Made by a program: the position numbers and the translations under genes. This document shows positions 1-64,000 of a stretch of 64,000 nucleotides of DNA, piece after piece. Position 1 is the first letter of the stretch. The number at the start of each line of letters is the position of its first letter. The stretch spans positions 104,089,635 to 104,153,634 of the forward strand of contig JARFYF010000063.1 of assembly GCA_030265395.1 (NCBI GenBank), read 5' to 3'. The stretch comes from Rhina ancylostomus. Its lineage: Eukaryota. A model generated the notes under the pieces. It had not been told where the DNA came from, searched no databases, and saw nothing but the letters and a program-made list of their open reading frames with translations.

Positions 1-265
1 GTTGAGAGGAAATGGTTTTAAAAGGGATTTGAGGGAAAAGTTTTTTAAACAGTGAGAGGCTGATATCAGGAAATTGCTGCCAGGGGAGGTGGTGGAATCA
101 GATATGTTTAAGAAACATTTAGACAGGCACTTAAATAGGCAAGGCATAGTGGGATACGGACCTAATGTGGCCAACTAGTGTAGAAGGGCAAAAAGGTTGG
201 CATGGACATGGTGGGCCAAAAGGCCTGTTTCTGTGCTGTATAACTCCATGACCCTATGACTCCAA
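1..265 (+). mobile_element. CR1 LINE 3' end
   Basis: ggacatggtgggccaaaaggcctgtttctgtgctgtataactccatgaccctatgactc tail. Confidence 0.75.
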
Positions 266-1744
266 TATATTGGATATACTCAACAGGTCAGGTAGCAACC
301 ATGGAGCGAGAAAAACTGAATTAATGTTAAACCACAAGATGGACAGAAAGGATTACAGTTTTGATGCACACATGGGCAAAATGTCTTACTGCTGGGATGC
401 AACCAGGGTTTTACAGGAGAGATTGTGATGCAGCCAAAAATCAGAAATATACTTGCCAACTTGAAAGGAAAAGAAAGTTGGGGGTGGAGTTCAAGTTTCA
501 TGGGAGGCTGGATTGAGGATGATGGGTAGTGAGTGGCACTGAGTGAAGAAAATAATAAAACCAGAGAAAAGAGAACTATAGACAATGTTTAGAAGCTAGC
601 CTAGAGCGAATTGGTCAAAGGAGCAGAAGTAGGTTCTGTGGAAGAGATCTATTTAGAAAGGTTGATGGGGGAGCAATTGCAAAGTGAGAGTTGAATTTAT
701 AGCAAGGGGAAGAGAAAGGGAGAACAAATGGGGCAGATAGTTTGCCCTTGGATGGATATCCATGAGCTTCTCACTTAGAATTGGGGGGGAGGGGGGGTTT
801 GCAGGTGTTTGGAAGTCAAAGGAAATTTAGATTAGAGGAGATGCTTCTTCAAATGAGGACTTTAAGGTTGTTTTGCAATCCAATCTGATTCTAATATATG
901 TGATTTTTGGCTGTAAAGTACATACATATTTAGCTTTATATGATAAAGATGCAAAAGACAATTGTGCTTCAAGTACACTGTAGTTTTCACTCTTCTTGCT
1001 TGAAAGTACAAAGTTGGAGACTGTATCAGGAGAGGTGGGCTGGTGGGAACCAATGTTAGTTTTTTTAAGCTAAAAGTAGAAATTAGAGAACAAATTAAAA
1101 CAACATCAGCAAAAAAATCATTTTTTTTAAATTAATAAATGGTAACAACATAGAATTGTATACAACATAAAGCAAAGAAGCATTCATGCCACCCTATCCA
1201 TGACAATGTTTATGGTCCACTTGTATTGGATGAAGATTGGGCAGAACTGCATGGGTAATGATGCCATCCACTTTTGGGTACAGTGCTCAAGTTTCTTTCT
1301 GTCACTAACAAATGCTGATGCCCCAAAAACTGGAGCCTTTTTAATATTGATTCATAATTTTAGTAATTTTTCAAGTTCACTTGCTTGATTATCATTAATC
1401 AAAAGATTACTACGCTCGAGGTTCTGCTTTTTAATTTAGGCCTTGCCCACTAGCAGATCCTCCTCTGTTCTCTGAAGTGGATCACATCAAATTTGTACTC
1501 TTACATTTGCAGCTGCTCTTCTTGTTGACACACCCCACAGGACTCCAATGATGACTAGAGAGTATTCCCTTTTTTTAAATTAAATCCAAAATAACTAGAA
1601 GCTTTCTATTTTGTTCCACCCCACCCTCCAACCCACTGTGGACTATCTGGACTACTCAATGATGCCTTGGTTAGAAATCTAAAATCCCATTCTAAAGCCT
1701 ATTCACTTCTCTTCACAAACTAAGCTACTTCATAATATGAAAAT

Positions 1745-1920
1745 CAAAAATCTGCAGATGCTGGAAATCTGAAATAAACCCAGATGCTGGAAACACCCTG
1801 CAGATCAGGCAACATCTATGGAAAGGGAAACACAGTTTAATGTTTCAAGTCAAAGACCTTACAAAAAGTAAGAGAAGAAAAGTTTGTTTTAAGTCACAGA
1901 GAGGGTGGGAGAGAATTTCT
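1745..1920. mobile_element. Penelope-derived element arm
   Basis: ctgcagatgctggaaatctgaaataaa...gatcaggcaacatctatggaaagggaaacacagtttaatgtttcaagtc. Confidence 0.6.
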
Positions 1921-3189
1921 TAATGATTGGATAGGACCATCTTTTGCAATTTTCCCTCCATTCCTTCTCTCGTTTTCTCTTTTCCTCCTGTCAATCATAC
2001 ACTGAATATGGTCTAATTGTTCTGTTGTAAATAATCCTGCTGTTTCTAACCCTCCCTGTGTGATGAAGCTCCTTTAACTCTCATTCCAATTCATTACCTC
2101 TGAACGAATGTGATTCATAACAGAGGCATTTCTCACGTTAATCCAGAATTGCCTCACTTCCATGTATTCCTACATTTTGTAGTCCAAGCATTCTGTCTGT
2201 CCTATTGTTATCTATGACATTCTAATTCACTAATATATTGTTCTTTAGAACAAACTTATCAGCTTCTCTATGAGCAACTGGCAGCAACTTGACAGGGTGC
2301 TACATTTTGTACAAAGTGGGATTCCCACAGGTACTTTCATGGTGTACATGCAGCCTCATTCAAAGGGATTCTGCTCTAATGTAGGGCAATGTCATGGTTT
2401 GCAGCACAATGTTATATGATTGGATTGTTCCTTCTGTAGCAATCACTTTCAAGTCTTCATTTCTAAGCCCTATACTGTGCCAGCACTGTCTGGAAAATAA
2501 GATTCTGGGTGGCTTCTGGCTATCCTCCAAATGTTTTCTCAGGCTTTGAGCTGAACAATAAAGTATAAGTAGGCATGTTAATCTGCCAAGGTAATAAATG
2601 AGAACTCATGTCAGGTTGAAGATATACTTTGATGCCTCAGACATGTTTCACACATCTTGCAACATGCTTCAATTGAGATTTCAAGGATTGTGGTTGCATT
2701 TTTTTTGTGAAAAGCTTTGTCATGGAAACCTCAAAGGAGGAAGATCTCCACAAGGAGAAACAAATTTATCAAATGTAACAACCGCTGGCTGAAAAAGACA
2801 CAAGTATATCAAAGAGCTAAAATAGACATTTGTGCCATCCTCAGGCAGATTTTCTCATGAGTACTGGCCAAAATGCTTCAATAGTACTCTGCATTTCCTC
2901 CATATAAAGGTGCCATCAAGCACAGACATGATGTGCGATAGCAAAAAGCTCTTTCATACAAGGAAAATGATAGGAACTTCCATATCTTTCCAATTAACGC
3001 CATCAGCATGCACAGATATTAGAGTAAGCAAACTGTCAGTTTGAAAGTATAGCTGTGTACATAATAAGTCTACCAAATAAAAAGTAAATATCAGACATGT
3101 CATAGCAGTTTCTGTTTCTGTTTCAGATTTACAGCATCTGCAGTCTTTTGATTTTCTCTTTATGCCCAGTTTATCAAACACTTTGTTGT

Positions 3190-3860
3190 TGATAGTGAGG
3201 ATACAAAATGATATCGATCTGCTGCTAAATTGGGCAGTGTGGTGTCAGATGGAAATTTATCCTGAAACATGTGAGGTGATACATTTTGCAAGGTCTAATA
3301 AAAGTAGGACATATACCATGAATGATAGAGACCTAGGAAGTACTGAGGAACAGAGGGACCTTGGTATACAAGTCCATAGATCCCTCAAGGAGGTCTACGG
3401 GATGCTGGCTTTCATTAGACAGGACATAGATCATGAGACCATGGAGGTCATGTTAACAACTTTAAAAAATTTGGTAAGGCCACAGCTGGAGTATTGTGTG
3501 AACCTCTGCTCACCACATTATAGGAAGGATGCAAATGCACTGGAGAGGGTGCAGAGGAGATTCACTAGGATTTTGCCTGGAGATAGAATATTTTAGTTAT
3601 GAGGAGAGGCTAGGTAGACTGGGCTTGTTTTCCTTGGAGTGGAGGAAAAAGGGACAGCAAAATTATGAAAGGCATGGATGAGTTGATAGCGAGAAACTTT
3701 TCCCTTTAACAGATGTTTAAATCCAGAGGGCATGGGTTTAAGATGAGGAGTAAGAGGTTTGGAGGGAATCTGAAGAAAAATATGTTCACCTAGAGGTAGT
3801 TGGAATCTGGAATGCACTGCCTGAAAAGTTGGTGGAGGCAGGTACACTCACAACATTTAT
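3190..3860 (+). mobile_element. CR1 LINE RT C-terminal fragment
   Basis: WQMEIYPETCEVIHF...QRDLGIQVHRSLK...LVRPQLEYCV..CSPHYRKDANALERVQRRFTRILPG. Confidence 0.85.
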
Positions 3861-3944
3861 CATATCAGTCCTTTGCATCAAAGTATACTATTTCATAGTG
3901 ATCACTATTAAATGCATTTTTTTTAAAAACACAATTTGCATAGT

Positions 3945-4126
3945 TGTCACANNNNNNNNNNNNNNNNNNNNNNNNNNNNNNNNNNNNNNNNNNNNNNNNN
4001 NNNNNNNNNNNNNNNNNNNNNNNNNNNNNNNNNNNNNNNNNNNNNNNNNNNCCAGCATGGAATCCATGTGCTGGACAACAAGGCATTAATGGAGCCAAAT
4101 GAGGGCCAGAACTCAGAACCATGACA
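3945..4126 (-). mobile_element. Second copy of the same LTR family, spanning an N gap
   Basis: tgtcaca immediately before the gap; agcatggaatccatgtgctg...cagaaccatgaca after it; flanks atagt/gtagt. Confidence 0.6.
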
Positions 4127-7042
4127 GTAGTATGCATTTATGACTGATTATATGCATGCACAGAGCACTTACATACCATGTTTGAAATGTGAATGCATTT
4201 AAAGGTTTGGGTGAAAGATGTTATCTAAGCAAAGCCTGGGAATTCAAGGAGCACTCTGGTCCTTCAGTGTGATAGGGGCATCATTTTAGGAATCAGATTA
4301 GTTTCAATTGATTCATTCTTGTAATTGAAAGATCATTACTTTCCCTGCACTGAGTAGCCATGTGACCACAAAGAACTTGGATTTTAAAAAAGCGCCTCAA
4401 GCCCATTCCAATATTTAGTAAGTTCATGGCTTACTAAATATTGCTCAGTACCCAGATACTTTGATTTCCTGAGCAACCAATAATCCTGCAGAAAATAGCC
4501 ATCAATTCACTTATTGCTGCCAAACAGCTTTCAGAGAAGGCCTGTGACACCGGCGCTGTAAAACACCTCCCCTGACACTCTCACTTTCCTTAGTGCCACT
4601 TCCACCATTACATCAGCAGCATTTCTCTATTCTCCTGTTGATAGACAGATAAAAAATGTGGAGTATCTTTCCTGCACCATATGATAGAATTTCTTTTACA
4701 TCCTATAATGATTTATACTGCTGTGGGTTTTGACCAGCTTTATATAGTCCTTACCACCCTTCCCCACTGTAACTGCCAATGCTTAACCCTGAATGGGACC
4801 TTTCCCAATCAGAGTGGTTCTGTTACTTGGACTCGTACAGAAAATTTAATGAGATTTGTCTCTGGCTCCATGATAGGAAATACAGTGACTTCAAAATTAC
4901 ATCTTTATAGTGATCTTCATTTTTTACATTTTACTAAGTGCTCTGATAACTATAATCTTTGAGGGGTGAGCATTTTGCATATAGTAACAGTGTGTGCTCC
5001 TATAATATGATCTTGAAGGAGAGATTAACTTCGCCTCCCATCTGGCTTTTCTGGTGATGCAGTTAGCTAACAGTCACTGCAGAATAGTGTCCTGGCTCAT
5101 AGTCTCATTTAATCAATACCATTAAAAACAAATTCAGTCATTATTTACGTCTGTAGCATGCAGAATCTTTGCTTTTAGTCATGTAACTGTAGTTATTCTA
5201 ACATGAAATGAATTCTATTTTTTTTGCTGTGGAAAGCAATAATCTATGCACAAGTATTAATAATGTGTTACACAAAGTGCCATAAATTTAATCTGTTAAG
5301 CGGCTTAGGGTGAATGCCCAATAGGTTCCTTGACTGAAGGAGCTGCAAAATTAAAAATGCTCATTAGCCATTCACTCAATTACAACAACTGTTCATAAAA
5401 CCCCTTCAGCACATGTTATGAGGTGCTTCATATGGTATTATTGAACAACAATTTACAATAAGGAAATATTTAGGCAGGTGACCTAAAACTTGGCTAAAAA
5501 TGTATGTCTTTTGGAGCATGTTAAAGAAATAGGGAGAGCTTTAGGGACAGAATTCTAAGCAGCTTAAGATACAATTGTCAGAAGTGGAGCAAATAAATTC
5601 ATGGATGATAAAATAGCCAGAATTAGATTAGAACTGATATTGCAGATTGTTTTAGGACTGGAAAAAATTACAGGGATAGAAGAACATGACTATAAAGGAA
5701 TTTGACAACAAGGCTAGGAAATTTGAATCGAAGGATTGCTTAACTGGAGAGATGGGTATGTGAGGCCTGGTATGAGGTAGGATACAGACAGCAGAATTTT
5801 GGATTAACCCAAGTTTACAGAGGTTAGATCTAGGAGTCAATGGAATAGTTGAGTTTAAAGACAACAAAGGCATCGACAAGAATTTCAGAAACAAAGGAGA
5901 TGAGATGGGACAGAGTTGGGAGATATTGAGGAGGTAGAAATAGTTCAGTTTAGAGATAGCCCAGAAATGAGATCAGCTTATTTAAAGGGCAGATACAGCA
6001 GCAAGGTTATAAACAGGCAGATCTTGTTTTTTTTTCACTTCCAATCAAATGTAGTCTCTTTATATTTTAGAGATTTTCAGGTCATTGGATGAGCTGGGTC
6101 CTCATATCAAGCCCCTGCCAATTCTACTCTTCAGGTGAAACATAGGAAGAAGCAAAGAGGTTGCAGTACCTCTGATTTTAAAAAAAACTAAGTGATATTT
6201 TAAAATGAGATTTTCTCTTGTTTGCTTAGGGATTTGCAGTGTGGAAAAAGAACATGCAGCAGATTACCCAGTAATACACAGGTGGAACACCAATCATCTG
6301 CTCCACCATGGCTTTGTTGCTTTGGTGAAAAGAGTTTTCAGCTGTTGCCACTGTTTCCATTGCAGAAATCAGGGGGCAACAATGTCGTCTCATTTGTCCT
6401 AAAGTACCACCAGTGCAGGCAGCAGGATCCCTTGCAATTAATTTGTTGGATATCTGAATTCCAGTTCCCATCCTCTACTTGTGTGTGTCAAATTACCTTT
6501 AACATTATTAAATTGATATTTAATAATTTAATTGGCATATTGGAAATAGAAAACTCTAATTTTTAAGTTGCTTCCAAGATTTTTACAGGTCTATTTCACT
6601 TTATGGTCAATCTTATGGTTGGAAACCATTCAGAAAATATACCTTAGCATAATTTTATTTTCCTTTTTGTACAGCTTTGGGAACTTTTTTAATTAATTGC
6701 TTTGTTGCAGTTATGAAGTGCTCTTTTACAAAGAAGATAAAGTAGAAAACCATCAATGTGTGTGAAATACAAGATCAGCTTTTCTTTAATGTTGTTAGAT
6801 GGTGATGTATCTTAAATAATGTAAAACTATGTTGTTGGTGACATTTGTTTTTAACTTTTAATATTCATCAGATAAACTATATCAGAAGTAAACAGCTTCA
6901 TAATATACTACTATAATAAACTCACAGAATATATGTGATATTGTAAAAAGAAAGATGATGCTAAACATGCAAAAAAGGAAAACAAATCTAAGATACAACA
7001 GAAAAGGCTGAAAAGCCCATCCCATCCTCATGTGGTGTAATT

Positions 7043-7453
7043 TGTCACAACGTTGAGCAAAGAGCAAGTTCACAGAGAACCCAAGTGCAGCACACTGGTA
7101 CAAGACTGGAGTCAGGATACTTCCTCAGGACTAAACACAGGCAGCAACGGGAAGAAATCTTGCCTCAGGGATCTGAGGTGGAGTCCCAACATGAACTGGG
7201 TAGCCAAAGAGGAACAGAGAAAGCAGGACTGCTCTAGAGCTGACCACTCTAAGCAGCCAGGAGCCAAAGTATACCTAAAGGTTGACCAATACCCTGGCAA
7301 CTAGTGCTAGAGAAACCTAGGTACTTATGCTAGGCCCCTGATGGGGATCAGGTATGTGTTGTTATGCAATCAGTCAAGCATGGAATCCATGTGCTGTACA
7401 ACAAGACACAATCAAAGGAGCCAAATTGAGGGCCAGTACTCAGAACCATGACA
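7043..7453 (-). mobile_element. Solo LTR (~411 bp)
   Basis: TGTCA...TGACA termini; flanks taatt/caatt form a 5-bp TSD with 1 mismatch. The last ~75 bp match 4054-4126. Strand is tentative. Confidence 0.7.
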
Positions 7454-9488
7454 CAATTAACACTATTTTATCCTTTTCTGCCTCCAGCTGCCTCCCCCTA
7501 AGTCTCAGCAGTCATGCAATTTCCTGGAAGAGGCAAAAGATAAGAGGAAAAAAATATTGGCCTGTGTACAAAAAAAAACTGGGAGATTCCTACCTGATCC
7601 TCAAATCTGCTGTAAATCATGGACTAACACCATCAGACATCATTAAACCACTTGATCTCCTCAGCTCCAGAAATAGTGGACTGTTATATAATGGTGACTA
7701 TGTTGCACTCAATCTATTCCCTGAATGTGCTGCTGTGATTTTATCAGTAATCGCATTCCAGAGGTATAGTCCTGGAAATGTAAGTACTAAGTATGAATGT
7801 TAAGGATTGGGCCATGTTATCACATATTGCAGTGAAGATGATTCTGACATGTGCATATTGCTCAAAGGCTTCATGGTACCATTATTAACAAAAAGAAGGG
7901 AATTTCTTTTTGTTCTGTGATAGGTTTTAAACAAGAGCCTGTGAGACTTAACATAGGGCCCAATGCTAGAAGCTTTTTGGACATTTAAAGAGTGCCTAGA
8001 TAGAAAGGTAATTGCAAAAGTAAGTGACAAAAGGTTTATTATTGTACATTTTTTAAATGAAAGATGTGAGGTCGGTGAAATATGCTGGACCCTTCTGTAT
8101 CTTCAGTTGTTAATAAATAATCTACTCTTTTCTGGTACTCTTCTCCTTTATCTATTAGTAAAGGAGCCACAAATTGATCTTTTTCATGGTTTTCAAAGCA
8201 GTTTTATCAAAATAACGATTTTACATGTGAAAGGTCTTGTGAAGAAGTTCACGCCCATAACATCTGATTAAAGTCACAGGGAGTTCTTAATGTTAAAAGC
8301 CTTAATGTCACTATCACACAGTTGGACATTTGGGAAATACAGGCACATTCCTCAACACAAAAGACATTTAACTTCTTTTGGGCAATACCTTTACCACAAT
8401 AACAAAAGGAATTTTCAAGGCAGAACCAGTTACTCTTTCCCTTTCTCTTTTTTTTAGAGATTTGCAAGTCTATAGGGATGCAACATGCAGAGTGCACATG
8501 GGAAACATTGTAAAATGTGTGTGTGACCTACAAAGCATTATAACTTCATTTTAACTGAATTTATAACTTTGTGCTATAGTTAGACTTTTTTGTACCAGCA
8601 CTGGCCATCAACCAGAAGGTGACTAATGGTACATTTTGCACAGTGAGTTGTGAAATAATCTTGAATCAATAATCAAGAAACAGGGTATCTAATTGGCATG
8701 ATTTAACAATAAAAATACCACCGCAAGTTGGTTTATCAAACATATTGCACAATGTTTGACTGAATCATAAAATGTGAAGGAATTCCAACAGGGATAAAAA
8801 AGGACGTTATTAGCTGTAAAGCATCTTTTTCTTGCAAAATGCTGTATAATACAAGCTCATTTGTTATATTATGGTGATTTGAAACATCCAGTAAGAAAGA
8901 AAAATAATATTAAGCTTTTGACATTTCAACACTTCTCATAAAATAGAACCATCTTTCTTTGAATGCTTTGTTTTACTTCTGTTCCCGAACTCTGAGAGAA
9001 GTAAAGATGTCACTGAATAGATGATGGCAGTCACTTGATTTGTCACTCTGTCCTATTGTAATTGCATTATGAGGCTGNNNNNNNNNNTGGGTTGTAGCAT
9101 GGTTAGAAATATAAAATTTCTGATGGGTTAGAGTGACTGACATACATCATCAGTCTTTCATCCTGATAGTCAGCATTTTAGCATCCATACAGTGTTGGCT
9201 GGTACAAATTGGACATTGGACCCCTTCTTTCCCAAATCTTTTGTCCAATGCACCTGAACAGGGTCTATCTGTCTTCTCAGTAAAACTCAGAGTATTACTC
9301 AGGGTTTGTAATTTATGCATTATCACAGTTGGTAACAGAATCAAATAGTAAAGAGTTAGAGGTGGAGGATGGGAATAGAATGGTTGCCAATGAAACAAGA
9401 GGGTAATGAAAGACAGTTGTTATATATGTAAATAAATATAATCTCACTGACATGTTTGATTATGTTTGCATTGTGGCATGCAATCTGC

Positions 9489-9924
9489 AAGAATGTTCAA
9501 CAAATCAGACACATGTTTCAAAACTCCCACACTTCCCTTATACCCTCTGTATGTTCTTTTACTATAGATTTCAGATGACTGTCAGTTCAGATAGAATGCT
9601 TGTTAAAACTGTGTAGTTTATTCATGGATCGTACTCATTAATTCTGGTATACTTCTGTTGATTATGCATTATCGCTAATACCCAAATTCATAATTCATGC
9701 AGAGTACAATAACATGTTTGGGAGTTGATAGCACCATTCTTAAATTATTTGATAGTAGAGCATTGTTGAACTCTATTCCTTCAAGTAGAGAGATTTCCAG
9801 ACATCTTTGCCTATCCTAAGAATGTTAAACAAATCAGACACATGTTTTAAAACTCCCACACTTTCCTTATACCCTCTGTATGTTCTTTTACTATAAATTT
9901 CAGATGACTGTCAGTTCAGATAGA
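9489..9924 (+). repeat. 107-bp direct repeat (9489-9595 and 9818-9924)
   Basis: aagaatgtt(c/a)aacaaatcagacacatg...gatgactgtcagttcagataga; 4 mismatches counted by eye. Confidence 0.9.
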
Positions 9925-11749
9925 TGATTGATGAAAGCTGGATGTTGTTCACTATGATTTGGTGTAATTGACATACTGGTATTTGTTTTTAAACATCGCC
10001 TCAGTTTTCAGATTCAAATCTCTCCATGAGTTCAGCCTATCCCATTTTCCCTAATCTCTTTCAGCCCCGTAGTTTTCAGAAATATCTGCATATCCCCCAA
10101 TGCAGATATGTGCATCCCTGAATTTAATTATTGGAGCTGCCAGTGTGCCAGTTCTGAAATTCCCTCCCAAAACCTCTCTTTCTTTAAGATGTTCTATAAA
10201 GCTGTCTCTTGACCCAAACTTTTGGTCATTATCTCTTTTATTTTCTTATGCGGCTTAGATCAATTTTTCTGGGTGATAACACTCCAATGAAACACCTTTG
10301 GATATCTTTCCCACATTAAAGGAGCTATATAAATGAAAGTCATTTTTTTTTTATTTTTCAAATGAATGGGAAGACAGTAGATACTATATACATAAAAGAC
10401 AGAAATAGATCCGTTTCGTTCTTTATGTTTGAAAGCATCAATACTAATCTAATTCACTGTGGTACCAAGTCAGCATCATAGTGAATCACAAAGATATTCA
10501 TTGCTCTCCTCCTTTTCTCAAAGGAAGGAATATTCACAGCTAATTTTCAAAAGTTCACGTTACTTCAAATTTACAATATAACATATTCTCCACTGAAATC
10601 ATGTGAAAGGGACCATAGAGCATAAAAAGAAACCAAAGTAAATTAAGAGTAAAAATATAGAGGATTTCTTTGTAATCAAATATAATGGGGATGAAAATTA
10701 CTCCAACTACTACAAAGCAAAATGCCAGATGTATAGATTGAGTTAGTGAACATTAAATATAACCTGTTAAGAGGATTTGAAGACAGAAATCCAAACAAAT
10801 ATAATGGTATATTGCATTGAATTGATGCAATGAGAATTCATATGGACATTTTATTTTTACTTTTCTGTGTACAGTATCGGAATTAACAGCTGTAATCTAG
10901 AGATTATTTGATTTTTTTCTCTCAGGATTTGAATCTTTCAATTGCATTAATTACAGGAATGGATTAGTGGGATAATGCTTTCAACTCAATTATTTTAACA
11001 GTCAAAACATAATTCTTTCAGATAATAATTATCAAATGGTGGCATGAATTTGTTTACAAGACTTTCAAAACAAACCAAGGTTTTTTTCAATAGCTTGAAC
11101 TCAAAGTTAGTTTAATCAAATGCCTGTGAAATGCCTTGAGAAATTTCATAAATGTAAATTATTGCTCTTTTTCACCACAATATGATGAAATTACTTCAAC
11201 CTAAAACTACATTTAAGTCTTTCTAACAGTATCTCAATTTATTTAGCTTTAATCAGTGTGGAACAGAAGAGCTTGTTTAAGTAGGTTAACACAAAGACGG
11301 AAGATAACCTGAGCCAGGTATTACTGTATACATGGGGTTCTTCTCTTGAGTTAACAACAACAAATAATATTGCCTACAATATTGTAAAATATTCTAGAGA
11401 ACTGCATGGAATCAGAATAAGATAAACTATTGCACACAGAGCCATATGCATTCTGGCATTTTATTAATGTGCTATGTGTATTAAGGAGCACATCAAAGGA
11501 GAAAAGAGATAGAAAGTCAGAGAGAAATTCCCAAGTTTTGCACTGAGGCTGCTGAAGGGTTGGCCTTCAATAATAGAGCCCAGGAAATTGGAGAAGTGCA
11601 GGAGGCTGCAAATAGAGGAATACAAGAGTTCTTAGAAGTTTATAAAAGTGAGAAGATTACAGAGAGAGAGGGTTAGACCCATGGAAGAATTTAAACTGAA
11701 GGGTGAAAATTTTAAGTCTGAGGTATTGCTGTTCCTGAAGGTAATGTAA

Positions 11750-12006
11750 CACTGTAGTGTAGCAGTTAGCGTAACGCTAAAACAGCGCCAGCGACCCAGG
11801 TTCAATTCTGCCGCTGTCTGTAAGGGGTTTGTACATTCTCCTCGTGACTATGTGAATTTCCTCCGGGTATACCAGTTTCCTTCCATGTTCCAAAGACTAC
11901 AGGTTAGGAAGCTTGTGAGCATGCTATGTTGGCGCCGGAAGAGTGGCGACACTTGTGGGCTGCCCCCAGAACACACTATGCAAAAAAATGCATTTCACTG
12001 CGTGTT
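11750..12006 (+). mobile_element. tRNA-derived V-domain SINE
   Basis: gtagtgtagcagttagcgtaacgct...ggttcaattc (B box)...tttgtacattctcctcgtg...gtttccttccatgttccaaagac; truncated by a gap. Confidence 0.85.
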
Positions 12007-13309
12007 NNNNNNNNNNNNNNNNNNNNNNNNNNNNNNNNNNNNNNNNNNNNNNNNNNNNNNNNNNNNNNNNNNNNNNNNNNNNNNNNNNNNNNNNNNNNNN
12101 NNNNNNATGAATTGACCTGTACGATCGGTATGCAAGACAAGTTTTCCACTGTACCTCGGTACAAGTGACAATAATAAACCAATGCCAATGCCAAGATGGA
12201 ACCATGGTGGACAGAAATCAGACACAGAGTCCAGAGACTTTATTTCGAGTCCAGAGACTTTATTTTATGATGCCTGTAATATTCACAGTACATTTCTGTG
12301 GATAGTTAAAAAGCACGTGGGGTCAGATACATGTCTCCTCTCTCTGTTGCTCTGTCCTCACAACTTGTACTTTCACTGGGCTTTGGTTCAGTCAGGGCAT
12401 GATAGGTTATTACACTCATGGTCAATTGCTGGGTTTATGGACGCAAACTGCCTCTTACTTTATAGCTGCCTCCACAGCTGCCCAGCCCCATTAACGTAAG
12501 TACAGTTAGCTACTGTTCCTGTCACAGCTTGCAGATTTTTATTGTTTCCCTATATTGTCAACACCTCTGAAGCTGGCATTACATGTTGATATAGTTTAAT
12601 GGGAGCCAACTGCAGTCTGATTTCTGATCGAAGTAGGTATTCATTGAATGTGAAGGTAAACAATGGGAGTAATTATAATCAAAATGCCTTTGGGGAAACT
12701 TATGTGATCAGCTCAGGAGCAGTATTGTTTCCTGCCTGTTTCATCTTAATTGAATTCACCAGGAGATCGATTGTGTTAGTTTCTTGTTAGAAAGGTTAAG
12801 TAAAAATTATACAGTCATAGCAGACAGCATATCTGACTGTAATTTTTTCTTCAACCAATGTGCATTTACCCAAGGTAATCATGGAAAGCAGAGTTTTAAC
12901 TTTCCTAACTCAAAGATGCTTATTCATTTACATTCAGGAATATCACAATTAATATGTGGATAATTTTCACTCTTATTTTGCAATCTAATTTATTTACTTT
13001 CAATGTTGACTAAATCAAGATTTTACTTCCCCTTGTAACAGCTTTATTTCCTGTGAGATTTCATTTAGGTTGATAAGATATAACTGCCTTTGGTTGAAGA
13101 TTGATTAGTTGTACTTAATCTTCGATTAGGCCGTGACCAAAAATAAATATGCTTAGAAAGTCAGAAGCATGAAATGAGAACATTTAGCACATGGGGCCAT
13201 GACTGCAGTAAAGCAAGGTAATGCTTCGTCATGGAATATAAAGGTTGCTTTATGTAGGTCTGCCCTCACAGAGGGAGAAACAGAAACATGCATTATACCA
13301 GAGGCCACA

Positions 13310-13650
13310 ACTAACTGCACCATGGTTTAATACTATTCAGCGGCAAATGGAATAGTCCAGGGTGTAATTCTTGATCCATGCTGATGTAGCTGCTTTCAAC
13401 TAGGGTGGCAATGGGGAACCACAATTAGCTTCAGAACAAAAAGTGGGAAAAAACAATTATTTCTGATTACTTTCCAGAAACTCATAAGGAAAATTGCATG
13501 CATAGATAGAATCAGGTGTGGTTAAGATTTATCACTATTCAATTTCAAGATTCCACAGGTGAGTGATAACCATGTTGCCAAAGTACTGAGAAGGTACCTT
13601 CGGAATGAGATGTGAGTCAATACCTACAGAATAAGGGGAGAAAATAAGAG
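13310..13650 (+). mobile_element. Possible ancient SINE (AmnSINE2-like); related remnant at ~61515-61760
   Basis: ttcttgatccatgctgatgtagctgctttcaactagggtggcaatggggaaccacaattagcttcag resembles my recollection of that consensus; not verified. Confidence 0.3.
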
Positions 13651-13844
13651 AATAGTAGGAAGTCTTTGAGGTCATTCATTGTTACTTTACAAATAATTGG
13701 AATAAATTAATCTTTTTTTGTCCACCTCCTCATACAGCTAATGTGAAAAATTCTTAGTATACATTTCTCTAGCATAATATCATTTGCAATCTTCCCATAT
13801 AATCATCTGAATCTTCTACTGTATTTACATTTCCCTCACATGTA

Positions 13845-14020
13845 ACAGAAACAGAGAAAGCTGGAAACATCCAGAAGGTCAAACAGCATCCACTGGGAAA
13901 TAAATAGAGTTGACATTTCAGGTCAAGGACCATTCAATTCTGATGCTGCTTGATCCGTTGAGTGCTTTGAGTAGTTTCTATTTTTGTTTCAGATTTCCAG
14001 GATTTGTAGTTTTTTTGCTT
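13845..14020. mobile_element. Internally deleted Penelope-derived palindromic element
   Basis: agaaagctggaaac...ggtcaaacagcatc...gttgacatttcaggtc joined to gatgctgcttgatccgttgagtgc...tttcagatttccagga. Confidence 0.6.
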
Positions 14021-14029
14021 CCAGTTGTG

Positions 14030-14850
14030 ATGGCATGTCTGACTCAAGCTACAACTCAACAACATCAATGTTACTCTTGTAGCCACAAAATTTATAAAGC
14101 TGGTCCAGTTGATATTCTGATCTATTGGTTATCTCCAGGATGTTGGTGCTGATGGTGTGAAACTCAACAATGATGATGAATTGAATGCCAAGCATACATG
14201 ATTCGACTCACCCTTGTTGAAGATGGTTATTGTTCGGAACTTATGCTACTTGTCACTTGTCAATCTGTACCTGATTATTATGTCTTAGTCTTATTGAATG
14301 CAAGCAAGGATTTGTTCATTGCCTGGAAAGCTGCAAATGGATTTGAATATTATGCATTTCCACTTTTGACCAATGAGGCAGCTTCAGACAACTGGGCTAG
14401 GATGCTGCCTGAGGAAATCTTGCAGTAATGTCCTGGAGCTGGGAAATTGACCTCCAACAACCACAACGATCTTCCTTCGTGTAAGATATGACCTACCATT
14501 GAAGTTCCATTTTTCCAGGATCAAATGTTGCCTTGATGTCAAGGGTAGTCACTCTCACTCTGCTTCCACAATTCTACTCTTTGATTCATATTAGTATCAA
14601 ACCTATAGGTCTGAACCTGAGTTCTGAGCAGGTTAGTGGTGCATAATTGATGGTTGATAGCACTGTTGAGGATGCTTTCAACCTTTTTGCTGATGACTGA
14701 GAGTGGACTGATAGGGTGGGGACTAGGTGAATTGAATCCGTCCTGTTATAAGACATACCTGGGCAATTTTTCACATTGATGGGCAGCTGCCAGTGATAGA
14801 ACAGCTTGGCTGGAGGCATGGCTTGTTCTGGAGCACATCTTCAATGTCAG
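14030..14850 (-). mobile_element. Decayed LINE of the same family as 36330-37550
   Basis: gatgctgcctgaggaaatcttgcag...caaatgttgccttgatgtcaaggg is the reverse complement of DIKAAF and GVPQG segments. Confidence 0.65.
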
Positions 14851-15314
14851 TGTAATCATTCAACCAGGACCCTGCGCAGGATTCCAGGTGAAGCTAAGTT
14901 AATAAAATGCCTCAGGTTTCCTCTGCTCTCCTGTCAAATGCCTTGGTAATTTTCAAAACCAATGTTGGATCTTCCATCTGTCTTCCTGCCTGCACTGAAA
15001 GCTGTACCTTTATCTTGTCTTGCAAGGGAGTATTGAGCTGAAAAGCTGGAACAACAGGCAGCTAAAGATAAAACATTTTCAAGGACACTCATATGCATAC
15101 ACTCATGCAAAAATGAAATTAATTTAATGAGCCATGACCTGTGTGGTTTCTGCAGAAGTAACAGCAGGCTATTCAAAGCTCTGTTTGTAGTGGTAAAATG
15201 CTCTCACTGACGTCCTTTGGTTTTTTTTTTAAGAGTCTGTATGATGATGTATATTTCTATTGATTGTGTGGCCAGTGTCATGCACTGATGAGTACACACG
15301 TCTTCAACATGTGG

Positions 15315-15545
15315 CACACGAGACTGCAGATGCTGGAATCTGGAGCAATAGATAAACTACTAGCGATCTGAGTAAGAACATGGAGAACAGTTGAAACCAC
15401 TGAGGGGGAGCAGTAAGAGAGGGAATGCTATCTCCTCTCTATACTCTCAGTCCTAAAGAAGGGTCTTGACCTGAAATGTTGACTATCCCTTTGCCTCTAC
15501 AGATGCTGCTTGACCCACTGAGTTCCTCCAGTAGTTCTTTTTATT
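15315..15545. mobile_element. Copy of the Penelope-derived palindromic element with a decayed hammerhead at 15448-15485 (+)
   Basis: ctgcagatgctggaatctgga ... cagtcctaaagaagggtcttgacctgaaatgttgacta ... cagatgctgcttgacccactgagttcctccag. Confidence 0.7.
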
Positions 15546-15609
15546 CAACAAGGGGCATTATTATGCTGGAAAATACTTTGGTGCAGACAGGGCAGCCCTA
15601 TGAAACCAA

Positions 15610-17240
15610 AGCCAAGCTGTAACAAAATTGGCAGTGTAATTGAAAGTGAGGAAAGAATTCATAAGATGCAGGAAGATATCAATGGAGCACAAAAGTGGCA
15701 AAAGAAATTCAGTCTGAAGAAGTGTAAGGTATGGCATTTGGGAAGGGCAAACATGGCAAGGGAATGCACAATAAATGATAAGATCTTGAGTGTAGGAAAG
15801 AAGAGAGATATTAAGAGTGAATGTCCACAAATCAATAGCGAGATAAAAAAAGGTGGCTGGTAACAAATACTTGCTTTATTACGTTACAAAACACAGTTAA
15901 GCTACAGGTCAAGTGCAGCTCACCACACTACTAAGGATATGATAGCATCAAAGAGGTTTCAAAAGAGATTTCAGAGGATGTTGCCAGGGCTGGAGATGTT
16001 TAATTATGAAAAGAGACCGGTTAGGTTATAGGTGTTTCTTTCAGAACAGAGGATATTGAAGGGAGGGTTAATGAGCTGCATTTCACAGGGAAGAGGAAGA
16101 GCTTATTTTAGCACAGAGGCTAATTACCAGGGAATTGATTTAAGTTAACTATCAGAGAGTAGAGGAAAGTTAAGGAAAAACTCTTTCAGCAAAAGAGTTG
16201 TGGGGCCTGGAATCCAGGGATAATGAGATAGAAATTCTCATCACATTTAAAGCATACCTGAATAAGCACAAAGGGCTGTACCTACAGTCTGTGAGGCTGT
16301 TGATACAAATCTGGATGCTATTATGGGTTATGAGGAGGATACAGTGAGGTTTCAGGGGGATACAGAAATCAGCAGGGACATAGCAAATGTAAAAAAAAAT
16401 GTGAAACCATCCAATTTGGTGGGGGAAAAATTAGAAATAGAACATATTTTAAAAGGTGTGAAACTGAAGGATGTTCAGAGAAATCCGGGCATCCTGTTTA
16501 TGAACCACTGCATGCTAACTTGCAAGTATAGCATACAGGTAGGTAGCCATATAGTATCTTGCCCTTGCAAGAGAATTTGAGGACAAAGGTAAAAATGTCA
16601 AACAAGAAATAATAGACCACTGGTAGGACTGCATCTGGAATGCTGTGTACAAGTCTGGAATCCCTGCCTGCAAAAGAAGGAGTGCAATGAAGTTATCAAG
16701 ATTGATTCCTTGGAATTTGGAGAGAGGGGTGGTTGTTGTAGGAGAGGAGATGAAGCAGACTGGCCATAGGCTGTCTCCAATTCCGAAAACTGAGCATGAT
16801 GTCACTAAGCATGCAAAATTCCCTTAGGGTTTGACTAGATAGATGCAGGGAGGGTGTTTCCTGTGACAGAGATGCCAGTCTTAAAATAAGGCATCAGCTA
16901 TTCACAAGAGAGATAAGTGGAAATTTCTTCACCCAGAGGGTAGTGTGTATTTCAAATTCCCTACCCAAGAAGAGGCTCACTCATAGAGTAAATCCAAGAT
17001 AGATATCTTTTTTTTAATNNNNNNNNNNNNNNNNNNNNNNNNNNNNNNNNNNNNNNNNNNNNNNNNNNNNNNNNNNNNNNNNNNNNNNNNNNNNNNNNNN
17101 NNNNNNNNNNNNNNNNNNTCTTTTTTTTAATGGGAATTAAGGGTGTATGAGTTTAATGCGGGAAAGTACTGGGGCTCTGATAATGGATGGAAGAGCAGGC
17201 ATGGGGAGCCAAATACCTACCCCAGTTTTAATGCATACTA
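15610..17240 (+). mobile_element. Two adjacent decayed CR1 LINE 3' fragments
   Basis: KWQKKFSLKKCKVWHLGRAN (15690-15750); gagatttcagaggatgttgccagggctgg; a second fragment from ~16300 with aaatttcttcacccagagggtagtg. Confidence 0.7.
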
Positions 17241-18523
17241 CAAAGTGAGATCTGGAAGTGGCAATTAACCTATGTTCCTGTTTGCATAGTATGGACATGA
17301 TAGGCTCAATGGCCTCCTTTCAATGTTATAAATTTTGAGTATTCCTCTCCTTCTTGAGATGGCAGATGTTGACATCCAATGACCGTGCAATTGTATTGAA
17401 ATCCGGTAGGTCCCTTGGCCTATGACTTCAGCTATTGGCAATGGAGAAAGTCATCATTTCAGTTATCATAGCAGATTTGTTCATGTTGAGCTTATTGTGA
17501 ATGCCTGTCTGTGCATTAGTTTGCCTCTTGTCAAAGAAAATTTTTCTTTATTGGCCTCCAAAATATGGCAACCGAGTAGAGTTTACAGAGGATTCATCAC
17601 CTCCTCTTACTTACTTTTGTAGTATGAGTCACTTTATTGGCCCAACCAGTGTCTGAGTGTCCGTGCAGATTCACGGTCTGTGTAAATCAGGTGATGGGGC
17701 ACTGACAGAAAGATTCAGCTCCACGGAAAGATTCCTCACCCTCTACATCAACCAACTCCTGCTGCATTCTTGAAGGCCTTGTGGATGATAAAAGGCAAGA
17801 ATTATGTCCATCAGTATAAGAGTATTGCAAGTTGGCACAATGAAAATGATCATATCTCCACTGCTGATATCAAGTCAGCATTGCTACCATATGACATGTG
17901 GGTGGATTTTATTTAACAATGTAACCAGCCAGGCAAATGGGAGCTCCCTGTCTTCTATCTCCTCCACTTGGGTCCACCTTAACTTCACTGATCCCCATTG
18001 ACTCCTCCTCTTTAGTTGTTAGCTTGAATGATCTAAGGAGGAACCCTCCAGTTGTATCCCGGGTGTTTGGTCCCCTCTTCTGTAAGGAGGAAAAGCAGAG
18101 ATCGAGGAGTTAGGGTAAAGGCATGATGCAACAACAAAGGATGACAACAAGTGGGAGGTATAATATTGTATAAGGATGAAAATGAGTGGGGAAGGTGCTG
18201 GTTCAGTGGAGTATGAGAAAGTGAAAACCAAAAGAGTGGGGGTGTTGACTGATGAGATGGAATAGGATTGAGAAGTGAGAATATGTGGTGATACACATAT
18301 CAGGGTGTAAGGGAACATGGAACCGTGCTCATTTTTACCTGCCCTACTTCCTACATCAAATCCAGGTCCAGAGAGCTCCTGATGATAACCTCCAACCTCT
18401 CCTCATCAGATGGCCTCCTCCATTGGCTGGGAAGCACATTCTCCTCTGGCCCTTCACAGCACCCTGCAGTACAACCAGATATAGGCATCCTTGAAACAGG
18501 AAGCACCCTTTGTCTGAGTCATG

Positions 18524-18734
18524 AGAGATTCTGCAGATGCTGGAATCTGGAGTAACACACAAAATTGCTGAAGGTCAGGCAGCATCTATGGAGGGAAATG
18601 AACAGTCAACGTTTCGGGTCGAGACCCTTCATCAGGACTGCATGAAGGGTCTTGATCTGAAACATCAACTGTTTATTTCCCTCCATAGATGTTAACTGAC
18701 CTGCTGATTTCCTCCAGCATTTTGTGTGTGTAGC
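18524..18734. mobile_element. Palindromic non-autonomous element derived from Penelope-like pseudo-LTRs
   Basis: Arms at ~18555-18632 and ~18642-18731 are reverse complements (ggtcaggcagcatctatggagggaaat...gacccttcat / atgaagggtc...atttccctccatagatg...ctgacc). The same arms flank GIY-YIG remnants at 38440-39490 and 49920-50900. Confidence 0.75.
18603..18640 (-). ncRNA. Minimal type I hammerhead ribozyme motif (Penelope-like element type)
   Basis: Minus strand reads CAGUC-CUGAUGA-A-GGGU-CUCG-ACCC-GAAA-C-GU-U-GACUG: 5-bp stem I, full CUGANGA/GAAA core, 4-bp stem II, palindromic ACGU stem III, GUU cleavage triplet. Confidence 0.75.
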
Positions 18735-18969
18735 ACCTTTTGTCTGTTTTGACCACATTGCAACATTTCAGGTTTGCTGTCAGCCAATTTATTTGCTCCA
18801 TCTCGCATGTTTGGAAAGTCCCTGAATAAACTAGAGTTGAGTTCATGCCTTGTGGGTCCACACCACATCCACGAGAGGAATATGAAATCTGGATCGAGAA
18901 TGATTGTATGATACCTGGATAACAAACCAATGCCAGTCATGCTTCCCACATTTATTGTTGTCCCTTAGA

Positions 18970-21000
18970 ATAAAATCATAGAACAGCATAGAGAAAGACC
19001 CTAATGGCCCATCTCATCCATTCTGACTGATCTACACTAATCCCATTTGCCCGCATTAGGCATGTATCCCTCTACACATTTCCAATCCAAGTGTTGTAGT
19101 GGTATCTGCCTCCACCACTTCCTCTGGCAGCTCATTCCAAATATTCACCACACTCAGGGTGAAAAACCTACCCCCAGATCTCCTTTAAATTTCTTCCCTC
19201 TCATCTTAAACCTGTGCCTATAGTTCTAGACTCCCCTGCCCAGGGAAAATGATTCTGACTATCTTTCCTATCTGTGCTCCTCATAATTTTGTAAACGTCA
19301 AAAAGGTAACCCCTCAGCCTCCTACTTCCAGTGAGAATAAACCCAGCCTATCCAATTTCTCCTTACAACTACAGCCCTTTATTCCAGGCAACATCCCGGT
19401 GAATTTCTTCTGCATTCTCTTTATTGATACCACATTCTTGCTATAGTGTGGCAACCAGAGCTGTACACAGTACTCTAAGTGTGGTCTAACCAACGTTTTG
19501 TACAACTTCAGCATGATGTCCTAACTCTTATACTCAATGCCTCAGACTATAAACACAAGCATAACCAAATGCCTTTTTTTGCTACCCTATCCACCTGTGT
19601 CATCAGTTTCAGGGAGCTATGGACTTGCACCCCCAGGTCTCTCTGTACAGCAGCATCCCTAAGTTCCCTGCCATTAACTCTGCCATTTAAGAATTTGACT
19701 TCCCAAAGTGCATTGCCTTGCACTTATCTGGATCAATTCCCACCTGACACCACTGCTCCCAATTTTCCAGCAGATCTAAGTCTAACTGTATCTTTAAATA
19801 ACCTTCTTTGTTATCTATGAATCAACCAATTTTTATGTCTTCTGCAAACTTACTAGTCATACCCCCCCTACAATCTCATCTAAGTCATTTATAAATATTA
19901 CAAACAACAAAGGTCCCAGCATTGGTCCTGGTGGTACATCACTTGTTACAGACTTCCAGTCAAAAATTACCAATCTGCCACCATCCTCTGCCTCCTATCA
20001 TCCAGCCAATTTTGAATCCAGTCCACCAACATGCTTTGGATCCATTCTACCTTAACCTTCTGGGCCAGACTACCACATAGGACCTTGTTAAAAACCTTGA
20101 TAAAAGTCCATATAGGCAACATCTACTATGCTGCCTTCATCAATCTCCTTGGTTAGCTCCTCAAAAAACTCTATCACATTTTTAAGACATGATATCCTCT
20201 GCAAAAAAAAATGCTGACTCCTCCTAATCAGTTCCTGTCTTTCCAAGTGAACATAAATCCTGCCCCTCAGAATCTTCTCCCACAACTGCTTCTGATATAC
20301 CACTGATCTAAAGCTCACTGGCCTGTAGTTTCTGGGCTCATCCCTACTGCCCTTTTAGAACAAGGTGACATGAGCTAGCCTCCAGTCTTCTGGCACCTCA
20401 CCAATGGCTAACCAAGATGCAAAAAATCTCTATCAGAGCCCCAGCATTCTCCTCCCATGCTTCCCTTAGCATGTTGGGATAGATATTGTCTGGTCCTGGG
20501 GATTTATCCACCTTAATGAGCTCCAATATTTCCAGCACTTCCTCCTTCCTGATGCAAATGAGCTCCAGAATATCAGTTCACCCCTCCCTTAACTCTCCAG
20601 CTTCCACATCCTTCTCCGGTGAATACCAATGAGAAGTATTCATTTAGGATTTTGTCATATCCCCTGGTTCCACACATAGATTACCCCTCTGGTCCTGAGG
20701 GGACCTATTCCTTAGCTACCCTCTTGCTTCTGATATACTTATAAATTGTTTTAGGATTCACCTTAACCCTACTAGTCAAAGTCATTTCATGGCTCCTTTT
20801 TGCCCTCCTAATTTCTCTCTAAACATTTCACATATATCCCTTATAAACCTCAAGTGAGTCATTAGATAACTATTTCCTATACCTGACATGTGCTTCCTTT
20901 TTTTCCCCTCAACATCGTTTGTTAATCAGGGTTTTGCTATCCTTCTTTACCCTTGTATATACATTCTCAAAAACCTTCAGAGATCTGAGGACCTACATTC
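18970..21000 (-). mobile_element. CR1 LINE (~2 kb 3' portion)
   Basis: Minus-strand MLKLYKTLVRPHLEYCVQLWLPHYSK...QKKFTGMLPG and SCLKNVIEFFEELTKEIDEGSIVDVAYMDF. Confidence 0.85.
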
Positions 21001-21939
21001 TGGGTTTCCCCTATTCCTACCCTACCATCTGCCAAGGACTTCCTGAACCTGTTTGCCCTCTGCAAAACCACTAACTCACAGTTCTCTAAACTGAAGTCTA
21101 TTTGCAACTTCTGTGGCCCTCAAGCTTGTCTGTTAATGATACCCCAGCCGAGACCTTCCTTCCTATCAACTACACTGGTAAACTTTTAATCATGGCTCCT
21201 ACATTTAAATTCAAGCCATTAAGGCATATTACAAACAACAGGATCTATTCTGAGCCTGTGAAACCCTGGCACACTACCCTCCAGTCACATAAACTCCCAT
21301 CAATCATTGCCAATTGCTTTCTCCCACAGAGTAAATTTGTAATGCAAATTGCCACTTTTCTGATCAATCTGCCAGGTGAATTTTGTGAAATGCCATGCCA
21401 AAATCCATTTAGATGAGGCACCGCCCTCATCTGTATTCCATGTTAACACCTCAAATGATTAAATTTAGTTCATCAGATATGATTTTCTCTTTAAAGAAGT
21501 GCTCATTGTTCTTGATTAACTTGTGTTTCTTTTAGTGCTGTTTTGTGCTGTCCCTCAGAATCTTGTTCCATTACCTTGCTCATCACTGATGTTAGATTGG
21601 CTGCTCTGTACTTACTCGGTTTATTACTTGCTGCTTTTGCCAACTCATAAGCCATCTATCAGTTTGCTGGCACCAGGCCTGTAACCAAAGAGGATTGGAA
21701 ACCTTTACCTTGGTGTCTGACTTCCCTTGCAATGGCCGTTTCCAGTGATCTTCAGGGTTCAATTCCACATGTGACTGCATTGGCAGAAATCCCCTTAGGC
21801 TGAATCCCCTTATCGTTGCTGTCACTGCCACTCCCTGTTATCTGACTCGCTTTCTGAATACTATTACTGTCAGTGCCTGTAACTTGACTCCTCTGGTGAG
21901 CATAGCTGCAGCCTGAGCTTTAGGCTGAATCCTCCTGTG

Positions 21940-22086
21940 GCTATTAAACCATAGAACCATAGAACAATACAGCACAATACAGGCCCATCGGCCCACCATG
22001 TTGTGCCGTCCATCAAACCACACCTCACACTATCTAAACCTTTCCTCCCGCATATCCCTCTATCCCACATTCCTCCATATGCCTAT
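21940..22086 (-). mobile_element. CR1-type 3' tail, young
   Basis: aaaccatagaaccatagaacaatacagcacaatacaggcccatcggccc is the reverse complement of the 35480-35548 tail. Confidence 0.75.
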
Positions 22087-22949
22087 NNNNNNNNNNNNNN
22101 NNNNNNNNNNNNNNNNNNNNNNNNNNNNNNNNNNNNNNNNNNNNNNNNNNNNNNNNNNNNNNNNNNNNNNNNNNNNNNNNNNNNNNNNNNNNNNNNNNNN
22201 NNNNNNNNNNNNNNNNNNNNNNNNNNNNNNNNNNNNNNNNNNNNNNNNNNNNNNNNNNNNNNNNNNNNNNNNNNNNNNNNNNNNNNNNNNNNNNNNNNNN
22301 NNNNNNNNNNNNNNNNNNNNNNNNNNNNNNNNNNNNNNNNNNNNNNNNNNNNNNNNNNNNNNNNNNNNNNNNNNNNNNNNNNNNNNNNNNNNNNNNNNNN
22401 NNNNNNNNNNNNNNNNNNNNNNNNNNNNNNNNNNNNNNNNNNNNCAGGTACCAGCATGCTTCTTGAATCCTGCTGCTCCTGCCAGTCCTTACAATTTGAC
22501 TCCCCTCATAATTGTAGTTGCTGTTGGTCCACTAAGATTTCGATTGCACCCAAAATCCCACCCCCACCACTTTGCCCCTGCCCGGCATGAACTCTGTCCT
22601 CAATGACCGACCCACCCCCCACCCCCGATCCCTGCAGCTGCTGTTCCTGCTATTGACGTGGATTTGACTCCCCCAGATGAGTTGACCCTGCTGGTTTCCA
22701 GGATATTAATAAGCTGCAGCTTTTTTCTTAAAATGTCACTCCCCTGTCAAAAGCTCTCTTCACTTCCTTCTCTTCCATTTCTGAAACGTTGTCCCACTGG
22801 CATGTTTGGAGTAACTCATCTGAAAGGGTTTAATATTCAAATCTTAGGGGTGCAGCAGCACAATGGTTAAGGTACTGGGCCAGAAATCCAAAGCCACAGG
22901 CTGACAATCCTGAGAAATTAGTTCATACCTCAGCATGGTATTTGAATTT

Positions 22950-23128
22950 GGGGCAGCACAGCCAATACAGCTGCTGCCTCATTGCTCCAGTGACCCAGAT
23001 TCAATCCTGACCTCCAGTGCTGACTATGTGGAGTTTGCACATTCTGCCTATGACTGCAGGTTTCTCCCCCAGGTATTCCAGTTTCCTCCCACACCCCAAA
23101 GACATGATGGCCAGTAGGTTTATTAGTT
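22950..23128 (+). mobile_element. Older tRNA-derived V-SINE (HE1-like)
   Basis: gctgctgcctcattgctccagtgacccagattcaatcctgacctcc...gtggagtttgcacattct...gtttcctcccacaccccaaagac. Confidence 0.7.
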
Positions 23129-23421
23129 GGTAGTGTAGCGGTTAGTGTAACTCTTTACAGCGCCAGTGACTCAGGTTCAATTCTGGCCACTGTCTGCAAG
23201 GAGTTTGTACGTTCTCCCAGTGTCTGCATGAGTTTCCTCTGGGTGCTCCGATTTTCTCCCACTTTTCAAAGACGAACAGTTTAGGAAGTTGTGGGCATGT
23301 TATGTTGGCACCGGAAACGTGGCGACACTTGCGGGCTACCCCAGAACACTCTACTCAAAAGATGCATCTCACTGTGTGTTTCAATGTACATGTGACTAAT
23401 AAAGATATCTCAATTTATCTC
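23129..23421 (+). mobile_element. tRNA-derived V-domain SINE
   Basis: Same family as 39715-40019; ends tgtacatgtgactaataaagatatct. Confidence 0.85.
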
Positions 23422-23486
23422 ATTGGAGCATCTTGCCTGGGCGCTGGGTTCTGAGGCCAAGGATGAGATGGAGACTGATGTGAAGC

Positions 23487-25401
23487 AGAATCAGATTTAT
23501 TACCACTGACATATAATATGAAATTTGTTGTTTTTCAGCAGTACAATGCAAAGACATAAAAATCTATCGGTTACAAAACTAAATATATAGTGCAAGAAAA
23601 AAAAGGAAATAATGAGATAGTGTTCATGGGTTCATTGATCATTCAGAAATCTGATGGCAGAGGGGAAGAAGCTGTTCCTGAATCAATTCATATGGGACTT
23701 CATATGACTCCTGTACCTCCTCCCTGATGGTAGTAATGAGAAAAGAGCATGTCCTGGATAGTGAGGGTCCTTAATAATGGATACCACCTTCTTGAGGCAC
23801 CACCTCTTGAAGATGTCCTCAATGGTGGGGAAGGTTGTGCCCCTGACGGAGCTGGCTGAATCTATAATCCTCCGCAGCCTCTTGCGATCCTGTGCATTGG
23901 AGCCTCCGTACCAGGCTGTGATGCAACCAGTCAGGATGCTTTTCGTTGGACATCTATAGAAATTTGGAAGAGTCTTCAGTCACATACCAAATCTCCTCAA
24001 ACTCCTAATAAAGTAGTCGCAGGTATGCCTTCCTCGTGATTGCATCAATGTGTTGGGCCCTGAATAGATAATCTGAGGTGTTGACACCCAGGAACTTGAA
24101 GCTGCTCACCCTTTCTTCTGCTAACCCCTCAATGAGGACTGGTGTGTCCTCTCACGACTTCCCCTTCCTGTAGTCCTCAATCAATTCCTTGGTCTTGCTG
24201 ACGTTGAGTGCGAAGTTGTTGTTGCAACACCACTCAACCAACCTGATCTATCTCATTCCTGTACGCCTCTTCTTTGCCATCTGAGATCCTCTCAACAACA
24301 GTAGTGAATTGATAGATGGTGTTTGAGCTGTGCTTAATGTAGAGAGAGTAGAGCAGTGGGCTAAGCATGCATCCTTGAGGTGCGCCTGTGTTGATTGTCA
24401 GTGAGGAGGAGAAGTTACTGACTGTGATCTCCCGATAAGGAAGTTGAGGATCCAGTTGCAGTGATAGGTACAGAGGCCCAGGTTTTGAAGCTTGGTCATT
24501 AGTACTGAGGGAATGATGGTGTTGAACACTGAGCTGTAATTGATAAACTGCAACCCAACATATGTTTTGCTGTTGCCTAGTTGCTCCAAAGCAGAGTGGA
24601 GATCCAGGGAGATTGCATCCACTGTAGACCTCTTGTAGCAGTAGGCAAATTGCAGCAGGTCCAGGTCCTTGCATAGGCAGGAGTTAATTCTTGACATGAC
24701 CAACCTCTCAAAGCACTTCATCACAGAAGATGTGAGTGCTACTGGGCAATAGTGATTGAGGCAGCTCATTCTGCTCTTCATGGGCACTGGTATGATTGTT
24801 GCCCTTTTGAAGCAGGTGGGAACCTCAGACCATGATAGTGAGAGGTTGAAGATATCCTTCAACACTCCTTGCACACCACTGGGGCCTGATGCCTTGTGAG
24901 GGTTCACCCTCTTCAAGGATGTTCTGACGTCAGCCTCTGAGACAGAGATCACAGGGTCACCAGATGCTGTGGGGATTTGCACAGGTATAGAGTTATTCTC
25001 CCTTTTAAAGCATGCATAAAAGTTGTTGAGCTCATCGGGGAGTGAAGCATCACTGCCATTTATGCTGTTATATTTCGCCTTATAGGAAGTAATGGCACGC
25101 AAGCCCTNNNNNNNNNNNNNNNNNNNNNNNNNNNNNNNNNNNNNNNNNNNNNNNNNNNNNNNNNNNNNNNNNNNNNNNNNNNNNNNNNNNNNNNNNNNNN
25201 NNNNNNNNNNNNNNNNNNNNNNNNNNNNNNNNNNNNNNNNNNNNNNNNNNNNNNNNNNNNNNNNNNNNNNNNNNNNNNNNNNNNNNNNNNNNNNNNNNNN
25301 NNNNNNNCTGTCTCGAAGGCACACACTCATCCATGCAGGTCTTGAAGTCAGTGAAGACTGTGGCATATTCATTCAGATCCGCAGATGAATCCCTGAATAT
25401 T
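23487..25401 (-). mobile_element. Rex1/Babar-clade LINE, 5'-truncated and decayed
   Basis: ORF 24398-25372: DASLPDELNNFY...KRVNPHKASGP...DIFNLSL...PTCFKRATIIPVP...PVALTSSVMKCFERLV...LQFAY...FNTIIP; TGAPQGCMLSPLLYSLY; (TCTGAT) tail at 23487. Confidence 0.85.
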
Positions 25402-26506
25402 GGGAGACCACAGTCAGTGCGGATAGGTAACTACACCTCCTTTCTGACAATCAACACGGGGCACCTCAAGGATGTGTGCTTAGCCCACTGCTCTACTGTC
25501 TCTACACTCATGACTGCATGGCTAAACACAGCTCAAGTGCCATCTATAAATTTGCTGATGTTGGTAGAATTTCAGATGGTGACAAGGAGACATACAAGAG
25601 TGAGATAGATCGGCTGGTTAAGTGGTGTCGCAACAACCTCACGCTCAATGTCAGCAAGACCACGGAATTGATTGTGGACTTCAGGAAGGGGAAGCTGGGA
25701 GAACACACACCAGTCCTCATTGAGGGGTCAGCAGTGGAAAGAGTGAGCAGCTTCAAGTTCCTGAGCATCAACATCAGAGGATCTATCCTGGGCCCAACAC
25801 ATTGATACAATCACAAAGAAGTCAGTGATAATAATTCTGATTCTACCTTCCTTTTTTGAAGAGTGGAATTGTACATGTGACTAATAAAGAAATCATATCT
25901 TATCTTAAATTTGCTACCTTCTAATCTGTAAAGTCTGCTCCACAGTTTAAAGAATTTTGGAAGATGAGCTTCAATGGATCCAAAGCCAGCAGTTTTGATT
26001 TGTTAGGAGTTTGAGGAGATTTGGTATGTCACCAAAGACTCTTGCAAATTTCTACAGATGTTTGGTGTAGAGCATTCTGATTGGTTGCATCACAGCCTGG
26101 TATGGAGACTCCAATGCACAGGACTGCAAGAGGCTGCAGAGGGTTGTAGACTCAGCCAGCTCCCTCCCCTCCAATGAGGACATGTTCAAGAGGCGGTGCC
26201 TCAAGGTGGCAGCATCTATCACTAAGGATTGTCACCATCCAGGACATGTCCTTTTCTCATTCCTACCATTGGGGAGGAGGTGCAGGAGCCTGAAGACCTA
26301 CACACTATGATTTAGGAACAGTTTCTTCCCTCCACCATCAGATTTCTGAACAGTTCATGAACACGACCATATTCATCCTTTTTTACCCCCCACATTATTT
26401 GTTTATTTATTTTGTGATATGTAGTGATTTCATCTATTTACACTGTACCGCTGCTGCAAAACAATAAAGTTCACAACGTACAAGTCAGTGACAATAATTC
26501 TGATTC
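25399..26506 (+). mobile_element. Rex1/Babar-clade LINE 3' part, same family and opposite orientation
   Basis: IGRPQSVRIGN...LSPLLYCLYTHDC...KFAD...NNLTLNVSKTTELIVDFRK...VERVSSFKFL; ends in attctgattc. Confidence 0.85.
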
Positions 26507-26633
26507 CACCTTCCTTTTTTGAAGAGTGGAATTGTACATGTGACCAATAAAGAAATCATATCTTAAATTTGCTACCTTCTAATCTGTAAAGTCTGCTCCA
26601 CAGTTTAAAGAATTTTGGAAGATGAGCTTCAAT
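25819..26633 (+). repeat. ~155-bp duplication (25819-25975 and 26482-26633)
   Basis: aagtcagtga...attctgatt...gaagagtggaattgtacatgtgac...gaagatgagcttcaat present twice. Confidence 0.9.
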
Positions 26634-27026
26634 ACATCCATTATTTCCAGGGCTACTTCCTTTAGTACCTTGGGATGTACTAAAGCCCTGGGAATTCATC
26701 ATCCTTAAGGCCTATTAATTTCCCAAGCACTATTTCTTTTCTAATAATACTGATTTCCTTCAGTTCCTCCCTCTCTCTGGACTCTTATTCCCAAACATAT
26801 CTGGCAGGTTACTTATCTGTGTTCTTCTTTATGAATACAGAATCAAAGTACGTTTTGATGGTTCTGCCATATCTTTGTTCCCAATTATAATTTACCCCAT
26901 TTCTAACTGTAGGTGATCTACATTTGGCTTCATAAACTTTTTCCCTCTACATGTAAAAGTGTTTACAGTCAGGTTTTATGTTCTCTGCAAACTTACTCTC
27001 AGACTCCACCTTCTCCCTCTTGATCA
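26507..27026 (-). mobile_element. Old CR1 LINE internal fragment
   Basis: tttgctaccttctaatc...gctacttcctttagtaccttgggatg...ccctgggaattcatc...aatacagaatcaaagtac. Confidence 0.6.
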
Positions 27027-29211
27027 NNNNNNNNNNNNNNNNNNNNNNNNNNNNNNNNNNNNNNNNNNNNNNNNNNNNNNNNNNNNNNNNNNNNNNNNNN
27101 NNNNNNNNNNNNNNNNNNNNNNNNNNNNNNNNNNNNNNNNNNNNNNNNNNNNNNNNNNNNNNNAGGGGATTCTAAAATTTTTGGCAATCCTAATCTCAGC
27201 AGAGCCCACAGCATTTACTCTTGGTGCAGAGGTGCTATGCTGTGGAGCACTGTTATCAGAGCCACTAATTTATGATGGTTAACAAAGTCATATCGCATTT
27301 TGATTATGAAGTCTTTTGGGATTTTTTAAAAGCTTCCTGGGTTGAATGCCTTTACAGGGATGCTGTGTATATTTCGCTAAAATGCCAAACCAATAGCTTA
27401 AATACTATTATGATTATGTATTCCCTTCATTAAACTTAACAAAAAAACTGATTAATTGGTTGATTGATTGCTTTGTTTGGAAGAACTGAGGGGAGATTTG
27501 AGGTGTATGAAATTATGAGAAGCCTGGGCAAGGTAAACAGAAAGGATGTAGTTCCTCAGCAGAGAAGTCAGTAAGTATTGGGCATTGATCAAAGATCATT
27601 GGTAGAAGGAGTAGAGGAGAATTAAGGAAAACATAAATCCTCAATTAGTGAAGTAGGTCTGAAATTCACTGCCTGAAAGGGTGGTGGAGGCAGAAACCCA
27701 CATCACAATTAATAAATACTGGGTTGAGGAAGCAAAAACTACAAGGTCAAGAGGTGGGGTGACCTGAAGCCCATTTTTAGGCCACAAAGGTCTAAATGTT
27801 GTCCTTTGCTGTACATTTCTAAATTCTAAGAACAAGAGCATAATCTGTTTATGGATAATCCAACATTGTTTCAGTAAAAATTGTGTTGAAGAAATTGAAA
27901 CCTTTGTCCTCCAGTACAGCCCCTTAAAGTACTGAATTGACTTAGCATTTCAAAGCTTTTAATAACATTCAGTCGTAGAAATAATAGCTGCAAAATCAAC
28001 ATACAATTAAATGCAAAATCCATATTTGCAGGACTGATAAGACCTTTGATATTTTGATTAAATATTTATGAGGGGGGGTTAAAAGTAAAGATGTTTTTTG
28101 TATACCTTTAATAGTTGCCAGAGAACTTAGAGCAGTTTTACAAAATGTATAATGAAGAAGAACCTCCCTTAAAGGAAGAACTTCATGACTTGATCTGAGG
28201 ATTAAAATCTTTTCACTTGTGGAAAGACCACATAAGAAAAAAAAACCTATTTACAATTTATTTTGATAATTAAGTTTTTAGGCTGCTCATGAATTAAGTT
28301 CTACATTCCAAATTCCCAGAGATTATAGTTTATGAGTTATTGTAAACTCATTTTAAATTAGGTTAGTTGATAACACAATATTTCTTTACTACATTTCTCC
28401 TGAATATTACTAAAACAAATCCAAAATTATCTTCAAATGTAAATGGTTTTATAGGGTAATAAAGCAGAGTTTTTACTTGCATTTCAACTTGATTTGTTTA
28501 TGGTTTGCTAAGAGGCTATGAGTTATTTTTTATTATCAAGTTTTAAGGTAAATGAATAACTTTGGATTTAGGTACTTACTTACTGAGAATAAGTAAGCAA
28601 TAACTTGTAGAAGCTATAATAGTAATATTGAGCAACAGATTCCAGTGATCAACTCCACAGGAAAATAGGAGTAGGAATAGGCCACCTGGCCTCTCTAGCC
28701 TGTCCTGCCATTCAAATGATCATGGCTGATCTACACTAGGCCTCAACTCCTCTTATGTTCCCTTTGAAATAGCCCTCAATGCCTGGTCTTTCAATAATTC
28801 ATCTCCCTCCTTTACAAAAACCTCCAAGGTAGAGAATTCCAGAGATGCATCACTCTCTGTGAGAAGAACCTCAGTTCCAAATGACCATTTCCCTAACTTG
28901 TTAGTATGTCCCCTCAGTTGAGACTCTCCCACTAGCTGAAACATCTCAACTTCCTCCATCATAGCCACTTAGGATCCTATAGGTGACAATACAATTGCCC
29001 CCCTATTCTTCTAAACTCCAAAGAATGCAAGTCTGACTTTTTGAGTCGTTTGTGATAGGATAGCCTAATTTTGGACTGTCTCCATGCTAGTACATCCTTC
29101 TTTAAATAAGGGGACCAAAACAGCACAATATTCCAGTATGACCTCACCAACATCCTGTACTTCCGTTTCTAAACTCCAAACCTCCTGCAATAAATGCCAA
29201 AATGCCATTTA

Positions 29212-29730
29212 CTTGGGCATGCCAGTGGCTCTACTTCATTAGGATTTTGAGGAGATTTGGTATGTCACCAAAGACTCTTGCGAATTTCTATGGATGTACA
29301 GTGGAGAGCATTCTGACTGGTTGCATCACAGCCTGGTATGGAGGCTCCAATGCACAGGATTGCAAGAGGTTGCCGTGGGTTGTAGACTCAGCCAGTTCCA
29401 TCACAGGCACATCCCTCCCCACCATTCAAGGATACCTTCAATAGGCAGTGCCTCAGGAAGGTGGCATCCATCACTAAGGACCCTCATCATCTGGAACATC
29501 CCTTCTTCTCATTACTACCATTGGGGAGGTGGTACAGGAGCCTGAAGACCCACACTGTTCCCCACCATTATCAGATTTCTGAACAGTCCATGAACAAATA
29601 TCTCATTGCTTCTTTTATTTTGCATTATTTATTTATGTTGTAATTATATAGTTTATGTCTTTGTATCGTACTGCTGCTGCTAAACAACCTTATCATATAA
29701 GACAGTGATAGTAAACCTGATTCTGATTCA
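29212..29730 (+). mobile_element. Rex1/Babar LINE 3' fragment inserted in a CR1
   Basis: WLYFIRILRRFGMSPKTLANFYGCTVESILTGCITAWYGGSNAQD...; tail aaacctgattctgattc. Confidence 0.8.
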
Positions 29731-29828
29731 TGACTTATCTACTCCAAACCTCAGCTCTTGCTCTGTGCTAGTTTCCTATGGCCCTCAATCCCCCAATCAT
29801 TCAAACATTAATCTATCATAACTTTAAT

Positions 29829-30112
29829 TAAGACAAGATTTCTTTATTAGTCACATGTACATCGGAACACACTATGAAGTGCATATTTGCATAGAATGTT
29901 CTGGGGGCAGCCCGCAAGTGTCACCATGTTTCTGGTGCCAACATAGCATGCCCACAACTTCCTAACCTGTATGTCTTTTGGAATGTGGGAGGAAACTGGA
30001 GCACCCAGAGGAAACCCACGCAGTCATGGGGAGAACATACAAACTCCTTACAGACAGTGGCCGGAATTGAACCCAGTCGCTGGCATTGTAATAGCATTAC
30101 ACTAACTACTAC
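29829..30112 (-). mobile_element. tRNA-derived V-domain SINE
   Basis: Reverse complement of the same family (tctttattagtcacatgtacatc...ccggaattgaacccagtcgctggc). Confidence 0.85.
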
Positions 30113-32199
30113 ATGACTTAGCCTCCACATACCTCTGGGGTAGAGAATTTCAGAGATTCACTACCCTCTGCGAGAAGAAATTTCCATACACCTTGGTTTT
30201 AAATGACTGTTTCCTTGTTCATGACTTTTCCAGTAGTGAAAACATCTAAACATCAACCCTGCATTTTCCCTTAGGATCTTGCATGTTTCAATAAGATCAC
30301 CTCTCATTCTTCTAAATTCCAAAAAATACAGACCCAACCTGTTCAGCCTCCCTTGGTAGGACCCACCTCTCGTTCCAGGGATTAGCCTGCTGAATCTCTT
30401 TTGGGCTGCTCCAATACAAATATATCCCTTCTTAGTACTTCACAGTACTTCAGGTGTGGCCTCACCAACACGTTGAACAATTGTAACAAAACTTCCCTAT
30501 TTCTAAACTCCAACCTCTTTGCATGTGCCATGTGCCCTATTAAGTACTTGCTGTACCTGCCTATTGACCTTTTGTGATTCAAAAACATAATTCTGTAAGC
30601 AATCATAAAACATTTACTTTTGGCCAAAATACAAAAACTGTTTGAATTCCCCTATCAGTTTTGATTCCATTATTCAGTTTGTGAACTCATAATTAAGGCA
30701 ACTGATTCTTTGATAGTAATTTGATAAATTGTATAATCTCTCATGTAGCTGTAGTCACTGGAAGCTAAACTCTTTATCACTTAGTCTCTGACCTACTTTA
30801 AGCCGATAAAAACACTGTAATTGTTGAAATGTTATCACTGCGTTTCGTGTCCTTCTAATTTCTAGACTTAATGATTCGGCAAACTTTTGAATGCAAGGTG
30901 AAAACTAACCAATTCTGACCATCTGCAATTGCGCAGAGATTATGTTAGAGTGGATATGTGCTAATATTAGGCTTTAAACTGTGTTGCAAGTTAGCAAGTG
31001 AAAAAAATCTGGAAGGAAGTGAAAAGCAAATGCAAATCAAAGGAATAAACTAAATTAAATTGAGGAAAAAAACACAGACAAAAAAAAGCTGATGCAAAAG
31101 AGAAATATGTAAAGTATGTGAAAACTAGATAAAATTGAAATAAATGTTACTGGCCAGCCAGTAACTGAGAGAAAGTAATTTGCAGTATTTTCCAATAATA
31201 ATTCCAGACAGTAATATAACAAAGCATACAATCACATAGTAAACTGAAACAATCAATGATCCATTGGATATGGCACAGGCAGCTTACTCAGGACCAGAAA
31301 AAAATGATATACATTTTCTGAATTATATTTTTCAATTTTTGTCAGATAACTTTTACATGGGGCTCAGAGAAAAATGATTCTCTTTTGGAGTCAGAGGATG
31401 TGGCAGACATACTAAATGAATATTTTGCATATGCTCTCACTGGGACTGGTTCAGGCTGGTCACATTTAACTATTGTAAAGCCAAGACCCTGTATTCATTT
31501 GGGAAAGCATCCTTCTTCATGAGAGGCATGCTTTCACGAACCCTGTAGGCATAATTAAATAACCTAGAAGAGGTGTTTAAATGTGCTGCGGTCAGCACAG
31601 ATGCTACTGTACCTCTGTGCACTTGCATGGAAGACTGAAAGCAATTATGAAAGCTTTTGTGCACAACTCAGTGCATGCTGATTTCCATTAAAATCGTATC
31701 AGTTACTGAACATTATTGAGAACCACTTGGTAGAATTTCTGGGATGATAAAAGGTTGTCAGCAGTTGATATCCAAAAGTTACCTGGACTTGGTGGAATAC
31801 ACTCTAGGTTGCTGAGGGAAGCAAGGGTATATAGATAGTGGAGTCTCTGATCTCACTCTTTCAATCTTCCTTAAATATGGCACTTGTAGGATTTCAAACA
31901 TTGCACTCCTGTTCAATAAACATGAGGGGGAAAACCTAGCAGTTACAGTCTAGCCAGCCAAAATCTGTGGTGATGAAATTTTGAAAACAATAATCATTGA
32001 CAATTAGTTTGCCATTAATAAATATAATGAAAGTGCATGTGAGTTTATTAGAAGCAAATCATGTTTGACCAACTAGTTTGAATTCTTTGATTAGGTAATG
32101 GTGAGAGTCAAGAACACATGAACAACCCAACTAAATGAATTCAATTTAAGGTCATTAGCAAAAGAGAAAAGGTAATGTTAAAAAAAATGCACAAAGAAT

Positions 32200-32450
32200 T
32201 ATAAGAACATAAGAAATAGGAGCAGGAGTAGGCCATCAAGCCTGCTCTGCCATTCAATAAGATCATGGCTGATCTGGCCGTGGACTCAGATCCACCTACC
32301 TGCCGTTTCCCCATAATCCTTAATTCCCCTACTATGCAAAAATCTATCTAACTGTATCTTAAATATATTTAGTGAGGTAGCCTCTGCTGCTTCCATGGGC
32401 AGAGAACTCCACAGATTCACTACTCACTGGGAAAAGCAGTTTCTCCTCTG
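32200..32450 (-). mobile_element. CR1 3' end (young)
   Basis: ataagaacataagaaataggagcaggagtaggccatc...cattcaataagatcatggctgatct...gaactccacagattcactact. Confidence 0.8.
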
Positions 32451-32557
32451 CACCTAGAATGTTCTGTTAGAATGATGGAAGGAGATCCAATAGAAATAAA
32501 AACTCTCAGAAAGACAGTGGATGAATGAAGTTGTTAAATTGAAAAGAAAAACACTTC

Positions 32558-32910
32558 TCTGAAGAAAATGAACAAGGACATGGTACAATTGTTTCTGCAA
32601 GGGAAGAGCAGAGATATGGAACTATTGCTTTGAAGAAAAGGGAAAAGTGATATGGGACTTTACATCTTTGAGTGAAAAAAAACAGGGGCATGAGAATGTT
32701 GTTTGGAGGGAAAGAGCAGACATGGGATATTGCCTGTCTGAAGAAAAAGAGCAGGAATATAACACTATTACTTCCCTGAAGGAAGTGAGCAGAGGAATAA
32801 CATGAATGCTTCTCCAAGAGAAAAGGGAAAGGAAATAGCACTTGAGGGACAGGAGCAGTGGTAGGAACTATTGCATCTGAGGGAAAAGAATAAGACACAG
32901 GATTAATTAC
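32558..32910 (+). repeat. Degenerate ~37-bp minisatellite (~9 units)
   Basis: Recurring tgaag/gaggg-aaa-gagcag-...-atggg/ggaactattgc units. Confidence 0.65.
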
Positions 32911-32951
32911 ACAGATCTTTCAAAGAGCTGACTGAGACACAGTAGAACAAT

Positions 32952-33292
32952 CGTCAAGCCATCACAGTTGTAGAAGAGGCTTGACTCAAAAAGTAGAGCA
33001 GCAGAGACAACTTAGCAGTGAATGATGACTTTAATAATAGACCACAAAATAACAAGCCATAAGGGGCCCCAAAACAGGAGAGAAGAGGAACATAACACCA
33101 CAGGTAACCTTAGGCCAGGAGAGTACAGCTAGGAGCAACTGTTTAGAACCAGCTGTTTCTATTAGAGAACAAAGATTGTGGAATTGAGAACTGGGGTTAA
33201 ATAGGCTGCAGGTGATGAGTCTGGAATGAGCAGCAGGTGAATCCTATTAGCTGGGTGGAGACTGGGTGGTGTCTGTGGGAGTAGGCCTGACA
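32952..33292 (-). mobile_element. Solo LTR (Gypsy-like, ~341 bp)
   Basis: Inverted termini cgtcaagcc...ggcctgaca; flanks caat/caag; minus-strand TATA-like (tatttaa) and ATTAAA in the order expected for an LTR. Confidence 0.55.
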
Positions 33293-33964
33293 CAAGCTAA
33301 GTTTTGCTTTATTCAATGCTTCTGTAAATCTAATAATGAACATTAAGACATTGCACAGCATATAATATCAGATATCAAGATTGATGGTTATGTGAAATAG
33401 CCTATCTAGCTTTTAGGTTCATATTGAAAGTATTATTATTTGGCAAAGTTAATAACCATGAAGTTGTACCTCAGTATAAAAAGAGACAAGAAAGCAAGTT
33501 TGTTTAAATATTGTGGTCTTTAGCACTTGGAGGTTTCTTTTGGCAGGGAATACTTACCATAATGTGTGCCCAGGTTGACTTTGGAATATTCTAAGGAAAC
33601 AAAGATAATTTGAAATAACTTGCAGAAGGTCTCCATTGATGTGTGTTTCAGGAGTTATTCAGCAGTTGGTGAGGAGGAGACAATTCTTCTCTCCTCAGCT
33701 ATCAGCACCAATTTGAATGAATCTGAGCAAACTGTGATATTCCATGAATGCTGAGATTGACTGATTTCATGCAGGCCAAGGGCTAATTCAATACTTGCCA
33801 GTTTTCTATTTATCTTTGTATTTTTGTTACTGAAAACCTAAGGCACAGCAATCAGAATGTGACANNNNNNNNNNNNNNNNNNNNNNNNNNNNNNNNNNNN
33901 NNNNNNNNNNNNNNNNNNNNNNNNNNNNNNNNNNNNNNNNNNNNNNNNNNNNNNNNNNNNNNNN

Positions 33965-34075
33965 TCATTGGGAGAACACACAAACTCTTCACAGACAGCA
34001 CCAAGGGTTAGGATTGAACCTGGGTCACTGGAGCTGTAAGACAACAGCTCTACTAACTGTGCCACTGTTCCATCC
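33965..34075 (-). mobile_element. HE1-like V-SINE head
   Basis: gggagaacacacaaactcttcacagacagcacc...ggattgaacctgggtcactggagctgtaagacaacagctctactaactgtgccactg. Confidence 0.7.
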
Positions 34076-34639
34076 AGAATGCCCGAGTCACTATGAAATT
34101 CTATCAATGGGAATGGTACCTGATGGGTTATGCATAGTAAACAACTGAATGCTGGAAATTGAGTTCCCAACTCATGCAAATTGAAATTGACAGAAAAGGC
34201 TAGTGACAACATACTCCCTTTATTTTTTAATGCAAGCAACAAATTTGTGCTGAAAATCCTGCATATATCTAATAGAAAATGGCAGCAGAGGCTAAAAGAA
34301 TGAAGGTGAAACAGTAGGATTTATTAGTAAGGTGATGTGGAATTGATTTTTTGCTAGTTTTGAATTATAGCTTATGTAGGCCAGTGAAGAGGGATCAATA
34401 GGCTCCATACTTGGGTCATCAGATGATAAATCTATCAAAAACATAGTAATGTTAAAAAATGCTCAGTGTATCTATGGATTGAGTATCCTTAGAAAAACCT
34501 TGCTTTTTCACAATGACAAACTAAACCAAAACATGCTGAATACAGACGTGTTTGTTTCTCGTTTGGAAGCAAGTAGAACATTATGTAAAACTAAACTGTG
34601 GCTCGGCAAAAAAAAAGGGATTAGAAATGAAAATTTTTT

Positions 34640-34800
34640 TTAAAACGCAGATGTTATGAATCTGAAATAAAAATATAAAAGGCTGGAAATACTCATCAGG
34701 TTGGTCAGCTTCTGTGGAAGGAACAAACAGGAAGAACATTTCAGGTCAGACATGAAGGTTTTGATCAAGGTCTTTGGTCTGAAACTTTAACTGTCTACAA
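34640..34800. mobile_element. Penelope-derived palindromic element (decayed)
   Basis: gcagatgttatgaatctgaaataaaa...gctggaaatactcatcagg...catttcaggtc...tgatcaaggtctttggtctgaaac. Confidence 0.55.
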
Positions 34801-35262
34801 TTAGAAATGGAATTAGAATTCATTACACATTTCCACAAGTTTAATCTTTGAAAGCTACAGTAATAAAAAAGGTAAAAATGGCTTCATTTTCCCATTCAAA
34901 GATGAATTCTTTTAACTTGCAATGCATTACTTTGTAATTGATAACTAATAGATATTTATCATTAGCATCACTATCAACTAATGGTGGAGAGGCAGTTTAA
35001 ATATTGAGAACGATCAGAATTTAACCTACTAATTTTTACTTTCAACTTTAAAAGCACAAGTAATATTTAGTTAGAATTCTGATGTTATGCAGAAGTTAAT
35101 AAGTAACAAGAAATGTGGAATATTATTCAGCATTTTAGTTAAATTGTATTATTATAAATTTGCTGTAGTTATAAAAAATAAAATGTAATACACTAAACAT
35201 GGCAAGAATAATTGGGCTTGCAAAATGTATAGTTCTTAGTGAAACACAAGACTGGTTTCTTA

Positions 35263-35548
35263 TAGGACATGGCTTTAAGGTAATAGGTGGGAAGTTCAAG
35301 GGAGATGTCGGAGGTTTTTCCACCCAGAGAGTGGTTGGTGCATGGAATGTGCTGCCTGGGGTGGTGGTGGAGGCGGATACGTTGGTCAAGTTTAAGAGAT
35401 TGTTGGATAGGCATATGGAGGAATTTAAGATAGAGGGAAATGTGGGAGGAAGGGGTTAGATAGTCTTAGGTGTGGTTTTGAAGGGCGGCACAACATGATG
35501 GGCCGAAGGGCCTGTATTGTGCTGTATTGTTCCATGGTTCTATGGTTT
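35263..35548 (+). mobile_element. CR1 LINE 3' end (young)
   Basis: GHGFKVIGGKFKGDVGGFSTQRVVGAWNVLPGVVVEADT..FKRLLDRHM; tail gttccatggttctatggtt. Confidence 0.85.
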
Positions 35549-36329
35549 AAAAAAGTGTTAACACTACTGAATGTATTGACCAAATGACACTATGAATGTA
35601 AAAAGTTTTTCACTGTGCTTATCTTTTTGTATATATGAATACATTTTATGAGTTCCAACAAATATGACTGTTTATTCCATTGGTAGCCTCAGGCAGACTA
35701 ATTTCAGAAGCTTAAACAAACAACATTAAAACCCAGTGAGCAGTCAACTGCCTAACATTGTACTTAAAGAAGTGACAGTCTTAAAGCAGCATTTACTCTT
35801 TTGCAACCAATAGTTCATATACTAAATTTATCTTGCAAAGTTGTCCTTTAACATAAATGGGCATGATACCATCCATTCAGCAAATGTGACACTATGCATT
35901 TTAATAGTTAATCTTTTCCCATACAATTTAAATTAAAACCAGAACTGTCACCACTGCCTGCAACAAAAGGAACTCACATGATCCAACGGTTTCATACACA
36001 CTATCTGCCACATCTCCATTATTTTTTCATTATGAATATCTGAAGGAAATTCCAGTACTTCCAATTTTGATTGAATACAATCATTTTAATGTTACTCTGC
36101 CTGTTAATGATTTTAGTGCCTTTGTGCTGTTGCACTGTGTCCTCCATCATATGTAGTGTTTTATCTTTTCCGATCATCTTTTGTTTTTCACTCTTTAACC
36201 CTTGTAATATGCACTTTTTATTCTGCCCTTTCCTTTTCTTCCCCCTTCTTGTTCTCCTTCTCTCTCGTCATTCCTTTTCCCTCTCTTTCCATTCCCCCTC
36301 CCCTCCCCCCCATCCCCATCTCTGTCTCT

Positions 36330-37550
36330 CTTTTGCATTCATCTTCAAAAGACAACTGAATGCAGTTGAGTGAAACACACTGTTTATAAAGACACTGGGG
36401 ATGATAATCGGAGGTGAGGTGAGAGGAACTGCTCTTGACATCAAGGCAGCATTTGATTGAGTATGGTGTCAAAGAGCCCTGGCTAAACTGAAGTCAATGG
36501 GAATCAGGAGAAAACCTCTCTGCTGGTTAGAATCATACCTAGCACAAAGGTAGATGGTTGTGGTGGTTTTTGTGGTGATGTGGTGATGATTGTGGTGAGG
36601 TCAATTGTCTCAGCCAGAGGACATCTCTGCAGGAGTTCCTCAGGATAGTGTCCTAGGCCCACCCATCTTCAGCTCCTTCATCAATGACCTTCCTTCAATC
36701 ATTAGGGATGTTTGCTGATGATTGCACACTGTTCAGTGCCATTTGCAATTCCTCAGATAACAAAGCAATTCACATTCGAATCCTGGATATTGTCCAGGAC
36801 TGGGCTGATAGGTGACAAGTAACATTTGCACCACACATCTTCCAGTCAATGATAATATCCAATAAGAGAAAATCCAGCTATCACCCCCTGACATCCAATG
36901 GCATTATGATCACTGAATTATTAATATCCTCAGGGTTACCATTGACCAGAAACAGAACTGGAATATCCATTTATGCAATGTGGCTACAAGAGCAGATCAA
37001 AGGCTAGGAATCCTGTGGTGAGTAACTCACCTCCTAACTCCCCAAAGCCTGTTCACCATCTACAAGGCTCAAGTCAGGAATGTGATGGAATACTTTCCAC
37101 TTGCCTGGATAAGTGCAGCCCACTTGATAGGTGTCCATCCACAACCATTCACTCACTCCACCACTGACATATAGTAACAGCAGTTTGTACCATCTACAGG
37201 ATGCACTGCATCAACTCCCTAAGACTACTTAGACAGTACCTTCCAAACCCATGACCTCCACCAGCTCAGAGGACAAGGGCAGTGAAAACAATGGGAACAC
37301 CACCATCTGGTAGTTGGCCTCCAAGCCAAACACCATCCTTATTTGGGAATATATCACCATTCCTTCACCATCGCTGGGTCAAAATCCTGGAACTCTCTCC
37401 CTAATTGCGCTGTGGGCGTACCCACATGTCAAGGACTGCAGCGGTTCAAGAAGGTAGCTCACCATCACCTTGTCAAGGGCAATTAAGGATGAATAATTAA
37501 ATACTGGCTCAGCCTGCAAAGCCTGCATCCTTTGAATGAATATAAAATAA
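36330..37550 (+). mobile_element. CR1/L2-group LINE RT and 3' end
   Basis: LDIKAAFD*VW; AGVPQDSVLGPPIFSSFINDLP; MFADDCT; YKAQVRNVMEY. Confidence 0.8.
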
Positions 37551-37620
37551 AATTTCTATGTGCCTGACAGAAGCTAGGTGGATGGTTGACAAGATCTCTT
37601 TTTCAAACTCACACAGTACA

Positions 37621-37923
37621 GTGGTGGCACAGTAGTGTAGCGGTTACCGTAACACTATTACGGTGCCAACAACCCGGGTTCAATTCCAGTGCTGTCTGTA
37701 AGGAGTTTGTACGTTCTCCCTGTGTCTGCGTGGGTTTCCTCTGGGTGCTCTGGTTTCCTCCCACGTACGGGTTAGGAGCTGTGGGCATGCTATCTTGGTA
37801 CTGAAAGAGTGGTGACACTTGCGGGCTGCCCCCCAGCACACTCTCAGTAATGCAAAAAGGCGCATTTCACTGTGTGTTTTGATGTACATGTGACTAATAA
37901 GTAAGTATTTTATCTTATCTTAT
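37621..37923 (+). mobile_element. tRNA-derived V-domain SINE
   Basis: gtggcacagtagtgtagcggtt (A box), gggttcaattcc (B box), V-domain, (tctta) tail. Confidence 0.9.
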
Positions 37924-38439
37924 CAAAGCAACTGTATTTGGCATGTGAATGGAAAAGCCATTGGAAATGGAATTGCTTTATTATTGTCATTTGTACTGAG
38001 GTACAATGAAAAATTTGTTTTGCATACTGTTCATATAGATTGAATACACAGTGCATTGAGGTAGTACAGATTAAAGCAATAGAGAATGTAGAATAATATG
38101 CAACAGTTACAGAGAAAGTGCAATGCAGGTAGAATAAAGGGAAAATGAAGGGAATATCTTTGATAGGGTGAGGTCTGGGTTGTTTTGGGGATAAGCAGTT
38201 GATAAATTTATCTGGATGATGGGTTAATGAAGGCATTTTGTGAGTAATAATACAAACAAAGAAATGTAAAAGCTATTAGATAGACAGTTGGAGATCCATC
38301 TTTAATGCATATTCTTCCATTTAATGTATTTTTTTTCTCATGTAGCATCAACAACAGTCGTGGACACTTCAGGGTTTTCAACTTCTCTATGGTTATCAAA
38401 GGAATGTGACAATTTGAAACATGAGCTGTAGTGAATGCT

Positions 38440-39492
38440 GTGCAGGTCAGACCATCAGACCATGCTAATGGAGAGAGAAAAACTGAGTCAATATTACAGT
38501 GCCATTTTAATTCCCTATCCCACTCAAACTCTGGCCTGTCTGTCTGTGGCCTCCTGCACTGACATAACAAGGCCAATATAAGCTTGAGGAACAGCATCCT
38601 TCTTCTCTTTGGGCATGTTTCAGCCTTTCTGACTCAATTTTGAAGTCAACAGTTTCAAGTAACACTCTCTTTCTCTTTGTATCAGAACTGTCAGTTTGCT
38701 GATGGTCATCCATCTGTATTTGTGGCTCAGTTTTTCTCCTATGTTAGCATGCTCTGGTCTACTTAGCACTCCCTACAGCCCTGTATTTTGCAGATTTTAC
38801 TTTCCTCAGTTTGTGTTCTCTCTCTAAATACCTTCACCTCACAACTTTTAAGTTTCTTCATGTTATTTCTCTCTAAATGCTCTTGTTACCCACTAAGCAG
38901 ATGACTTCATCAACAGCTGATTCCCCATTGCAACCTAGACGTCCTATCAGAGAAATTCCTTTTATCCTGTTTATCCTCCCCCATCATCTCTGCAACTTAG
39001 AACAAATATATAATACTAATATTAATATTAAATACTATTAAGTAGGACAGGCACAGTAGTGTAGGGCAGGCACAGTAGTGTAGCAGTTAGTGTAATGCTA
39101 TTACAGTGCCAGCAACCCAGGTTCAATTCTGGCCGCAGTCTGTAAGGAGGTTGTACATTCTCCCGGTATCTGTGTGGGTTTCCTCCGGGTGCTCCAGTTT
39201 CTTCCCTCATTCTAAGGACATACAGGTTAGGAAGTTGTGGCATGCTATGTTGGCACCAGAAGCGTGGTGACACTTGCGGGCTGCCCCCAGAACACTCTAC
39301 GCAAATAGATGCATTTCACTGTGTGTTTCAATGTACATGTGATGAATAAAGATATCATATCTAATCTTACCTTATCTTAATATTTTCACTCTTTGACAAA
39401 GGGTCTTTGACCTGGAATGTTAACTGTGCCTCTCCACAGATGCTGTGTGAACTGCTTAGTGTTTCCAGCATCTTCTGTTTTTATTTCTGTCC
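38440..39492 (+). mobile_element. Decayed Penelope-like 3' region, interrupted by a SINE at 39048-39379
   Basis: gccattttaattccctatcccactc...ggcctcctgcactg...aagcttgaggaacagcatc is homologous to 50390-50530; terminal arm ccacagatgctgtgtgaactgcttagtgtttccagcatc. Confidence 0.55.
39048..39379 (+). mobile_element. tRNA-derived V-domain SINE with a duplicated 5' end
   Basis: caggcacagtagtgtag occurs twice (39048, 39067); full body; atcttaccttatctta tail. Confidence 0.9.
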
Positions 39493-39714
39493 CAATTTTG
39501 CAAGAACAGATGGTCCCCAGCCCATGTGATTGAAATGGATCTAAATTAAAATTGCCCAGGCCTACTTTCTGCAGCTGGAAGCGAGTTTCAAATTTAGCTT
39601 AATATCCACTCATACAAATTCCACGATTGGAGGCAAATAGTCTGGCAATTTACAAGGAGTGACATATAAAATTATAAAAGCACATTTGCCAGATTGTGCA
39701 TGAATATTAATAAC

Positions 39715-40019
39715 CTGGTGCCACGGTAGTGTAGCGGTTACCGTAACGCTATTACAGCACCAGCAACTCGGGTTAAGTTCCGGCCGCTGTCTGTAAGGAG
39801 TTTGTATGTTCTCCCCATGTATCTGCGTGGGTTTCCTCCGGGCGCTCTGGTTTCCTCCCACATTCCAAAAGATGTACAGGTTAGAAGTTGTGGGCATGCT
39901 ATGTTGGCACCGGAAGAGTGGCGACATTTGCGGGCTGCCCCCAGCACATTCTCAGGAACGCAAAAAGATGCATTTCACTGTGTGTTTCGATATGACAAAT
40001 AAATAAATAATTTATCTTA
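39715..40019 (+). mobile_element. tRNA-derived V-domain SINE (CpG-rich, relatively young)
   Basis: gccacggtagtgtagcggttaccgtaacgctattacagc...tgcgtgggtttcctccgggcgctctggtttcctcccacattccaaaag. Confidence 0.9.
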
Positions 40020-43000
40020 CCAATGTTGTTGAGGAGAGTGTACTTTCTTTTTTGGTAAGGGGTTTTGATAAATGTTACTGACAACCAAGTGTGGAAAAGG
40101 CAAAATTATAGCTACTTTCCTAAGCACTTCTGATGCATCTGGATTTTGTGCCTTGCTGCAAGTTTGCTCGGCTCTATTGTCTTTGGCTCTAATGTCTTAT
40201 TGCTATCAGAGATAGCCATATAAGGCAGATGAGCCATATGTTGTTTTACAGAGTATAGCCTGCCAACGCAGGCCCAATAATTTGTTGAATGTGGAGCACA
40301 GTGACATAGCATGTTAATTGCTAGCCAACTTCTTTATCACAACAAACTGTTTATGTTTTACCCAACCGTTGGCCATGAATGACTTTCTTCTGATAATAAG
40401 GAAGGTCAACAGGCAGAATAATTTTATTGGAACTGCATGTTCTGATTTATGTCTGCAATAATCCAAGTCAAAATAAAAATTTCAAATGATAATTGGAAGT
40501 AGTTGCATAAGATAAGTGGGACAGAAATCAAATACAGTATCTTGTAAATTGCAGTATCTTTGGCTATTAACCAGCTCTGTGCCTCAAATCCAGTTACCAC
40601 CTTTGCTCCAAATCTCAGTTGCCTAAACTTACAGAACTTCCTTTTCAGTTTTGATATTTTATGATGATTTAAGCTACAGAATTTTAGGGGAGTAATTCCA
40701 GATTTCCACAGTCCTTTTCTGTGAAGAAACCCTTTTTGATTTTGGCCCTGACTGGCCAGTCTCTAATTTGATGGCTGTGGCCTGTTGTTCTGGAATCTTT
40801 TACCAGAAGTATTCATTTCTCTCCATTTAGTCTACTAATTTCTTTAATTATCTTGATTTGGTTATCAAATGGGTTTATCTTTTATGGACTCTGCTATTGC
40901 TTTTGGGGGACCAAAATGATACTTGATCATTCAAATGTCGATGAAGGAATTAGTGTGCATGAAATTCTGTGGAAGCATGCAGCTTAGGTAGATCAGATGT
41001 CAATCAGGGTACCTTTCCAATTTGATGCCATTGGCATTATCGAATTCAAAGTTCAAGCTTATCATCTCTCTTAATCTCATAGAACTCTTTACATGTTAAG
41101 CAAGAGCAAGAACCAAACCCCATCCTATCTCTAATCCCAACCTCCAGGAACTATTCCATTTAGAGGGATCATCAATTGCTTAGATGCTACTTGCTGGATG
41201 ATTTCTTCAGATTGTTAATATGATCCTATAAGTGTTTGATGTTTTCCACAATGTTTTGCCTACAGGGGATTGAATAGCAGGTGCTAAGGATTTTTGATGA
41301 CTTCAAGGCATCTGCTGAAACCATTTCCTCCCAGGTATTACTGGGCATTCCCCTCAGAATATAACATGAACAGCAGAATGAGCAAACAATACCCAAAACA
41401 AGACACAATGTTCGAAGAGGGAAAGAGGGCAAGGGTTCTAGCTGGAGTCATATCTGCCCCCGGCATTCAGAGAGCAATTTTCCTATTTGAATGCGATCAA
41501 GGAACATTGTGTGAGATATCTGTGTTGGAGTAGGAGATATTTGCAACATCTCACAAAATGTACTCCGCAGTTATGTGATGTTTCAGGGCTGAAATCAAAA
41601 AGATTCCTACATAAAAACTGATAGTGGAAATTTGGAACAAACACAAAAACTGGTAAGACTTGGACATTTAAAAGCTGAAATCGGATTTACGTAGAGTGTG
41701 GCATCTAAGCTATAGAATAAAGCTCGTTTGAGGTACAGGCCAACTATCACCTGACTGACTGGAGAAACAGGGTCAAGGAGCTGAATAGTCAATTCAAAAA
41801 TAATTAACAAAATTTTATTTGCTTGCACCAGAGCCTAATGGATGGAGAATGCACAACATTGGACTGCAGACATCCCCTCATGAGATGGTGTGATTAATTG
41901 CACTGTAGCATGTCAAACCGTCTGTGTACCAGAAGTGAAGAGGATTTTATTCCAACTTGTATGCAACCAAATACAGAGAATCTTGCTGATCATGAATCGT
42001 GCTGGTGCTATGCCAGCAGTTATGATGCCATCATTTTGCTGCAGGGTTATTTGCAATTTAAGCCAAAATAGAGTGGCTACAACATAATGTGCAAATGTGC
42101 CTGACATACATGCAATGCTGCCATGTGAAATCTTGACACAGTGGATATCAAGATGGTCTGCTGTGTGATCTGGCCATCATGGACAGTCCAATTCAAAGTA
42201 TGCCAGCATCCTTTATCATTAGCTGTGTTATTACTTGGCTGTTTATTAGTTTTTTTTAGCAATTTCTGCACATGTATTCCCAAATCTCTGCTCCTTGCAG
42301 CTTCCTGCTTCTCATCTATTAAATATAGCTTTCTTCAGTCCAAAGTAGATGATCCTGCCTTCCCTCAACACTAAATTACAGCTACCACACATGTTCACTA
42401 CCTAATCTAGATATATTCCTTTGCAACTATTCCTTTTATCTACAGTAAATGTGACAATTAATAATGTCATGAGCACACGTTGAAAAATGACATATTGTAG
42501 ACTTGTTAGTGCATTTTTGTAATGAGGTGTGCTGTTGATTTGGTTTGGGGTAGGAACATTTTTAAAAAATGAGATTAATGAACTGAGAATGGCTGATTCA
42601 TCCAAGAAACAAAAACCTCGCATTTGCAGAGATGGCAAAAAATGTGATTATTCCACAGCATCATTTTCAATTCCATGGTTTTAATTATTTGAATTGCACA
42701 GAGTTCTGCAGCAAAAATGTGAGTCAGGTTTTTTTAATAATTTGCTCTTTATGTTTGATTGCCAACAAAAATCCATTGTATTATGCATTTTTAAAAAATC
42801 GTAAATATTAGTTGTTTTGCCATTTTGGGTCACGGGATACAATCGTATTGGATGGGCACATGATCGTAACAACCATTTTAAAAAATTAAGTCGAAAGTGG
42901 ATGATCTCGCACAGGCTTTATGTCGTGTATTCTACAAGACAATATTTTTGAAAGCAACTGGAAAAGCTAAACATAATTCAAAACAAGATTGCAAGGTTTA

Positions 43001-43280
43001 CGAAACGCTGATAATACTGAGCAGAATGCAACATTTAACATTTCTTCACCAAAGGAACAATGATGTCATATCAGCAGATTTTGTAATTGGCTTACTGAAA
43101 GCCGAAACACCAGCTCAAAAGCGGTTTTTTAGTTTTTCAAATCAAATTAACACCAAAGGAAAGAGAATTAAATCCCCTTGTACTCAAACAGATTTATCCT
43201 CTTTCTTTGTTAATATTTGCAATAAAAAAATCTTAATCAGAATTTCGTTCCCCCCCTCCCCATCAGTCCGATTACTAACA

Positions 43281-43540
43281 GCCCATTGGACAGATCGGGT
43301 GTCAATCACTTCGTCCTGCATTCCTTCCACCTGCGCATCTGATTGGCCAATTATTCCGACTCTCCTTTGGGTGGGCACCATGATTCGCTAATGGCTTCCC
43401 TGGCTTCGTCCGTGCTCCTCCTGTCTCGGCGGTTGATTGGTTAGAAAACGCGTCAATTCTTGACGGAGCCCAACCGCCGGTTTAATTCGCTCGGAGCCGC
43501 CGTCAATCATCACCCCACCCACCAAACGGCGACGTCAGCG
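43281..43540 (+). promoter_or_regulatory. FLVCR1 proximal promoter: CCAAT/NF-Y boxes, CRE half-sites, SRE-1
   Basis: ATTGG at 43285, 43342 and 43436; CCAAT at 43347; CGTCA/TGACG at 43451, 43461 and 43501; CGACGTCA at 43530-43537; ATCACCCCAC at 43509-43518. Confidence 0.7.
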
Positions 43541-43755
43541 CAGGATAAACGGCTACATCCCCCCCGTCTTCGTCTCATTCACTTAGGAAGCGTCTGCGAG
43601 TTTAAATATAAGGAGAAATTTACTATACATTTCACCCAATTTTACACAGACCAGACACACACAAGTAAATTTTAATTGTCAAGCAGATATATAATCCGCT
43701 TTTATAGGTTATAAAAGAGGTATATATCTTATTTAACGTCGAAATAATATTGAAA

Positions 43756-44391
43756 ATGAAACAAAAGGTGACAATGGTGGACGTCGAAGGAACAGGATGT
43801 CCTGCCACAAAGACGGCATCCACCGTTTGCAGCAAAAATGTGATCATCAATGGTCATGTGGAAGTGGCGGAGCGCGAAGGTACGGCCGTGAAAGGTGCGC
43901 GGTCTCCGGAAGAGAGGGAGGCCATGCTGACTGGCGATGTGAAGCCGATCGAGTGCCGGGTTTACTGGACCAGGTTCGTGATCCTGATCGTGTTCAGCCT
44001 CTACTCGATGGTGAACGCCTTCCAGTGGATCCAGTACAGCATCATCTCCAACATCTTCAGCACTTTCTACCAAGTCTCCTACGAGCAGATCGACTGGCTG
44101 TCGGTGGTCTACATGCTGGTCTACGTCCCCCTCATCTTCCCCGCCGCCTGGCTGCTCGACAAGAAGGGCTTGAGGATCGTGGCGTTGCTGGGTTCCGGCC
44201 TCAACTGCATCGGAGCGTGGATTAAAATCGCAAGCGTAAGGCGAGACCTGTTTGGGGTGACCATGTTCGCCCAAACGGTCTGTTCCATCGCTCAGATTTT
44301 TATCCTCGGTCTGCCCTCTCGAGTGGCCTCCGTATGGTTCGGGCCTCGAGAGGTATCTACGGCGTGCGCCGCCGCCGTCCTGGGCAATCAG
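43756..44391 (+). CDS. FLVCR1: FLVCR1 coding exon 1 (MFS choline/ethanolamine transporter, formerly described as a heme exporter; N-terminus and first TM helices). Alternative in-frame start ATG at 43774 in stronger Kozak context (acaATGG)
   Basis: Translates to ...[29 protein letters not shown]...[29 protein letters not shown]...[37 protein letters not shown], ending CAG|gtaagg in phase 0 (636 nt). [14 protein letters not shown] is FLVCR1-type, not FLVCR2-type (CNSFQWIQYGSINN). Confidence 0.95.
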
Positions 44392-46459
44392 GTAAGGGGC
44401 AAGAGGGGCTTCGAGTTTCTCCCGTCTCACCGCGGGAGGAGGAGGAGGAGGGGCGCCAGTTCCCGCCGCCAGCGTGTCGCCCGCTGCAATTCCGCGACGC
44501 AGAGGGGGAGCGTAAACTTGTGCGGCGNNNNNNNNNNNNNNNNNNNNNNNNNNNNNNNNNNNNNNNNNNNNNNNNNNNNNNNNNNNNNNNNNNNNNNNNN
44601 NNNNNNNNNNNNNNNNNNNNNNNNNNNNNNNNNNNNNNNNNNNNNNNNNNNNNNNNNNNNNNNNNNNNNNNNNNNNNNNNNNNNNNNNNNNNNNNNNNNN
44701 NNNNNNNNNNNNNNNNNNNNNNNNNNNNNNNNNNNGCTGCCTTCGCACTCTAATTAGAGTGCCTTCCTTCCCTTTCCGCCGACACGCTTCCACCCTTCCC
44801 GCCCCCCCCGGGGATTTTTCGGGTCTGCGAATGTTCTAGAAGGCCCCGTCCCACAACGATGTAGTCGCGCTGCAGTGTTTTTTAAGAAAAAGATGTAAAC
44901 GCTCCTTTTCTCCTGTAATTTGAAGGAGATTCTTTCAAGGAGGTCTGATGTTTGATCGCTGTCCCTCTTGGACCACCCGCACTTGAAATTCTCCGTGTGG
45001 CGCGGTTAATGGAGGTCTCCTCCCCACCTTATTAGGAGGAGGGGGGTGGGGATCGCAGAAAGGCGCGCCAGCATTTCCCTGACATTGGTTTTTGTCTCTG
45101 GTTCCGTCTCAGTATCTCCACTTGCATTCTCTGCCCAAACACGACGTCCAAGTCACATTTTCTCGCCCTTCGAGTTGAGGACACGTAGCTTAATCATATG
45201 CATGCACTATTTGGTGGATTTCATTCCATGTTCTGTGAGAGATGCATGCGTCATGTTTCGATCACAGGTGATTGCAAAGAAGATGAATGTTAATAACACA
45301 TTGCTGAGGAAATCTGTATCCTAATTAGCTACCTGCTATAACTGATATCTCGGTCCATTATTAACTCCTTTGGCAATGCGATCATTTACGCCATCAATAA
45401 TGTTGCGCAAGATGAGACTCTTAAATGGAGTACTCTTCACCTTCGGTGGAGGAAAATTCCATTAGAGGATAAGCCAGCAGCCGTGTCCTAGCCCTTGGGC
45501 ATAAGGTCACTGAACTGGGCAGCTTAGAACTGACAAATCACAGCCAAATTGTCAATTCTTTTCATCGTTAACCAGTGAAATTCCTGAAATTCTGGTCTCC
45601 ATTGTTAAGAGTCGGTTTGGTTTGTGAGGATTCATTGTTTAGTTTTAGATATGATCTTTGATTTTCCATTCCTTTTTTGATCGATCTTGCCTTTTGATCT
45701 TAGTTGCTTTCTTCTTCTTACTGTTTCAGATCATGGCATGATTTGATATATGTAATTTCGAAGGGTTGATGAGAATAGATTTTCCTAGCCCCTTCCCCTT
45801 TCTGTTTGGGCCGTGGCGGTTTCTGTGCCCAGGAATGCCCTCTCTTTCTCACTATTAATGATGGATGCATTCAGAATTAATTCTGATCTTTTCTTGATTT
45901 TTGTTTTCACCCCCCCAGTTTTCCCTTTTTTTTTGCTAAAGGGAGTCTTTAAGGTAGTGGTGTCCACTTTGAGCAGCCAATTTTGTTACTGTTTGTATGC
46001 TTTAACATGTCTTCTATTTTCTCTTAAAATCTGACAAATAAAATATTTTGTTTAAAAAAAAGGAAAATTCCAGAAAATTTCTGTGCCATGCTACTGAACT
46101 TTAAAAATACTTTTAAAAAATTCTCAAGGGATGGTCGACGAGGAATTCTACCATTTCATCAGTTTCATACAGAAGTTGATCAATTCTCTCGTACTGAAGG
46201 AGAAAGTGGATTGAGACATTTTGAGTTATCTAATTACTTGAAACATAACAGACAAAACTTTAAAAAGATGTGCCATTATTGATACTTTTAAGATTAAAAA
46301 CATAACAGGTGAGGCAAACTACTATGATGCAGCTGAGAAATCCTTTTGCTGAAGATCATAGAATGATTAGCCCAGCTAGAAAAATCCAGTGAGGCACTAA
46401 ACACGTAGCTTCAATCAAACATTGTAGCTTCAGCTTCAATCAATTAGCAGCGTTGTGAG

Positions 46460-47680
46460 ACTTTACAAATGTGACACCAACCATAATACTGGGCATAGAT
46501 GGAACATTGGAAACTTCTGACTTGCAAGCTTCAGGCATAGAACAAACACAGAATTGTGATAGCACTCATTTCAGCTTAGCAACATATATCATGACTAGCA
46601 GAGCACATAGTTCCATGGAGCAAAATAGGATCTTCAAATGATTCTTGCAATAATGATCCTACAAGGAGGATGAAAATCCTGTCCCGCCAGAGGTAAACTG
46701 CAGATTGCTCAGTACACAAAATCATTTTGCGGGATGGTGCTAAGTCATTGAAGTGTTCTGCATGAAGAACTGCAACTCAAATCTTTGGAAGAAGGTAAAC
46801 CAAGTAATACAGCCAGAAGACGATAATCTGTCTGTATAAATCCTAATACAGCATAGGTGACAGATGAAACATATCATCATGTAACCTACTCAAATTACTG
46901 GTGAGCCAAGTGGCCACGTTGAGCATCCTTGTGCAAGAAGTGATAGACACTGGAGTAAGTGCAGGCTTACTCAACAAGAGTGCCTATAACAAATGTTACA
47001 GTCTTTCGTTCGGTGGCAGGCAATTCTGGTTGAATAATGCACCTTGCGGCTAATGACTGAAGTTTGGAGCCAAATTTTTTTGAAACTTGACTCATCGCAG
47101 AATGTCATTGAATCGGTTGCTGAATCCAGGTATATATTCTATAATGCGGATATTATGAACAACGTAATAATGGAATTTCTTCAGCAGCATTCCAAATCGC
47201 TACCCAGCATACTTTATTGGCATACTTGGATATCATTGCTCCATGCAGCCCAAGTGAGGTAAGAAGCCTACTGGGAATGGTAAACGATTATGCCTGATTT
47301 TGCCACAATCACCCAACCCATTGTGGGAGCTGACGAGAAAGAATGTTAGTTACAGCTGGGAGCTGAAGCAACAAACTAATTAGCAAGTAACAAGATAATG
47401 GCACATGTTCGGCCAAGTTGGCTGTAAGTTCTGTAGAACAAAGTCTAGTTAGTCAAGAGCTGTCCTTTGTGTTCATCTCAGGATATGGTTTATATATTAG
47501 ATTATTTGAGAAGGATACTGCACCTGTTGAACAATATGTACTCACAAATCCAACATGAAGTACTAGGCAACACATGGAGCTCTGAAAATGTTCATTTGTA
47601 CATCTGGAGCTCAGTACACAATAGTTGATTACTGATCAGAAAACTGGAGGGCATTTGACAACTTAAAATCTGGAGGACTT
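46460..47680 (+). mobile_element. Highly decayed, internally deleted Ty3/Gypsy LTR retrotransposon interior in FLVCR1 intron 1
   Basis: Gag knuckle CPARGK..C....NHFAGWC (~46680-46740); protease IDTGVSAGLLNKSAY (~46942-46990); RT connection SEVRSLLGMVN..PDFATITQP..WELTRKN (~47250-47375); RNase H YSQIQHEVLG..WSSENVHLYI..ITDQKT (~47535-47645). Confidence 0.75.
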
Positions 47681-49489
47681 GTCACGACAGGCATAGACTT
47701 GCCAGTTAAGGTTTTCACATGTAGACATTCAGAATGGATTTTTGGATAGAAGTAACAAAAGTAATTTACGGCTACCCATGAAGTTAATTCTTTTGCACCT
47801 GCAGCTGCCACTTTGGTTCAGGTTGACTGATTTGGCACAGAGTTTATACTTTAATGTTTTGGTCTGTAGTACATTTATCACAGCCATTTAGGAACTTCTG
47901 CATTTACAATTTTAGATTAAGATTCAAGATTAGACTATGTTTCACTTTTCAAGAACAGGATTATTTGATTATCTTCAAACAATTTTTGCATGGATGCAAC
48001 CAATACAACATGAAATATTTGACATGACTTTTTTTTTGAACAAGTTAGGATGATTTCTACATTTTCTTGTACCTTTTGCACCATTCAGATGAGATTGCAT
48101 CATTCTTAGTTATAGTTATATCAGTGGATATTGGAAGTGTCATAGGACTTTAGTTTTGGAAATTAGTGGTGGAAAGGATTCCTGGTTGTAGGATTTAGGA
48201 TGCAGGNNNNNNNNNNNNNNNNNNNNNNNNNNNNNNNNNNNNNNNNNNNNNNNNNNNNNNNNNNNNNNNNNNNNNNNNNNNNNNNNNNNNNNNNNNNNNN
48301 NNNNNNTTAGGATGCAGGATTTATTTAGGTTGGGGAATAACACTTTTCTCCCCGAACTGCTCACCTTTCCTGAAAATTGTTCATCGCTTGTTGGCTTTTC
48401 AGTTACCTTCTCTGAAGCATATAGTGTGACTCTTAACCAAAAGATGGTGGGTTGCTCTCTTGAAGAGTTTTGTCACAAGTAACTTGCTGAGATACTTCAG
48501 AAATCAGTCGAGAGTCAACTATATGTTTAATTCTATTTTGCCAATTGCTTCTTGGTATCTCAGCAAAATAGCCAATGTTCATGTTGAAGGAGGACTTTAA
48601 CAAACCATTTGCCATGACGAGATATTTACTTCACCTAAATAATGGCACACTATTGTCTTTGGTCCTTGCCACAGATTCAGTTTTTTAAATCACTAATTCC
48701 ATTCCTCATAACTGTTTGCTCTCTGAAATTAAAAAGATTCTTACTGGCTAGCCCTGTTGTCCAGCTTGATACATAGCTAAAGGAGATTATTTCCATGTTG
48801 GTAGCATCCCTTACTCCAGCTCTGCGTTTGTTTGGCTTGTATGCCCTTTTCCTGCCCTTGCTTCCCAGAGGTGACTATTTGAATGGTTTTGAACAAGGTT
48901 ACCGTAAATTTAGTCTTATTCGTCTTTCTTCTTTGTATTTGCTCACTGGCCTATAGTGGCCCCAGGTGAACGACAGCCTTGATTTTTTTTAAGCCATTTT
49001 CATTTTCAAATCCCACCATTACTTTGCCCCTCATTACCTCTGTAATTTCTGCCAGACCTTCAGTCTTCTGATATTTTTGCACATTGATCATCCCAAAATT
49101 TATGTACGTTTCATTTGTGCCTTCTTGTTACCATGGCCCTAAGCTTTGGGATCCCTCTCGAAATAGATCTTCCTGTCTACTTTCTTCTCACTGGGATGCT
49201 TAATAAATCCTATAACTGACCAAGCATTTAGTTGTTATTCCCTTAAAACTCTGTTGAGGTCCTTTGGGATATATAACTGTTAAAGGAGCTATGCACTGCA
49301 AATCATTGGACAGTATAGCTGAGAGCTGTCATATTATTCATGTCTGGAAGTCCTCGTTTCCATCTCGCTGCTTTGCCCTAGTAGCATTATTGTCACTAAC
49401 ACTATTGTAGTTACCAGTGACAGAGTTAACTAACTTTATCGGGATAGACCAAAGTACCTTTGCATCTTATTTTACTGCCGTGTGATTGC

Positions 49490-50900
49490 TTGATGCAAAA
49501 AAAAAGTTGACTTCACCTTTTTCTTGAGGACGGCATAATACCACATCTATATCTTATCCCTAGTGGAGCAGGTTTTGGCAGTGGGAGCAGTCCCAATGGA
49601 CCATAGTCCCATGAATATGGAAGTTGATAGGTGGGGGGTTGGCTGGGCATGTGGAGGTGAGGATAATGGAAGCTCAGAAATGGTCCTTAAGGAAAGGGCA
49701 ATGAGCAGAAGTGTGAGAAGTGGAACAAATGTGGCTGAAGGCCCTGTCAATCACATCAGAGGAAAATGCTTGAAAGGGGCATAGAAGGGAGCATCATCAG
49801 AACATCTGAAATGGAAACGCTTAGAATGAAGTCATTTCTGGAAGAATGATGGAAAAAAGTATACTTGAGATGATGATGTGGTTATGGTGGATGAAAATCT
49901 AAAGCACTGTGGATGGTGAAAATATGAAATAAAAGCAAAATGCCAGAAGCACTCAGCAGGTCAGGCAGCGTCAGTGTGAAGAGAAGCAGAGTTAACATTT
50001 TGAGTCATTGACCTTTCTTTGGAACCAGAGAAATGAGAAAGCAAACGTGTTTTGCCTTGTAGAGAGGGGCTGATTTTGCCATTGAACCCATCTTTCCTCT
50101 CATCTTTCAGCATTTTGATGGGACTGTTCCCTTCATATCTCATTGGTTTGCTCTTCCATCTCTGCAAACCACTCTCCTTGCAGCACATTCCCTTGCAACT
50201 TAGGAGGTGCAATATGTGTCCTCTTACCTCGTCCCTTCACATAATTTAGGGACCAAAATATTTTAAGTTAACTTGCACTTCTTGTAATGATCAAGTCTAC
50301 ATTGGAGAAACCAAATAGAGATTGGATGAATGCTTTGCACGATACTTCAGTTCAGTCTGCAAGGATGACCCTGAGCTTCCAGGTGCCTGTCACCAGTTTT
50401 CTATTTCGCTCTGAGCTCTGTCTTTGGCCTCCTACACTGCTCCAAAGATGGCTAGCAAGAGCTTGAGGAACAGCAACTTCAATCAAGGCATGTTGCAGTC
50501 CTCTGAAATCGATCTTGAATTCAACAGTTTTGGATAATCAACCTTTTTGTGTTTAAGTCAAGGATGACTTGTTCGTATGCAAGAGTGTCCAGCTTCACTC
50601 CATTTTTCTCCCTCCACAGATGCCACTGGGTGTTTCCAGTATTCTCTTTTTGCTTCACATTTCCACAACTACCTCTTGACAGTTCCAGCGTGTTGTTTTA
50701 CTTTTTTAAATTCTTTCTTGAATTGTCTTCATTTATCTATTATATAGATGGCTGTAAAAGCATTGCACCACCTGGACTATCACGGAATTTCCTTTGTTCT
50801 TTTACCCGTCCCCTTCTCTGTCGTTTAAAATGCACTTTTCTCATTTCTCTATTTCTGGTGAAGGGTTACTGATCTGAATCATTAATTGTTTCTGTATTTT
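49490..50900. mobile_element. Decayed Penelope-like retroelement with an inverted arrangement: minus-strand RT remnant, pLTR arm, plus-strand GIY-YIG remnant, pLTR arm
   Basis: Plus strand 50188-50222 FPCN.RRCNMCP (Cys linker) and from 50298 YIGETK*RLDECFA...DPELPGACH (GIY-YIG). Minus strand ~49780-49850 CSDDA-like RT C-terminal remnant. pLTR arms at 49920-50030 and 50560-50670. Confidence 0.65.
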
Positions 50901-51369
50901 CTGTATCTCTGCTTATAGTGGATATAGACTGGTGGTCTTTCTTCAGAAATAGAGTGTGCAAGGAAAAGTTTTTAAATATTTGCATGGGTGTAACTCCTTT
51001 TAATATCCCTTTTTAGAGGAAGTGTTTTGCAGCCAGTGAAGTGGTCTTGTGCTATAAGATCTGGAGATGAAACATATGAAGGACAGAAATTGAGAGCAAA
51101 AGCATTCTAATCATTGTATCAACAAAGAAGTAGAGTCATAGAATTATACAGCACAGAAACGGGCCCTTCGGCCCAACTCGTCCATGCTGACAAGTAAGGG
51201 AGGCAATCTCAGGGTTGGAAAAAAATGTTTAATACATTACACAAACGGCAGGCATACATTCTCTTGGCAACACTTTTTTTTAGAGGAAGTTGGTGTGAAA
51301 AGAAAAGTTACTCAGTGGGAACAAGTTCTACTAAATGAGGACAATTGACCATTATTTAAGATAACATCT

Positions 51370-52700
51370 CCAAAATCCCTTTCTTATCCAAATTCTTTGA
51401 GCATCTTGTCCCCTCATTCATGCCCTTCCCCTCATTTGCATTTGAGTCCCTACAGTGTGGCTTCTGGCCTACCACAGTATTGAAGCTACCCTTCACAAAG
51501 TCGGACTTGACATTCTTTGCAATCTTGATTATGGTAAACTATCCCTCTTCACTTTTCTTACTTGATTTCAACCTGTCAAATCCAACTTCCCAATTCTCTT
51601 CCCACCTCTTCTCCATTGTCAAGCTGGATTGTTCCATTCCAGCTTGGTTAAGTTCCTAGTGAATCATGGGGAATAAAGCCCTGACCTGATTTCTTCTCAC
51701 TTCTCTACAGTTGCCCAAGTGTCATTTCTTCATCCTGTTCTATTTGATTGCATTCCAATCTTGGTGATTTGAAGAAAATAATTGCAGATCTATGAGGAGA
51801 GGATCACAGAATGGGACTGGCTGCATTGCACTTGCAGAGACCTGGCACAAACTCTTAAGTTCAAATGGCTGCCTCCTCTGTGACCATTCTCTCTAATTGT
51901 GCGAAGGCATAATGGGTTCCACATGCTGGTCATGTTTCCTTGGCTTCACCTCAAATGCCTTCCTAAACTGCTACTCCATGTTAGATTGGTTGTGCTGTTT
52001 AGTCAATAAACAGTTCTGAATGAGCGTAAATTTTCTGCACAACAAAATATAGAGAACTCTGGAGCTATTGCCTTCAGTCTCCACCATAAGTTTTACTCCC
52101 TTGATATCATTTCCATCCTAGGAAATTGTCTTGAGACAGACGAAGGCATTTTACCCCTTTTAATTTTTGATACTTCTGTAACCAACAGAATTACTCCATT
52201 ACTAAAACTGCCTTTTTCCCCCTTCTGATATTGCCCAGATTAACCTCTGAAATTTAGTTTTTGTGAATTAAGTTTTCAAGTTTATTTTAATTAACATTTA
52301 AAATTTGTGAATGTCTAATAATTACATACTGCCTTCAGAACATAGCCAGTCTCTACACTATGTCAACATATCTGCTGATAGAAACCCTCAGCTGTCCTTT
52401 TGTTACCTGATGACTTAATATTTCATTGCTGTCCTTGCCAATCTTCTCTACTCTCCATGAGCACATCAGAAACTCTCCATATTGTTAATTACACCTAACC
52501 TTGTTCACTACCCTTTTTCTTTATGCTCACTAGGCTCCGTTGGCTTCTGTTCTATAGATATTTGATTTTAAAATTTTCATTCCAATATTCAAATCCCTTC
52601 ATAGACCCTCTTCCAGTTTTATCTCTCAGCTTTATCCTTTCATTCTCTAAGATCTTCACACCTCTCTGCTTCTTAATGCATCCCAAATGCCCTTTGTTTC
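51370..52700 (+). mobile_element. Old L2-like LINE remnant in FLVCR1 intron 1
   Basis: catctccaaaatccctttcttatccaaattctttgagc; tttgagtccctacagtgtggcttctggcctaccacagtattgaa; atgctcactaggctccgttggcttc...ttttaaaatt. Confidence 0.5.
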
Positions 52701-53046
52701 CTCCATTGGAAGCAGAGGATTTGTTGGATATATGTAAAGGACTGATCCAACATTTGTCATTACAGTTTCACAGCCAGAACTCTGCAATGTTTTAAATCTT
52801 AATTTGCACTCAGGTGTATCTGGGTGAAAATGGGGGAGTGAAATTCCCCTCTTAATCTTGCATTGTAATTTCATCTGTACCTTAGTAAAAATTTCAGATT
52901 ATCAGTTTATTCAAGTCACTGCAGGTAAAATTAAATACTGGGAATTGAATTCTGATACTTGCGAGTATTACAGATGGATTATTTTTATTTAGATCGTTGA
53001 AAACACTATTTTCATACAAATTTTCGTTTGTTACTATGTTTCGCAG

Positions 53047-53191
53047 CTTGGTGTGGCTTTTGGTTTTCTTTTACCTCCAATTTTGGTGCCTAATACTCCA
53101 GATGATCTTGATCTGATGGCAAGCAACATAAGTATATTGTTCTATGGAACAGCAGCAATAGCCACAGTGTTGTTCATCCTGGTTGTAGCAG
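53047..53191 (+). CDS. FLVCR1: FLVCR1 coding exon 2 (145 nt)
   Basis: Acceptor tttcgcag|CTT, donor GCAG|gtaagt. Encodes [48 protein letters not shown]; phase matches exon 1. Confidence 0.95.
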
Positions 53192-56099
53192 GTAAGTTCA
53201 TTTCACTTCGTTCTAACATCAAGTGGTAGTTTATATTTTTGGTTCCATATTCATCCTGTTTTATTATATTTATATAATGTATCACACAGCAAAATCACAC
53301 TATAATTTTACATTGTGGAGTCGTCAACAAGTAAAGACAGGATAGATAGTAGCTTTTGAATTTTTTTTGTATTTGTACATTTTCTCTCATTCACGGTTTT
53401 AAATTTGCGTACGATAGACCCCCTTGCTTAACTTTAGCAACTATACAGGTACAAGTTGCATTCTGGGATCAATTTGGGCATCATAACATAAGCATCAAAA
53501 TTGCTGCAGAAAATTCTTGAATGTGGGTCCATTCCAGAACTGCAGAATAGACTTTTCCCACATGGCACCCTGCTTATAGAATAGCATAAAATACATCGAG
53601 CATTGTCCAAAATAAAACATGTTAATGAATTTGAACTGGTGAAAAATCTATGCTCAGAATACCATCTTTATTTCTGAATATCTTTCTATCAAAAGAAAAA
53701 TTACATCCTTTTAACACCTATTTAAATATCTGTCATTGAAGTCTTGTGGAGAAAGCATCTTAGTAAGTAAGACTGAATTATCAAGACCTATTTGATCAAA
53801 GTCAGACAGGCATAATCAGCCTTTAGATAGTGGAGTACTAAATCAGCTTTCTAAATTGGTAACTGTAGATGTTTTGCTTTTATAGTGAGTTTGAATTGAA
53901 TGCATCTACTTTGGTCACCTTGACTCATACAAACATTTCCTAGGCTACCAAATTTTTGGACTACCTACAATATGATACAGGCCAGAAAAAGACCACTTTT
54001 TTTTATTTTGGCTCTGAAAAACCTAACCAATTAGTTGTGCCTCCTCACCCCCCGAGCAACCACACCAAGGCTCTTTATGCAAGGCCCTGCAAGGTTTTGC
54101 ATTTCAATTATGTTGACCACATTTTGTGCAAATAAGAATTTTTTTATGCCGTCAGTATTCTCTTGTTTTGTATCTCAATTTTCTACTAATATTTGGTTAA
54201 CACAAAGCCTGGTGCATATTTGAAATGTTTGTAACCATTGTTGAAAAATGATCCATGCCTGTTTTGACCGGTATGCAAGACCAGTTTTTTTCACTGTACC
54301 TCGGTACAAATGACAATAATAAACCAATACCAAGTTGTTATGTGGTGGAGAACCGATTTATTCCTTGTGTGGAGTAGAACACCTATGATAATATAAGCTC
54401 TGCATTTTGTAACATACCCAGAACATGAAATAATATTAGGAATTGAGCACCTAAAGCCACTTCCACTATTAAATCATTTCAGTTGTTCTGATCTTAGACT
54501 CAAATCCACTTTCCTGTCTGTTCCCCATAATCTTGACTCCCCTATCATGCAGAAAGAGGAGAATGTGAGAAAACCAGGTAAAAGGAGATATTTTTAATAA
54601 AAAGCATGTAACCAAGGAAAACCAGTAACTCTTTCTATATTACATTGGAATAGGCATATCTTTCTGTTTTTATCTGAAACTAAATTGTAAATAAGAGGCG
54701 CAAGTAAATAAACCCAAGTAAGTAAATAAATTAACAGGATTCTTGGTGATCCTTCGATTACAACTAGCTCCTGTTTATATTATCTGGGTCAGGTCCTGCT
54801 CAGGCTTTTTAACCCCTTTGATGATAGCTATTTCCTGAAATATCTATAGTCCAAGTAAAAATGAAAATGNNNNNNNNNNNNNNNNNNNNNNNNNNNNNNN
54901 NNNNNNNNNNNNNNNNNNNCATTAATTGTAAAGCTGCAGGAGACTTGAAATCTGGTAACCTGAACTAATTCAAGTCTCACCCCCAATTGCTGCCACTTCC
55001 TGTCACATGATTAATTTTTTTTCTTTAAGTGAATGCCATTAAATTGGAGCAGAAAATGCCAAAGACCTAAATAAGTGCTAGCAGTGTTGGCAAGTAAAAT
55101 TTTGTAATTTTCTTTTCATTGTCATGAACTGCATCTTGTACAAAACTACACACACATCCATTCACATGCCATTTGCCCACTCTTCTCCCATTTTTGTTAA
55201 CCTGCTTGAGGCTCCCTAATCTCCAAAGCATTGTTTAAAACCATTATCCTTCAAATACTTTCAAAGAATCCTCCACTCCTCACACTCAGTTGCCTTCAGT
55301 GTTATTTATAGTTATAACCTTGCAATCTCCATTTCTTATTTTTAACTCTCCTGTTTAACTCTCCTCACCGCTTCTGGCTCCGTCATATAAGCAAAATTTA
55401 ATGGTTTAATGATCCATTAAGAAAACAGTAATTTAAGGATAACAGAAGGAGGTAAAACATTGCAGCCCTAATTTTTGAATGTGCACCTTATGAGTGTAGC
55501 TCAGTTAAGTATGGAGTTGTATCTGTTTTTGTATTGTTTGGAGTTTGTGTTCTCCAGCTTGGAGGGCATTTTGTACTTTTAAGTGAATGTCAACTATTTG
55601 TAAGTGATTTTTCTGTTTAGTTTTGCTACATTATCTACTATATTTTTTTCATGTCTGTGTCTGTGATTTTTTTTATTTTCTGAATTAATTTTGCAAGTGC
55701 ATAGAATATGGTTAACCTTGAGGTGTTTGTTAACTTTGTTCTGCTCGCTTCACAGAAGTCAAATTATACATAATTGAACCATTTGACTTGCCAATAATAT
55801 ACTGTTTATGGTTTCAGAAGCTTTCTGGGTGGTATCTTTGTAGGTAGACTTTGTAACCACTTTCTTAAAGTAGTAGGATGATGTCTAGAAATGACAGTTA
55901 AAATTTCCATCTGGAGTAAACTTTGAAATATCAAGTCAATGGAAGTTGTTTCGGTTATGAGAATTTGATCTGTATTTTACATCCTTGTGATACTATTGCA
56001 TAAATCTTAGCTGGGATTTGCAGGCCATTTTTAATTTGTGTAGGCTGAAATTTGACTTACTTTGTTTAGTATCTTACTATCTTCTTTTTCCCTACTTAG

Positions 56100-56237
56100 T
56101 ATTTAAGGACAAACCTCCACTTCCTCCAAGCCAGTCCCAAGCAGTGCTTTTGGACAGCCCTGATGAGTATTCCTACAAACAATCGATTGTAAATTTGTTT
56201 AAGAGTGTTCCATTTGTGCTACTGCTACTAAGTTATG
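56100..56237 (+). CDS. FLVCR1: FLVCR1 coding exon 3 (138 nt)
   Basis: Pyrimidine tract and cttag|TA acceptor, donor TATG|gtaaga. Encodes (V)[45 protein letters not shown](G). Confidence 0.95.
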
Positions 56238-57132
56238 GTAAGAATTTCTATTTTACTTCTGGATTTTAACACTCCAATATTTATTTTGGTTTAATAGGTA
56301 ACAAATAGTTATTTTCCATTTTAATTTGTTCTCGAAGAGGTGAGAGATTTTCATAACTGTTAGTGAAGATTCCACCATTATACTAGTTTTGCTAGTCCAT
56401 TTCTTCCATTTGTTGAAGATGTCTGATATAAAGAGATATGAATCGCAGGGGTACAATTGCAAGAGAAGCACCAAAACACTGTGGTACAACCAAAGCCTTA
56501 CAGAAAAGCACTTAAAAGTATTCACAGCAGGGTTTTTGTACCAGCAAGGTTTGTTTTGTAGTGCAGTCAGCATCTAGTTATGATGTAAGCTTTAGTCTGC
56601 AAGCTGTTATTTTTTTGTTGTGATGTAGAAGAATTTTTTTTCAGCTTCTGCTATTTAAAACGTATTCCATCTTCTCCAACATTGATAATCATTCCCCACA
56701 TTTTCTCTACATGGCTACTTCTGTTACTGTCTGGGTTCACTACCTCAAAAGAAAACTGAGATTAGAAGCTTAGGGTTCTTTGGCCTGGTACTAATCTAAC
56801 AGACGTAACCTAAATTGAAATCAGCTGCTGATTGATGTGCTTTAATCGATGGATTGCCTGTTAGCAATTCACAGTACTATGAAATACAGACTTGCACCTA
56901 TACAGCATCTTTCACAGCCTCAGGGATGTTAGTTGAGATTTCATTTAGACCTTGATGAACCATAGCTTTGAATTAGTTGGTATACTGAACAGAGTTAAGA
57001 TTTCCAAATCTTTCTGACATTCCAGAGGAAGTAAATGAACAAGAAAATTAGGAATATAACAAAATGCATAGTTTTAGGAAATGTGATCCTTCGTTTGACA
57101 GTAGTAATGCTTGCATTTTTAATATTTTCTAG

Positions 57133-57200
57133 GTATTCTGACAGGGTCATATTATTCAGTAGGAACACTATTAAATCAAATGATCATTGCTCACTATGAG
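57133..57200 (+). CDS. FLVCR1: FLVCR1 coding exon 4 (68 nt)
   Basis: ttttctag|GT acceptor, GAG|gtaagt donor. Encodes (G)ILTGSYYSVGTLLNQMIIAHYE; TLLNQM is FLVCR1-type. Confidence 0.95.
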
Positions 57201-57764
57201 GTAAGTAAGCCTTTATATTAACTAACTTAGTTCCTTAATTCACTTATGGAATGTGCTGTGTGGGTCATCATTATTGAAATGATGTCCACACTATTAATGG
57301 AATCTGTTTTTGAACATAAATGCATAAAATGGAGATAACTGATTGAATAACTTAGTTGCCTTCTCTTCATGCACTACCAATTTGCTACCATCTCTACCAA
57401 TTTTTGGTTTATTAGAGTTGAAAGTGAAATTAGAGGTAGTGATATAGTTCCATATTCAGTTAGCTTGTTGTTATTTCTCCAACCTTATTTTGTACACTGT
57501 GTTTTGTATATAGATGTCAGTTTATCAAACAGGGTTGCATGTTTTTATAGGTGCATTGATATTTTGTGGAAGGCATGAAGTTAATCACTTAATTAAATAT
57601 TCTTCTGACCTGCTGTTATTCAATGGAAGCCATTGGTGCAGTTTGAAGTTTAGCCATTTATGCTTAATTATTATGTGAAATAAGCAACAAAGGTCCCATG
57701 AGAAATTTAGTATGCACATAGAATTCTATATTTCATTCTGAAAGTTATGTTTTTTGTTTGCAAG

Positions 57765-57868
57765 GGACAAGAATTGAATGCTGGGAGAATTGGACTAACT
57801 TTAGTGGTATCAGGGATGGTAGGTTCCATCATCTCTGGTTTCTGGGTGGACCGTACAAAGGCATACAA
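57765..57868 (+). CDS. FLVCR1: FLVCR1 coding exon 5 (104 nt)
   Basis: tttgtttgcaag|GGA acceptor, ACAA|gtgagt donor. Encodes [34 protein letters not shown](K). Confidence 0.95.
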
Positions 57869-60145
57869 GTGAGTATATCACTCCACTGTAGCATGAGTAA
57901 AGAACCTAAATGTTTATTATTTAAGTACAATGATAATACTGATTTTTTTTTTGCATTGTTCTTGGATTTTCAAACCTTTTGGTTAATATAATGACTTCAT
58001 TTAACTAAGCGAAGGTGACTAAGCCTCACCTTGTTCTTTTCAGTTATGTTATTCTGGGCATTATTTTGATGCCAATTTGAAGAGTGTTTCCTTCTGATTT
58101 TATTCATTAATGAATATTGACAGTAATTAATGAGCAATTACTAAAATGATTCAGCTGTCGGTTGTTGCCAAATATTTTAAATTTGTCTCTGAGGTCCTGA
58201 ATTATTAACTTTCTGCTATCAAAGACATTAGATTATAATCTGTATGTATAAACTCCCATGTAATTATAATTCTACTTGCATTTATTGTTGGAATGTAAAC
58301 AGTTAATTTTTAAAGCACATTTATTTCTTGTAAATTTCCTCTTTTATTTTCTTCATACCACGCCTTCAGTGAATATTGGATGAAAAGACTGGCTGTGTAT
58401 TTTTAGATTAGATGAAAAGAACTAAATTTTTACTACTTTAGGTCCAATTCCAGACTTTTTCCACAACAAAGCAGGTGCTTATAGTTGATCCAACTAACTG
58501 GTGATCAGTTTTTGTTAGTTTTTTATCCCCTTTGGAATTCTGTGACGGAAAGCTTACTGATACTCTTGTGATGCCCAATATACAGAATTGTTTTTTGTTT
58601 TAATCAAATTATCTGAAATTCATTAACTTATTTGCTAATGAATTCTATAACGAAGTACCCCTCATTCTATGGGAATCAGCTAATTAATATATATTAAAAA
58701 ATGGGAATGGAAGCTGAACTGGAACCTATATTTAAAAGGTACTGAGTATGAAAGTAAATTGCCTGGACTTTCAGTATTAAGCCCTTGACACTGACATACA
58801 AGTCTAATTACATTTTGCTCCAAGTTATTAATATAATTTTATTATAGTAGTGTGACTGTCTGAATTATAACTCAAACTGGCTGTAATTCATTAGATATTC
58901 AGCTGGTAATTCTGTGCAACTCGATTATTATCCCATTCTTTGATGACCTTTGGGGCCCAAATGTATACAGACCTTTCTGAAGCAGTAGAATAAAATTCTA
59001 ACAGTCTGCTCTCTGGTTATTTGGAAATCCCAATGGTTTAGCATCTAGCTCACCATGTGATGTTTCCCAAACTCCATTCAAACTTAACAAGGGTCCTGTT
59101 TCCTGCACTTCTTGAAACTTAATTGATCCACTGGAAAATTTATTGACATTCTTTTGATGGTGTGTGAATCGGACTAAAATCCAAGAGTCCAGAAAATTTG
59201 CCAGTCTGTGATAGTAGGATGTTTGTCAAATTTAAATCAAATTGACTCCCATCAATCGTATCAATGACAAGAATGTTTAAACTTCTGTTTGTCAGTCCAT
59301 ACCTGTGCTAGAACAGGTTTGGACTAATCAGCTTCTTGGAGGCTGACCTACCATTAATTCACAGCTGTTACACCTCCAATCTGTTTACCCACCTGTAGTC
59401 CATATAGCTTGAAAACATATGACAAAAAAAAATCAATCTGTCTTGGGAACATCTGAATAGACAAAAAAACTAGTTTTTACAAGAGTGGTTCCATACATCC
59501 ACAACCTAAGACAGCATTAATGTTTAAGATTATGATCTTGGTTTGTGGATTTCCCTTTCATTAATTCCTATAACATGATTAAGCCCTTTAGCCTTCTAAA
59601 TTCAAGCAATTGTAAGCCAGTGTTTTGAACTCCTTGACATCAGACTCCTGAAATGCATTCTATTCCGAGCTCTGTCATGGGAAGGAATTATCAGACAGGA
59701 AAAGATTCAGTGCTCAAGTTTCCTTGAAATGCAGCATCCCCACTGATTCTTGTGAATCTCTGATCTATGACTGTTCAAAGTTGAGGAGGAGCATTTGGGA
59801 TAATATTAGAGAACTTTTTCCTCTCTTTTGCACTTAACTAATTTGCCCTATTTCCTTCAGTGTCATTCCTCTGTTGATAGATCTTTAAATTTCATTATTT
59901 GTGGTAACTGAATTTTGGTTCTGTTGATCACAGAATACCATTGTATGTTTTCTGTGACAGTATTGTCAATTCTTACTTTAGCAATTCATGTGCAAAATTT
60001 CCCCCTCAAAGATGAAGAGGAAAAGATCAAATTGGGAATGCTGTAGTTTCATAAGCAGAATTCTGAAGTCTTAATGGACATGCTTTATTATTTGCTTACC
60101 AAAAGCTGATTTAAATGTTGTAAAGGACTTTTTTTTCTTCTACAG

Positions 60146-60256
60146 GCAGACCACCCTTGCAGTCTACATTATTTCATTTATTGGAATGCTCGTTTTCACC
60201 TTCACATTAAGTCTTGGCCATATCGAAGTAGTCTTTGTGACAGCGGGAGTCTTGGG
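60146..60256 (+). CDS. FLVCR1: FLVCR1 coding exon 6 (111 nt); gene continues beyond the window
   Basis: ttttcttctacag|G acceptor, TTGGG|gtaaga donor. Encodes [36 protein letters not shown](G). Confidence 0.95.
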
Positions 60257-62859
60257 GTAAGAGGCCATTATGTCTTTCAACAAAGTAGGTTAGGGAATGC
60301 TCTTACGTGTGTTTGGGATAAAATGTTCAGAGAGCTGCAACTGTTGTTGGATATACTAGAACATTGAAAATATTGGTTGTCAATGTTTATTAAATTGATA
60401 TTTTAGAACTACCACTTCAAAGCAACATAATAAACATTCAAATATAAATATTATAGCTGTTAGGATACAGTATTTGACAATGTGGACATCTGCTAAAGAA
60501 TCTTGGTGTCTTTTTTTATCCTTGGCAACTTTTGTCCCTCTTTATATTTTTGGTATTGACTCTGAACTAGGGTACAGTTTTAAACTAACCTTGATGATGT
60601 ATAAACTTGTTGAATAATAACTGGGTACTCTTCTTCAGAGGGCTACATTTTGAGACCTACCTGTTGTGACCTGATACCCATGTGTACATCTTCTGCAAGG
60701 GTTTCAGGATAGCAATCAGAATTGGGAACTCTGCCCTTCCTTTTCACCTCTTATCAATGGAGTAAGGACCATTCTGTGCCCCTGCATTGGCTTAAGATTT
60801 GCTAACTGAATACAGAATGAGAGCTGCATGGTCTGTTTAAGCTACCTTGGGTAAACTTGCTGAGCCATCAGGGGAGTCTGGTGCCTCTGACTTGTCCATA
60901 AAATTATTTGTATTAAGTAAGCAAATTCTGGCAATTGCAACTTTTGCAGTCTTGGCTTTTTTTGCAAGCTTAAGAGCCAAATATGTTATGGGAACAGAAT
61001 GATTTCACTGTAGACCTGCTATTTAAGTGTAACTTAGGATCATAATTAGAATCTTTTGTAGCCACTTTAATCATGACATTTATTAATAATTAACAAATGC
61101 TACTGTTTAATAATTGTGACCCAGTGTTAAGAGTTGCAAACAGTTCTTTGAGCTATCATGTTAATGGTTGCTGCCTCTGCTTTAGCACTCACAAGGAGTG
61201 ACAGCCCTTGAGTTCAGATAACGTCTTGGTTTATGTAAAACATGGGATCCCCTTGTTTTTTTTTCTTAATGCAAATAATGCCAGAATGATAAATATTCCA
61301 AGAATATTATTAACTGCTTAGCAGTAATCTGGTTTACTATATTCAATTAATTAGTCAACAAATTCAAACATTAAATCTTTATGGGAATGAGCTTCCCCCT
61401 GAGCCCTTCGCTGAGATGTAATGGAATCATTATCAAGTTTATTTGTGACAATGTATCCGCTTTTTATTGTTCTTTAATACCTGTTAGGGACATAATGTTT
61501 TTTAAAATGTTTGTAGGTGGCCCAGTGGTGTACTAACATGTTGCGCCACAGAGTAATGGACATGGGTTCACCGCGCGATTCCTTGTATGGTGAGTTCTTG
61601 ATCTCAACCAGTTAGTCTAGGGGAGAGATTTCCCCAGAGAAAGGGAGGGAAGTCAACTGTACACCTCCAACAGCTGGTTCAAGAGCACTATTAACAAAAA
61701 CTTGGGAAGAGGTGGTCATCCCACCTTTCACTAGAGGCTGAGAAAATAATTCTCAGAGCTGAGTGGAATAACTAAATTCCCATCCCAGCTTTGACCTGTT
61801 GAGGTTTGACCTTCTCATTCAGAGGTGAGCAAACCAAATGTAATGAGTTGTGTCCGTAGCGCACACTAAGAACTGCCTATACTGCAGCAGTTACCCTTAC
61901 AGCTGTCTGTAAGAGTTTATTGACTAATGCACTGGGACCAAACAATAAGTAAGAAATAAAGATGTTCTATTGCATTGGTTAAAGTTCTTTTATTAACCTG
62001 TTGGAAAAATTGTTCCTTTCCATTTCTGAAATGTAAAATGCAAATTATAAATATATGCACATTAGATGTCTTGCAACAAGTCTTATTTCACTTATCCAGT
62101 ACCACTCAGTATTTTGCAACCTAATATGCTAGTTTAATTGTTATATCTCTATCCCTCTACTGTGGGATGTAGTGATATATTTTATCTTTCTTTTCCTAAG
62201 TCAGAGTTTAGTAGTTTTATTGAATATTTAATGAACTGGATTGAATAAATTTGTTTTACACTCACTTCTCTAAGCTCTAACATTTTTCTAATTTGACATG
62301 TCTGACATATATGTACAATTTAGTTGTCTGCAGTGTTGAATTATTAACTTGACTATCAGTTTTGCAACTTTTTTCTTCATGTGATACCCCATTTGTAGTG
62401 GTGAACACGCACTGAATAAGCATACAGTTTGACCTTCGTGACTATAAACCGCACAAGTGAAAGATGATTTTCTGGAAACACTCACTTCAGTATGTGCCCA
62501 AAAATTGGAGGGGGTCAGGCTTTTGATTTTTCTTTAAACCTCCTTTTATTTGTTCAATTCTTCTAAACCAACTTGTACCATCTCTGCTGCTGTTTTGTCA
62601 AATTCTGTAGGGACACAAGCATGCTCTGTGTACAATAACTTGTATAAATGCAGTTTTTTTTTCCTTTTTCAAAAAAGAGCAGTGTATTTTCCAGTACATC
62701 TTTGAACTCTTTTCAATGAAGCCAGAAATGTATTGTACTACTTGGACTCAGAAAGCTGACCTGAATGTAGGGCAGTTTTATCTAATAAAAGTTGGAATTG
62801 TTAACATGATTAACTGACTTTTGTTGCATTGCCAAAACATTTCATAGAAATCAGTGAAA

Positions 62860-63055
62860 ATCAAGAAAACTGCAGATGTTGGAATTCTAAAATAAAAAAG
62901 AAAATGTTGGGAATACTCAGAAGGTCAAGGCACATCTTTGGGAAGGAAAACAGATAATGTTTAAGGTTCTTTGATGTGAAACTATATCTCTATTTCTCTT
63001 CCCACAAATGCTGCCTGACCTTGAGTTTTTCCAATATTTTCTGTTTTTATATTGG
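62860..63055. mobile_element. Penelope-derived palindromic element in FLVCR1 intron 6
   Basis: ctgcagatgttggaattctaaaataaaaagaaaatgttggg...ggtcaaggcacatc / cccacaaatgctgcctgaccttgagtttttccaatattttctg. Confidence 0.6.
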
Positions 63056-64000
63056 GAAATCGGTAATGTTGGCTTGAATTCATTAGAATAGTAGTTAGAT
63101 CCATCCAATGAGTTAATTTTCACCTTGCCAAGAGATTAAATCCTCGTAGAGCATGTATACTTCATGCTGCTTTAGTGTTTGAAGACCTTTCTGCAGGGCA
63201 GCAGTAGTGGTTCTACAGTTTGTAATTGAATGAGCACGACTCTTGATTATCTTGCATTTTATCAATATTCCTTTGTTAATCCCTGCCAAGGTTTAATATT
63301 TCAATTATTCTGACATTGGGTGTAGAATAGCCACTGGTTTTAAATATAAATGTGGTACTGAGCCTTTCAGCAGTCGAGGTAAAATGAGAATGTAAACCAG
63401 GAAATGTTCATTGTGCAACCAATATCTTAGATAGAATACTCTTCCGCTTTACCCTTCTCCAATGCTAATCTAATTCCTTCTCTTCCCATTATCTATAAGT
63501 ACAAAGATATATTTAGCTGATAACAAGGGTTATGGATTAAATCCAGCAAGGCTTTTAACTGGAGCATCTTTGCTTGTAATTTTGCCTCAAAGGATATTAC
63601 TTTAACTGGTATTTTGGTTTATGATGGCAGCACTGCCATATTGACATTATCATGAAGCAAAGCTGAAGAGTTGTGCTTCTGAAGGAGCAATAGTGGTGTT
63701 GGTCCATATTTTGCCAATTAAATACCAGAATTTTGTCTGCCTGTTGGCGATAGATTTTTAAGTATTGGAAGTCTAATTTTAAATTGCAGAATTTAACTGG
63801 GGAAAATAAGATCACTTGTTTATTCTTTGTACTTTACCCTGGAAAGTTACAGTACAAACAATCTAAAGCTATGTTCATACCATATGAGTATAAACCACAG
63901 GGCTTAGTTAACTGGAATAAATTCTAATGCACATGTGGTTCCAGAGAAAGTCTGAACAATAAAAAATATTGCCCATACTGATCTAGGCTGCTCTTTTCCA

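Follow-up and report, generated by a model that had tools for sequence, protein, structure and literature searches.

Minimal hammerheads and Penelope-like elements

Minimal hammerhead ribozymes of Penelope-like elements (PLEs) were described by Cervera and de la Pena (PMC4209133) as motifs in which A9 is followed by an extra base, 10.1-11.1 is G-C (G10.1-C11.1), and 15.2-16.2 is palindromic. In the same source, they are mostly single motifs belonging to truncated PLEs, and thousands of them per genome are reported in frog and coelacanth. No cleavage of the monomer and weak cleavage of the dimer were reported for these minimal forms (PMC4209133; review PMC6765202).

The typical PLE insertion has an inverted 5'-truncated copy beside the pLTR, and a tail of 30-40 bp that is often found at one end only (PMC8557442). 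Head-to-head arms, small palindromes at the junction, and target duplications were reported by Arkhipova 2013 (PMC3846280), where fold-back or second priming was proposed. The tail is explained by Frangieh 2024 (PMC11167929) as the stretch between two reverse transcriptase (RT) start sites. In that study of an Anolis PLE, cleavage needed protein, and the ribozyme was dispensable for insertion in vitro. The endonucleases of PLEs carry two cysteines between GIY and YIG, and the Neptune/Nematis type has a CX2-5CxxC linker (Craig 2021, PMC8557442). In animal retrozymes, the units are repeated in tandem, and each of them carries a hammerhead on the same strand (PMC7229834; bioRxiv 10.64898/2026.07.22.740005), and one of nine retrozyme dimers tested was found to cleave (bioRxiv 10.64898/2026.07.22.740005).

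The window, i.e., the whole 64-kb stretch of DNA that was analysed, contains a 215-bp fold-back unit with a hammerhead in its left arm. This unit is likely a 5'-truncated insertion of an endonuclease-bearing PLE, with the ribozyme as its predicted silent passenger. A hammerhead-bearing fold-back insertion is an ordinary, already described kind of structure. The literature search turned up no publication that describes units of this kind from sharks or rays; Repbase, Dfam, or the bioRxiv supplements may list the family.

Hammerhead motif

The motif was recognized on the minus strand by descriptor scan, folding, and comparison of the arms. Its parts were assigned as follows, in minus-strand reading.

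18603-18640, minus strand: minimal type I hammerhead, core 11/11
18640-18636 with 18607-18603, minus strand: stem I, 5/5 pairs
18635-18629, minus strand: C3-A9 box
18628, minus strand: extra A
18627-18616, minus strand: stem II, 4/4 pairs, loop of 4 nt
18615-18613, minus strand: G12-A14
18612-18609, minus strand: palindromic ACGU without a loop
18608, minus strand: U17
between 18608 and 18607: predicted scissile bond

The motif that the preliminary description had read on the minus strand from 18640 to 18603 was matched base for base, with stems I and II pairing and the core complete. The hammerhead descriptor was searched on both strands of the 64-kb window, and this was the single match. On Markov shuffles, any match was obtained in 2/100, and a match as strict as the real motif in 0/100. 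In the isolated 38-mer, stems I and II formed in the MFE structure, and the stability was ordinary (z -1.46; 20/200 shuffles folded equally well). The Rfam scan of the whole 64-kb window gave no match at E<=1. Pattern scans of viral contigs and of metagenomes gave 0 matches in each.

Four loci from a looser pattern were rejected as chance matches, since they had otherwise no similarity to the window. A second ribozyme in the right arm was considered on the opposite strand and was rejected too, its core being cut and having 8/11 bases.

The features of the minimal PLE-type hammerhead were found in the motif, i.e., the core C3-A9, G12-A14, A15.1-U16.1, and H17, together with the extra base after A9, G10.1-C11.1, and the palindromic 15.2-16.2. 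Like the minimal hammerheads of PMC4209133, it has no helix III loop, a stem I of 5 bp, the extra base between 9 and 10.1, the same G10.1-C11.1 and palindrome, and a dispersal mostly as single motifs. However, stem II is 4 bp here, whereas it is 6-8 bp in the Schistosoma and Drosophila examples of that source. U17 of the focal copy also differs from the minimal hammerheads described there, in passages which do not name cartilaginous fishes. The arrangement resembles PAc, a Poseidon element of Anolis, in which the hammerhead lies upstream of two RT starts that bound the tail (PMC11167929). In PAc, the ORF starts inside the ribozyme, whereas the ATG of the present core meets a stop within a few codons, as judged by eye.

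Focal fold-back insertion

The unit around the hammerhead was resolved into two arms, a tail, and a target-site duplication.

18502-18516, plus strand: left copy of the target-site duplication, 15 bp, 14/15 match to 18732-18746
18517-18555, minus strand: tail of approximately 39 nt, on the left arm only, inner edge approximate (arm alignment; contigs)
18556-18640, minus strand: left arm, pLTR-like end with the hammerhead, with a deletion of approximately 10 nt relative to the right arm (arm alignment)
18641-18731, plus strand: right arm, the same end on the other strand, without the tail, cut inside the core box (arm alignment)
18732-18746, plus strand: right copy of the target-site duplication, with a contig variant at 18738 (repeat comparison)

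Because the 15-bp duplication flanks the unit, the focal insertion was delimited to 18517-18731, i.e., 215 bp. In pairs of random places, a repeat of at least 13 nt was found in 1/937. At 18738, a C is present in two contigs each of the sequencing runs X4 and X7, which are contigs of two relatives, and with this base the duplication copies are identical.

The arms stand head-to-head, pointing apart, with the junction at approximately 18640. The 141 nt across both arms were folded on the minus strand at -76.2 kcal/mol (z -12.6). Contigs of other copies run on into the same tail behind 18729. Flank contigs from three other organisms, 2-5% diverged, reach 22-28 nt into the unit (the bridge threshold was 31). 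Since these diverged contigs enter the unit, the focal insertion is likely shared with relatives and not recent.

The structure agrees with insertions of endonuclease-bearing (EN+) PLEs, i.e., a pLTR with an adjacent inverted 5'-truncated copy, a tail at one end, and a target duplication (PMC3846280, PMC8557442). Unlike canonical EN+ PLE units, the focal unit consists of pLTR ends alone (215 bp), and no full ORF or RT was recovered.

At 18531-18555 on the minus strand, the tail ends in several copies in a pyrimidine-rich run and CAG, which is splice-acceptor-like. PLE pLTRs can contain an intron (PMC6765202).

Family members in the window

The family was searched by single-arm queries, which gave 9 loci, and by a profile, which gave 19 arm matches at 11 loci. 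Five of the 19 matches were weak (E 0.015-0.39), and the reversed window gave 0. The profile was trained on 10 window arms, so that the E-values of the training arms are circular. The earlier estimate of approximately 8-10 copies in 64 kb was thus about right. Besides the focal unit and the two ORF-bearing units listed in the next section, the following members were found.

15325-15543, no single strand: two-armed unit, left arm of tail only, 91-nt spacer, right arm with core 10/11 (G5 lost) (queries, profile)
13842-14003, no single strand: decayed two-armed unit, tail on the right arm only (profile search)
34646-34796, no single strand: decayed two-armed unit, short right arm (profile search)
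62871-63050, no single strand: decayed two-armed unit, tail on the left arm only (queries, profile)
1753-1871, minus strand: single arm with the tail (queries, profile)
263-328, minus strand: single arm remnant (profile)
3104-3142, plus strand: single arm remnant (profile)
41618-41660, minus strand: weak single arm remnant (profile)

Seven of the 11 loci are two-armed units, and in all seven the arms are head-to-head. Their centres are all different (7/7), the extremes being an overlap of 5 nt and a spacer of 899 nt. Four of the seven have a one-sided tail; one unit was uninformative, one had no tail, and one had part of the tail on both arms. A clear target duplication was found at one, possibly two, of the seven two-armed units. 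At the six units other than the focal one, there was one possible duplication (13 nt, at 34.7 kb), and the rest were at chance level or absent.

The full 11-base core is present in 1/14 arm heads, and the next best has 10 bases; approximately 6 of the 14 arm heads examined are either cut short or not in register. In the 64-kb window, the family forms no tandem array, and a second ribozyme on the same strand was not found.

Four arms, i.e., 1834-1871 (minus), 34756-34793 (plus), 39389-39426 (plus), and 49989-50026 (minus), belong to an older subfamily with a different stem II register and no extra base. Its stem II pairs at 5/5 in three arms and at 4/5 in one, although the window arms are much decayed. 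Three of the older arms have U-A instead of C-G at the first stem I pair, plus U17. The differences in the stems between subfamilies may possibly reflect covariation.

Putative Penelope-like ORF ends between arms

In two of the seven two-armed units, the 3' end of an ORF is enclosed between the arms.

49908-50026, minus strand: inverted arm with the tail, older subfamily, first ORF-bearing unit (queries, profile)
50130-50537, plus strand: decayed ORF 3' end with Penelope-type endonuclease motifs, stops, and frameshifts (motif scan)
50602-50666, plus strand: direct arm remnant downstream of the ORF end (profile E 4.5e-7)
50850-50894, plus strand: second, weak direct arm remnant (profile E 0.16)
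38415-38498, minus strand: weak inverted arm, second ORF-bearing unit (profile E 0.034)
38497-38662, plus strand: second decayed ORF 3' end, homologous to 50.3-50.5 kb (nhmmer E 1.6e-12; 73% over 119 nt)
39389-39485, plus strand: direct arm of the second ORF-bearing unit (queries, profile)

In the first remnant, a C at 50194 and a CxxC at 50208 lie across a frameshift, a CxxC-x4-YIGET begins at 50274, and the stop is at 50535-50537. The later residues are presumably the C-terminus of the endonuclease. The CxxC-YIGET pattern was found in 0/200 shuffles, although the pattern was written after the match was seen. By these motifs, 50130-50537 is inferred to be a remnant of a Penelope-type endonuclease. 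The linker motif, read in two frames (C 50194, CxxC 50208), would tentatively place it with the Neptune/Nematis type. The motifs of this sister unit would correspond to those of EN+ PLEs, i.e., a C-terminal GIY-YIG, two cysteines before YIG, and a CX2-5CxxC linker (PMC8557442).

An EN+ PLE is expected to have a C-terminal GIY-YIG endonuclease with CCHH cysteines just ahead of the pLTR, and a telomerase-like RT within that ORF. Pfam search of the two ORF ends in six frames gave no GIY-YIG match and one weak unrelated match, and a protein search with the 65-residue remnant gave no candidate homologue, which counts as weak evidence. Upstream of four arms on the ribozyme strand, Pfam search in 12 frames gave 0 relevant matches and no RT.

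Between the direct arm at 39389-39485 and its ORF end lie a likely UTR and a repeat of approximately 300 bp that was inserted there. The arms of the ORF-bearing units are of the older subfamily (E approximately 1e-4 to 1e-5 against the focal arms), and therefore the tie of the focal subfamily to the ORF is indirect, by homology. With this qualification, the association with Penelope that had been proposed earlier for the family was supported by the ORF 3' ends between the arms of two window units.

A palindrome that is short, non-coding, flanked by a target duplication, built of inverted arms, and present in high copy number could also be a MITE or another DNA-transposon derivative, with an incidental match to the hammerhead. 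However, the arms are unequal and the tail is one-sided, and the centres vary, reaching 899 nt, and hold ORF ends that carry GIY-YIG-type motifs. The match is hardly incidental either, as a strict hammerhead occurred in none of the 100 shuffles and the older subfamily retains stem II with other sequence. The DNA-transposon origin is therefore scarcely credible.

Weak inverted similarity was observed between the sequence upstream of the 38.5-kb ORF end and the downstream UTR (38144-38281, 38401-38500, and 38545-38762; E 1e-5 to 0.03). The inverted part of this unit may be longer than the arm alone.

Abundance and junctions in sequencing runs

The family had been called very abundant, and the contigs of the sequencing runs confirmed this. 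In 4/4 runs, 28,937-59,821 contigs per run were placed on 18300-18950, nearly all of them on the unit, and the flank depth was 0-26. These contig counts are evidence of abundance and give no copy number; run X1 might itself be the source of the window. Over 400 types of contig junction were found, at low depth, with no dominant type among the 15 listed. The loose ends beyond the core agree poorly (0.32-0.45), which indicates that the sequence upstream of the ribozyme varies among the copies. A few gaps aside, some contigs extend over both arms. At position 17, C makes up 49-57% of the contig depth in each of the four runs, and the focal copy has U. Alterations at G12 and at C11.1 each account for 21-26% of the contig depth.

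The varied centres and the scattered low-depth junctions agree with an autonomous element that was inserted repeatedly in 5'-truncated form. A separate non-autonomous, retrozyme-like family, as the preliminary description had it, does not agree with the inverted arms, the absence of a tandem array, the seven different centres, and the scattered junctions. The unit does resemble animal non-LTR retrozymes in being non-coding, in its type I hammerhead, and in its kinship to PLE pLTRs. However, non-LTR retrozymes are described as head-to-tail units with a hammerhead each and a circular RNA (PMC7229834; bioRxiv 10.64898/2026.07.22.740005), whereas the focal unit is inverted, with one complete motif and no tandem copy. 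In the window, neither head-to-tail same-strand units nor a fixed unit length and sequence were found.

The very high abundance and the lack of an ORF in the focal unit would also suit a non-autonomous mini-Penelope, i.e., a fold-back unit that is transcribed and re-copied in trans by Penelope RT and endonuclease, with the hammerhead freeing the unit RNA. The pLTR sequences are by themselves able to guide integration in trans (PMC3846280), and retrozymes, which are proposed PLE derivatives, were found in the sole chondrichthyan sampled (bioRxiv 10.64898/2026.07.22.740005). The contigs that cover both arms with few gaps point the same way. Against this, such re-copying would have to be reconciled with centres that differ in all seven units, with the lack of a dominant joint among the 15 listed, and with the absence of a tandem array and of a second same-strand ribozyme. 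In addition, the stems are predicted to be buried, and 13/14 arm heads are without the full core. This reading is quite improbable.

At 18642, 239-347 right-arm contigs per run (4/4 runs) have a loose-end consensus ending CAGTCCAG, i.e., A at core position 4. This consensus has a low overall agreement (0.42-0.45), and the placement of contigs biases the subset. A core-variant subfamily with A at position 4 may also have been amplified. If so, this consensus would be a hint of a self-standing mini-Penelope, since a lineage with a variant core would have been amplified too. In that form, the young subfamily would be a pLTR-only RNA that was mobilised again in trans on tens of thousands of occasions and for which the ribozyme would be dispensable. 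This form is also considered rather improbable, and repeated truncated insertion of the autonomous PLE is preferred.

Predicted behaviour and decay of the focal ribozyme

In a fold model of the 261-nt read-through RNA, the pair probability of stems I and II was 0.000, and in the left arm alone it was approximately 0.005. The double-hammerhead fold was calculated at -18.7 kcal/mol, versus -31.7 kcal/mol for the best duplex. These fold models disregard co-transcriptional folding and the help of proteins. Because the arm-to-arm hairpin is predicted to bury the stems and no partner lies on the same strand, a silent ribozyme is predicted for this locus, where it is likely a passenger.

The focal arms show 6 differences in the 30-nt hammerhead stretch, and 5/6 fall on CpG sites. 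All 4 CpG sites of this stretch have decayed in the right arm, and 1/4 in the left arm. At decay rates of 0.5-0.7, an arm would keep 3/4 CpG sites with a probability of 8-31%. The asymmetry between left and right lies in the direction that selection would give, but it is within chance and not significant. From the substitutions, the decay of the hammerhead looks neutral. One intact-looking core needs no selection, because it is the best of approximately 14 arm heads. The intact look, which had been noted earlier, says little about activity, as most differences between the arms are at CpG sites and the stems are predicted to be sequestered.

U17 probably arose from C17 by CpG decay, because the left arm has TG and the right arm CA, and because of the share of C at this position in the contig depth. 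U17 was rejected as a proof of inactivity, since GUU is cleavable, being listed among the cleavable triplets (PMC3138052), and U17 is common in the older arms.

These data bear on another explanation, in which the unit is a Penelope stub, but selection has maintained its left-arm hammerhead, which cuts a minus-strand transcript of the host. The complete core (11/11), the loss of one CpG site against four in the sister arm, and an insertion that is likely common to relatives with 2-5% flank divergence would be expected in this case, and domesticated hammerheads are described in amniotes (PMC6155905). However, the CpG asymmetry does not exceed chance in a copy chosen as the best of the arm heads. 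The motif has no stem III loop and no partner and is predicted to be sequestered, and no host exon was found nearby in a short-motif look, which was not rigorous. Selection on this hammerhead is thus very unlikely, and the silent passenger of a truncated PLE is retained.

Proposed origin of the unit

The arms, the tail, the duplication, the variable centres of the sister units, and the ORF ends within two of them were read directly from the sequence, and the steps given here follow published PLE biology. The GIY-YIG endonuclease of the autonomous PLE would nick the target. RT would then start at either of two sites, approximately 90 and 125 nt downstream of the ribozyme core, and the stretch between the two sites would form the tail. 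Reverse transcription would halt just beyond stem I, and a fold-back or a second priming event would make the inverted arm. The ribozyme would be active only in the tandem transcript of the parent, as a dimer via the palindromic ACGU or aided by the protein of the element. At the focal locus, the opposite arm is predicted to pair with the core and bury it.

The way in which PLEs build the inverted arm and the tail is still called undefined (PMC8557442). An abundant family with duplications, one-sided tails, and varied centres is a natural record for testing fold-back priming and two-site initiation. Moreover, subfamilies with intact and with altered cores allow an in vivo test of the role of the ribozyme in spread, a role which the in vitro work on insertion (PMC11167929) found unnecessary.

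Other repeats and genes in the window

A second dispersed repeat of 260-300 bp was found in six copies with 75-85% identity.

11750-12006: copy of the second repeat
23130-23420: copy of the second repeat
29830-30128: copy of the second repeat
37622-37922: copy of the second repeat
39069-39369: copy of the second repeat
39716-40019: copy of the second repeat

One of these copies sits within the Penelope-like unit at 38.4-39.5 kb. Decayed pieces of a non-LTR retrotransposon were observed at 23134-26640 and 29231-30113, apparently ending in the 260-300-bp repeat. An RVT_1 domain was matched at 24401-25105 (minus strand) with E 8e-6, which is under the curated cut-off.

At 43759-44390 (plus strand), in a GC-richer stretch, the first coding exon of an FLVCR1-like transporter was observed, by which the host genome is vertebrate-like; its repeats would suggest a cartilaginous fish. 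The best match of this exon was human FLVCR1 (E 2.9e-68), and it carries an MFS_1 domain.
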